From Octopus vulgaris (lineage: Eukaryota): DNA of 64,000 nucleotides. Shown here piece after piece: positions 1-64,000 of the stretch. The DNA is taken from assembly GCA_951406725.2 (NCBI GenBank), contig OX597815.1, positions 14,136,001-14,200,000 of the forward strand. The letters are read 5' to 3'. Numbering within the stretch: the first letter of the stretch is position 1; the number at the start of each line of letters is the position of its first letter. The notes beneath the pieces are model-generated. The model was not told the origin of the DNA, did not search any database, and saw nothing but the letters and a program-made list of their open reading frames with translations. A program made the translations under genes and the position numbers.

Positions 1-1039
1 TCGATAGGAGAAATACACATGAAGACAGATAACACCTAATTTACACATCTCGTTCGTCTGATTAATATTTCATGCACGGTCTTTTTAACTACGGTTGAGA
101 GTGACGGCTGTCCACAAATTTTCATTGCTTAATTTAGGAGAATAATTAATCTGTATACATATTAAATGGACCAGGAAATGAATGTTTCAGAGACAATATA
201 CTGCATTTTATCTAGTGTACATATGTGAATAGTATCTAGTATCATTCGCTTAAGGTATTGGCTGGTATATTTTGACGGACGGACAGAAGTAACATCTATT
301 TTAATAGAACAGTTTCCAGAAAGGAACGCACCACAATAGTAAAAACAATAGGTGTATTTTATGTATAGCAGAGACATATAAAAGGCTGACTCATGTATAT
401 AACATTTTAAACACATAATACGTGATATTCTTTATATATTAACATAGAAGGAAACTTAGCCTTTCATTTTCTAAACATACATTTGTAGAATCCCTTTAAG
501 ATACAAACAGGGTAATTAAAACAGTATTATAAACAAGGAAACTACGAAGAAATCTACCTTGCCTTTTAACAATATATTTAAATCAATTCTCCTGAAAACT
601 CAAGGAAATCTAGTGCCATATTTTAAGCACTTGCATTACCCGACGAACTATAGAAGTCGCATGACCTGAGACGACATTAAAATCTTAAACGTGAAAAAAC
701 TTGCGGTAACGCCGTTATTATATTTTTACAAATTTCAATTGAACGAATACGAGTAACTCAAGTGAACGAACACGGGAAATAATAACGCTGCAGAACGACA
801 GCCGTATATGAATAGATATGTAAATAGTTTTGCTTCCTGCTCCAGAATGCATTTTATATATTTACTATCATAATGGTGTTGTCAAAAATGCCGGCATTTT
901 TATTAATGATAGAAAATAGCACACCAAAGCAATGAGAAAAGCTTGATAAATTTCTTATCTAAAATTTTTCACTAGTTTTCAATAATTCTTAAATGTGAAA
1001 CTGCCATCTAACTGCCAAATAGTAATCGGTGTCACAATG

Positions 1040-1127
<88 letters not shown>

Positions 1128-1216
1128 GTATATATATATATATGTGTACATACTTACAAATATACATATGCATATGTGGGACATCATGTGCCCACGTATG
1201 CTTATGTATATACGTA

Positions 1217-2430
1217 ACTTAGAATAGCTTAGAAAGGTCTTGGCCAGTATTGGCCCAGGTCATGTCTAACTTAATAGCACCACCTGGCGAAGTCTTTCAA
1301 TTCAGGATTTGGGAACCAAGGCCCATTCGAGAAGAGAGTTATTGTTTGCAGCGACATATCCGGGTGTGGGTGGTTTGTCCGGGACTGCTTGAAGTAATGT
1401 GCCCAAAGACTTCTTGAATTTTGTGTGGTCAGTTTCTGTTTTGACGTGTCCTGGTGTAATGTTGAAGAGAGCGGGGCCAACAGAGGTGAAATAATTGTGC
1501 CGTATTGTTGTGACGAGATGCGATTTAGATTTTTGTTGTGGACGGATGGCACGGGGTCCAAGTCTTGTTTGTATTTTGAAGGACGAATGGCTTTGAAATT
1601 TTTCACTTTCACCTCGGCTTCCAAGTGGAGGTTACTGAGATGGGTATACTGAAGACGAAGAAAGGGATGTGATTTGGATGGGCATCAACCCAGTCCTCCA
1701 GGAATTTTATCTTCCATTTTTGAGTATTGGTGGAAGGGCTGATGCCTTGGGCGTTAAGCAAAAATGTTGAAGCGAGAGTGGATGGTTTTAATTTTTTGGT
1801 GTTTTGTTTATTTGTTTTTGTTTTTTAATGGCATCTGCAGTGGGGTGATAGTGGTGGATGGTGGTGGGTGATAGCTCGGATGTTTTTTTTTTTCCATTTC
1901 TTTTGCTAGATTCATAATAGCTAAGAAATAGGAAGAAGTTTCCTGTCTAGGGAACTGTAGGTGACTGTGTTTATGGTTATTTTTATATGAATGGTTATTT
2001 CTATATGAGTCACAGCATCTTTTGCTTTTGTTTTTATTTTTATTATCATTTGTCCAACGAGTCCCCGGGAGATGGGTAAAGGGACAATCCCTGTGCAAAC
2101 ACCTTTGGGATTCCTTGTTTGAGATATCGGTGGTTGTGGTGGTGTTGTAATAGAGTATGTATTATGGTGGTGGCTGTTGTAGTTTGTGGGGCTAGAGCGT
2201 TTTGTCCCAGGTAAATGGGTGAATTTGCAGTCTCTATCAGTGCATAATCTATAGCGGAGAGAATAGCGGCAGATGGGGTTTCGAGGTTTCGAGTGGGTGT
2301 GTAGATGCGTGTGTGAGTTGTGGGAGGTGTTGATGATAGTTTGTTGAGGTTTTGGCAACCTTTGTGACGTATGGGAGGTAGAGTACTTGAACAAGTAGTA
2401 GGAGGTAGATTGCTTGAGGTAGCAGTAGTG

Positions 2431-2509
<79 letters not shown>

Positions 2510-3000
2510 GCAGAAGAGTTGTTGACAGTGATGATGATTGAGGTGGATTCCATGAGATAGCGGTTGACAAAGCTATTTTTGGATTGATAGTGACACTAGT
2601 AGCAGTAGGCAGAGGAGATGATGTTGACAGTGATGATGATTGAGCTACTGGGGCAGTGAAAGGAAGGGATGATGCTTCCTGCTGTGAGACCCTGGTGACT
2701 GGGGGGGGTCAATCGTTTCGTTTAACAAATCGGCCATTGCAGATGAATCAAGGAGTGGTCCATACTGTTGTTGTTGTTGATGCTGCTGAAATTGTTGTTG
2801 TTGTTGCTGCTGCTGCTGCTGCTGCGCCGGTGATGCGTTCGAAGATAAAACACATCTCAGTTTATCCAAGTGTTTATTGAAAATTTAAAAGCAGCTTCGA
2901 TTTGCTTTAATTTATTTTGAATCTGCTGTTCAGATCGAGTTTTCAAAAGGTGAACTGTCCGTTTAGCAATTTCGTTCAGACACGAAGTTCCTATGTTTTC
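1217..3000 (-). mobile_element. Internally deleted CR1/L2-group LINE: ORF1-like region (polyQ, polyT, CCCH zinc finger) + start of APE endonuclease joined to ORF2 C-terminus and 3' tail
   Basis: Minus-strand translation gives CRYSLRYRLCTDRDCKFTH (C-x8-C-x4-C-x3-H) at ~2220-2275, APE-like LLNAQGISPS..KWKIKFL..HLEAEVKVKNFKAIR at 1584-1770, then directly GPALFNI..VPDKPPTPGYVAANNNSLLEW. The 3' tail gtgctattaagttagacatg..ctaag repeats match 50433-50500. 5' boundary approximate. Confidence 0.75.
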
Positions 3001-3218
3001 CATTTGGGTAAGGCAATGCCATGTGTTTATTAGATTTCATTATCAGACCAGTTGTAAGTATGTACATATACCTATGTATACAATTACCAAATTTATTGAA
3101 ATAAAGAAGCGAACGTAGAAAATGAATAACAAAAGTGTTAATAGAAATTGTTACAATAACAATTTAATTCACTACTCCTCATTTTCTGTTGTCTGATGCC
3201 ATCAGAGGTTACATCGTT

Positions 3219-3325
<107 letters not shown>

Positions 3326-3618
3326 CAAGTATGTGTGTATGTATATATATATATATATATATAATAACAAAATAATAAATAAAACAAATGCATACATATA
3401 TATATGTACATACCTATATCTATATGTATATATACGTGCATATATGGGTACAGGGCACCAAAAAAATGTAGAGCACAATGAGAAACGAAAACATAAAAAC
3501 AAAAACATGGAAACGGACATTTTTCAAACAGACCACAAGACATACAACGCAAGGAACATTCCCCTTCTTCAGCTGCCCCTGCTTCGACTACTACTATAAA
3601 TACATGTATCTGTGTATC

Positions 3619-3662
<44 letters not shown>

Positions 3663-4406
3663 CATTTGTATATATGATGTTTAGCTCTTCCAGTTGCAAG
3701 AACTTCGACTCTTGTTAACGAGCATGATACGACCGTTCTCAATAAATTCAATGAAATAAGCCTAGCTACGTATAGCAATTAAGAAGGCTGACACTGAACC
3801 AAGAGACGGAACTCTAGAATTTCTGTAAACACATTTCTAGTTGTTGCCAAACGATTCCACATGGAGAGCCCATTTAAGCTTCGCCAAATATTATCGATTT
3901 TTTAAAATAGCACTGTTCCTTATATATATATAACCCGGTTTTGTGTTGATACCTTCTACACTGTGTTCCTTCGTCTCTTCTTACTTTTGATCTTCTTTAT
4001 ATAGTATTCCTTTTGTTCTTTTGAATGAAACTTTTGACCGTTTCATACGCTACATTACATCTACTGTGGTCTTCCAAGCACTCATAATTTTAGACTTGTG
4101 TCTTGAAAAAATATTTTTGTCAATGTGTTTTCATATATTTTTTCTATGTTCCTTCAGGGTTTGCAAACTTTAATCTTAATTTTATTTTATGTCACCTTAT
4201 TTCATTTTATTGGCAGAATGCACATGTCATGTTTTTTTACCTTTTTAACCATCCTACAGCCAGGAATTTCGAGCATTTTATATAATATTTTATAAATGAT
4301 ATTTGAAGTTAGTATGTAATACATTTTAACTGTTGCGACCTTGTCGACTGATCACCAATTAGTCATCCCTTTTCTATCAAAGAAAAATTAATTTCTAATT
4401 TCAATT

Positions 4407-4484
<78 letters not shown>

Positions 4485-4486
<2 letters not shown>

Positions 4487-5022
4487 AAAAATTTCATCAG
4501 AAAATGTGGCAGCATATTAAAATACCTTTAAGGTTAAAATTATAAACAACTTATAAATAAGGGTTAAAGAAAATTATTTCTATGCCAATATGCTGATAAC
4601 AGACTTTTAAATCGTCAATTTCCACATATTATTTATTCGCTACAGAAAATACGTAGAGCTGAAATCGAAGAAAGCTAGTCAACAGGATTTTTAAAAAAAA
4701 TTCGTTATTTCTATATTGAATCAATTTCGGAATTAATCTCATAATAGATTTTTTCCTCCTCAGTAGAAAATACGAAAATAAATATATGAAATACTTACAT
4801 GCGCCCATAGAAAAAAGCCGAAGCAAAAATCATGAGTACATATAAGTACCCCAGATATATCTAAATATAAAATCCTTTGGTCAGCCTCAGCACACGTGTG
4901 AACTGTTATCCGCATATTGGCATAGAAATAATTTTCTTTAGCCCTTATTTATAAGTTGTTTATAATTCTAACCTTAAAGGTATTTTAATATGCTGCCACA
5001 TTTACTGATGAAGTATTTTTCT
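4485..5022. repeat. Inverted repeat (arms 4485-4602 / 4903-5022) abutting (TA)n, pLTR-like foldback
   Basis: ~118 bp arms are reverse complements with few mismatches; a second short IR pairs ~4880-4907 with ~5107-5133. Confidence 0.8.
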
Positions 5023-7616
5023 GTAAAAAAAACTTCATCCTTTATTAGTAGTAGACTTATTACTATTAGCTATAGGGACTGGTAACCACTATAAGCTGTT
5101 GTAGGGAACAGTTCGAACTTGTGCTGAGGTTGACAATTTTTTTTTCTATTCTACTATTGCTTATACTTATTTCTCTGTTGTTTATCAAAACAGTTAACCA
5201 ATCAAATTTAAAAACTTATATGTTGAACTGCTATCTACAAAATATTATACATACTCACAATTTATAAAATTTCATCATTTTCTGTCATCACAACTATCTG
5301 ACGAACGGCCACATGAAATTCCCAGTGAGAGTTTTGTGAAATTGTTTTGACTTTAATAATAGTGTGTGTGTGTGTGTGCATGTGTGTGTGCGTGTGTGTA
5401 GTGTGTGTGTGCGTGTGTGTGTGTTTGTGTGAGTGTGCGTTTGTGTGCGTGTGTGTATGTGTTCAGAACTGCGAACACAGACAGATAATATACGCACACT
5501 CGTATATACTCGTGTACACACTAACATGCAAATTCTTATGTGTATATATGCATGCATGTAAAGTTGTACGTGTGTATGTGAGAGAGAGAGTGCTTGTGTG
5601 TGCGTATGTGTGTGTCTGTGCGTGTGTGTGTACTTGTGTGTGCGTACTTAACATCGGCAAATGTTGACTGGGAAATTTCTACTGTCTCCAAACTCGATTT
5701 CGTCGTTAGAGCAAATTCTGAAGCGAAATAATAATGCTTGATTAAATAAAGGCTGATTTCTAGATTTCTAGCCTGAAATATAACGAAATATTGCTTATGA
5801 AATTAGACAGTAAACAGCGGAAACGACGATATTATTAGATCCTTTTGATCTACAAAGAACGTCGAAAGAGATTTAGAAAATTCACTTGAAAAAACGTTTA
5901 GTTTATTCATACATTTTAGATTTAGTTTTATAGTTATCGCACTTCGATTTCTCCGGCTTGAAATCAAGTCGAAATTAGGCGAGAGTCAAGACAAGATTAG
6001 ATGCAAGACAAAACTAGAGAAAATTACGAAAGTGAAAGTGAAAATGAAAACAAACAATGGGTATAACTAGGAAGCAGAAGAATTATTTTGATTATAGTAA
6101 CCAGAATTGAATTATTTTGGATTTGGTTCGAGTACAGTGGCGCAGACGAATCTGAGCGATTTCAAGTGAGCGTTTGTTTAATGATATCACTGAACTTCTT
6201 AACAAAGAGTTGTGTTATTCGATGTCTATCAATACTAATGAATGTATTCGCCGAAGTGTGTTTCTTTGTTGATGGCAAATTTCTTTTCTACTGTTACTTT
6301 TGGAAATGTAGCATGGACATGTGAGAGAATTGTTGAAAAATCTGTCAGAGTGTAACGAATCGTAAAAGTCAGTTAATGATCCTGTTAAGACACTTTTCTG
6401 CGGCAACACTACGTATCTTCTTCTGCACTCTAATCATCTTTGTCATTAACAAGTAGCGAATTTTAGTGAGAACTGTATATTCAATGTCCATTGTTACACA
6501 GCCCGTACAAATTAGTTCAAAACGAAAAACCACTTTAGAATCCATTCAAGTAGAAACCACAAATTCACAAATGCTGCAATAACAAGCAAGGACTTCACTA
6601 TTTTTATTTAAGAATCGAAGGTTCATGTCCTGTTTCTGTCACTGAGCGCTGGTTTATCATTTCCTCTGCCATTATAAGTAGGTTCGATACGGATATTCAT
6701 GCTTCTTTGAAAGCAAAAAAATGGCACGTGCCAAGATAACGTCTCAGTTGAATCAATAATCGCCATTAATCACTAAATAAATTATAGTCAGGTATTTTGG
6801 CTACTGATTTTAGGTATCCAGCTGTTTTGAGTTCCAATTTGTTTCATAGCGTAACGTTAAGACCCATATGCATCAGACGCAGATAGACCATCTTCTTAAG
6901 TCAGTAAGACCCTAAATCAATGAGGAAGCTTCAACATGGTTTCTTAAACATCAGAAAACAGTTATACAATTCTAACTCATATCATAGACTCTGGGATCGT
7001 CAATGTGGAAAGGAGTTTAGGACAAAATAGTACTGAATACACCATAGCCGAAAGCAAAACGTGATATTCAAAACTGGAATGTTTGCGATCGATAGTCTGT
7101 TCGGTTAGGGTTAACTTGAAGTTATACAATGTAAACATCAAACATGGTGGTAAAGCATATAAATAGCATTCTTGCGTATATTACAGCAAGCTTCAACTCA
7201 TATTTCCCTTATCATTGTATCGGCAATAATATGTGAAACATTACTACGCCCGCTTACATTATGTGTGTGTTATGTGTTGGCCAACGTTGAATTCATATGT
7301 TCTGTAGCCAAATAATAAATTTGCCGACTTCGATGCTTCGATCTTTGCCCGTTTAAGTATCCACAAGGGAATATATATATATATCCCTATCACAAAGAAC
7401 TCCGTAGAAATGACATTTAAAATCTCGGTTATTCAGTAATTGTTTGGCATCACTGAGTTGATAAAATTGCTTCGTATAAATCCGTTATGTAATAGTGAAA
7501 AATACTTACATTTATCATTTTGTTTGATTCTTTTTGATAGAGAATAATGCCCAAGGTACAAAATCATATTAACCTTCATAGGATGCAAAAATTATATTTA
7601 CATACACTCAGACACT

Positions 7617-7710
<94 letters not shown>

Positions 7711-8965
7711 TATATATATAAAAGAGAGAGAGAGAGGTACATACATATATAGAAACATAGATAGATCGATACATACATACATACATATACATACACGCAT
7801 ACATACATACATACATGCATACATCCATACATCCATACATACACGCATACATACATACATGCAAACATACATACATACATACATACATACATACATACAT
7901 GCATACATACATGCATACATACATACATACATACGTACATACGTACATACATACATTGATTTTAAATGAAAGACATACAAAGAAACCAGCCCGATTTGGG
8001 AACTAAAAGTTAAAAATATATCAGAATATTACAACTGAACTAAAATTTATCGGAAAAATATATTTGAAATAAGTACAAAGTTTGTTGGTATGGATACGTT
8101 GGGCGTTTTATCGTGAATAACATGTCTGGGTTGAGAAAACAAATTAGGTTTTTGATAATGTGTTTAGAAAACTATTTAAATGATATGAGTTGTTGGTGAA
8201 TTAGTGATATTCATATTGGTGATTAGAGATATTCATAGAAAAACTTACAGGACGTAAGCTAAGCGCAAGCAATTGCAGAGGTCATATATATCTAACAATA
8301 TTTCTATCACATGGCCACAAATAGGTTTGGAATAAAGTACTACTGGAAGATCAATAACCTCAATTCATACTTTAGACAGTTCAACATATTAATATATTTG
8401 ATTCAACATTAATTCTTTAATGAAACACCACTCCAAGCTATAAGCAAAGTGGAATAAGCGTCATTCAGGTACAGTCGAATGTGAAGAGGAGATGGACGTC
8501 AGGAAAGAAATTAGATTTGCTATCTGAGGAAATAGCATCGAAAAATGAGGAATAAATGGGCAAGATATTATATTCAGCATCTTTTGATAACATTCCTTGC
8601 GAATTATATCTGAAAAAAAGATTATGAGTACCATTAAGCTAAGAAACTATAACTTATAAATGGCGTATGACTTGTAGCATCGAGAGGAAGGATATTTTTA
8701 GAACGTTTTACATATAGCCAAGTAAAAGAGCTAGAGAATTTCATAGCACACTGAGGTATGAATACAAGAAGTGGATTGCGAATGACTATGCAAATTATTA
8801 CCATTAGGAAAGTATAAAAGCCATTTCTTCATGAATTTTCCAGTTAATAGAAAATACGAACTGAAGTAAAATAAGAAGAGGGGTTAGTGTATCTCTGGTA
8901 ATTTCACAGACAAACATTAGACTGCTGTATATACATATGTGTATACATATCTATCTATCTGTCTG

Positions 8966-9025
<60 letters not shown>

Positions 9026-9031
9026 GATCTC

Positions 9032-9084
<53 letters not shown>

Positions 9085-9129
9085 ACGTGTGTGTGTGTGT
9101 GTGTGCTTGTGTATCTGCGTGTGTTGAAC

Positions 9130-9305
9130 TTAGCACATTTTTTTTCATTCTCTCTCTGTTCATTTCCTCTTATTCCTTTCAGTCGAAGGGCGTAGGGTTG
9201 AAACGTAAAAGACATCAATTTTCCCAAGTACCAAACTAAAACACTTGCTTGTTGTACCTACACCTGTCTTTGTCATTATTTTTCTATAACTTCGAATTAT
9301 ATAAA
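9130..9305 (+). mobile_element. Short HHR-bearing non-autonomous element (decayed sibling of the 34040-34230 copy)
   Basis: cttt-CAGTCGA-agggcgtagggtt-GAAACGTA-aaag at 9176-9211; downstream sequence (ttgtacc..cacctgtctt..gtc) is homologous to ~34170-34230. Confidence 0.6.
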
Positions 9306-9664
9306 TATATATATCTTAATAATACTAAAACTCTAGAGATGTTTGTGTGTACCCGAAGTATCTCAGAAATAGTATATTTTATCTCAATGTTTTGTTTTTT
9401 TTTGCAGTGCAGTGAAGTACAGATTTTTGTGATATTCGGACCTCTATCTATTAATGAAAACGAACAAACACCATGGTTTCCGTGTCGTCAACACACATAC
9501 ACACATACTGAATACACACACATATAATGAATGTCATGGCATGTCAATCTACACAAGCACACGTCCGCGATCTGTGACATATACACAAACACAGTCTTCG
9601 CGCTGTCTAAGAAACAAATATCGACTTTTTGACGTACACAGTGAATTGTGAGAATATTTGGGCC

Positions 9665-9990
9665 TCAGCGCAGCCACGAACAGCTTCGCATATTTGGGGC
9701 CCATTTTCATTCTCATATCCATTCCCGATACCTGTTGATAAAACCCTCGCACGAACGAGAAGCAGTTGAGGGAGAGGACAACTTCGGCTGAACGAAGAAA
9801 TATGGAGTTGTCAGGTTGACGGTCAAGCCGAAATTATAGAAAGTGTTGAAGCGCAAGAAGTCCTTCGTTGAGTGGGACCACTGTATATAAACTTTTGATA
9901 TCAAGTGTGAAGAAAATTTGAGAACGGGCAGGAGGGAGAAGAAAGAGTGAAACAGGAGGAAAATATGGTTGGTGTCGTAGATGTGGGCGG
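9665..9990 (-). mobile_element. Penelope-like element reverse transcriptase fragment (frameshifted)
   Basis: FFTLDIKSLYTVVPLNEGLLALQHFL and FYQQVSGMDMRMKMGPKYAKLFV match PLE RT motifs (D-x-x-SLYT; YxQxxGxxMGxxxxPxxAxLF). Confidence 0.8.
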
Positions 9991-10038
9991 GATATATGTA
10001 TGTATATATATATATATATATATATACGCACACACACA

Positions 10039-10116
<78 letters not shown>

Positions 10117-10214
10117 GTCATTTTAACTGCGGCTATGCTAGAGCAAAGCCGCAAATGGTTTTTAGACGAAGCGATCGACATGGGGAATTATTGTATATAA
10201 ACCTCACATTGGTG

Positions 10215-10442
10215 GTCAAGCGATGGTTGAGATGACAAACACAGACCCAAAGACAGTCATAAATATATACTTATATACATACGACGGGTTTCTTTTAGTT
10301 TCATTCTATCAATTCAACCCATAGGACTGGTCGGCCCCAGGCTATAGAAGAACACGCTTGCCCAAGTTGTCACGCAGTGAGACTGAACCCGGTACCATGT
10401 GGCTGGAAAGCAAACTCGTTACCACACGCCGGTGCCTGCACC
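10215..10442 (-). mobile_element. tRNA-derived SINE with CORE-like cttgggcaag segment
   Basis: Minus strand gtggtaacgag..gggttcagtctcactgcgtgacaacttgggcaag; homologous to 31100-31336 and 52955-53105. Confidence 0.7.
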
Positions 10443-10565
10443 TATATATACATACGTACATAAAAATTCCAGTTCACAGACACATCCATCCATCCATACA
10501 TACATACATACGTACCTACGTACATACATACATACATACATACATGCATAAATATATACATACAT

Positions 10566-10642
<77 letters not shown>

Positions 10643-10651
10643 CATACAGAC

Positions 10652-10749
<98 letters not shown>

Positions 10750-12209
10750 GTAGATAGATAGAAGAATATGTCCATATATATGAATCTGTGTACAAGTAAG
10801 CGTATACACATTGAAATTTGTGCAGAGCGCAATATATATGAAGTTTCTCTCTGATGTTATAGACTATAATGGAAGCCACAATTCTGAAAATTATATTAAT
10901 GATTTAATTCATCTTTAATTCTGACCAAAATATAGATCCCCGTAAAAAGAGAGAATTGCCAGAGATAAAATCTTCCCTTCACTTTGTGGTTATAACTTCT
11001 TTTTACAAGGCACGATCATACCATCATCAATTATTTTTGTGGTGGCGATGTTTATTGTATTGCCATTGTTCTTTTTGTTGTTACCTACGTCTATTTTCTT
11101 GATTATGCCGACAACGGCGGTTGGGTAATTTTCGTTATTGGCTTTGTTGCAACTAACCGCAAGAGTGTTCTTTTATAATGGTGACGGGTTTTTTTCTACA
11201 GTTGTTATTGAAAACTCATGTCATCAGAGATGATGAAGATAATGTTAGTGGCGTATTTGCTGATTTTTTTATACGAAATGAGGATGCTATCTATGGTGAG
11301 GCAGAGCTCATTTTCCTTTCCTTTCCACAAATATATTTCATTCCATCTCATTATATTCTCTTCTTGTCATATGACGTCATTTGGCATTTATTTAAAGATT
11401 CCAAAACCAAAACTGCAAAGAATCGCTAGAAATTTATACCCTTGATGACACATATCAGAGTAAAACATATTTTAACATAAAAAACAACAAAACTAGTAGA
11501 ATCAGCATTGTGGAAAATCTTGCAAAATGATCATCACAAAATCAATCAACCTGGAACAATGGAGAAATCTCTTTACGATACAAGTAAAGAAATAAGAACG
11601 AAAAATAATTGCCGAATTTAACACGGTCTCCAATGAAATTATTTTCGCAGCTGCACACCAGAATATCAATATTGTAAACAGGCTAATTTACTGAATATAT
11701 ATAAGGGACCTGGGTTTGATGTTATTAGATTAAGTCGCTCTTCGCTGAAGGCATCTAATAAAGGATAGAAGGAGAATTGACACAATATAAAATCCAATAA
11801 AAACGGAGATACTTCATTAGCTGGTCAGAAGCAAGGATGAATCATTCAAGAAACAACTATATTATATCAATCAAGGCAATGCAATATTTAGATAAGGGGA
11901 AAAGGTTCTTGGAAGATGCAGAAAAGGTGAAATACCTTATACCAGTAAAGACAGGTACATATATCGCATCAAAATCTTACGAGCGTTTATCTATATGAGT
12001 ATCACGTATTTCGTGGTGAAAATTATAAAGGAGATTATACATTGAAATATACAAGCCATCTTAGTCACAGACTACATCCTCAGTATAATTTGGAAGTGAA
12101 CTGAATAGCAAACCATTAAGATACTACATTGTGAATGCACCATCGTAAACATGGATAGGATATAGCAACCAAGTAAACACGGAATTTATGGCCTGATATA
12201 AGTAAGGAA

Positions 12210-12283
<74 letters not shown>

Positions 12284-12428
12284 GCTCTCTCTCTCCCTCT
12301 CTCTGTCTCTCTTTATATATATATACAGCAAAAATTTAGATTCAGATGAATATGGTACTTAAGTTAAAGTTAAAGGCACCATAATTTGGTATGGTTTTAT
12401 CCATATAAATCAAATAGGCTAATTATAA

Positions 12429-12716
12429 TCAAAATAAGCAACAAGGATATCCAAAGGTAGTGTAGTACAATCGTTCCACGCTACTTCATTTCATTAAACA
12501 ACGTAAGTATTACATCAGTTTTAAAATGTAGAGCAATCTTCAGCCACATATGGAATGTTTTGAACATTGTCATATTTAATTTTTAAAAATTCCATATGTG
12601 GCTGAAGATTGCCCTACATTTTAAAACTAATGTAATACTTACATTGTTTAATGAAATGAAGTAGCGTGGAACGATTGTACTACACTACCTTTGGATATCC
12701 TTGTTGCTTATTTTGA
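12429..12716. repeat. Foldback (arms 12429-12561 / 12584-12716) with decayed HHR-like motif, abutting (TA)n
   Basis: ~133 bp arms with a few mismatches; tgtgg-CTGAAGA(12602-12608)...GGAACGATTGTA-ctaca. Confidence 0.8.
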
Positions 12717-12775
<59 letters not shown>

Positions 12776-13220
12776 GAGAGGAAAAATTATGATAAGGCAG
12801 AATTGTAAATTGAAAGTAAATTTTAATGATTTAATAAATTAAAAAAATATTATTATAAATTTTCCTCTCCTATCATTTCCCCACGTGCGGTCAACACAAC
12901 CCCAGCATTTACTGATTTATATATATATATATAGAGAGAGAGAGAGATATAATTTACAAAGGAGAGAACGAGAGAGAGAGAGACAGAGAGGAAATACGGT
13001 CGTCTTGCGTTAAAATGACAATCACACGACAGTGCACTTCACGTCTGTACTCTCAGCATAGCATCCAGGAACTAAAGCTACCTATCACATGCTCAAGTGT
13101 GCTGTTACTTCACACTCAAAGCGATTATTCGCATACGGCATTGGTTTTGGTGGGAAAAAATGAAGTTAGATACTTTTAGAACGCACATCGTATGTACATA
13201 TATGTATGTATGTATGTGTG

Positions 13221-13254
<34 letters not shown>

Positions 13255-13289
13255 TGTATGTATGTATGTCTTCTATTTTTTAATTATCA

Positions 13290-14385
13290 TAAATCTTCCA
13301 CTGAGGAGAGAGTCGGTTTCCATCAAAGAAACAAGATTCCGTCTTTCGGATGTAGTTAACACAGACAAATTCACATTTGGAAATTGAGAAAAGTCTTGCA
13401 TATTTTTACTGTTCCACTCACAGATTGCACTTGTACAATTCTCTTTCTGAAAATCTAAGTTAATCCAGATTCTCCTTTAAGCATTTATTACTAACAAAAC
13501 CTAGTGCTCTAATCATTATTGGGATGAATATGAATTCATAGTCTGGATAGAGTAGCTGGATGTTTCGAAGCAGTTGTCCACAGACATCCTCATTTTCTTT
13601 GATTTTCATAGAGATTTTTATATCTGCAGGGCAGCTGACCTCTATGATGATACATCTCCCAAAAAACAATATCCGACTTGTTATGTTTACCTTGGGGTTA
13701 CAAGAGCGTCACTGTCTTTCTTGTTCACCACGTACTCTGTAGCAATCCCCAGTTCCTGGATTGCAAAAGCATAGCTCTCAAATTGTGATGGAATGTAGTG
13801 ATCTTGTGTTCAAGAGAGACCGTGCTTCGTGTCAATTCTATTGTCTTCTTCAAGCTTCCAGGCAACATACCCATGCATAGTCCTTTTTTTGTATGCTGAG
13901 TGCTTTCCAGCCACGTCTTCTCTGAGGTAAGAGAGCCTAGCTGTTTTAGGGATGTATAGATCATCAGGAAGAGAGTGCTTCTTGAAGAGCTCACTGCCAA
14001 CCCGTACAATGTTGTTCAATTAACTTTTCAGCACTCTATTTATATATTTATTTTTGCTGCTGTAGTTAAGCAGGTTCTGAGTGATACCATACGGCATTCG
14101 AAGGCCGTTTGTACTACCTTCATTTATTCTTAGGTAGAGACTGTAAACATCATTGTTTCTGTGGAAGTTCTCATTTGTTGTCAGCATTTTGCGGGTTTAG
14201 TATCCATGGAGTGGATTTCCTCTGCAGAAAAATCAAGTATCCCAAATGTTGGGATTTGGACCGGTACTGCAAATGCATTGTGGGATATTATTTTATTGTA
14301 AGAGGAGAGTACCGACTGCCATGTTTTCCTAAGTCTGACGTAATATTCTCGGGTCACTCTATCTTTATTCATTTTGCCTTCATAT
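13290..14385 (-). mobile_element. R4/Dong-like non-LTR retrotransposon 3' fragment (RT thumb + restriction-like endonuclease)
   Basis: REYYVRLRKTWQSVLSSYNKIISHNAFAVPV; SQFESYAFAIQE; CIIIEVSCPADIKISMKIKE..IPIMIRALG; ends near (TACA)n. Confidence 0.85.
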
Positions 14386-14426
14386 ATATATCTGTGTGTG
14401 TGTAAGTATGAGTGTGTGTATGTATA

Positions 14427-14464
<38 letters not shown>

Positions 14465-14864
14465 TATGTATGTATGTGTGTGTGTCTATATATATAATGC
14501 AACGCTGAAGTACCAACTAATAGCTTGTTTAGCCTGAGGAAAATTGTTTAATTGTTTAAATAAAATCCCAAACAAAGTGGTGAAGTTTTAAAAGGTGAAA
14601 GCAAAGCAAAGGGAATATCACTAGTGGACAGAAATGTCGTATCCAAATGACATCGAACGAAAACCCTACTTCTTTTCAGCTGTATCGAAAGCTGTCACAC
14701 TCTACTGATAAAAGAAGAGTCTAGATTAAGATGTTGGTTTCTTTTTTTTTTTTTTCATTTAAAATAAGGTAGTGAAGAGTGCACTTCTGGCCCGTTAAAA
14801 TATTTATAAATATGCTGGATAGATACTTATATCCATAGATCAATATGCACCCTCCCCACCTCTC

Positions 14865-15724
14865 AACACAGAGGGGACAAACAAGGGCACACAAACGAAT
14901 TAATTCGATTACATCGACCCCAGTGCGTAACTGCTATTTCTTTAATCGACCCCGAAAGGATTAAAGGCTAAATCGACCTCGGCGGAATTTGAACTCAAAA
15001 TGTAACGGCAGACGAAATACTTATTTCTTTACTACCCACAAGCGGCTAAACACAGAGTGGACAAACGGATTAAGTCGATTATATCGACCCCAGTGCGTAA
15101 CTGGTACTTATTTATTTAAACGACCCCGAAAGGATGAAAGGCAAAGTCGACATCGGCGGAATTTCAACTCAGAACGTAGCGGCAGACGAAATACCTATTT
15201 CTTTACTATCCACAAGGGGCTAAACACAGAGAGGACAAACAAGGACAGACAAACGGATTAAATCGATTACATCGACCCCAGTGCGTAACTGGTACTTAAT
15301 GTATCGACACCGAAAGGATGAAAAGCAAAGTCGACCTCGGCGGAATTTGAACTCAGAACGTAGCGGCAGACGAAATACCTATTTCTTTACTACCCACAAG
15401 GGGCTAAACACAGAGAGGACAAACAAGGACAGACAAACGGATTAAATCGATTACATCGACCCCAGTGCGTAACTGGTACTTAATTTATCGACCCCGAAAC
15501 GATGAAAGGCAAAGTCGACCTCGGCGGAATTTGAACTCAGAACGTAGCGGCAGACGAAATACCTATTTCTTTACTACCCACAAGGGGCTAAACACAGAGA
15601 GGACAAACAAGGACAGACAAACGGATTAAATCGATTACATCGACCCCAGTGCGTAACTGGTACTTAATTTATCGACCCCGAAAGGATGAAAGGCAAAGTC
15701 GACCTCGGCGGAATTTGAACTCAG
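14865..15724 (-). repeat. Tandem array of ~4.7 x 184-bp SINE-derived units
   Basis: Units start at 14865, 15049, 15223, 15407, 15591. Minus strand carries B-box gagttcaaattcc and a Meta-domain-like gcctttcatcctttcggggtcgataaattaagtaccag. Confidence 0.9.
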
Positions 15725-16369
15725 GATACGCTACTCTTGTCATTCAATGCCTCTTAATAACAACATTATTCAAAATACCAACATACGTATAGCAACAAGT
15801 TCAATAATACAAATTTTGTTATAGCAACTATAGAAGCTTCTGAGAACTATTAAGTCAGGTGGTGAAATGCTGTAGATAAATTAGCAATGATCGATATTTT
15901 AGAGCGCTGAGTGATAAATTTATATAACCTAACACGTTCAGACTCTTGTCTGACATAATCCAAGAATGAGAATAATAAATTTTTGCTAACATGATGTATT
16001 AGAAACTTAGAACAAGCAGAGCAGAAACTTACTTTTGAAAGACTGCACTAGATTTGGCTATTCTCATTACACCTCATATTTTGAAAATTAAACGTGTAAT
16101 AAAATATGTATGGCTAATATAAAGGAAAGAACGATGAACAATAAATAATGAATGGGTTCATTATTAAAATGAAGGCAGATTTTATTACTCTAAAAATAAC
16201 ATGACATCTAATACTAAGACATGTTCGATGCAATTAAAATGTATCTTTGGAGATAGTTAAATTATCTAACATGCTCACACTGGCCCCAACACGCGAATTC
16301 ACAGCCACATATATACACACTCAAGTTTATTTGATACATTTGTATGTACATATATATATGTATTTATAA

Positions 16370-16407
<38 letters not shown>

Positions 16408-16471
16408 TTATAAATACATATATATATGTACATAGAAATGTATATATATATATATATATATATACTTATAA

Positions 16472-16522
<51 letters not shown>

Positions 16523-16532
16523 GACTTATAAG

Positions 16533-16574
<42 letters not shown>

Positions 16575-18599
16575 GGCACACTTGCATGTATATATATATA
16601 TATATAAATATGTACAGATAGATAGAGAGAGAGTGAGAGTGAAATAGAGGAGAAAGAAAGAAAAATGAAATGAGAAAGGAAGAGAGCGAGAAGAAGAGAA
16701 ATATAATAGGGAGTTGAATATAATATTAATAGCACTAATATAAAGACAAATAATTAAAGTTGAACAATTGCCTTAGATTGAAATGTCGAATTGAAATGGG
16801 AAATTACTGCTTTCCTGACAAACTTTAATTGTTTTCTGAAATAAAGATTTGATGAGCATGTAGAATATGCCTTATTTCTTCTTCACAAAATTATTCCAGC
16901 ATTCCCTTAGAGTGGATTAAAATTGATTTACAGTTTAATAGATTTTAAAATCAAATTTCCAGTAAGTATGGAATTGTAATTTGGATGATTGTTTTAAAAG
17001 CTGTGAATACGTCATATATGATTGGTAGAGCACCTTTGCAGAGAAGTTGATTTTTGTTAATCACTGACAGCATTACACATATAATGAACGAATAGAAGAT
17101 TGGTGAAAGCTCGCTAGATGTGAAGCGTTTTTTAAACTTGCTTTTCCCATCGCTACTTTTTTTTTTTCTTACATTTTGCATCTTTTTCCTTGGCCCTCCA
17201 GTTAAAACCTGCAGAAATAACATGAGATAGTTTTCAAATTGTGAGATGTATTTAATCTCACAAAATCGAATATAATGCTTCCCCAGTGTGAAAATTAATA
17301 TTTTGGTCTAGGCACACAGGTATATGTTGTCGCGTATTGTCACTCCTCCTTAATCACAAATGAGTTCAATGGCGCAATGCTCGCATCCTCCGAATTGCAT
17401 TGCTACATTTTTCTCATAATGTATATCAGTTCTTTACCACATCTTTATAGTTACGAGCCTAAAAATAAAAGAAAAAGCAGAGACACCATCCTCATAAAAA
17501 CAATAGCAAAGAGTATCGAATATCTAACAAGAAATAACTCCGCAGTGAAATGTAGGACAGGACAATATTATTCGTTATCAAACGATATTTCACTTCTTTC
17601 AGAAAGTACAAGAGATGACCACACCTATGTTTATGGTTTATTATATATGACCTCTTACTTGCTGAACTAGTGACAGGTAAAACGTTAAATAAATGTGCTA
17701 GACTGTATACTGGTGTGCATATACACGGAGAATTTTCACCGATACTATGATAAAGATGAAAGGAATTTCAACCGTGCTTCGTGGTCTGCTACCACAACAG
17801 CTCTTTTATAGGATCCAGGTAGCTCAAGACATCACCAGGAGGAACCATGTCCGGTTTCGGCCCCTACCGTTTTGACGTGGCGGGGGCCCCCACTTTCGGA
17901 GGTGTCTTCAGGTGTTGGGTGCATGTCTTCTTTCTACTTCTTTCTTCTGTTCCCTGGCCTCTTCGATGTAGCTTCCCTTACCTCCTGAAATAATAACAAT
18001 GGCATTTTTCAACGATATCTTTACTCCACACAGTAAGATTATTTCTAGTTAGATTTTTAATAATCCGAATATAAAAAAAAAATGCCCAATGTCTTTTGAA
18101 TATTAAAATTTGAAAAAGCGGTGTCAGATTTCTCATGTGACAAGCTATTGAGGGTACAATGTAACCGGATATATAAGTCATGCAATCTTAGTTAATGTAA
18201 TTATACACAGAGCGCACATATCTTATATTAGAAAGTTAAATACTTAATTGTCTGAGACAAGCTATTGTTAATTAAAGCATAACCTTCGAGATTATTAATC
18301 TAATCTTTAGTATTCAAGCTGACAATATTTATATTTACATGATGTAACGATCGTTTGGATGTCAAATCCTTATCAAGTGTCTTGTTTCTGGATAGCTACA
18401 TGGTACTACGCAGTATTTCATATCGTTGACTTCCTTTCTGGACGGATGTATAGTAGTATTCTATAGAATACATAGGTACATAACTACACTTGTTTCAGAA
18501 GCATAGATTCTTTATTTTAATCTAGCCTACGACTTTCTACATCAGGTAGGGTTTTAACCCCAGTATTTACATGTTATTAATCATAACTTTATTTGTACA

Positions 18600-18994
18600 C
18601 TAGCAGTATCGACCGGCGTTGCTCGGGTTTGTTTCGACCCTCTAGAATTGGAATTTTTGAAAAGTAAAACATTTTGCATTATGTAGCTTGTTATCCTCTT
18701 TAAGTGAACATTTTTCTGGTTGAAATACACCGAAAAAGGGTGACACAGCAGTCCAAAAATCGTAAAAAATATGGGTTTTCATAGAAGAAAAAAGCACCTT
18801 TTCTATGTAAATAATTCTTAGTGTTAACATGGTCCGATTTGAATTTTTTCTCCATCGGAAGGAAGAACAAGCCGTCTTCTACCATACTCTCAATTTTGGT
18901 CAACTTGCGCCGCAGGGGCTCGGAGGAGATAGGGTTAGTTGAAGACTACCAAACCTGCCATATACAGACAATTTCAGCTTTATAGAGAGAGAGA
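18600..18994 (-). mobile_element. Non-autonomous Helitron
   Basis: Minus strand starts a|TC.. and ends with hairpin-like cccgagcaacgccgg then CTAG|t; second copy at 60056-60217. Confidence 0.8.
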
Positions 18995-19415
18995 TTGAGA
19001 TCCAAATTTTAAAAAAAAGACGCCTTCCACATTCTCTCGGATGTTTATAAATTGTTATGACGTCAAAGTAAAGGAAAATTATACATCAGCATCGGATGAT
19101 TTACCCAACTTCACGTTGGGCTCAGCAAACATATTTAAGAGCCTGATTTATTTTGCAAAATGCCTAAAATTCAATGTTGAAGTGGTATATCAAATATGAC
19201 ACATGTGAAAATATGTATAAAACGTATTGTGTGCGTGCGTGTGTGTGTATGTGTGTGTTTATTCGCTTTTTACGCAAGAACGGCTGCGTGATTTGATTCA
19301 CTACTTGGGTTGTATGAATAATTTGACCTCTGATAATTAATAGGGTCGTCATTTTATTACGGAGATGTGCTCGCATAGCGAGTGATTTGATCTGAGAACG
19401 TGTGCTGGAACGAAA

Positions 19416-19722
19416 ACAATTGCAGCGTGGAAGGTGTTTGTAAGCCATTTAAGAAACACACAAAAGCCGTTCGATTCACTTCAACATTTAAGTTTAATTT
19501 GTCAAAATATTTTCGTCGCTAAAATCCGCGACCTGTTCACTGACAAAAATCCGTGCTGCATCCGTGCTGCATCGAGATGCAGCACGGATTTTTGTCAGTG
19601 AACAGGTCGCGAATTTTAGCGACGAAAATATTTTGACAAATTAAACTTAAATGTTGAAGTGAATCGAACGGCTTTTGTGTGTTTCTTAAATGGCTTACAA
19701 ACACCTTCCACGCTGCAATTGT
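19416..19722. repeat. Near-perfect foldback (arms 19416-19562 / 19576-19722)
   Basis: 147 bp arms with one mismatch seen; the 13-nt spacer duplicates the arm end (cgtgctgcatc). Confidence 0.95.
19591..19640 (+). ncRNA. Minimal Type I hammerhead ribozyme motif, G3-C8 core variant (mirror copy 19498-19547, minus)
   Basis: tttgtca-GTGAACA-g-gtcgc(gaatttta)gcgac-GAA-AATATT-T-tgacaaa: 7-bp helix I, 5-bp helix II, palindromic helix III. Confidence 0.7.
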
Positions 19723-19756
19723 CGTCATTCTATTTCTTTGTTTAAAAAAATAATAG

Positions 19757-19829
<73 letters not shown>

Positions 19830-20899
19830 TAACTTCTTTAAAAAGGTTTCTCGATGTCAGCTTCCAGTATTTGCGTAGCTACACACACATGTATAAATAA
19901 CGCCCTTAATGAATATTTAGATTTTAACTACTTCTATTTCAATTCAGTTGAATTGATTTTTGGGTTCCTCACACACATGTATGTATACAATACGTGGTTG
20001 ATAAATATGAACATTTTGAACCGATTCTATATCATTTCAGTCGCATTGCTGTTTTCGATGCCAGAGGAAAATATAGGAGCATCACAGCTTCCAATACATT
20101 TTCACGTCCCTCAGAGAAACATTCTTCTAAGGATGTCTGTTGTCTTTCTTCTAAGCATTTCTGTTACTATCTCTCTAAATTTATATCTATATATCTCTCT
20201 ATCAATCTAAATCTATATCTATCTATCTCTCTATCTATATTTATCGTGGGCATGAATAATTTCACCTGGGATACAATAATATGGTCTTCATTGATTCTTT
20301 TAATATAATATTGCTTTCACTTGTCACATTCCTCATAGAAACATTCTTCCAAGGATTTCTGTATCCTTTCTTCTAAGGATTTCTATTACTCTCTCTCTCT
20401 CTCCCTCTCTCTCTCTCTCTCTATCTATCTAGCTATCTATCTAGCTATCTATCTATATCTATCTGTCGATCAATATCTAAGTGTCTATCTATCTCTGTCT
20501 ATCAGTACAACTGTCTATCTATCTGTGTACGCCGTTATGTATACAATATGCCGTTGATGAATATCCACATTTTAACTGCTTCTATTTCATTTCAATCGCA
20601 TTGTTTTTAGGTTCCTGGAGAAAATACGAGAAAGTCACAGCGTCTTGTATATTTTTAGCTTGAGAATATCACTCTTCACGTTCCTCATAGAAATATAACG
20701 CTTTCTGGTACCAAAACAATTCTTACAGCTACTTTCATCGCTTACAATCTTCTGTTCTGTTTCTATATCAGTAAATATCCATGCAAGAACGGAGGTGTCA
20801 AATTTGACTCCGGTGTCAAGCTCAGTCAAAAGGGTGTCTCTGTCGATGGAAAGAGAGATAGCTGAAAAGGGGAATGACGCCAAGAAAGGAACAGACTGT

Positions 20900-22175
20900 G
20901 CGCTACAGTAGCCAGAGTATCTGAGTTTGATGGGACAAGTGTTGTGCATAAAAAAATACAGTTGCGTACTGGTACTGTCCGAGCATCTCAAGGTACTGAA
21001 CACAAGTATGCAGGCCTGACAAGGAATAGAATCTCCACTGCAATGATACTGGTGTATTCTTCTTCTTAGTTGCTCCTTGAGGCACAGGAAAGACATCATT
21101 GATCAACCTGCTCTTTGCCAAGGTGAGACAAAGGAAGAAGATTGCTCTGGCTGATGCATCCTCTGAAATTGCAGCCACACACCTAACAGGTGGAAGAGCA
21201 GCCCGTTCAACATTCAATCTGTCTCTGAACCTGATCCAAAATGAATCTCCATTATACAACATATCGCAGAATACAGTGTCAGCTAAGCTCCGTACAGATG
21301 CCTAACTCATAGTCTGGGATAAGGCAACAATATCTCATTAGACAGCCTTTGAAGCTCTTAGAACACTACAAGATTTCAGAAACAAAATCAAGGGTGGTGT
21401 CATTCTCCTTGTGGCTGTTAACGTCAGAAAAGCTGTCTGTCACTCCCAGTGGAACAAAGTCAGATGAGCTGAGAGCTTGCATCAAGTCCTCATATATCTG
21501 GCAACATGTCAAGCAGCTTACTCTGATATGAGAGTTCACATTCATGATGACACATTAGCTACAGAGTTCTCCAAGACGCTACTTTACATTGGAAATGGAA
21601 AACTTCCACAGGGTCCAGAAGATAGTCGGTGCCACCTCCCATGTGGCATTATGACTGCCTCCCTTGAAGAACTAAAGAGCAAGGTCTTTCCAAACCTTGC
21701 CACAAACTACAAAAGTCACAAGTGGCTATGTGAAAGAACAATTCTGGCACCAAGGAATGATGCTATAGACAAGCTGAATCTAAGTTTGTTGTCTCAGCTT
21801 CCAGGAGCTGAATGTTCATATAGATCAGTTGACTCTGTCCCTGATCAAGAACAGGCAATGTATTACCCAGTAGAGTTCCTCAATTCTCTTCAACCACTAG
21901 AATTTCCACCACACATTCTGATCATAAACGCAGGTGCTCCCATAATGCTGGGAAGAAAACTTGATGGACCCAGACTCTGCAATCGAAGAAGGTTGGTTGT
22001 TAAAACGTTCATATCCCATGTGTTGGAAGCAGCGATGATTGCAAGCAACATGATGTTGGAGAATGTCTTCATTCCAAGTATTGATCTTTGCAATATCTAT
22101 CAACAAGATCAAGCTTTAAACGTGTTGGGACTTAACTTCCTTCAGCCATGCTTCTCACATGGTAATGCAAAGAAA
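20900..22175 (+). mobile_element. Helitron Pif1-like helicase pseudogene fragment
   Basis: Walker A GTGKT (~21080), ASSEIAATHLTGGRAARSTF, LIVWD, WLCERTILAPRN, YPVEFLNSL..PPH; stops and frameshifts present. Confidence 0.9.
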
Positions 22176-23242
22176 AATACTCACACAACTTTTAATACAA
22201 GTCTATTGCCTTCACACAATCCTTAGGCTTCGTCCTCCCTCTATTCTCTTTTTTGTTTTTCCCTTTCCTTTGATTTTGCAGTGTTTACACCCTTCCACCT
22301 TTTACATCTATTTTCTTCTCGCTTTTCTCGTATTTTCACTTATTCTTTCGTCCTGTTTTAACTTGTTATGACATGTCGGCAGAGCTTGAAATCTGCGTGA
22401 AATAGATAAAATGTGTGTGTGTGTTTGTGTTTGTGTGTGTGTTTGTGTGATTTTGTGTGTGTTTGTATTTGTGTGTGTGGTTGTGTGTATGTTTGTGTCT
22501 GTGTTTGTGTGTGTGTGTTTGTGTGTTTTTGTGTGTGTGTGTTTGTGTTTTTGTGTGCGTGTGTGTGTTTGTGTGTGTGCGTATGTTTGTTAGCTTGACA
22601 TTGCGTCGTTTACATTCCTGTAAGTATGTGAAGAATTCCCAGACGTTCGACACAGGTTCTTATATATACACGTGTATTGTGTGTGTGTGTGTGTGTATTA
22701 CAAACGTGCACATATAGTAATTAGGTTTGTTATGAAGAACGTATGTGAAATCAAAGTGAACATTTTATATAAGTATTGTAAATATTCAAAATATAGCATA
22801 AAAGTTATGAAAACTATACGACCTTACATAATGGCCCATCATATGTTTGCTCCATATCAAATAATCTATGCACTGTATACTGTTGTTTGGTGCCAATTCG
22901 ACAATCATCTGTAATATGCACAAGAGTAAATAGTTATCATATATTATATTATTGTCTATTCGTGTAAACTCTTGTATGTATTTGGAAGGTATTAAAAAAT
23001 AGTTGAGATTTGTAATCGCAGATATATTACTTATATAGAGCAGATAATAATTAAACTTCAGACTAAATCAACGTCAAGTCTGAAGATTTCATCATATTTA
23101 TCATAATATTTATTTTCGCTCCCCAGTTAATATTGATATGACAAGTATCATAAGATTATGGCTAGGCTCAAATATAGGTAGTTGAAGAGACGGATGGTAA
23201 GAATAACAGTGTTTAAGAAATTCTCATTACAGCATGCTGTTA

Positions 23243-23552
23243 TTTATAATAATGAAATTATTGTATACAGTGCTCAGGTGCACTACAACTTGTCAAAAGT
23301 GCATATAAAGCATATGCAGTAATGTAGAAATGTCTGAAAAGCGAACAGTGTATGAGTCAGATACATGCTTGCGAGTGTATGGAGGGGAGAAAATCAGGTG
23401 TAGTGTTGCCGAATCTCAGGAAGCATGGAAGTTTTGAAGGATGCAGTGCTCCGACAACTAACAACTGATGCCGGCAGTTTGTTCCATGCTTCAGCAAATC
23501 TTAGTGTGAAAAAACGTTTCCGAAAGTCATGGGAGCTGTGCTGTTTTCTGAA
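23243..23552 (-). mobile_element. CR1-like LINE 3' fragment
   Basis: HDFRKRFFTLRFAEAWNKLPASVVSCRSTASFK C-terminal motif followed by a 3' UTR. Confidence 0.8.
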
Positions 23553-24232
23553 TTTTTTCTGACCAGGAGAATTGTCTGTCTTCCGTATTTTTAGTTGAGC
23601 GAGGCCTTGTAAATGTAATGAGATAGACGAAAAACTGCTGAAGCCCGTCGATTGGATTCGGTGGTAAATTTAACATTTTACACGGCTTAACTTTTCTTTC
23701 TCAATCTAGTGCTTCTTTGGTGGAATCCACTATATTGTAATCAAAACAGCTATGACTGCAGTTTGAAATTTTTCTGTGAATCGTCCTTTTAACATAATTT
23801 TTCGACACACATTTTGAAGGCCATGAATTTTAACATCCCATATCAGATTAAGACATAAATATAACACCGTACATAGCGATGAAAGGTCATACTCCAGAGT
23901 AGCAATGAATGTATTAGGGTGAGTGTATGAACGAAAAATTAGACAAAACTATATCAGTAACTCAATATGATTTTACCGGTTGACTCTAATCGACGAAACA
24001 ATTTACTAAAGAATTAACCTGTTTTATTAAAAATAAATGTAACATAAATGAATGCGTGTGTGTTTGTGTGTTTGTGTTTGTGTGTGTGTGCATCAGTGAG
24101 TGCTGGTGAGTGTATCAATATAGGTGCACGACCATATATTTATACATATAGATAAACACATCTAGTCAACACAACCACACTCTCATAAATATTACAGTAT
24201 ACAGTATACACATTTGAGTAGGTATATAAGTA

Positions 24233-24323
<91 letters not shown>

Positions 24324-24374
24324 GTATATATATATATATATGTATATATATATGTATATATATATGTGTATATA

Positions 24375-24410
<36 letters not shown>

Positions 24411-25249
24411 TATGAACATTTATACTACATACTAAAGACATACTATCTCCATTAAACCTTATAAACACTATTCGGCTTCCTATTCTATATAACTATATTA
24501 TAAATATATCTATCACAGGTCTACTATGTCTGCTTGTAACCACTCAGACACTCACATACACATCCGCATATGACTGTGGCTGAATAACGCTGCGCACAAT
24601 TGTATGTAGATGTGTGAGCATTTACCCGTAAGCTGGGAGAGTATGACAGCGGAAGAGCGAGTGAGAGAAGGAAATTGAGAAGGAGAGCAACTTGTCTCTG
24701 GTCAAAATTCAATTACTTTGCACAACACATATAACTGACAACCACAAATAGAAAAGTAACAAAGATACAAAATACAAACTGAAAAATATATGGAAAACCA
24801 TAAAATCTGACATGACAAGAACCCATCAGTTGGGCCACCTTGGTTGGTAATCAACTGTGAATGTCAATATATACTAGAGTTTTTATAAAATATTTTTATA
24901 AAGTTTTCTCTCAAAGTTTTGTTCGCTTCTCACTCCTGCATGAAATGTATGGTAAGATTGAGCCAACATACCAGCGTTTACATGGTCAGTCACCCTACTA
25001 GAAAAAGCAGCTGAATCTCCTAAATCGTACATTATATGCTAAAAGTGAAATATGCACATTGGATAACGTAGATCAAGGTGAATGAATGCCTAAATGAGAA
25101 GTGCTGATCAGGTTTGGAATGGCTATGGCTATATGCACATTTGATTACGTTCGACCAGAGATAAATGACAAGAAAAACAACACAATTTATAATATACAAT
25201 AAATCTGTAAAAATACATACACATATGCGCGCACAGACAAGCACATGTA

Positions 25250-25789
25250 CAGGGTCAGGCAAAATGATCTGACACATTTGTAGGTTAAATAAAAGGCAAA
25301 TGAAGTAAAGAAACAAAAAAGTGTTTTTATTTTTGAAAAGTTCATATAATGCCATTTTGTTTCATTATATTTTAAAAATTAAATCAGTCAAATGGGATCT
25401 ATTATTGTCCACACACTGTCGAAGGGGTTCACGAAAGTTGTCAATAACTCGGCGGGTCATTTCATGTGGAATGGCAGTAATTTCTTGACGAATTGCATCT
25501 TTAAGTTCTGGCGGTTGATTTTCGTTTCAATGCAGATCCAGTAGCTCAGAAGTTGGTAACCCATAACAAGATCGTGTTTCGAGCTGGTACGGGATCATGT
25601 CTACCAAGATTGAAGTGCAAACGGAACGCTCTTTGTGTTGCAGTTACAGAATCGTTTGTTTTGATAAACGTTTCCACAATGAAAGCGCGATGCTCACCAG
25701 TCCAATTCATGGCAGCAACTGAAAAAGAAACGAAAAACAATGCCTTTTATTTAACCTTCAAATGTGTCAGATCATTTTGCCTGACCCTG
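25250..25789 (-). mobile_element. Internally deleted Tc1/mariner-superfamily transposon
   Basis: ~49-bp TIRs cagggtcaggcaaaatgatctgacacatttg, TA duplications on both sides, N-terminal HTH MNWTGEHRAFIVETFIKTNDSVTATQRAFR. Confidence 0.9.
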
Positions 25790-26511
25790 TATATGTTATT
25801 TTATCTTTTGTTTCAGTCATAGACAGCGGCCGTGCTGGGGTATCACCTTGAAGATTTTTTAGCCGAATGGGTCGACTCCAGTCTTTTTTTTTTAAGCCGG
25901 GACTGTTCAACTTCGCTTGTCCCGCATGTGAAACTTTCATCTGAACTTACGCCTCGCTAAAAATAGCGCCATTAGTTAGTTCAAAACAAATGAGTCTCAG
26001 AATAGAATATTGATTAAATTATCTGCTATGATAATACTGCTAAACATGTGAATATTCAAGATATGAATCACGGAAACTTATAACAGCTCACCGATATTGT
26101 CCAACGTCGGCTCCATATAGGTTCTTTCTTCTCGGCCTGGAGAGTCTAAGAATGTTTTCACTCAGGCCCTCCTGTATTCTTCCCCTATCCTTTTTTTATC
26201 ACCATACTCTATTCCTCGGGAACCACACAAAATACTCTACCCTCCCTCCTCCCCCGGAACAACGGCCCAATAGAATTCCCTCACAATTGATATTATCATA
26301 CAGCTGACATTTTACATATATTCGAAATGCAAATTGACAAGCTATATGTGTTTCACCTATGTTCATAACTCAGGATTTGCAACTTTTGGACCATAGCTTG
26401 AGGAGTGTGAGGACGTGTACTGTCGTAGATCGAATTTGGCCCATCTTTATTTACTAGTCTGGATTGCTTTTTATTCAAATTCACATGTATATTTGTTACA
26501 CAAATACTAGT

Positions 26512-26885
26512 ACTAGAACTGGGCGCCACTGCATAGTGCCAATGACTCCAAATTTGCCATCAAGATGTAGGACAAGATACTGTGATAGCCTGGGCTTCAG
26601 AGATCCACAGCTCTTCAATATCCTCCCGAAGGACCTGAGAGATCTGCATGGGGTGGATGCAGATGTCTTTAAAATAAAACTGGATCTCTTCCTGTCAGGT
26701 GTCCCAGATGAACCAACTTCACGGCAGGAGGTGCAGATGAGGGCAGCTGCATCGAACTCTCTCATGCACCAAATGGCAATTGCTAAAAAGCATTCGTGAA
26801 GTAAAATCATGTAGCAACACCAAATGGCGGTGCCCCAGCATGACTACAGCTCGTGAGCTGAAACTAGATAAAATAAAATAAAAAA
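26512..26885 (+). mobile_element. CR1/L2-group LINE 3' fragment (related to 48308-49458)
   Basis: CDSLGFRDPQLFNILPKDLR..VPDEPTSRQEVQMR..SNSL; 3' hairpin cagctc-gt-gagctg-aaactag and A-rich tail. Confidence 0.85.
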
Positions 26886-26904
26886 ATTAAAAATTATAAA
26901 AATG

Positions 26905-27709
26905 GAATCAATTTCCTGGCAATACGAAGTTTCTCATACCGTCTTTCCTTGTTGCAAATATGAATAATGGATAACTCCCTTTGCAGACCCCCATACAGTG
27001 GCCACTAATTTTTTAGGATGCAATGGTTAGTTTGGACAGTATTTATGTGACTCTCCTGCATTTAATCGATCACTATCCTGGTATCCTACTGTTGTCACAG
27101 AGTATGCATTTCTCATCACAATTAATGATTTGATGCATAAATGGTCTTTTTCCAGTCGAGAAAGCAATAAGGAGCACACTTCGATGCGTCTGCTTTTTTA
27201 ATCTCGTTCAGTTGATGTGGAACAATCCTATCCGTTTTCTTGATCTTTCCATATTTTAGAGGTATCCAAAAGCAGTTGTGTGAGATGTTTGGCGTTCTGA
27301 TGAAAGTTCTCGAACCTTTGTTCTCGGATTTTGTTCAACCAAAGCATTTAATCCATCATGCCAAATAACTCATTTTGGCCTACCCCTTGGTTTATTTTCA
27401 AGGCTATCATCTCCTGAACGAGAGCTTTGGGACCATCTCTGAGCTGTTCTGGTGTCAACAAAACCCTAACCCTAACCCGCTTGATATTTCGTAGAGCTTC
27501 TGCGGCAGAGTGAGCTAGTTTGTACTCACATGAGAAAATCACTCAACATAGGTTTTGTTGTTATTATTATTATAAGATTTGTGGGTACGAATTTTGTATA
27601 CCAATAGTGATGAGAAAGAAAATGTGAGGTATACATAATTGGGTTTTTAAATGACTGAAATAACAAGTAATAAAAACAACGTGACATTTCATGTAAAACA
27701 ACCTAATAC
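26905..27709 (-). mobile_element. Decayed mariner element, 5' half
   Basis: Terminal tattaggttg TIR at ~27700-27709; IFSCEYKLAHSAAEALRNI, SGDDSLENKPRGRP and PHQL remnants. Confidence 0.75.
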
Positions 27710-28005
27710 TTTGCCCCGGAAAAGTTTTGAAGGGGAAACAGTTATTTCTTCTCAGTCACAAGCTCATAATCACCATCCATCGAATAACACCTTTTATAAG
27801 ACTCTATGCTTCGAATTACCAATTACAAGCAACATTGGGACCCAACACACATGTTACAGGAAACATATACACAGCGTTCTGCTCAAATAATGGAACTGTG
27901 GATACAATATCCTTACGTATCTCACTTCTATATTTCCTTCCCCCACTTCACTCTGTATTTCATATCTTCTCTATAATACCTATTGCTTAAAAATTTTCTC
28001 GCACC

Positions 28006-28053
28006 GTCTCTGATGAAGGAATATATAAAATATCCCGGAAACAGCTGTAAGAC
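28006..28053 (+). ncRNA. Minimal hammerhead ribozyme motif, canonical core
   Basis: gtct-CTGATGA-aggaatat(ataaa)atatcccg-GAA-ACAGCTGT-A-agac; GUA cleavage triplet; helix II has mismatches. Confidence 0.75.
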
Positions 28054-28326
28054 CTTCTCGTTATAAATGCTCTGAAACCTTTCATAGCCTTGGATTTTTT
28101 AATCTCATTCTGTACATTTTTTATATATATGCATGCTAATATATGACCTACGTTGGACTCCTTATTCGTATAATCATCGAACTTAAAGCTTAATTATAGT
28201 CTGTCCATAGCACTAACTCAGAATTACCTGAAACCTTTGGGTCTTTTTGACGCCATTACATCTCATTGCCTATACATACATACATAATTAGAAACACACA
28301 CACACTCACATATATATATGTATATA

Positions 28327-28370
<44 letters not shown>

Positions 28371-28460
28371 TATATATGTATATATCCATATGTTTGTGTA
28401 TATAAATATATATATATATATCCATGTATACATATATATATATATATATATATATATGTG

Positions 28461-28495
<35 letters not shown>

Positions 28496-28502
28496 GTATA
28501 TA

Positions 28503-28540
<38 letters not shown>

Positions 28541-28564
28541 CATATATATAAATAACTTATAAAC

Positions 28565-29850
28565 AAGGGCACTTTGTGATGATACTCCTCAGTATAATTT
28601 TGGAAGTAGTCATGTTTGTATATTAAGTTGTGGTCTACTTTCTACTCTGTACATTCTACTCTGTCTAAAAAATGTTTGTTGTAATTAGGTTGTAAGGGGT
28701 TCTCTGTGTTAGGGTTGTTATTTTGAGAGTATTGTTGTGTAGGCGAATTGGTTGGGAATATGTGGTGTGGGTGTTTATGTCGGAATGAGTTGTGGGGGTG
28801 TTTGGTCCTGCATGGGGCACTGTGAAGTTGTTCTTTTTGTCAGGGTGAGAGAGCTGAAGTTCTGAAAGTTGAATTCCTATGTTGAGGAGTAGGTAGGATC
28901 CCCTCTCTGTTTCTAGTTGGAGGGAAACAATTGAAATAATAATTATTGTTATTGTTATTCTTAGTCATGGGGTGTTTCTTACTGGTATTTCCTATTAATG
29001 AAGGGGATCCTATTGTAAGTTTGGTGGTGGCTGATTTCCCAGTGGTGGGGTAGTTTTTTCTGTCTGTGTTGGGAGTTTGATCTGTGTGTACGATTATTGG
29101 TTTCTGTGGATGTATTTGTTTTGGATTTTTTTTTAAAAGGGGTTGTCTGGGGCACAGATTATTTGAATTGAATATGGTTTCTTCCCATTCACAGTCGTCT
29201 TTCCATGGTTTAATAACATTTTTTAAAAGTTATTCAATGGTATCTATCATGAGTTCTGTGATCATCTCGTCATCGATCGTTTTATATATTTGTTCATGAT
29301 TCTTAACTCTGAGTTTAAGTCATTTAATTTCTGTTCTCATTTTTTTCTAGTGTTAGTTTCTCTTTGAGTGTTCGTTGTTGTTATGGTTCATCTGGGATGA
29401 GTTTGATCTGGAGTTTGCGTGGCAAGATTAACGGTGTTGAGTTGATCCATGTTTTATATATTTGTGCCTTATCGTTATTTTTTACCATGTTCCAGAATGA
29501 GAGTTTCTGGTATTGAGGTTTTGAGATCAAGTGTGACCAATGCGGTTTTTAATTAGGCGTGCTGAAATTTGTGTTTTTTTTCATTTGGGGTGGGGGATTT
29601 TGTAGTGTATCTCTGTTATGGTATTGTGTGTGAAAATATTGGTATAAAATTCGTTTAATATAGTGCAACGTTCACTTAGATTTTATCTGGCCTTCTATGT
29701 AGATTGCTTTCTTTGAAATTTTCTAAGTCTTCTAAGGTTTGGTGGTATAGTCCATCGATTTTGTTGGTTAGAGTGACTAAATTTGTTTTGATTTCTTTTA
29801 ATTCCTTAAGGATGTCCTCCTTGGTAATTTTATGCCCTTCCGGAAAATGA
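28565..29850 (-). mobile_element. Decayed ORF remnant, probably the N-terminal region of a Penelope-like element
   Basis: Stop-interrupted frames KLSFWNMVKNNDKAQIYKTWINSTPLILPRKLQIK and HEQIYKTIDDEMI; partial HHR core CTGAGGA near 28590, followed by (TA)n. Family assignment from recall only. Confidence 0.4.
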
Positions 29851-29962
29851 TTGATTTAACATAAAACTACATACACACACAAGCACAAAAAGGCACATAT
29901 ACTACGCACGAACACATAAATACACGTATACACATATATATGCATATATTATATTATATCCC

Positions 29963-30010
<48 letters not shown>

Positions 30011-30066
30011 GTATATATATACATTTATATATATATATATACATATATATACATATATATATATAC

Positions 30067-30123
<57 letters not shown>

Positions 30124-30145
30124 ATATTTCGGAATGGTCATATTG

Positions 30146-30533
30146 CCAGTTTAGCCAATAAAAACACACGCACTATATATTTGGTGTTATTTTGCTTCAG
30201 TGATATTTATTTTTTACATTAATCTTAATCTTATTTCGGCCAAAGTTCTTTCGTCACACTCCTGTGACCGCATCAGTGGTCCTTTGTTTTCTTCTCACTT
30301 ACTTGTGTCTCTCCTTACTAACCGTCAGCCATTTTGTATTTACAAAATGGCTGACGGTTAGTAAGGAGAGACACAAGTAAGTGAGAAGAAAACAAAGGAC
30401 CACTGATGCGGTCACAGGAGTGTGACGAAAGAACTTTGGCCGAAATAAGATTAAGATTAATGTAAAAAATAAATATCACTGAAGCAAAATAACACCAAAT
30501 ATATAGTGCGTGTGTTTTTATTGGCTAAACTGG
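30146..30533. repeat. Palindrome (193-bp arms, 2-nt spacer) between (TA)n tracts
   Basis: 30146-30338 is the reverse complement of 30341-30533; the outer extension 30123-30142 pairs with 30581-30600. Confidence 0.95.
30397..30441 (+). ncRNA. Hammerhead-like motif (A9C, imperfect helix III); mirror 30238-30282
   Basis: ggacca-CTGATGC-g-gtcac(aggagt)gtgac-GAA-AGAACT-T-tggcc. Confidence 0.55.
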
Positions 30534-30545
30534 ACATTCAAATAT

Positions 30546-30585
<40 letters not shown>

Positions 30586-30660
30586 CCATTCCGAAATATA
30601 ACAATATCTGTTTCAACACACGACTTCACATAAAAAATCTTGCACAACAAATATTTAAAC

Positions 30661-30718
<58 letters not shown>

Positions 30719-31099
30719 CAGCAGTATCAGTGCCAGGCTGTTTTTTGATTAGTTAAAATGTTCGTGACAATTTTCAATTTGGAATCTGAATTCTCTGCAG
30801 TTACTGTAAAGAGAATATTCGCTCTTATAGTAAAAATAACACACACCATAACACTCCTTATCGGTTTCAAGGACGTATTTGTAGATCTTTAGCTTTTTAT
30901 AAATGGGAAATGCCGAATGGAGGCAAATCTAGACAGACTTAATTAAAGCGTAGCTTAAAGTAAACCACACACAACAACATCGAATTAGTTGCGTCGTTAG
31001 ACCGCATGACCGAAAAACGTTGCAACATTATCCCTACCAAGCAATGTTTAAATTGATCCAGTTAACTACTTAAGGTTTCAAGAAGCCCCATCTTGCTTT

Positions 31100-31335
31100 C
31101 CTTCCTATGTTTGATTTCCAAAAGCATCGCTTGTCAAGCGATGTTGGGGGAGAAACACAGACACACAAACACACACATACACACATACACACATACATAT
31201 ATACATATATACATATATATGACGGGCTTCTTTCAGTTTCCGTCTACCAATCCACTCACAAGGTGCCACGCAGTGGGACTGAACCCGGAGCCATGTAGTT
31301 CGTAAGCAAGCTACTTACCACACACAGCCACTCCT

Positions 31336-31336
<1 letters not shown>
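31100..31336 (-). mobile_element. tRNA-derived SINE (same family as 10215-10442)
   Basis: gtggtaagtagcttgcttac..gggttcagtcccactgcgtggcacctt on the minus strand. Confidence 0.75.
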
Positions 31337-31400
<64 letters not shown>

Positions 31401-32171
31401 GTTACGTGTGTACATGTATGTTTGCATTTATGTATGTATGTATGTATGTATGTATGTATGTATGTATGTATGTATGTATGTATGTATGTATGTATGTACG
31501 TATGTATCTATGTATGTATGGACGTCTGTATATACGATCGTATATACAAACGTTTGACAAACGTTTCGCAGTTTTATAAAGTGTTTTGCAAAGAGATCAG
31601 TGAGAGGATGCAATTAAAGTGAAAAGAAGCGGGTTTAAAATGACAATGTATAAATGACTGAAAGCTATTATATATACGAATGTATATATGTATATATATG
31701 TGTATATATCTAAACGAGTATGTGTGTTTATACGTATATCTGTAAGTATATACGTATGAATGTATATATACATACATATTACATATACTCGCAAATACTT
31801 ATATACATGAATACAAAGAGAGTAGGTGAGGGTGGAGGAGTGATGGAGGGATAACATCAGTGAGAAGCAATTCTAGCTTATGTATAATTTTCCATCTAGA
31901 AAGTTATTGCTGTATTAAATGACAATGCAATATTTTATGGCATTTCTTCAACCTCGTGATCGCAATATCTTTATTAAGTTCTAATGGCCTTTCTATGTCT
32001 CTCCATTGGTTTCTGAATTTGCGAGTTGATCTCTATGTTCAGCTGCCTTTATATATATTTGTCCGTTTGAATGTCTGTTATTAGTTTATTTGTCAACCTA
32101 TATGTGATTTCTATATATCACCCTTAGCACCAAAACTAGCGAAAGCTATATATCAAGCAATTTGTCAGAAG

Positions 32172-32211
<40 letters not shown>

Positions 32212-32765
32212 ATTCATCTATAACATTATCTAGATATCTATCGATCAACATATTTTCGCTTTTATTTTCTTACATCTATATAGCTATTTCAATATGTATG
32301 ACTATCTCTGCTGACATATTCATTATTTTTACTGACGTAGATTGCCGCTTTGTCGGGGTAGCAGATACTTGGGTCAAATAGACGTACGCACCGACCTCCT
32401 AACTTATGTTAGTATGGTACTGAATTTGTATTTTATTTTATGTGTTACAAAGCTATTGGACGTAATCAACACTGTTTTTTTGCTTCGCGTAAACATGGAC
32501 ACCCAGAAGGACACAGTCACATAGCTATATAGAGACAAAGAGAGGAAAATGTACACAAGCTCTTACACATGCATGTGTGTGGTTGTGCGCTTGTGCGTTT
32601 GTGTGTTTGTGTGTGTGTTCGTGTGTGTGCATATGAAGGGTATTTACACTTTTCCCCTTCAAAAATGTCAATAATAAGGTATGTGTCAACCGAGGCTATG
32701 ATAAATAGCTTCTAAGACAACTTCTAAACAGGAATGTATTCATATTATACATGTATATACATATG

Positions 32766-32838
<73 letters not shown>

Positions 32839-33137
32839 TAAGGATAAAATCTAAAAGTAATAGTCTTTAATGTAATTATAATAAGAATACTACTACTACT
32901 ACTACTACTAATAATAATAATAATAATAATACAAATAATAATAATAACACACACACACACACACATGTATATATATAAATTAGAAAAAGCCACCTTTTAT
33001 CAATTCAATAGTGAAAAATTAAATTTTACCATTTTTTAAAAATTATATATACTAGAAACATTAAATATGAGATAAAACATATAACAATGATTATGTAATG
33101 TGGAAAATGATAAATAAAACGTATATATTTGGTAGAA

Positions 33138-33250
33138 TAACGACACGTGTTTCGTGGCTATATTTAAGAAATGATAATAGTAATAATATTAGTAGTAGTA
33201 GTAATAGTAGTATAATCACTTCAATATAAATATAGCCACCCTTCAGGTTA
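33138..33250 (-). ncRNA. Hammerhead motif with long helix II (A9G)
   Basis: taac-CTGAAGG-gtggctatattta...taaatatagccac-GAA-ACACGTGT-C-gtta; 13-bp perfect helix II, GUC triplet. Confidence 0.7.
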
Positions 33251-33383
33251 AAGAAAAGAAACAATAAAATAATTAGATGAATTAATAAATATACGTAAAT
33301 AATCTTGTAAAATGCGAAATATTAATATATTCTTGTTTAAATAAAAAAATTGAATAAAAAATAAGATCCAATTAATTAAAATA

Positions 33384-33419
<36 letters not shown>

Positions 33420-34103
33420 CAAAATATACATTAAGTGAAAACTAAATACTATAATTTAATCTATATACATTAAATTAAATTTAAATGTTTATCTAATAAA
33501 CATCTAAATAAAGTCTCATACTCATTAAGTAATTTACAATAAAAACCTTAATGCTAAGTGATATACATAATGTTAGTACAAGCTATAAATATTAGAATTA
33601 AAAATAGGAATTAAAATAGGAAATGATTCAAATATATACACACCTATTATATAAACTATGTTATTAATATATATGTAGTATCTATAAATTTAATATTTTA
33701 CTGAATTATATAGTTGAGCGAAATATCAATTGATATTAAACTAATTTACTTAAATATAAATACTACGTAATAAATAGAGCACCTAGCTATTAAATAATAC
33801 ATTGTGTTACAAAACTATTTCTCAAATTAAATTATATGTAATATGTTAAATCACACTATATAAATAATAATAAAGTATAATAAGTAAATAGATATACATA
33901 TAACTAATAATTATCAAGAAAGTATATATAAATTACTATTTTAACAACAACAACAATGATAATAATAATACAATTCAAAATTTAAATAATATTGTTTGAT
34001 TAAAAACGTCAATTATCTTGTCGATGAAAATAATATATCTCCTTGTTTTTTTTTTCTCTCCTTTTTTTCTCTCCTTGTTTCTCTCCATGTTTTTTTCTGT
34101 GTA

Positions 34104-34141
34104 TCTTTCTGTAGAAGAGCGTAGGCTCGAAACGTAAAAGA
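34104..34141 (+). ncRNA. Ultra-minimal hammerhead-like motif (A6U) in a short element ending at (TA)n (~34040-34230)
   Basis: tcttt-CTGTAGA-a-gagc(gtag)gctc-GAA-ACGT-A-aaaga. Confidence 0.6.
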
Positions 34142-34227
34142 CTGTTTCTATTCCTGAGCGCTGTACTAATACATTTGTTTGTTTGTACACCACCTGCCTT
34201 CGTCTTTTGTTTATTTTCGTAAACCTT

Positions 34228-34276
<49 letters not shown>

Positions 34277-36018
34277 CTAGCAAACGCACCCGTCCTTTGG
34301 ATGGTTTAAGTTATTATGGTGGTATTTTTTCACGAGTTCAGCAAGGAGCCACTTGCTAAGTGGTATCTGCCATGAAATAAATTTGAAGGAACCTTTCTTG
34401 ACAGAAAGAATATAGCCTATCCGATGATGTGTTTGGTTCTGAATTTTGAACGTTGGCATATAGGAGTCTTCATGAATGGATTTGAGATCCGAAACTTGTC
34501 ATCTGGCAGGCAGAGTTATGAGCAAATTCTCTGTATAAATGGCTGCGAATCAAAGCGTTGACCAAGATGTAAAGAGAGGCAAAACTGAGGAATGTTTTGC
34601 CAGTCAGGTAAGCAAGCCTTGCCGTTTGAGCGGCATAGGCCACTGGATTGTTCAGCCCACTTGAGACTCTTGCAAAATGGACATAATACAGACATTTCCC
34701 TGTAACAGTCTCTCGCTGAGTGGCGTAATCCTTGGCAGTATTATAGCTGAGCGCATTTGATGCCCATCGACTACTCGAAGGCTTCTTATAGCCATAGGCA
34801 AGGCCCTTTCGGTGAACATTAGAGTGCTATATGTCGGGTACGCAACGCTGCATCCACTTCTGCCGTGAAGTTGGCAGATGACGATGACTATTGGATGATG
34901 AGACTTCAGTGTAATGTTCAGCGAAAGGCTCTTTCGGCCCTCGCATCAGCAGGACTCACTCGATAGGTTTCGCACTATTTTCAACAGTCTACGGGATCTC
35001 TGGCCTTCATTTTCTTTATCCTACCAGCGCTGCTGCTGTCTTGCCGCCGCAGATGAATGCGTGCTCTCTGTTTAGGTGGCATGCTTGTATTATCTGTAAA
35101 AGGAAAATAGGTTTTAGAGTACCAAATGTGTATCGAATCCGTTGTAAGCTAAGAAATGCCCCTTTATTCTGTCTTCCCACACATCCTGCGCTTAAAGTTA
35201 AATTGGTATGGAACTTTCTGAAAGATACGTACAGCTTTCGCTTGTGGTAGCAAAACTCTTACTTAAAAGTTGATGTTTCAGGACGAATCATACATGATTG
35301 TTTTAAATAGGCTCGAACGTCAATCCTAAGACGCATTTGAAACAATGGACAACAGTTGAAATATCATAATGGATGTGTAAATAAGCATCCTTAAAGTGAA
35401 ACAACGCATTGGTAGGTAAACAAAGGTATCAACAAATAGAAGAGAGAGAGGGGGTACCATCACTTTTCAAATAACTCAGAATAGGTAAAGGTAAGCTTGC
35501 CAGTTTAATGCAGTTTAAATATGGAGATTAAGATTGTTTGGTGTTGGATATTCATAGCGTACAGTGTTCCTAGTCAATCTAATCAAAGTCAAAATTATTC
35601 TCTAATGCCGATATACAATAGAGATTTTTAAAGTATGGAAGACCTAACATGCGAAAAACTATGTACATACAACGAATTTGGAACATCTTTAAAATGTACG
35701 TAAACAGTTCTTTACATGGAAACAAAATAACAACTTCCAAATCCTCTTTCCTGTCTGGGTCACAGACAGTCGAACTAAATAAATAGACAAACTCCTTTCA
35801 CTTTTATAAAAAGATTAAAAAAAGTATGGCAGACCCTACATACAAAGAACTATATCCATTTACTTCCATATGCGTGGGAGTTCTGAACGAAATGTCATTG
35901 TGCATGACGATCCATAGGACATAGGTAATGTGTGTATAAAGTTTGAAGAAAATCGGTTCAGAATTGTGGAAACGTATGCGTTAATCATTATGCACACACA
36001 TACTACGTTGTATATATA
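34277..36018 (-). mobile_element. Internally deleted Helitron retaining a RepHel N-terminal fragment
   Basis: 3' end hairpin accatccaaaggacgggt + CTAG|t at 34277; MSVICPFCKSLKW..SGLCRSNGK..NSACQMTSFG..MPTFKIQNQTHHRIG at ~34410-34700. 5' boundary approximate. Confidence 0.8.
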
Positions 36019-36117
36019 CTATACATACATACATACATACACACATATGACCTCGTGAGTACCGCCAGCGATTTTTTTTCCTCTGTCTTCCCTTCTTGGG
36101 ATCTTTGCTTCTCCTAT

Positions 36118-36152
36118 GTTTCCGACGAAGAGCTCCGCTCGAAACGTAAAAC
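36118..36152 (+). ncRNA. Ultra-minimal hammerhead motif (U4C) in a short element ~36045-36255
   Basis: gttt-CCGACGA-a-gagc(tcc)gctc-GAA-ACGT-A-aaac. Confidence 0.65.
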
Positions 36153-36254
36153 CATCCTTCTTCCCTTCTTTCCTGAGCGTCCAATAATACTTTATTTGTT
36201 CCACGTCCTCGCGTTGCTGTGTTTTTTTTTTGTGTTTTCTTGTTTGGTTAACTT

Positions 36255-36340
<86 letters not shown>

Positions 36341-37502
36341 CATATCGAATACAATTCCGAAATAAATTTTTCACTCATCAAAATATCTGCCCCTGTGACG
36401 CAATTACCAAATAGGTCCATATGAGAAGGAGATATCCTTAGGGAACAACAATTCTTCAAGGTTGACATACTTTATAATATAGAAAAGGACAGGCTTATTA
36501 GTTGGAGAGAAGAGGACAATATGTGCGCACATATCATTGCCTTAATAAACGTCATGAGCATTACAATTGCCCTAAATTATTTCCAGCAAGCATTGGGCCT
36601 GTCTATATACAAAACGTGTAGAAGAACATTTATGGTCTGAGTAGAGAAATAATTCAAAGTAATATGTAGGAGGTGTATGGACAACATTGATGCCATAAGC
36701 CTACTCTAATATGCGAAAGAGAAATGTTGGTCAGCTAAAAGTTTTATGCAGGTTACTTATTGAATTAACTGCAACATCACATTAGCCAATAGTTTGGTTA
36801 GAGAATATAGATATCTTATGGCTGAACATTTTAAAAGGGCAAATAATCTTTGATTCACCAAATATCAGGTCATTAATGCTTTCAGTTTAGCCAAACTGTC
36901 GTCACTGCAGAAACCAAAATCAGTGTTATTAAATTTCTCGGCAAGTACATAAGATAGATAATCCAATGCGATCACCTATGTGTGCCACACCATACTTGAA
37001 AGGAAGCAGTTCGGATCAGTATTTTAAATTTCATTTATTCCATTTCGAACAGCAATGATATCTAAACGTTAATGATTTCATTAATATGTTTATGATACAT
37101 TGTATAGTGATTCTTAGAACAGTAGTAGGCGATGAAATTTGGGTTTTGGATACACAGAACAGAAGTTTCGAATAAAGTGTACTTGTATTCGATCCAACTG
37201 AACATCTACTAATATTAATATTACTCTGCTTTTGTAAGTTTGTGACTTTCGTAATTACATTGGTTCTACTGCTTAATAAAAGAATACTCCTACAGCAGTT
37301 TTACCTGTTTTGATTAACTTCCATTAATGTTGCAGCTAACAGGGTTACCTGCATGGATTTAATGGTTATGAACTTTCGTCTTATTTAAGAAGAAATTTCG
37401 GAATTTACTTCTCGTTAATAAGTCTAAAATTTCAGATACTAAGTGTTCTTGAACTCCACTTCGGAAAACCTGTTTGCATCTTTTAAAACCACACGCTTAT
37501 GT

Positions 37503-37800
37503 CAGTTAGTTAGTTAGTTAATTTTTTGGTTCAAAAAGCAAAAAGCAAGGCCATGTAGGGGGACATGGAGTTATGTACAGGGTGGTGTTCATGTAAAGAG
37601 TTCAGGCCATTTGTGGTCAAGGGAGACTTTGAACCGAGCGGTCGTCGGCATCTTCACTATCTCGTCCGGCAGCTTATTCCACGGATCCGCAACCCGGACG
37701 GAGAAAGCCCCTCTCCTTCAATTGAGATGAAATCGTCGCAGATAGAGCTTTTCGGAGTGACCCCACCGCCGACGCTCTGGAACAGGAGTGAAGAACAACT
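37503..37800 (-). mobile_element. CR1-like LINE 3' end, cut by an assembly gap
   Basis: GHSEKLYL..RRGAFSVRVADPWNKLPDEIVKMPTTARFKVSLDHKW; (TAAC)n tail. Confidence 0.85.
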
Positions 37801-37900
37801 NNNNNNNNNNNNNNNNNNNNNNNNNNNNNNNNNNNNNNNNNNNNNNNNNNNNNNNNNNNNNNNNNNNNNNNNNNNNNNNNNNNNNNNNNNNNNNNNNNNN
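37801..37900. other. Assembly gap (100 N)
   Basis: Run of n. Confidence 1.
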
Positions 37901-38124
37901 TATTCAGGTCACTACCTGGAATCGAACTTGGAATCTTGGTATTAGTAGTCCTGAAGACTCCGGGCCTATCTGGTGACGTCGATGTTCGCCTGGGGCTAAA
38001 TGCAACAGTAACATATATATATATATATATAAAACCATATATATATATAGAATATGTATATATATATATATGTATACATATATTTATATATATATATATA
38101 TATACATACATACACACACACCGG

Positions 38125-38178
<54 letters not shown>

Positions 38179-38183
38179 GTACA

Positions 38184-38344
<161 letters not shown>

Positions 38345-38447
38345 CACCGGAGTAAGCACATAAATGTGAAACAATGTGGGAAAAAGAGCACTCAAATACC
38401 AGAGGTGAGTAATATGCTTTATTAAATGCAACATATGTATCACAAAA

Positions 38448-38487
38448 ACTATTACTCGGAGTTTCCCGTTCATGTTCGTCGGACATT
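38448..38487 (-). ncRNA. Decayed hammerhead-like motif (U4C)
   Basis: aatgt-CCGACGA-acatgaacgg-GAA-ACTCCGAGT-A-atagt; helices I and II are weak; the element runs to (TA)n at ~38340. Confidence 0.45.
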
Positions 38488-39784
38488 TTTGTTTTAATAG
38501 AACAGAAATGACGATATAATCAAATGTAAAACTAGTTTAAAGTATACACCTTTGAAAATGGCTTTGTTTCATTGGTCCTTTCAAATAACGGTCTTAAGCA
38601 TGCAATGAACAAAATAAATTCAGTATCAATTCCTCTTGTAAAATAGAAAACCTTAAATCGAAACACAGATTCTAAATACATCTGGTAAATAATTATATGC
38701 AAAATATAAATAAAATTAATACATTAAAATTAAAATCTAAAATTTTCACGCTGTATTATATAAATATTTTCTCAGCAGCATATACACATACTAAGCCATC
38801 TATAATACACATGTATACACTAAAATATACACAGATGCATCTACATAATTATATACATATATAGAAATATATAGGTAAGACATAGATATTTACGCAAATA
38901 CACATATGCGTATATGTACGCACACATGCACGTGCGCAAAAATCTCTTGGTGTATGCATATACAAGTCATTTATTACAGACGAAAGAAATGTGAAGTATA
39001 CAGTAAGTGTAAGGAGGAAGGAAGGAAAAGGAGACGAAAGGCTAGTTCGAGAAGAGAGAAAAGGGGTGTACTGTGTAAGGACGCTATCGAGTAGGAAGAG
39101 AAAAGATATTTCGAGTAAGAAAAGAAAAGACAAGATAGTTCACGAAATATGCGTAACGAACTCAGACATAAAATAAAATTACATATATATATATATATAT
39201 ACATAGGTATATATTTGCATACAAATACACATATATGATTCTGTATATAAATACTCAAAAATATGTATGCAAATACATGCTCACACGAATATAAGTATAT
39301 ACACGAATGCATATACATCTATGTACGTATGAGCATAAATATAAACATACACGTGTACTTACACATATACAGAGGCACACATACGCATACATATGCATAC
39401 CCACAGTACACACATACACATAAAATCATCTAGATCATAATGTATATATATATACAAACAATTTTTTAAAAGTTGCTCAGTTTATATAATATTAAAATTC
39501 GGAGACAAAAGGCATTTGCAAAATGTAGTACCATATATAAATTATCTATAAATTAAACGTAACAATTAAATAGTTTTGTATAATGCAATAAAAATAAAAT
39601 AAAATAATAACAAGAAAAACAATTATGAACCTCGGAAAAGTTTAAGCTTCAAAAGGATATTTGAAACAGTCGAAGGTTTTCTTAAATAATATGTCGAAAT
39701 ATATATTCGATATCGTTGCGATGCGAAATAACCATACATTACATATACACCTGTCTTCGTCTTTTATTTTTCTGTAAATTTCAA

Positions 39785-39841
<57 letters not shown>

Positions 39842-39848
39842 TATATAT

Positions 39849-41333
39849 ATCAGGTTGAATAAAATGTAATCAACGTTTTGAATCATGAAGAATTTGTACC
39901 GGATTTTTGCAGAGTTTTGAATGTTTTTTAGACATATTTTGGCAATTGTGTGACAATACAGGCATAATAGAAATATTAAAATTACTAAGTCTCTATAAAA
40001 GAGATTACGGCAGCGTTTACTGGAAATTAATTGTTATCGCCATATTAATATGGCATTCTTATAGATATAAGAATAATCGCTGCCATGGTCAGCTCCATGA
40101 GGCCACCGCCATCAAGATAGCTATTGATACACGATCTGTATCCATTATAACCTTCGAACAAGGGAGGTCAGCCGCTTCACACTGCCAGTCCGACAGCTAC
40201 AGACGCGTTTCGGGGTATTGCCCCTTGTCAATGTAGCGCAGTCAGACCCGCAGGTGTCGCCACTGACGTCTCTGTTCGAAGGCTTATATTATATTTATGG
40301 CGATAACAATTAAATACAGGCATAGACTTGCCCAAATGCATTAATATATTAACATTGATATTGTTTTCACCGTTGCTCAACTCATTTCGACTTGTTCGTA
40401 TATGTTTTGCGTTGTTCCAAAGGTTGGTAACGTTTATTGAAATGATGCGTTTTTTAAATATTTTCTTTTGCTGCGTTACAGCAGTTATGTAATCGCTGTT
40501 CCCCTTATTTGAAGGGGGCAGCGCTGTTTGAAAAAAAAAACATGACGATTTTCGAAAACTGCTTGCAACCATTTGCAAGCGATCGGAAAATCAAAAGAGA
40601 TCGACAAATGGGTACCACACGATTTGAATGAAAATCAGAAGATGCGCAGATATGAAATTTGCTCGTCGCTTCTTCTCCGTCGCCAGAACCGATCCATTTC
40701 TCGACCATAACTTGCGATGAAAAGCGGATTTTGTACGACAATGAAAAACGTTCTTCGCAGTGGCTAGACCAAAAACCTTCCTTAAATTCGAGCTCTTCAA
40801 AAAGAAGGTTAAGTTGACTGGTGGTGTATTGCTGGACTCATCCACTGTAACTTCTTAGACCTGGAAAGAAAAATTACTGCAAAAACATATTGCCACGAAA
40901 TTGCCAAAATGGACGAAAATCTGCTACGCCTCCGTCCCAGAAGAGGACCAATCATTCTTCATGACACCGCTCGACCACACGTTTCACTAACGACGCTCCA
41001 GGAGTTGAAGGAGCTTTGTTACGAATTTCTTCCCCACCCAGCTTATTCACCCGACCTTTCTCTTACCGACTACCACTTTTTTAAGTATCTCGATGGTTTC
41101 CTGCGAGGGAAGGTGTTCAAAAACAAAACCGATGTTTGAAGTGCGTTCAAAAATTTCATAATCTCCAGAACTCCAGATTTTTATGTTACTGGAATAAACA
41201 AACTTGTAACTCGTTGGCAAAAAATGTGTTGATTTTAATGGTACTTACTTTGATGAATAAAATGTCCGCATTGTTGAAATATTTTGTGATGAATTACATG
41301 TTTTAAAACGTTGCTGCTTACTTTTTACTAACC

Positions 41334-41338
<5 letters not shown>
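39849..41338 (+). mobile_element. Full-length decayed mariner (DD34D-type) transposon
   Basis: Imperfect TIRs tcagg(g)tt..caacgtttt at both ends within TA runs; WVPHDL, TCDEKRILYDN, HDTARPH, HPAYSPDLSLTDYHFF. Confidence 0.9.
40196..40237 (-). ncRNA. Minimal hammerhead ribozyme motif, U3-A8 core variant
   Basis: gctaca-TTGACAA-gggg(caata)cccc-GAA-ACGCGT-C-tgtagc; all helices intact, GUC triplet. Confidence 0.8.
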
Positions 41339-41375
<37 letters not shown>

Positions 41376-41382
41376 CATATAC

Positions 41383-41421
<39 letters not shown>

Positions 41422-41592
41422 CATATATATACATACATATACATACATATATATACATATACATACATATATATACATACATACATATATATACATACAT
41501 ACATATATATACATGCATACATATATATACATGCATACATATATATACATGCATACATATATATACATACATACATATATATACATACATAC

Positions 41593-41661
<69 letters not shown>

Positions 41662-41899
41662 TGCATGCAGGCATGTATGTATCTCGACATACACCGCTAT
41701 CTCTGACCGCGTATGCATGTATGTATATATACATGTATGTATGTATGTGAGTGTTAGCGTGTACGTCACCATGTGTGCGTGAGCCAGTATATGTAATAAA
41801 TGCTGTACCGCTACGTTTGATCAATGAACAATTAAATAAACCATGTACTCAATTAAAATTACTTCAGTAATTTTCCTCTGAAATTCAGTCTACGCTTCC

Positions 41900-42151
41900 A
41901 CCTCACATTCTTCCGCTTCCTCTTCATAATTTCCCATCCTCATTATCATCAACATCATCATGAATATCATCATAGTTATCATCAATTTCCTCCTCTTCTC
42001 AGCGTCATCATCATCATAATCTTCATCGTCATCATCATCATGATCTACATCCTTCTCATCCTTGCTATCCACCTCGCCCTCTTCCCCATCAGCAGCAGCA
42101 ACAACGTCGTCATCATCTTCATTGTCGTCGTCTTCGTCGTCGTCGTCGTCG

Positions 42152-42182
<31 letters not shown>

Positions 42183-42374
42183 TATCATCATGAATATCAT
42201 CATAGTTATCATCAATTTCCTTCTCTTCTCAGCGTCATCATCATCATCTTCATCATCATCATCATAATCTACATCCTTCTTGACCTTGTTATCCACCACC
42301 ACCCCTCTTCATCATCATCGGCAGTAGCAACTTCGTCATCATCTTCATCGTCGTCTTCGTCGTCGTCGCCGTCG

Positions 42375-42415
<41 letters not shown>

Positions 42416-42598
42416 GTCATCGTTATCGTCATTATCATAATCATTATCTACATCTTTCTTATCCTTCATATCCAGCTCCCCATCTTCATCATCAGCAGCA
42501 GCAACAGCATCTTAGTCACCATGATCATCACCATCATAACTACCATCATCATCATCAACATCAGCATCATTTTCATCTCCACCACCACCACCACAACC

Positions 42599-42632
<34 letters not shown>

Positions 42633-42640
42633 TCATATAT
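41900..42640. repeat. Compound (ATC)/(GTC)/(ACC) trinucleotide region with ~240-bp higher-order duplication
   Basis: catcatgaatatcatcatagttatcatcaatttcc..cttctcagcgtcatc occurs at ~41955 and ~42185. Confidence 0.85.
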
Positions 42641-43294
42641 CTAAAGCGAATCTACTTTAATGATTCAATCATGCTTACTTTGATTCGAGAAAATTATCAT
42701 GTTTGAGATTTATCCATGTTCAAGCATAAATTTCACATTCTTCCCCTTCATCTATTAACCACCGCCAACTTTCAGGCGAGCAGTCTATTAACATAAGCTA
42801 TTCTGTACTTCTAAAAGGAAAAAAAAATACATTTGCTTCAACTTAGAGTCTAAGGAAACACCAAGATAACATTTGTAATTATCTGCCAGGCGCTACTTTT
42901 GTGATTGGGATATTTATCATAGAATGTTCCATCATTGTATATCGTGTACTCTCGTATGTTAAACAACTACTCATTACGCATAGTTGCTCGTATGGTATTT
43001 GTAGATATGTATGTGTGTGTGTGTGTGGATGCGTAATATATATATATGCACATATAAAATATATATGCAAATACATATGTATATCTGTATGTATATATTT
43101 ATATGCATATACATACACATATATATATATATGTATGTATATATAAATATATCCATATATGTGTGTGTATATATATATATATTCATATATGTATGAAAAA
43201 TATATATATATATGTGTGCATATATGTATGTATATATATATATATATGTGTGTGTGTGCATATATGTATATACATATATATATATGTATGTATT

Positions 43295-43480
43295 TGTGTG
43301 TCTGTGCTTGTCCTTCCATCATCGCTTGACAACAGATGCTGGAGTGTTTACCTCCCCATAACTTAGCGGTTCGGCAAAAGAACCGATAACATATGTACTG
43401 GGCTGTATTTGTTCGACTAAAGTCGGCGCTCCAGCAGCGCCGCAGTCAGATTTCTGAAACAAGTAAAATATAAGAGAATA
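43295..43480 (+). mobile_element. SINE 3' half with LINE-like tail
   Basis: cgcttgacaac..acttagcggttcggcaaaagaaaccgataa..ggcgctccagca..gcagtc..tgaaacaagt. Confidence 0.65.
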
Positions 43481-43483
43481 AAA

Positions 43484-43521
<38 letters not shown>

Positions 43522-43618
43522 TATATATGGGTGTAAGTAGGTACGTACGTATGTATGTATGTAGGTATGTATATTTGTATGTATATACCAGAAACCAGAA
43601 TACCTAATCGATATTAAT

Positions 43619-43687
<69 letters not shown>

Positions 43688-43923
43688 AACACTTGTTTCA
43701 TAAGACATGCAAAATATCAATTACGTGTTCATAAAACTTTGTTATGGGAACAAATGCCGCCGGCTCCACTTGGCGTGTATTGCCGTAGAAAGGGGCCGAT
43801 AGCATTACTTCACGTAACTGCGTGTTATATACACGTCACTAATGTTAATTCTTCCTGTTGGTTTAATCCACATGAATATGAATGACTAACAAAGTACCAC
43901 TTGATAGAAAGAATGAAAAAGGA

Positions 43924-43982
<59 letters not shown>

Positions 43983-44099
43983 GAGGAAAATCAGCTTCGA
44001 CATTAACTACAGTAATCGAACATCTTGGTCTACTAAAGACTGTATAGCCTTCTAATGACAACACCAATGTAACGGCGTACTTTCTACAGTTCAAATCAG

Positions 44100-44751
44100 A
44101 AGCCTTTGACCAAAGGTAGTAAAACGGCGACGATCTGGAAACGAAGCAGTAATCACGTCAATGTAAGCATTCAATGTCACCCCGCTCCCCCCAAAAAAGC
44201 GTGTGAAGTGAAGTCCAGTGTAAAGACGATGCAGATTTGTTTCATTGATGTGAAAGGAATTGTTCACATAGAATTTGTTCTTCCAGGTCAAACTGTTTAC
44301 CAGACATTTTCGAGACGCGGTAAGATGACCCCCACCCCCCGCCCGCCGGGTGGCAAAGTGCAGAGTGGTGATCTCATCATGGCAATGCGCCTCCCCACAT
44401 CGCCTTCAGTGTGAAACAGGTTTTGACTAAAAATGGCAGGACACCCGCTTAACCACCCTTATTCACCCGATCTTGCTCCCCGCGACATTTTTTATTACCC
44501 CGAATGAAAAAATTCCTTGAAAGAAAACGTTTTGCGGATGTGGGAAAGGTGAAGAAAAAAAACCACAGACGCGTTAAGAGGCATCACTTCGCAAGAGTTA
44601 AAGGACTGCTTCGTACAGTGGAAAACACGTCTCGGCCGATGCATTGCTTCAGATAGAGAATACTATGAAGGCTAAAATAATGTAAACGTGCAAAGCTAAG
44701 TGAATAAATTAATATTGCAAAATTCTGGTTTCTTTTTGGTACCTCCTCATA
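44100..44751 (+). mobile_element. Mariner 3' fragment
   Basis: KTMQICFIDVKGIVHIEFVLPGQTV, HHGNAPPH, PYSPDLAPRD, WKTRLGRCIASDREY; TIR-like end ..ggtacctcctcata. Confidence 0.85.
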
Positions 44752-45210
44752 TCTTAATTCCACTAACAACTGATGGGGCTAGTATAATCACACAAGCATG
44801 CACACCGGCTAATAACTCTTCCCTCATTGCCTAGACAGCCAAGCGCTAGCATTTAAAGGACCAGCGAAATCGAAGTGTAGTCTTGACCACGGAACATTTA
44901 CTTCTTAAAACAGGCTGTCCTAGAAGTAGAAATTTTAAAGTCTATCTACTGTATGAATACTAGTGATACCATGTGACCTGTCGTCACCGATATAAGTCCA
45001 AAGTTCATAACCATCTTGAACCTTCTGCAATTCCATCATCTTTTGCCCAAAGATCTAGCTTAGTTTTACAAGGCACACAAAACTTTAAGTACCATGGAGC
45101 CGAATGGAACTGTTATTAAATATGTGCAATTCCTAAAAGTGTGTTGAGAACCACTTTATTCGTTTGTACACACACACTCTTACATACATACATGCATACA
45201 CGCCCCCCCC

Positions 45211-45252
<42 letters not shown>

Positions 45253-45559
45253 TTAAAACGTTGGATTGATATAACGTCCACTTAGGTATACAGTGCACGT
45301 AGTAAAGCCACTAAAGACACGACAATCTGTGGCCGACTTCTACGTACTCTGGTACTTCACGTACTTCTTTTTATTTATAGTGACTAGGCTATTCCATTCG
45401 TCACGTGGAAGATGCGTACCATTATTACTGATTCCCTACAACGTCTCTCCTTTTAAGTTTTTCTTAGGAAGTGTCATTTTATTTAGCAATATTTTTTAAT
45501 AGAGTTCTATCTTTAAGAGATGAGGAATTATGTACATTATTTACATTTTTTAATTCCCC

Positions 45560-46615
45560 CCACCTCCTTTCTTTGAGCTTTTGATTTTTCGTACAATATA
45601 ATATTTTTTGCGCCTGATATCTATTTTCAGGAGCTCTCTATGTTTTCTTTTCCTCTTGTACGCTAGGGTTCAATCACCTGTAGTTGTGTTGGTACTTGGA
45701 ACGTATCGTACAACCATTCCATCGGTTCTTCCAACTTCTTCGGTTCGTTATCCACGAATCACTTTTTCACTTGGTTCCTGTGTCTCTTTCCTATGCCTTT
45801 TCTACTTTTTACCCAATACATCATTTTACCTATGCATTTGGTAATTACGCCATCTTCCTAACTCTGCTTTCCATTCTTGTATGCCCTCGTATACACCTTT
45901 TCACCAACTTTAAAGACCCTTGCTGTGACTTCCCGGCACATTTCCTTTTCTTGCTAGGTAACAACTTATCAAAGACTGATTTTACTTTCCTTGTAAGTAT
46001 CAGCTCCGCTAGTTAACTACCTGCTGGTGTATTCGGATTTGGTGTCACACGGTACACTCTTTAAAATGGTTGTTGAGATACCTCATCTATGACTTATTCC
46101 ATTTTCTAAGGACTCTTTTGAAGGTAAATTAGATCTGGAATGGTATGGCGCCGTAGTTATGTGTTCTACTACGAATGTTTCACAATTTTTGTTACATTCG
46201 CTAGACACAAATTACGTTCCATTGTCAGACTTGTCTAGGATGCTGAATCTTGCAAAAAATTAGTGTAAAAATTTATCACAGTTGAGGAGACTGGTTTTTT
46301 TACATTTGCGAATTTCAGGCCATTTCGAAAAACTACCAACTATTTCTGAGTAGCAAGAGCCATTTAAAGGACCAGCGAAATCGATGTGTAGTCTCGACCA
46401 CGGAACATCTACTTTTAAACGACGTTTACTTTTTATCGTGGGTTAATTTTTAATTCATTTTGGCTTACACTTCGAATAGTTCCATCCAATCTGTGCCGAA
46501 TAAATCAATTGAACATTTTTTAACACGTATATCTTGGCCTTTTTCGCTTGACCTCGAAATTTTACATTACATACGAATTCACCGAAAAAATATAATCTTT
46601 TTCCCGTAACATCAT
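45560..46615 (-). mobile_element. Ty3/Gypsy pol remnant (protease piece joined to integrase)
   Basis: GEFVCNVKFRGQ; PWSRLHIDFAGPL; SDNG; HITTAPYH. A 55-bp piece is duplicated at ~44850-44905. Confidence 0.8.
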
Positions 46616-46761
46616 CATAAAATAATAAAAATAATGATAATAACATTTAAAAATACCTTAGGAATGAGAGCCCAGGTTCCAAATTTCTTCAAGACACCTG
46701 ATGAAGGCTAGAGAGTATATCTACCCTCCAGCATCAAACAAGATGAGGACAAATAATTCAA

Positions 46762-46818
<57 letters not shown>

Positions 46819-47088
46819 GTGTGTGTGATTGTGTATAGAAGAATATATTAATAAAAAGAATTCCAACCTTGTCTGATTTTCACGTTTTATTTACAATCTT
46901 ATAATGATATATTATAAGATAATATATTATAATTGAATAAAATAAAATGAAATAGTAGAATGTTAAATATTCATTCTGATTGAACTAGTACTTTCATGCA
47001 TTGAATTCTGCAATCTTCGGGTTCATGTAGTAGTGTTGACAGTCATGCTTCACAATTTTTGACTGTGGCAAGATGAGTGATTCTGTGC

Positions 47089-47203
47089 TATAAATACAGC
47101 TGGGTAGGCTCCAGAGTGCTAGGTTTTGCAAACTGTATTCTGACCAATCAGTGTGTAGTATCACTCAATTACTTAAGCTGATTGGTTGGTTGAGCTGATT
47201 GGT
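47089..47203 (-). promoter_or_regulatory. Putative Pol II promoter (three CCAAT boxes + TATA) in the foldback spacer
   Basis: ccaatcag/ctgattgg at ~47144, ~47179, ~47196; TATAAATA/TATTTATA at 47089-47096, ~30 nt from the arm boundary at 47065. Confidence 0.5.
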
Positions 47204-47284
47204 TTAGGCATCACGCTTTGTTGGACAGGTCAAGAGTCCTGTATCAGTCAAAAATTGTGAAGCATGACTGTCAACACTACTACA

Positions 47285-47329
47285 TGAACCCGAAGATTGC
47301 AGAATTCAATGCATGAAAGTACTAGTTCA
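47285..47329 (+). ncRNA. Minimal hammerhead motif (U4C); mirror 46981-47025
   Basis: tgaac-CCGAAGA-t-tgca(gaattcaa)tgca-t-GAA-AGTACT-A-gttca. Confidence 0.7.
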
Positions 47330-47697
47330 ATCAGAATGAATATTTAACATTCTACTATTTCATTTTATTTTATTCAATTATAATATATTATCTTATAATA
47401 TATCATTATAAGATTGTAAATAAAACGTGAAAATCAGACAAGGTTGGAATTCTTTTTATTAATATATATATATATAGGTATGTTTAATTATATGTATGTA
47501 TACTTGTGTATGCACATCTACATATACATAAGCAGGTAGGCATACATATGCGTATATATATATATATATATACATACATGGTAGGTTCTGTAAGTTTAGA
47601 GTGAATACTTGATAAGTGTAAGCACCTGTATCTGTTAGATAGTGACAGAGGTGAGAGAATATATCAAAAATAAATTAAAAACAGAACATAAAGGATA

Positions 47698-47792
47698 TCG
47701 CGGTACACGTGTTTCAAGCTTTATAAACAATCTGTTGTTACATCAGTGTATTATTGATATAAAATATGGTTTAAAGCTCTCTTCAGCCGCAA
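47698..47792 (-). ncRNA. Hammerhead ribozyme motif, canonical core, long helix II (decayed mirror ~49626-49724)
   Basis: ttgcgg-CTGAAGA-gagcttta...taaagctt-GAA-ACACGTGT-A-ccgcga; GUA triplet. Confidence 0.8.
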
Positions 47793-48307
47793 ACATTGTT
47801 AGTCCAAAGATTACATCACGTTATCAAAAGTACACGTAGTATTACCCATTATAATAGGTTTATCATATCTCTTTGAAAAGGTATATTGGTATAAAAGTTC
47901 GTTGGATTTCAAAAATCAGCCCATACTGTACCACCATTCAGCATAGAATGAATGTTAAATTTATTAGATTGAGTTTATATTTAATTAGCGTGTATGAGAT
48001 AGAAAGAAAAAATAAAAGTTAAAAAATAAAGAAAGAAATAAAAGTAATAGAAGTAAAAAACAAGAGTAATAAAAGGAAAAATAAGGATGATAAAGTTAGA
48101 TACACATATGAATAAGATAAAATAAATCTTATTTATATGTGTATCTAACTTTATCATCTTTATTTTTATTTTTATCATCCTTATTTTTAATTTTATTACT
48201 CTTGTTTTTTACTTCTATTACTTTTATTTCTTAATTTATTTTTTAACTTTTATTTTTTCTTGCTATCTTATACACGCTAATTAAATATAAACTCAATCTA
48301 ATAATTT

Positions 48308-49458
48308 TTTTTTTCTCTAGTTTCAGATCGGAGCTGCGGCCATGCTGATGCACCGCCATTTTGTGCTACACTGTTATTACGAAGAACCTCGTCTAACATG
48401 TGGCACTTGGTGAAGAATGGAGTTTGATATACCTACTCTCATTTGCACCTCTTGCCGTGAGGTAGGTTCATCTGGGACTCTTGACAAGAAGATGTCCAGC
48501 TTTGATTTAAAAACCGCTACATCTACTTTGTGCAAGTTCCTCAGACTCTTTGGGAGAATATTAAAAAGCTGTGGGCCCTTGAAACCCAGGCTGTTGCAGA
48601 AGCTGGTCCTGACGCGTGATGGCATTGCTGGGATCTTTGGCACCAGGCAGTGTCGTCCCGTTCTACAATGCCAAAATTTGGCACAATTCCTTCTAGGATC
48701 TTCCAGACATATATTACTGCATACCTCTCCCGTCTTCTCTCCAGGGAGTAGAGTCTTAGCTGTTTCAACCTTTCCCAGTATCTGAGCTGTTGCAAAGAGA
48801 CGATCTTCTTTGTGAATCTTCTCTGGATTGCTTCAAGGTCCGCTGTTAATTTTACACTGGTGGGTGACCATAGCTGTGAGCAGTAATCCAGGCGACTGAG
48901 GACGAATGTCCGCCAGAGGACCATCATGGTTTCCTTATCTCTGGTTCTGAATGTTCTTAGGATCCACCCAACCAGTCGTCTGCACTTTGTCGCCATCCTG
49001 GTAATGTGCACTTGGAAAGAGGTATCATCACTCATGTCGATATCCAGGTCCCTCACAGACTTAGGCTCTGGGATTGAAATTCCCTGTGGACCAGTGTATC
49101 CTGTAAGTTTAATATTCAGTTTTGGATGCTGGTAGCGCAGGGCCTGGAATTTTTCAGCATTAAACTGCATATTATTATCCTCAGCCCATCTGTAGATTGA
49201 GTCCAACTACTGCTGCAGGTGTGCAACATCGCTGGGGTTCTGTATTTTCTGTGAGACTTTCGTATCGTCTGCATAGCTGGCCAGAGTGGCTATCCGGGCA
49301 TTTGAGGGCATATCTGAGAGGGCCACTATAGAAAGCAGTGGTCCAAGACAGTGCCCTGTGGAACACCGCTCACTATTTGTGTGTTCATAGAGGTGGCTCC
49401 ATTAACCACTACTGCCTGACTCCTATCTTTCAGGAAGTCATGTAACCACACTCCAAGT
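48308..49458 (-). mobile_element. 5'-truncated CR1/L2-group LINE (RT C-terminal half + 3' UTR)
   Basis: SGVPQG, YADDTK, WAEDNNMQFNAEK, SRLDYCSQLWSP, LEAIQRRFTK, LYSLERRRER; 3' hairpin + A tail. Confidence 0.95.
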
Positions 49459-49784
49459 TTTAACATTCACTCTATGCTGAATGGTGGTACAGTATGGGCT
49501 GATTTTTGAAATCCAATGAACTTTTATACAAATATACCTTTTCAAAGAGATATGATAAACCTATTATAACGGGTAATAGTACGTGTACTTTTGATATTGT
49601 GATGTAATCTTTTGACTAACAATGTTTGCGGCCGAAGAGAACTTTAAACCATCTTTTATATCAATATTATACCTATGCTGATGTAATAACAGATTGTTTA
49701 AAAAGCTTCAAACGTGTTCCGCGATATCATTTGTGTTCTGTTTTTAATTTATGTTTGATATATATATATATACATATATAGAGA

Positions 49785-50100
49785 AGACCCCTTCGCTCAT
49801 GAATGACCATGGGATTGCACATAGAAAGTTACTCTCCGAGGCACAAGTCCGGGCGAGGTTGTTTATGGTAGGCCAGCAGTCGCCCATGCATACCAGCCTC
49901 CCATCTCCACACCACTGATGTTATCCAAGAGAAATGCAAAGGCTGATACAGCTTGGCACCAACGATGTCGTAACTCATTTCTGCAGCTGAGTTAACTGGA
50001 GCAATGTGAAATAAAGTGGCTTGCTCAAGAACTCATCACACAGCCCCATCCGGAATCGAACTCACAATCTCGCGATCGTAAGCTCGACGCTCTAACCACT
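49785..50100 (-). mobile_element. tRNA-derived SINE
   Basis: agtggttagagcg (A box)..gagttcgattcc (B box)..cttgagcaag. Confidence 0.8.
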
Positions 50101-50248
50101 ATATATGTATATATATACATGCATACATATATATATATATACATACATACACGCACACAAACACACACACACATATATATATATATATACATACACACAT
50201 ACAAACACACACACATATATATATATATATATTTATACATACATCCAT

Positions 50249-50279
<31 letters not shown>

Positions 50280-50297
50280 TATATATATATATATTAT

Positions 50298-50498
50298 GTA
50301 TAAACAGAGTCTGGATAGATTCCTTCAAAGAATACCAGATAAGCCACCCATAATTGGATACAACTCACCCAACAAGAACTCACTACTTGAACAAAACTTG
50401 ACTTAAACAGGATTCGAATAATCCTATCAGGTGGTGCTATTAAGTTAGACATGGCCTGGACCAATCTTTCGTCGAAACATATCTAAGTTTATCTAAGT

Positions 50499-50500
<2 letters not shown>
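50298..50500 (+). mobile_element. LINE 3' tip (related to 1217-3000)
   Basis: KQSLDRFLQRIPDKPPIIGYNSPNKNSLLE and (atctaagttt)2 tail. Confidence 0.75.
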
Positions 50501-50541
<41 letters not shown>

Positions 50542-50791
50542 AATACACACATTTATATACACACATACATATATCCATACCGGATCACATATGTGTACAA
50601 AACAGATATTTAATTCATAGAAAATAGAAAGCTAGACAGGTAGTATTTTGCATAAAGTAACTGGAAACATTTATGTGTAAATGAAAATGGATCGATACGG
50701 TGATAATTATATGGAGAGGTTTGTGCATATTCTGACAGGTCAGTTTGTGAATTGAAAAATACATGCATCGGTATCTCTCTCTCTATATATA

Positions 50792-50828
<37 letters not shown>

Positions 50829-50938
50829 GTATGTATATATATGTATGTATGTGTATATATATATATATACATATATATATACATATATATACATATATAT
50901 ATATACATACATATATATATATACATATATATATATAC

Positions 50939-51127
<189 letters not shown>

Positions 51128-51642
51128 TAAATATATTTGTATTTATCTATATAATTATAATTTTATATAAATACGTACATACATGCATATTTGCACATAT
51201 ATATCTATATATATATATATCGAAAAAGAGAGAGAGAGAGAGAGAGGGGGGCTATGTGTTAACTGATGGAGAGAGATAAATAGATTCGTTGATGAATAAA
51301 TCATTTAAATCACATTATTTCGAAAACTGAAATAAGTTTATCTACTTATCCAGGTACGTTTACGGTTTGTTTCTTTTTTCACCATTACCTACAAAATTTG
51401 TTCCTTATTTTGTATCTAAGTGCTATGTTAGGATATTTAGCTGACTAGTAATTATACAGCAATCACAATATATATATTCTAATTACATTCAATTATTTTC
51501 TAGTAACTATACTAAATATCAGCAAAAGGCTGGCCGACGTCTTCAACACAAAATGAAATTCAAAACATTAAAAATTCACTCGTTACTCGCTCCTGCAACT
51601 TTTATCATTGGCCAGAGTTTAAGGTTCAATATATCGGTATTT

Positions 51643-51950
51643 GTGGAGGCCCAATCGCCCAGTGGTTAGGGCAGCGGACTCGTGGTCGTAGGATCGCGGT
51701 TTCGATTTCCAGACCGGGCGTTGTGAGTGTTTATTGAGAGAAAATACTTAAAGCTCCACGAGGCTCCGGCAGGAGGTGGTGGCGATCCCTGCTGTACACT
51801 TTCGCCACAACTTTCTCTCACTCTTTCTTCTGTTGGCCTGCTCGCTTAGCCAGCGCGATGGCGTCATCTGAAGGCTAAAACAATGCGAAGCGCATTGTGA
51901 CGGGCGATGTGTAACAACATCTGATAGCCTGGTCGATCACGGTGACGGTG
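51643..51950 (+). mobile_element. tRNA-derived SINE with 12-bp TSD
   Basis: tRNA-like head cccagtggttagggca..ggtttcgatttcc; atatcggtattt at 51631-51642 and 51951-51962. Confidence 0.9.
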
Positions 51951-52298
51951 ATATCGGTATTTTATATATTATCAAGTCATAAACTGAACTGCCTTGCACT
52001 CCTTAATAACTTTAATGATCTTTAGGGAAATCTTTAATATCGCAACTAGCCATAATCTTATGCCCTGTGAAAATATATAGGCATCTATTGTTTCTTCATC
52101 TTTACGTAATAACTCACTTCGGTTTAGTTTATCTTAGTGTACCTATTCTATTTCATCGAATGTGTTTGATATGTATTAACATCCACAATGCAAATGCAAA
52201 GGAATAAGTGAATATGTGTCCCTATACATCTATATCGTTTCTCTTTCCCTTTCTTTCTCTCTCTCTCTTTCACTCTCTCACTCTCATTCTCTCACTTA

Positions 52299-52351
<53 letters not shown>

Positions 52352-52427
52352 TCTGTATGTATATATATATAGAGAGAGAGAGAGATAGATAGATAGAGAG
52401 ATAGAGAGATAGATAGAGAGATAAATT

Positions 52428-52496
<69 letters not shown>

Positions 52497-52954
52497 GTCA
52501 ATTTACGTGTTATTCGAGTAAAATACATCCATATATACGCAGTCTACAACTGGTTCCATATAAGAAGCTTCTCGAGAGTTTGGTACGTTACAGCCCCAGA
52601 TCTGCAAAATTTTTCAGGGCTGATGAAAAAGAAAATGAAAAATTTAAAGATGTCTACCAGATGAAATGCGCTATCCTGTAACCATTGCTCTGGATATTGC
52701 TAATATTCGCTCTCCTCGATATAGGTTAAATTGTGAAAAGAATTAAGAAAGAATATTGGCTAAATTTGTTTTGTGGACTTGAATTAATACCGTGAGATAT
52801 TCCTCTAAACTTTAAAAATTGAGTTTTCTACTTTTTGTTGTGATACCAAACATGTCATTCCCTGAGCGAAAGTGTATTGTCTGCAGCTGCATTGGACACT
52901 TATCTGGTGATCTACGTATATATACATACGTAGTTGTGGATCTCGGTCACTCGA

Positions 52955-53105
52955 CGATGTATGGCAAGAAGCTTGCTTCTCAGCTATATGGTTCGTGATT
53001 CAGCACCACTGCGTAGTTCCTTGGGCAAGTGTTTTCTACTATCCCCTTAAGCCGACCAAAGCCTTGTGAGTGGAATTGGTAGACAGAAACTGAGCCTGTC
53101 GTATA
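52955..53105 (+). mobile_element. Decayed tRNA-derived SINE (family of 10215 and 31100)
   Basis: cactgcgtagttccttgggcaagtgttttctactat..ccgaccaaagccttgtgagtgga. Confidence 0.7.
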
Positions 53106-53562
53106 GTTGTGGGTGTATGTACATATGGTGAGTGTGTGTATATCTATATTTTGTATAAATATATATCTAGAATGAGAGACAGCGAGAAAGAGAGAGAGGG
53201 GGCAGACAATCAGAGAGAGTGTAACCATTTGTTATATATACATACAGATACACAGACACACAGACACACACAGACGCACCACCATCTCCACTATGGCTAC
53301 TTCAGTCTACGGGATCTGACATTACGGAAACTGAAACATTACCATTAATTTCGGATATGGTCTGTAATTTCGTGCTTACATAGACTCGAATTGCGTAGTT
53401 TAGATTGTTAACGATTTAAAGCAACACTTTCTTAGTTTAACAGTCAGTTGCATTTTAATTAAGCGTAAATTATATAGGTTAACGACATGAAAAACTATCG
53501 GCACATTACGCACATACATTCACATACATACACATATCTGTATATCATGTACATAATGTGAC

Positions 53563-53616
<54 letters not shown>

Positions 53617-53869
53617 GAAGACTATGAGAATTATTTAATACAGTTTTCAAGTGAAAGGTGATTTTTTTGATTATTTTTTTTAATTATGTTATAAAATCTT
53701 TTATCGGGATATTACTAAACTTTTTGGAGAAGAAGTGTTTTTTTTCCCCTACGGTGTGATCACTTTCTCGTTGTGTGTGTGTGTGCGCGCGCGCTTGTGT
53801 GTGCGCGCGCGCTTGTGTGTGCAAGCATGCTTGTCTATATGGTTGTATGTTCTCTTTCTCTTTTTAATT

Positions 53870-54410
53870 CAGAGTAAATTTTGATTAGCCTCCGACTTGG
53901 TAGCAAGGTTATGAAGAAAAGCATCATGTTTTGTTTATCAGATCTTAAGATCTGGTCGATCTTTATATTCCCAGGTGCCATTTGTAGTGTATGAATTAAG
54001 AACGCAAGTTCAAACATGATTTGCTCCAGAAGGGTTGGCATGTACCATGTTGCTCCACTAGTAACAGGTATGAAACTGAAAGAGTAGCTTCGGTACTGGA
54101 TTTCCAAACTTCTTATTTATGGTCAATAAATGTTTGATTTCTCTAGGATTTTTGGGACCACATTAGTATTTCGAGAGGTAGCTGATCTCCACAACAGAAT
54201 ATATATTTTCCTTGTGGTCCCACACAAAAATATCTCGCCGGTTTTTTTTTTGTATTTTTACATTCAACCAATATTCTTTTGACTCGCCGGGCCCAATATA
54301 GTTAACTTCGTCAATAGGTGTTTTCATTTTTGTTATCGGGCTCTATACCGGTATGGCTACTGAATCATGCCTCCAAGGGAGATAATATCTAGAAGACATT
54401 CTCTGGCAGT
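53870..54410 (-). mobile_element. R4/Dong-like LINE endonuclease fragment
   Basis: RMSSRYYLPWRHDSVA; DIFVWDHKENIYSVVEIS; SFIPVTSGA. Confidence 0.7.
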
Positions 54411-54534
54411 TGGCGGTATATATGTATGCATGTCATTATTTCTTGCCAATAGAAAAAGAGCCAGTCTCCAACCTAGATCCAAGGCTCCTTCATTGGAATT
54501 TCAACATCAACAAGAGGGTATTTTTATATGTATG

Positions 54535-54566
<32 letters not shown>

Positions 54567-54674
54567 TGTATGTATGTATGTATGTATGTATGTATGTATG
54601 TGTGTGTTTTGTTTTATGTATATATTCTCATGCATATAGTTGCATGCGTAGACATGCTCAAGTATACTTAAATG

Positions 54675-55057
54675 GTGGAGGCGCAATGGCCCAGCGGTTA
54701 GGGCAGCGGACTCGCGGCGTAAGATCGCGGTTTCAATTCCCATACCGAGCGTTGTGAGTGTTTATTGAGCGAAAACACCTAAAGTTCCACGAGGCTCTGG
54801 CAGGGAATTGTGGCGAACCCTGTTGTACTCTTTCACCATAACGTTCTATCATTCTTTTTTTCTGTTTCTGTTGTACATGTATTTGAAAGGGCCGGCCATG
54901 TCACACTCTGCGTCACGCTAAATTTCCCCGAGAACTACGTTAAGGGTACATGTGTCTGTGGAATACTCAGCCATTTGCACTTTAAATTCACGAGCAGCTG
55001 TTCCGTTGATTACATCAACTGAAACCTTCGTCGTCATAACCGACGGAGTGCCACGAG
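54675..55057 (+). mobile_element. tRNA-derived SINE with 9-bp TSD, inserted in an R4-like 3' end
   Basis: Same head as 51643 and 61510; acttaaatg at 54666-54674 and 55058-55066. Confidence 0.9.
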
Positions 55058-55215
55058 ACTTAAATGATAAAAAAGTTTTACAGATTTTTACAGTTTCTTT
55101 TAAACAATTAAGCGAGCCACCCAGCGAACTTAGTTGACCTTTCTGATATTTTGAGAGTAGAATAAATCCCCATGAATACAACTATGTTGCCCAAATCAAT
55201 GGATCAATGATGAAC

Positions 55216-55216
55216 T

Positions 55217-55252
<36 letters not shown>

Positions 55253-55509
55253 TGTGATTGTGTGTGTGATTGTGTGTGTGTGTGTGATTGTGTTTGTTTG
55301 TGTGTGTGTGATTGTGTTTGTGTGTGTGTGTGTGTGTGATTGTGTTTGTTTGTGTGTGTGTGATTGTGTGTGTGTTTGTGTGTGTGTGACTGTGTTTGTT
55401 TGTGTGTGTGTGTGACTGTGTTTGGTTGTGTGTGTGTGATTGTGTTTGTTTGTGTGTGTGTGTGTGTGTGTGTGTTTGTTTGTGTGTGTGTGATTGTGTG
55501 TGTGTGTGT

Positions 55510-55543
<34 letters not shown>

Positions 55544-55800
55544 TTGTGTTTGTTTGTGTGTGTGTGATTGTGTTTGTTTGTGTGTGATTGTGTGTGTGTG
55601 TGTGATTGTGTGATTGTGTGTGATTGTGTGATTGTGTGTGATTGTGTTTGTTTGTGTGTGTGTGTGATTTTGTTTGTTTGTGTGTGTGTGATTGTGTTTG
55701 TTTGTGTGTGTGTGACTGTGTTTGTTTGTGTGATTGTGTTTGTTTGTGTGTGTCTGTGATTGTGTGATTGTGTGTGTGTGATTGTGTGTGTATGTGCGTT
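55216..55800. repeat. Complex (GT)-rich minisatellite
   Basis: Variants of gtgattgtgtttgtttgtgtgt. Confidence 0.9.
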
Positions 55801-55909
55801 TGCGTCTGTTTAGATGTGGAGAAATTTTTGCTAAATACGTAAGAGAAAGAGCTCACTAGCCGAGGTCTACATTGATTCAAGGGCCTACAGATTCTTACCA
55901 ATGGGGCCA

Positions 55910-56077
55910 TCTTACATTGGGACAAAATTTTAAGATTGTGTTTTTGTTTTGGGGTTCTTACATTGGGAAAAAATTTTAAGATTGTGTTTTTGTTTTGGGG
56001 TTCTTACATTAAGATTGTGTTTTTGTTTTGGGGTTCTTACATTGGGACAAAATTTTAAGATTGTGTTTTTGTTTTGG
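55910..56077. repeat. ~46-bp tandem repeat, ~4 copies
   Basis: cttacattgggacaaaattttaagattgtgtttttgttttggggtt repeated, one copy internally deleted. Confidence 0.9.
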
Positions 56078-57327
56078 TTTTTTTTTTACATAAACATAAG
56101 CCCTAATAATAAAGGAAGCTTAATAATACAGGAACATATTCAGTTACTTTTTCAATTAAAAAGCATCAGCAAATACAATTTGTAATTCTTGAACCGCTCA
56201 AAAATTCTGCATGGCTTCTGTGCGTTTTGAATTATTTTTTATAAGTAGTATATTATGGCAATAATCAAGGATAAAAGTTGCGAATATATTTAGGTTTAAG
56301 AACACCTAAAAGCTCGCAACGATATATGCATCTTTAATTTCGAAGGATAAGTATTATTGTTTCCCCTGGACATATAAACTTGTTAATCATCATCTTTACT
56401 CGTTTACGACTGGAGATTTCAGTCGTCCACTCATTAAACAGCCTGAAGAAAACTATGAAACTGTCATTCGTCCTGTAAAAGGTGTTGTCGGAATTTAGTA
56501 TCATTGTTGACAAGTGTGAAATTCAAACTCAAGTGTGCTTCAATAATGAGTGAGATTTGCAACTCTTCAGTTTCAGAGGCTTACAAGAAACTATGAGGTT
56601 CATTTTGCTCTGCAGTTTTCGTGCATTTAATTAACTGCTTAGATTTTGATGTTACTACGTTACACCTTGTACCCATTAATTCGAAACAAAATGAACAATA
56701 GAAACGCAGTTGCCTTGACGATATATTCGAACCGCACACTTCTCTAACAAAAACTACTTTGAGAAATAAAAAGAGGTGTTCTGTATGGTGAAGCAATCAG
56801 TTGACAAGATGGTTTGTGTTCTTCTGGTTTCCGTGTGTAGGATTTTTAATTTGAGTAGTTAATGAAGAGAAAGTCAAAGTAATATTAGAAGTAAGGTAAA
56901 TTTTAACTTAATAAATTCGTAAGTTTTGCTAATCTCGAAAAAGCTCTATTTCCCATAATCCCTGTTCCTAAGGGGTTTTTTTGAGTGTGTGTGATATGTG
57001 GAGTAAATATATTACCGTGATGCATTTTATCACTGGACTGAAGCCACAGTTACAGTGGAAATAGAGTTGTTTTAAAGAACATCATCAAAATAATACGACC
57101 GAATATGGCTCTCGAATCCGTTAGCAAACATGTCCATTCTCGGAATCAATCTGACACCAGACTCTCGATATGGCATCAGTTCACACCATCAGAACCTTCA
57201 ATGTAGAAATTTTCTCTTTCTTTCTTTCTTTCTCTATCTCTCTCCCTCATTCTCTCTCCACTATCTATCTTTCCCTCTCTCTCTTTCTCTCTCTAGCTAT
57301 TTATCCGTTTAACAGTCTGATTGCCTG

Positions 57328-57614
<287 letters not shown>

Positions 57615-57944
57615 ACTTACTTGGAAATGGATGCATGGCGTTCAATCATATAATAATATAAATAATATATATATATATATTCCTCTTCAGGCTACTAATA
57701 TCCCTCTTCACTGCCCCCAAACTATAGACATGCAACCTAGACACCTCATACTAAACCTACACTGACACCACTAACACGTAATTCGAAAACATCCATCCAC
57801 GCCAATGTTGTCGGGCACGAAATCATAATTACTGCACATATCAATGCAATATTATACGCCAGTCAACCTGTCAATAAATGAGCGCCTAACTAGAAGCCCC
57901 TGGGTTACTGCTAATGTAGAGACTCCTAATTAATGATGGTCTTT

Positions 57945-58143
57945 GTGGAGGCGCGTGGCATAATGGTTAAGGTGTTGGACTCATGATCGTAAGATTGTGG
58001 TTTCGATTCCTGCATCGGGCGACGCATTGTGTTCTTGAGCAAAACACTACATTTCACGTTGCTCCAGTCCACTCAGCTGGCAAAATGAGGAGGAATATAT
58101 ACGCCATGGAAACCGGGAAACCGTCCCTTATGAGTCAGTATGA
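57945..58143 (+). mobile_element. tRNA-derived SINE
   Basis: gtggcataatggttaaggtg..ggtttcgattcc..cttgagcaa..gctccagtccactcagctg. Confidence 0.75.
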
Positions 58144-59415
58144 CTTACTTAATTATTTACTTACTTACTGAGGATCTCTCCTGACGAACAAGCATCTTCT
58201 ATATAGCTAAGGCTGCATCACAAAGCGTCCGCTACAAGGCTAGAAACAAGCAAAACCCCGACCCAGCAACTACTAATCCTCGGCAAACTTCAGATAAAAG
58301 CAAAAGCTGATCCCACAGCCGAAATGCATCACATAATTTGTCTCCCAAACATCAGCACTTTCGAATGACGAGCTACTACATGTATTAGTTGAACCCTTTA
58401 ATTATGTATTTGATCTACACGGTCAGAAGCACGGTGTCTTCAAGATCAATCGAAAACTAAAGGAGAAATTAAGCCAATAATGTGATTGCTGATACTATTT
58501 TCTTTATGTTCTACATTACTCTTGCTTTCAAACTAACCGACCCTCCATTTTGAATATAAGCAGAAGTGGATACTGGTATGCATAACGATGAAGTGAAAGT
58601 AAAGGGTATCATCTCAAACTGTTAGTAGTAAATACAGATAGTCGCAAGAACTGGCAAGCAAGGTAGTGATTAACCACTATATATGGAAATTCATAAGATG
58701 ATGTCATGTATGATGTGAAATGGACTCCTGTTTATTGAGGGCATAATTTCAAAGTTTACCAAGTATCCTCGACTGAAAAAAACAAATTTGCTTCAACTTA
58801 AAGAAAAAAATTATAGTGTCTTGTAGGCTTTTATCGCAGAAAGATAGTATAATGCTTTATAAATCACAGACATGAGCGTACATGCAGGGAATTAGTATAG
58901 TCAATATAATAAACAGAAGTACTTCAATGTTCCTTTTAATTGTAGGAGACAGAATGAAAGTAACAGTCGACTTCGAAGAGAATTTTACTGAGGCTGTAAT
59001 GTAGGATAATATGTACAATGCATTTCGTCCGCAACTCCACTGATTTTATCAATTCACATGATAATAGAAATATACTTACCACGTCTGAAGAAAGATAAAG
59101 TTGTTATAAGACAGATTTATATCGCGGCGCTAGCTTAAGACGTGTTTTCACAGCTCTATGATAAAATCAATTCTCATACACAGAACTAACACTGTGGATC
59201 AAATTGTATCAATAACGACATATATACACGTGAAAAGACTTCATTAACACTATTTTCACCAGAACTATTTTATTGGAAATTTGTGGTCAGTTTCTGATTA
59301 TGTTCCTAAGCCATAACACACAGATGTCAGTTAGAGAAACGTGGTGCGACAATGTACAACAGGTTTTTTGTGAGAAATACACAAAAACAAATGTAGGTTC
59401 TAAATGCATAAATAA

Positions 59416-59466
<51 letters not shown>

Positions 59467-59996
59467 CCTTTTTATACAGACAAAAAGACAAACAAGTAGG
59501 TAGAGTGATAGAAAGAAAAAAAGAAATAATGACAGAAAGAATGAAAGAAAGGAAGGAAGGAAGGAAGAAAGACACATCCGAGTATTGTACCGAACGCAAT
59601 GCAAAAGTCGGCACAACATATTTATTATCACTGGCTTGTCGTTCATCTTATACATGATTATTGATTAAATCTTCCTCGATGCGAGCAAGTCATAGACTGA
59701 GTGTACCTCAAGAAAGGTCGTCCGCCCAGCTTCTGCGTATTGGGTTGTGAAGCATATATATACTAGATGTAGCAAATAATTTCACATTTTGCAATGTTAA
59801 ATTTTCTGCTCTTCTCCAACTCATTTATAGGTACACTTATGTCTTGCAACAAGTTTTCAACGTCACAAGGGCTCTTAATTGCATAAGATACGTTTTGCAT
59901 CACAAGCACCACAGTGAGTGGTTGTTTGCACAATTGAGGGCGTGTTTGATAGACTCGCTGCAAACAGCTTGTGCAAATACAAACAGACACATACAC

Positions 59997-60055
<59 letters not shown>

Positions 60056-60056
<1 letters not shown>

Positions 60057-60217
60057 TCTTTTTTGACTGCTGTGTCGCCATTTTTCGGTGTATTTCAACC
60101 AGAAAAATGTTCACTTAAAGAGAATAACAAGCTACATAATGCAAAATTTTTACTTTTCAAAAATTCCAATTCTACAGTGTGGAAACAAACCCGAGCAACG
60201 CCGGGCGATACTGCTAG
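60056..60217 (+). mobile_element. Non-autonomous Helitron 3' part
   Basis: Homologous to ~18600-18760; ends ccgagcaacgccgggcgatactgCTAG|t. Confidence 0.8.
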
Positions 60218-60533
60218 TGACATTATACAGCTCTCTGGTAATTGCAATAACACAGCTCAGTGGTGATTATTCCAGTTTTTGCTACAACGAAACAGTTCAA
60301 TAGTGCTAAAAGCACACCTCAGCTGTGTTCTGTTGTATTGAAATTCGAATATTTAATACTATGCTATTTATGCTAGACGCAAGAATACTTTACTGGGGCA
60401 TATATACTTTCTTAGGCACATTACATTTTTATGAACGTTAATACAGGCGTATAAATATCTTTGTTTACATAGTACATTTCTCTGTAATCTGTACACAGCT
60501 ACTTTGCTGTCCATACATATAGCGCGCGCGCGC

Positions 60534-60571
<38 letters not shown>

Positions 60572-61509
60572 ACATAATCCAAGTATATATTTCGTAGTTT
60601 CTGTTTCGGCTTTACATTTATAACTTGAAATTTTTTACTTATACTTACTTCAATCTCAAGCACAAACAGTACTTTATGACATCAAATAGAAAAAGAAAAA
60701 TAACAACAGCAGAAATAACAAAGACAAACGGCGCTGTACATGGAAATTTTTTTCTTACTGATAAAATAATATTTTATCATGAAATAATGCTTTATAGCAT
60801 TATATACACAAATTACCTGTAACATATATGTACAACATAATTTGTATATATCGTTTCAAAGAAACAACATTTTCCGGAGCGCATACGAACAAGTACGTAC
60901 ACATTTTACGTAATCTTAGAAGCAAACTCTGCAGTTAAAATTACATCAGCAAAAAAGTAACTTAGCTTTTCTTAGTTACCGAAACAAATAATCTAATATT
61001 TTTTCGAAATTTTGTTGGTGTGATGAAATAAAACGACATTCAGGAAATTGCATCGTTTTCACATTTCTCTTGTCTGCTATATTTCATTAAATCTTGTAAT
61101 GTAATATATATTTAAACTGTTTTGATTTTGATACACTCTTGACATGGAACAAACGTATATCTTGATTTGTAATTTTCCAGTCTAAAACCTTTCAAACAGT
61201 TGATAGTATCTCGGTAATTTTCCTGATACTAATTTCTCTTTACATAAATTCTTTCTTTTTTTTTTATTTTCAACGATGTCAGCTTATCGTGTTAACAATG
61301 TACTTCTAACGACGACATTTAAAATTGCAAACACCTTTCGTAGAATTTACTAATTTGCTTGGGTAATTCAGGAAGTCAAAGTTATTTTTTTATCTTCCTC
61401 TTTAATTCTCGTTTCCTTTATAAGTATGCCACTTTTCTCAACAATTACCAATGTTGTACATTACAGGTATAATCTGGTACTATTCACCCACATATTCATA
61501 TGCACAGAA

Positions 61510-61895
61510 GTGGAGGCGCAATGGCCCAGTGGTTAGGGCAGTGGACTCGCGGTCGTAGGATCGCGGTTTCGATTCCCAGACCGGGCGTTGTGAGTGTTTA
61601 TTGAGTGAAAACACCTAAAGCTCCACGAGGCTCCGGCAGGGGATGGTGGTGATCCCTGCTGTACTCTTTCACCAAAACTTTCTCTCACTCTTACTTCCTG
61701 TTTCTGTTGTACCTGTATTTCAAAGGGCCGGCTTTGTCACTCTCTGTGTCACGCTGAATATCCCCGAGAACTACGTTAAGGGTACACGTGTCTGTGGAGT
61801 GCTCGGTCACTTATACGTTAATTTCACGAGCAGGCTGTTCCGTTGATCGGATCAACCGGAACCCTCGTCGTCGGAACCGACGGAGTGCTTCCATC
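61510..61895 (+). mobile_element. tRNA-derived SINE
   Basis: Colinear with 54675-55057; degenerate TSD tatgcacaga / tatgtacaga. Confidence 0.9.
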
Positions 61896-62305
61896 CTTAT
61901 GTACAGATACATTTCGGTTTTCTCTTATGATTTTTGTTTTCATTTTCTTATTTCAAATTATTCTTCCCTATTCACGCCAAGCTAAAGCATCACAGTTCTT
62001 AAAAAATATTAAAGCTAAAGTAATATTATTGAAAACAGAATACACATGTAAAATAATAATAACCTTCCAGATTATTCATTTCCTAGAATTGTATTCATGT
62101 GTTGTGTTTGGCTTGTGAAAGGGGATACTAAAACCCGTTTTCATTTAAAGCTAACTGGAAGCCAAAAATAAGTTAGAAATTTGAAAGATGGAGACAGGAA
62201 GTAAATGTCAGTGAATGAGATTGAATTCAAAAATTTGAATGAGAAATTGAGACCCTCTTTGAAAAAAGGCCATAAAAGCCACATTAGATAAGTTTTAAAT
62301 GCGTG

Positions 62306-62357
<52 letters not shown>

Positions 62358-62559
62358 TGTGGGGGTACGTATATAAGTATATATGAGTGTGTGTGTGTGT
62401 GTGTGTATGTGGTGTGCGCAAATGTTTAAGATGCTTTGGAGAAAAACCTTCGTAGAAGAATGCTATGCAAAGCCCGTCCACAGTTATTGTCTACCTGGTG
62501 TTATAATGCAGTGGAAATGCCTCTGCTACTGGATATGCATCAGGAATTCCATAGCATCA

Positions 62560-62980
62560 TTGCTCAGTTTTATTTCAAGATTTCTTCCCAATAGAGAAAG
62601 CCGGTTTCTAACCTAGATCCGAGGCTCCTTCATTGGAATTTCAACATCAACAACAGGGTATTTCTGTATGTATGTATGTATGTATGTATGCATGTATATA
62701 TGTATAGATGGATGGATGGATGGATGGATGGATGGATGGATGGATGGATGGATGGATGAATGTATGTATATGTCCAGATATGCATGCTTTGTTTTATCTA
62801 TGTATTCTATTGGATATAGTTGCATACCTATACATGCTCATATATATTTAATTAATAAGCATCTGGAGAAAGTTATACAGATTTTTACAGTTCCATTGAC
62901 GGATTCTATCTGTAGTCTTCGAATTAGCATTTTTCTTTCTGGTTTTGGAAGCCTAATTTCTCAATTATGTCTGGCCAACA
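62560..62980 (-). mobile_element. R4/Dong-like LINE 3' tip with microsatellite-containing UTR
   Basis: [20 protein letters not shown]; 62581-62665 is homologous to 54440-54525. Confidence 0.6.
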
Positions 62981-63099
62981 TACAATTCTTCATAATTTGG
63001 GCATATTATACATATTATTTATACTATATATTCTATATTCTACGTTAATATTATAAAGAATATAAATAAAACATAAAAAACAGAGTTGGAATTTCTTTG

Positions 63100-63145
<46 letters not shown>

Positions 63146-63171
63146 ATGGATGGATGGATAGATAGATAGAG

Positions 63172-63265
<94 letters not shown>

Positions 63266-64000
63266 TTGTATATGCGAATCTTAGATTAGTTAAAATTTAT
63301 TTGTGACAAATTTCAACTGCTAAAGGCAAATTAACTGCAGCTACCATGGAGAATAAAATTCTCTCTTGTGGTAAAAAGGTGTAAAAAGACCGTATCTGTC
63401 CACCCGCCACCAGTTAAATTCACAAATATTGATGTTTCTAGCTCCTTAGCCGGCATGATTCAAAAATTCCGAAGAGAGAAAAACTCTGGGTATACCTAAT
63501 AAAAGCCGTAGCTTTAACCAAGATACAGTCAACAACATTGACTGATTTGCACCAGTAGACCGCCAAGGCCGTGAAAAGTTCAGTAATAGCAACGCCAAGC
63601 AGTGTGTAGCCTCAAGGTTAGTTAAAATATATTTGTGACATACTTCAGTTGCTAAAGTCAAATACGTATGGATGTTACAATATGGATGTATGCCGAACAC
63701 CTAAAGCTTTCACTTCATATTTCCGGTAAGTTTTAAGGCAATTAATCATAATAACTATGTATAGAATTAAATCAAAATAAATCATAATAAAGTCGATTAG
63801 AAGTTATCATATGGATCAAAGCATTAATCGTACGATGACAGTCAATAATGAATTTTATGGCGAAGATAGCAGTAAGATAGGAGGCTAGCACATAAATTCT
63901 ACATTATGAATGTATCCACACCTTCCTTCAAAAATTCCATCGAAACCACTCACTCATAGACATACATAAATTCCCAAACTAAGTTAAATTAACACCCACA

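Follow-up and report, generated by a model that had tools for sequence, protein, structure and literature searches.

A 346-bp insert within a mariner element of Octopus vulgaris was predicted, from the 64,000-nucleotide stretch of DNA analysed here (the window), to be a rod-folding, retrozyme-like element carrying a hammerhead ribozyme. What kind of element is it, and how did it come to lie where it does? We conclude, with a probability of about 0.68, that the insert is one copy, truncated and inverted at its 5' end, of an abundant retrozyme with a 362-bp unit, and that a Penelope-like element (PLE) likely supplied the reverse transcriptase-endonuclease that placed it. The features of the locus are collected in Table 1.

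Table 1. Features of the insert and of its recipient, in window coordinates.
Feature	Position	Strand	Basis or remark
Decayed Tc1/mariner DNA transposon, older recipient	39850..41337	+	TA-flanked; terminal inverted repeats ~80% alike (blast); many genomic copies
Target-site duplication at element 3' end	39955..39966	.	12-bp direct repeat
~60-nt 'tail', short end (unit 301-304) to long end (unit 361-363)	39965..40024	-	end classes, 66 loci
Direct arm, subfamily A monomer (363 bp), unit positions 38-361	39967..40290	-	register from tandem loci
Extended stem I, long imperfect hairpin tipped by the hammerhead	40149..40284	-	fold z -7.7; pairing conservation
Type I hammerhead	40196..40237	-	pattern scan, conservation, covariation
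Inverted arm, 18 nt, unit positions 284-301	40296..40313	+	terminates at fixed 'short' end
Target-site duplication at element 5' end	40313..40324	.	12-bp direct repeat

The nesting of the insert in a mariner was borne out. The recipient contains a Transposase_1 match (40813-41139, E 1.9e-7), and none of the 11 other mariner copies read, the best among 40 scored out of 1,394 candidates, contains the insert, a point on which the original prediction had staked itself. In seven of these 11 copies the 12-mer occurs once and the flanks overlap by exactly 12 nt; the remainder differ locally. Because empty mariner sites carry the 12-mer once, the 12-bp direct repeat said to bound the insert is a real target-site duplication (TSD). 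The first three minus-strand nucleotides of the copy at the element's 3' end are also the continuation of the element (microhomology). The empty sites, together with two further loci that are 100% identical to the direct arm over 324 bp, indicate that the insert is younger than the mariner.

We searched the 2.8-Gb genome (227 contigs) for relatives, and both the dispersed copies and the tandem multimers that had been anticipated were found (111 matches from the best 40 of 1,809 first-look candidates). Head-to-tail arrays reach 5.5 units with a ribozyme in each, and these tandem loci set the unit at 363 bp in subfamily A and the family period at 361-363 bp. The unit is therefore not the 346 bp first supposed; the window copy is clipped, its direct arm being 5'-truncated by 37 nt, terminating at the fixed 'long' end and linked to the inverted arm by 5 nt (40291-40295). 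There are at least three subfamilies (A, B and C), the two others ~82-85% alike and with an equal unit, and intermediates exist. Exact patterns give 213 subfamily A cores, 1,850 ribozyme cores for the family and 2,477 matches of the 3' motif in the genome; every reversed-pattern control gave 0. The copies are spread over many chromosomes and have variable 5' ends.

The hammerhead is the only strong match in a scan of the whole window. It is of type I and, as predicted, complete on the minus strand with a UUGACAA core and a GUC site. The core reads U3-U-G-A-C7-A8-A9 (40231-40225) and is joined by a 6-bp stem I, a 4-bp stem II (GGGG/CCCC) with a 5-nt loop ending in A and followed by GAAA, and a stem III of 2 bp within a palindromic 6-mer (GAAAC-GC-GUC). 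Cleavage is predicted between 40202 and 40201. Rfam, at the gathering threshold and at E up to 10, returned no hammerhead and one chance snoRNA match; owing to the U3-A8 pair, the usual CUGANGA descriptor and Rfam overlook the hammerhead. The pair is also, as proposed, a third solution of the 3-8 interaction in the window. The others are candidates: a minus-strand C3-G8 type I hammerhead at 4763 (6-bp stem I, long stem II, 4-bp stem III), and a G3-C8 hammerhead-like core in both arms (19540 minus, 19598 plus) of a palindromic high-copy repeat at 19380-19740, which matches 10 other loci gathered here at 77-98%. The window further holds, at 21468-22226, a Pif1 helicase 2B-domain fragment that is probably Helitron-derived.

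Conservation was assessed in 249 segments of at least 100 nt, six duplicate loci being left out. U3 is invariant in all 158 segments covering it and A8 in all 160, while core position 7 is C, U or A according to subfamily. The stem III palindrome alternates between ACGCGU and ACAUGU among subfamilies, with both sides changing. Since many copies were best matches, their selection accounts for part of the conservation within subfamilies; this bias does not touch the pattern between subfamilies. Across 22 distinct copies 97.8% of cells are paired, and 6 of 37 pairs, lying in stems I and II, show compensatory change (mean expectation 2.9 in shuffles, 4/500 as high), a score that reflects about three subfamily splits rather than 22 independent events and is inflated by relatedness. 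To judge from these substitution patterns, the ribozyme is under constraint. The final A of loop 2 and the U and C at the stem I internal loop correspond to the contact described for the Schistosoma ribozyme (PMC2632901), and the loop CAAAUA of that ribozyme is found in some subfamilies.

Self-cleavage of the family RNA is predicted from the motif. The lowest-energy monomer fold mispairs the core, which is a point against easy cleavage. The palindrome permits a dimer helix (computed at -8.9 and -6.0 kcal/mol), and dimerization through stem III is a known route for such ribozymes (PMC4209133). The window copy has a single ribozyme and is therefore unable to free a monomer by itself. In vitro, eight of nine Xenopus retrozyme dimers failed to cleave, according to a 2026 preprint (bioRxiv 10.64898/2026.07.22.740005), and the literature looked at, seen in part, holds no measured rate of a natural U3-A8 ribozyme.

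For the 346-nt insert the computed folding energy is -135 kcal/mol (z -8.1; 0/100 shuffles as good). The opposite strand also folds strongly (z -7.2), as any long hairpin does. The expected long minus-strand hairpin with the hammerhead at its tip is present and spans 136 nt. The rod, however, does not extend further: folded as a circle the unit gives z -7.6 (A), -3.4 (B) and -7.6 (C) with 25 shuffles each, nearly all of this signal comes from the 136-nt hammerhead arm, and the remainder forms short branched hairpins (z -1.9, -2.1 and -0.5), so that a whole-unit rod was rejected. Of the conservation foreseen across copies, core and hairpin stood and the rod did not. Similarly, the 18-bp inverted repeat lies where it had been placed, but its reading as the outer stem of the monomer fell; it is a 5' inversion in the window copy and does not belong to the monomer fold.

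To describe the insertions while avoiding bias to long copies, we sampled loci by the 3' motif, starting from its first 100 matches on contig 1. These form 67 clusters, of which 66 were analysed; this sample leans young because an exact motif was required. Thirty-nine loci are two-armed and head-to-head, 21 are one-armed, and six complex ones were set aside. In 32 of the 39, one end falls at 357-363 and the other at 290-306; six of the others have one unclassified end, one is long-long and none is short-short. Family insertions thus have two fixed ends about 60 nt apart. The inverted arm ranges from absent to more than 900 nt among copies, and 57 of 60 loci have TATATA no more than 20 nt from an end. 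A readable, non-simple duplication is found in 9 of 117 loci, eight being 11-14 bp, and most others lie in simple repeats. Two loci (L145 and L197) contain short palindromic derivatives of unit ~169-266, separate from the main insertion.

These scars resemble those of PLEs, which characteristically leave partial tandem copies, a 5' arm in inverted orientation, in some cases a tail, and a bias to microsatellite/TA targets (PMC8557442); the tail of an anole PLE has been traced to two internal reverse transcriptase (RT) start sites (PMC11167929). The family shows the same scars, though with a tail of 60 nt against the published 30-40 nt, and the match supports insertion by a PLE enzyme.

By every testable criterion the family is a non-LTR retrozyme. 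It has a type I hammerhead with a Watson-Crick 3-8 pair (U3-A8), a short head-to-tail monomer with a ribozyme in each at the family level, non-coding sequence (no ATG frame in an array exceeds 64 aa) with a GC content of 42%, below 45-50%, and dispersed copies with TSDs of more than 4 bp (12 bp in the window copy). The tandem monomer, lack of an open reading frame, TSD and conserved ribozyme support the retrozyme-like non-coding retroelement originally proposed. In the terms of the 2026 preprint the window copy, being less than one unit, is a 'monomer' and not an 'active' element. Three other classes were rejected: an autonomous PLE, as there is no RT and GIY-YIG open reading frame; the pseudo-LTR (pLTR) of a known local PLE, as there is no homology to the PLE terminal repeats compared; and a MITE, as there are no fixed terminal inverted repeats.

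What RNA was copied can be approached from where the arms stop. The cleavage site is read through in 73 of 77 arms, and the 5' stops are concentrated at unit 81-100 and, by the 3' feet of hairpins, at 161-180 and 321-340. The 5'-end peak at the cut site that a linear cleaved template would give is absent (4 stops in 77 arms at 122-132; the average stop hazard is 3.5% per 11 nt). Together these results rule out the cleaved linear monomer as the main template and, because arms pass the cleavage site, leave a circle or an uncleaved multimer. Parts of the stretch occur in 19 listed runs (14 presumed to be RNA); four yielded fragmented contigs in which ends, strand and circles are unreadable.

The arms of one insertion are also akin. 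Rare variants are common to units of one tandem insertion in 132 of 444 cases (21.5 expected) and to the inverted arms of one insertion in 136 of 471 (20.5 expected). The mean kinship rank against other loci is 0.16 and 0.22, where 0.5 is neutral, and the partner arm is strictly nearest in 68 of 156 tandem and 30 of 164 inverted comparisons. This kinship could stem partly from fine subfamily structure. Adjacent units differ mainly by private changes (271 of 289 are distinct, 14 recur, and 22 sites change in opposite directions). A circle, which is the published hypothesis for animal retrozymes (PMC7229834), accounts simply for read-through, arm kinship and private differences.

The foremost rival, which we regard as unlikely at about one chance in five's worth of credence, dispenses with the circle: the template of a non-autonomous PLE passenger would be a linear multimer, transcribed from long arrays and left uncleaved, with the ribozyme slow or acting at some other step. 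Read-through of the cut site fits it equally well, arrays of 5.5 units exist and stem III is weak. PLEs read through their own ribozyme, and an anole PLE used uncleaved RNA in vitro, cleavage being dispensable (PMC11167929). However, the private unit differences reveal no master array of fixed unit order. Arm survival drops steadily, with 32 of 99 arms exceeding one unit, 7 two units and 1 three units, and the core is preserved across subfamilies.

Either template calls for a helper. Scoring the best 150 of 6,136 candidates for GIY-YIG gave 148 matches, of which 16 lie in 781-aa open frames comprising RT, a CxxxxCxxC linker and GIY-YIG. The linker assigns this protein, on its sequence, to a Neptune-type PLE. 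The element is young, with a unit of ~4.7 kb (loci L063-L071, e.g. G000:C16:20835000-20841000), and the start of the 781-aa frame is overlapped by a frame of 300-480 aa that lies upstream and for which Pfam gave nothing convincing. Its end carries UUGAUAA and ACAUGU, as in the subfamily B core, with a U-rich weak stem I; such U3-A8 cores have 1,264 genome matches. It has two ends ~38 nt apart, one of each in both of the two two-armed loci, and TA targets. We consider it a candidate helper of the retrozyme family.

Sequence comparison did not tie this PLE, or any other examined, to the retrozyme. Blastn of the unit against 50 PLE loci gave no match except an independent neighbouring insertion, and local alignment of the Neptune-type end with the unit scored no better than shuffles. 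Four further PLE loci, the sampled loci being part of the genome's PLE families, showed no homology to the unit, and PLE frames adjoining family copies were inserted separately, in TA arrays. A search with a loose U3-A8 pattern gave 148 matches against 89 in the control, with no PLE frame within 1.5 kb at any of the 30 loci read. No helper with ends matching the unit was found among the PLE loci compared.

Other elements came to light alongside. An older family (L208, L215, L225, L229, L230 and L234), 66-77% alike, has a U3-A8 core and no blastn match to the retrozyme. A third PLE family (L204:3870-3910 and L205:3150-3185) has a minimal hammerhead-like core, CUGUUGA (A6U), in both copies. Locus L072 represents a further young PLE family. 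Its protein is 46% identical to the Neptune-type one, its inverted arm is perfect over 766 bp, and a scan for hammerheads found none in it.

It is improbable that an autonomous PLE escaped the search and that the unit is its pseudo-LTR, the copies being its 5'-truncated ends. All the insertion scars are PLE-like, the comparison covered only 50 PLE loci, and Xenopus retrozymes match pLTRs (2026 preprint). However, in the 66 motif-sampled and 60 best-match loci unit position 1 adjoins, on its upstream side, the preceding unit, an inversion or host DNA, and at no locus an open reading frame common to the copies, and neither the 362-bp head-to-tail period nor the 64-aa limit on its frames suits such an end. 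Least probable of all is that the element is a MITE with 18-bp inverted termini, or a repeat of satellite type that local duplication or unequal crossover has spread: the window copy does have a perfect 18-bp inverted repeat, tandem arrays exist and a crossover model has been put forward for retrozyme arrays (2026 preprint), but one of the inverted repeats lies inside the element, 60 nt short of its end, inverted arms vary among copies from 25 nt to over 900 nt, and the dispersal over chromosomes, fresh 11-14-bp duplications and variable 5' ends speak against it, empty sites and variable inversions ruling out both as the means of dispersal. Crossover may lengthen some arrays.

The retrozyme copied by a PLE enzyme remains our preferred reading. 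Multimeric loci would be transcribed, two ribozymes would pair through the palindromic stem III to cut out a monomer, and a host ligase would close it into a circle. A PLE protein dimer would nick both target strands ~12 nt apart and prime cDNA at two sites on the RNA. Each cDNA arm would run round the template until it stalls, often at a hairpin 3' foot, and the two arms would be joined head to head. In the window copy the long arm would have run for 324 nt before halting and the short arm for 18 nt. The missing sequence link to any helper, and a tail of 60 nt where the Neptune-type PLE has ~38 nt and print gives 30-40 nt, are points against this reading.

More tentatively, and at somewhat under even odds, loci in their thousands may record how a Penelope-type enzyme reverse-transcribes a small circular ribozyme RNA in a rolling, twin-primed manner, with two cDNA arms begun 60 nt apart on one circle and then joined to each other head to head; the U3-A8 lineage would be common to the retrozyme and the young Neptune-type PLE and missed by C3-G8 searches and Rfam, so that animal retrozymes would be undercounted. 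The two together have more than 3,100 U3-A8 cores in the genome. PLEs were named 'strong candidate' movers of animal retrozymes in 2020 (PMC7229834), and the 2026 preprint ties the two by co-occurrence and phylogeny in vertebrates, leaves the mechanism to be elucidated and discusses local amplification. What the octopus offers is a PLE signature in the insertions themselves. Their priming sites are mapped, and one genome contains both young, nearly identical copies and an intact frame for the candidate helper, which opens the helper and circle-template questions to direct test in vitro. Descriptors tied to C3-G8 overlook whole hammerhead families.

In openly readable main texts, Repbase and supplements aside, we found no twin ends, tails or inversions of retrozyme insertions, no U3-A8 retrozyme and no cephalopod retrozyme; 'ribozyme' is absent from the main text of a recent octopus repeat annotation, as far as seen. 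The closest relatives in kind are the metazoan non-LTR retrozymes of coral, mussel and axolotl (PMC7229834 and the 2026 preprint). They share a ~300-400-bp non-coding tandem monomer with GC below 45%, a type I hammerhead whose stems I and II measure 6 and 4 bp and whose stem III is short and palindromic, and dispersal as monomers to multimers with TSDs of more than 4 bp. In contrast to their C3-G8 pair, the octopus family has U3-A8 and a stem I extended to ~50 bp. Its twin fixed ends, tail and 5' inversions are not described in the main text of PMC7229834, in the part seen of which 'inverted' and 'truncat' occur 0 times.

Endonuclease-bearing (EN+) Neptune-type PLEs (PMC8557442; PAc of PMC11167929) share the partial tandems, the inverted 5'-truncated arm, the optional tail from two RT start sites, the (TA)n bias and a hammerhead near the end. 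The octopus family differs in lacking an RT or GIY-YIG frame, in its 60-nt tail, in a canonical rather than minimal ribozyme and in having no sequence match to the PLE ends tested. The U3-A8 pair itself is not new: PMC4209133 reports it, with covariation and in a PLE context, for the ~1,300 minimal hammerheads of the Cercyon PLE of Schistosoma mansoni. The Cercyon motif lacks stem III and is mostly single, whereas the octopus ribozyme possesses the full loops for tertiary contact and is part of a non-coding monomer arranged in tandem. The octopus family is thus a new U3-A8 variant of a kind of retrozyme already known.
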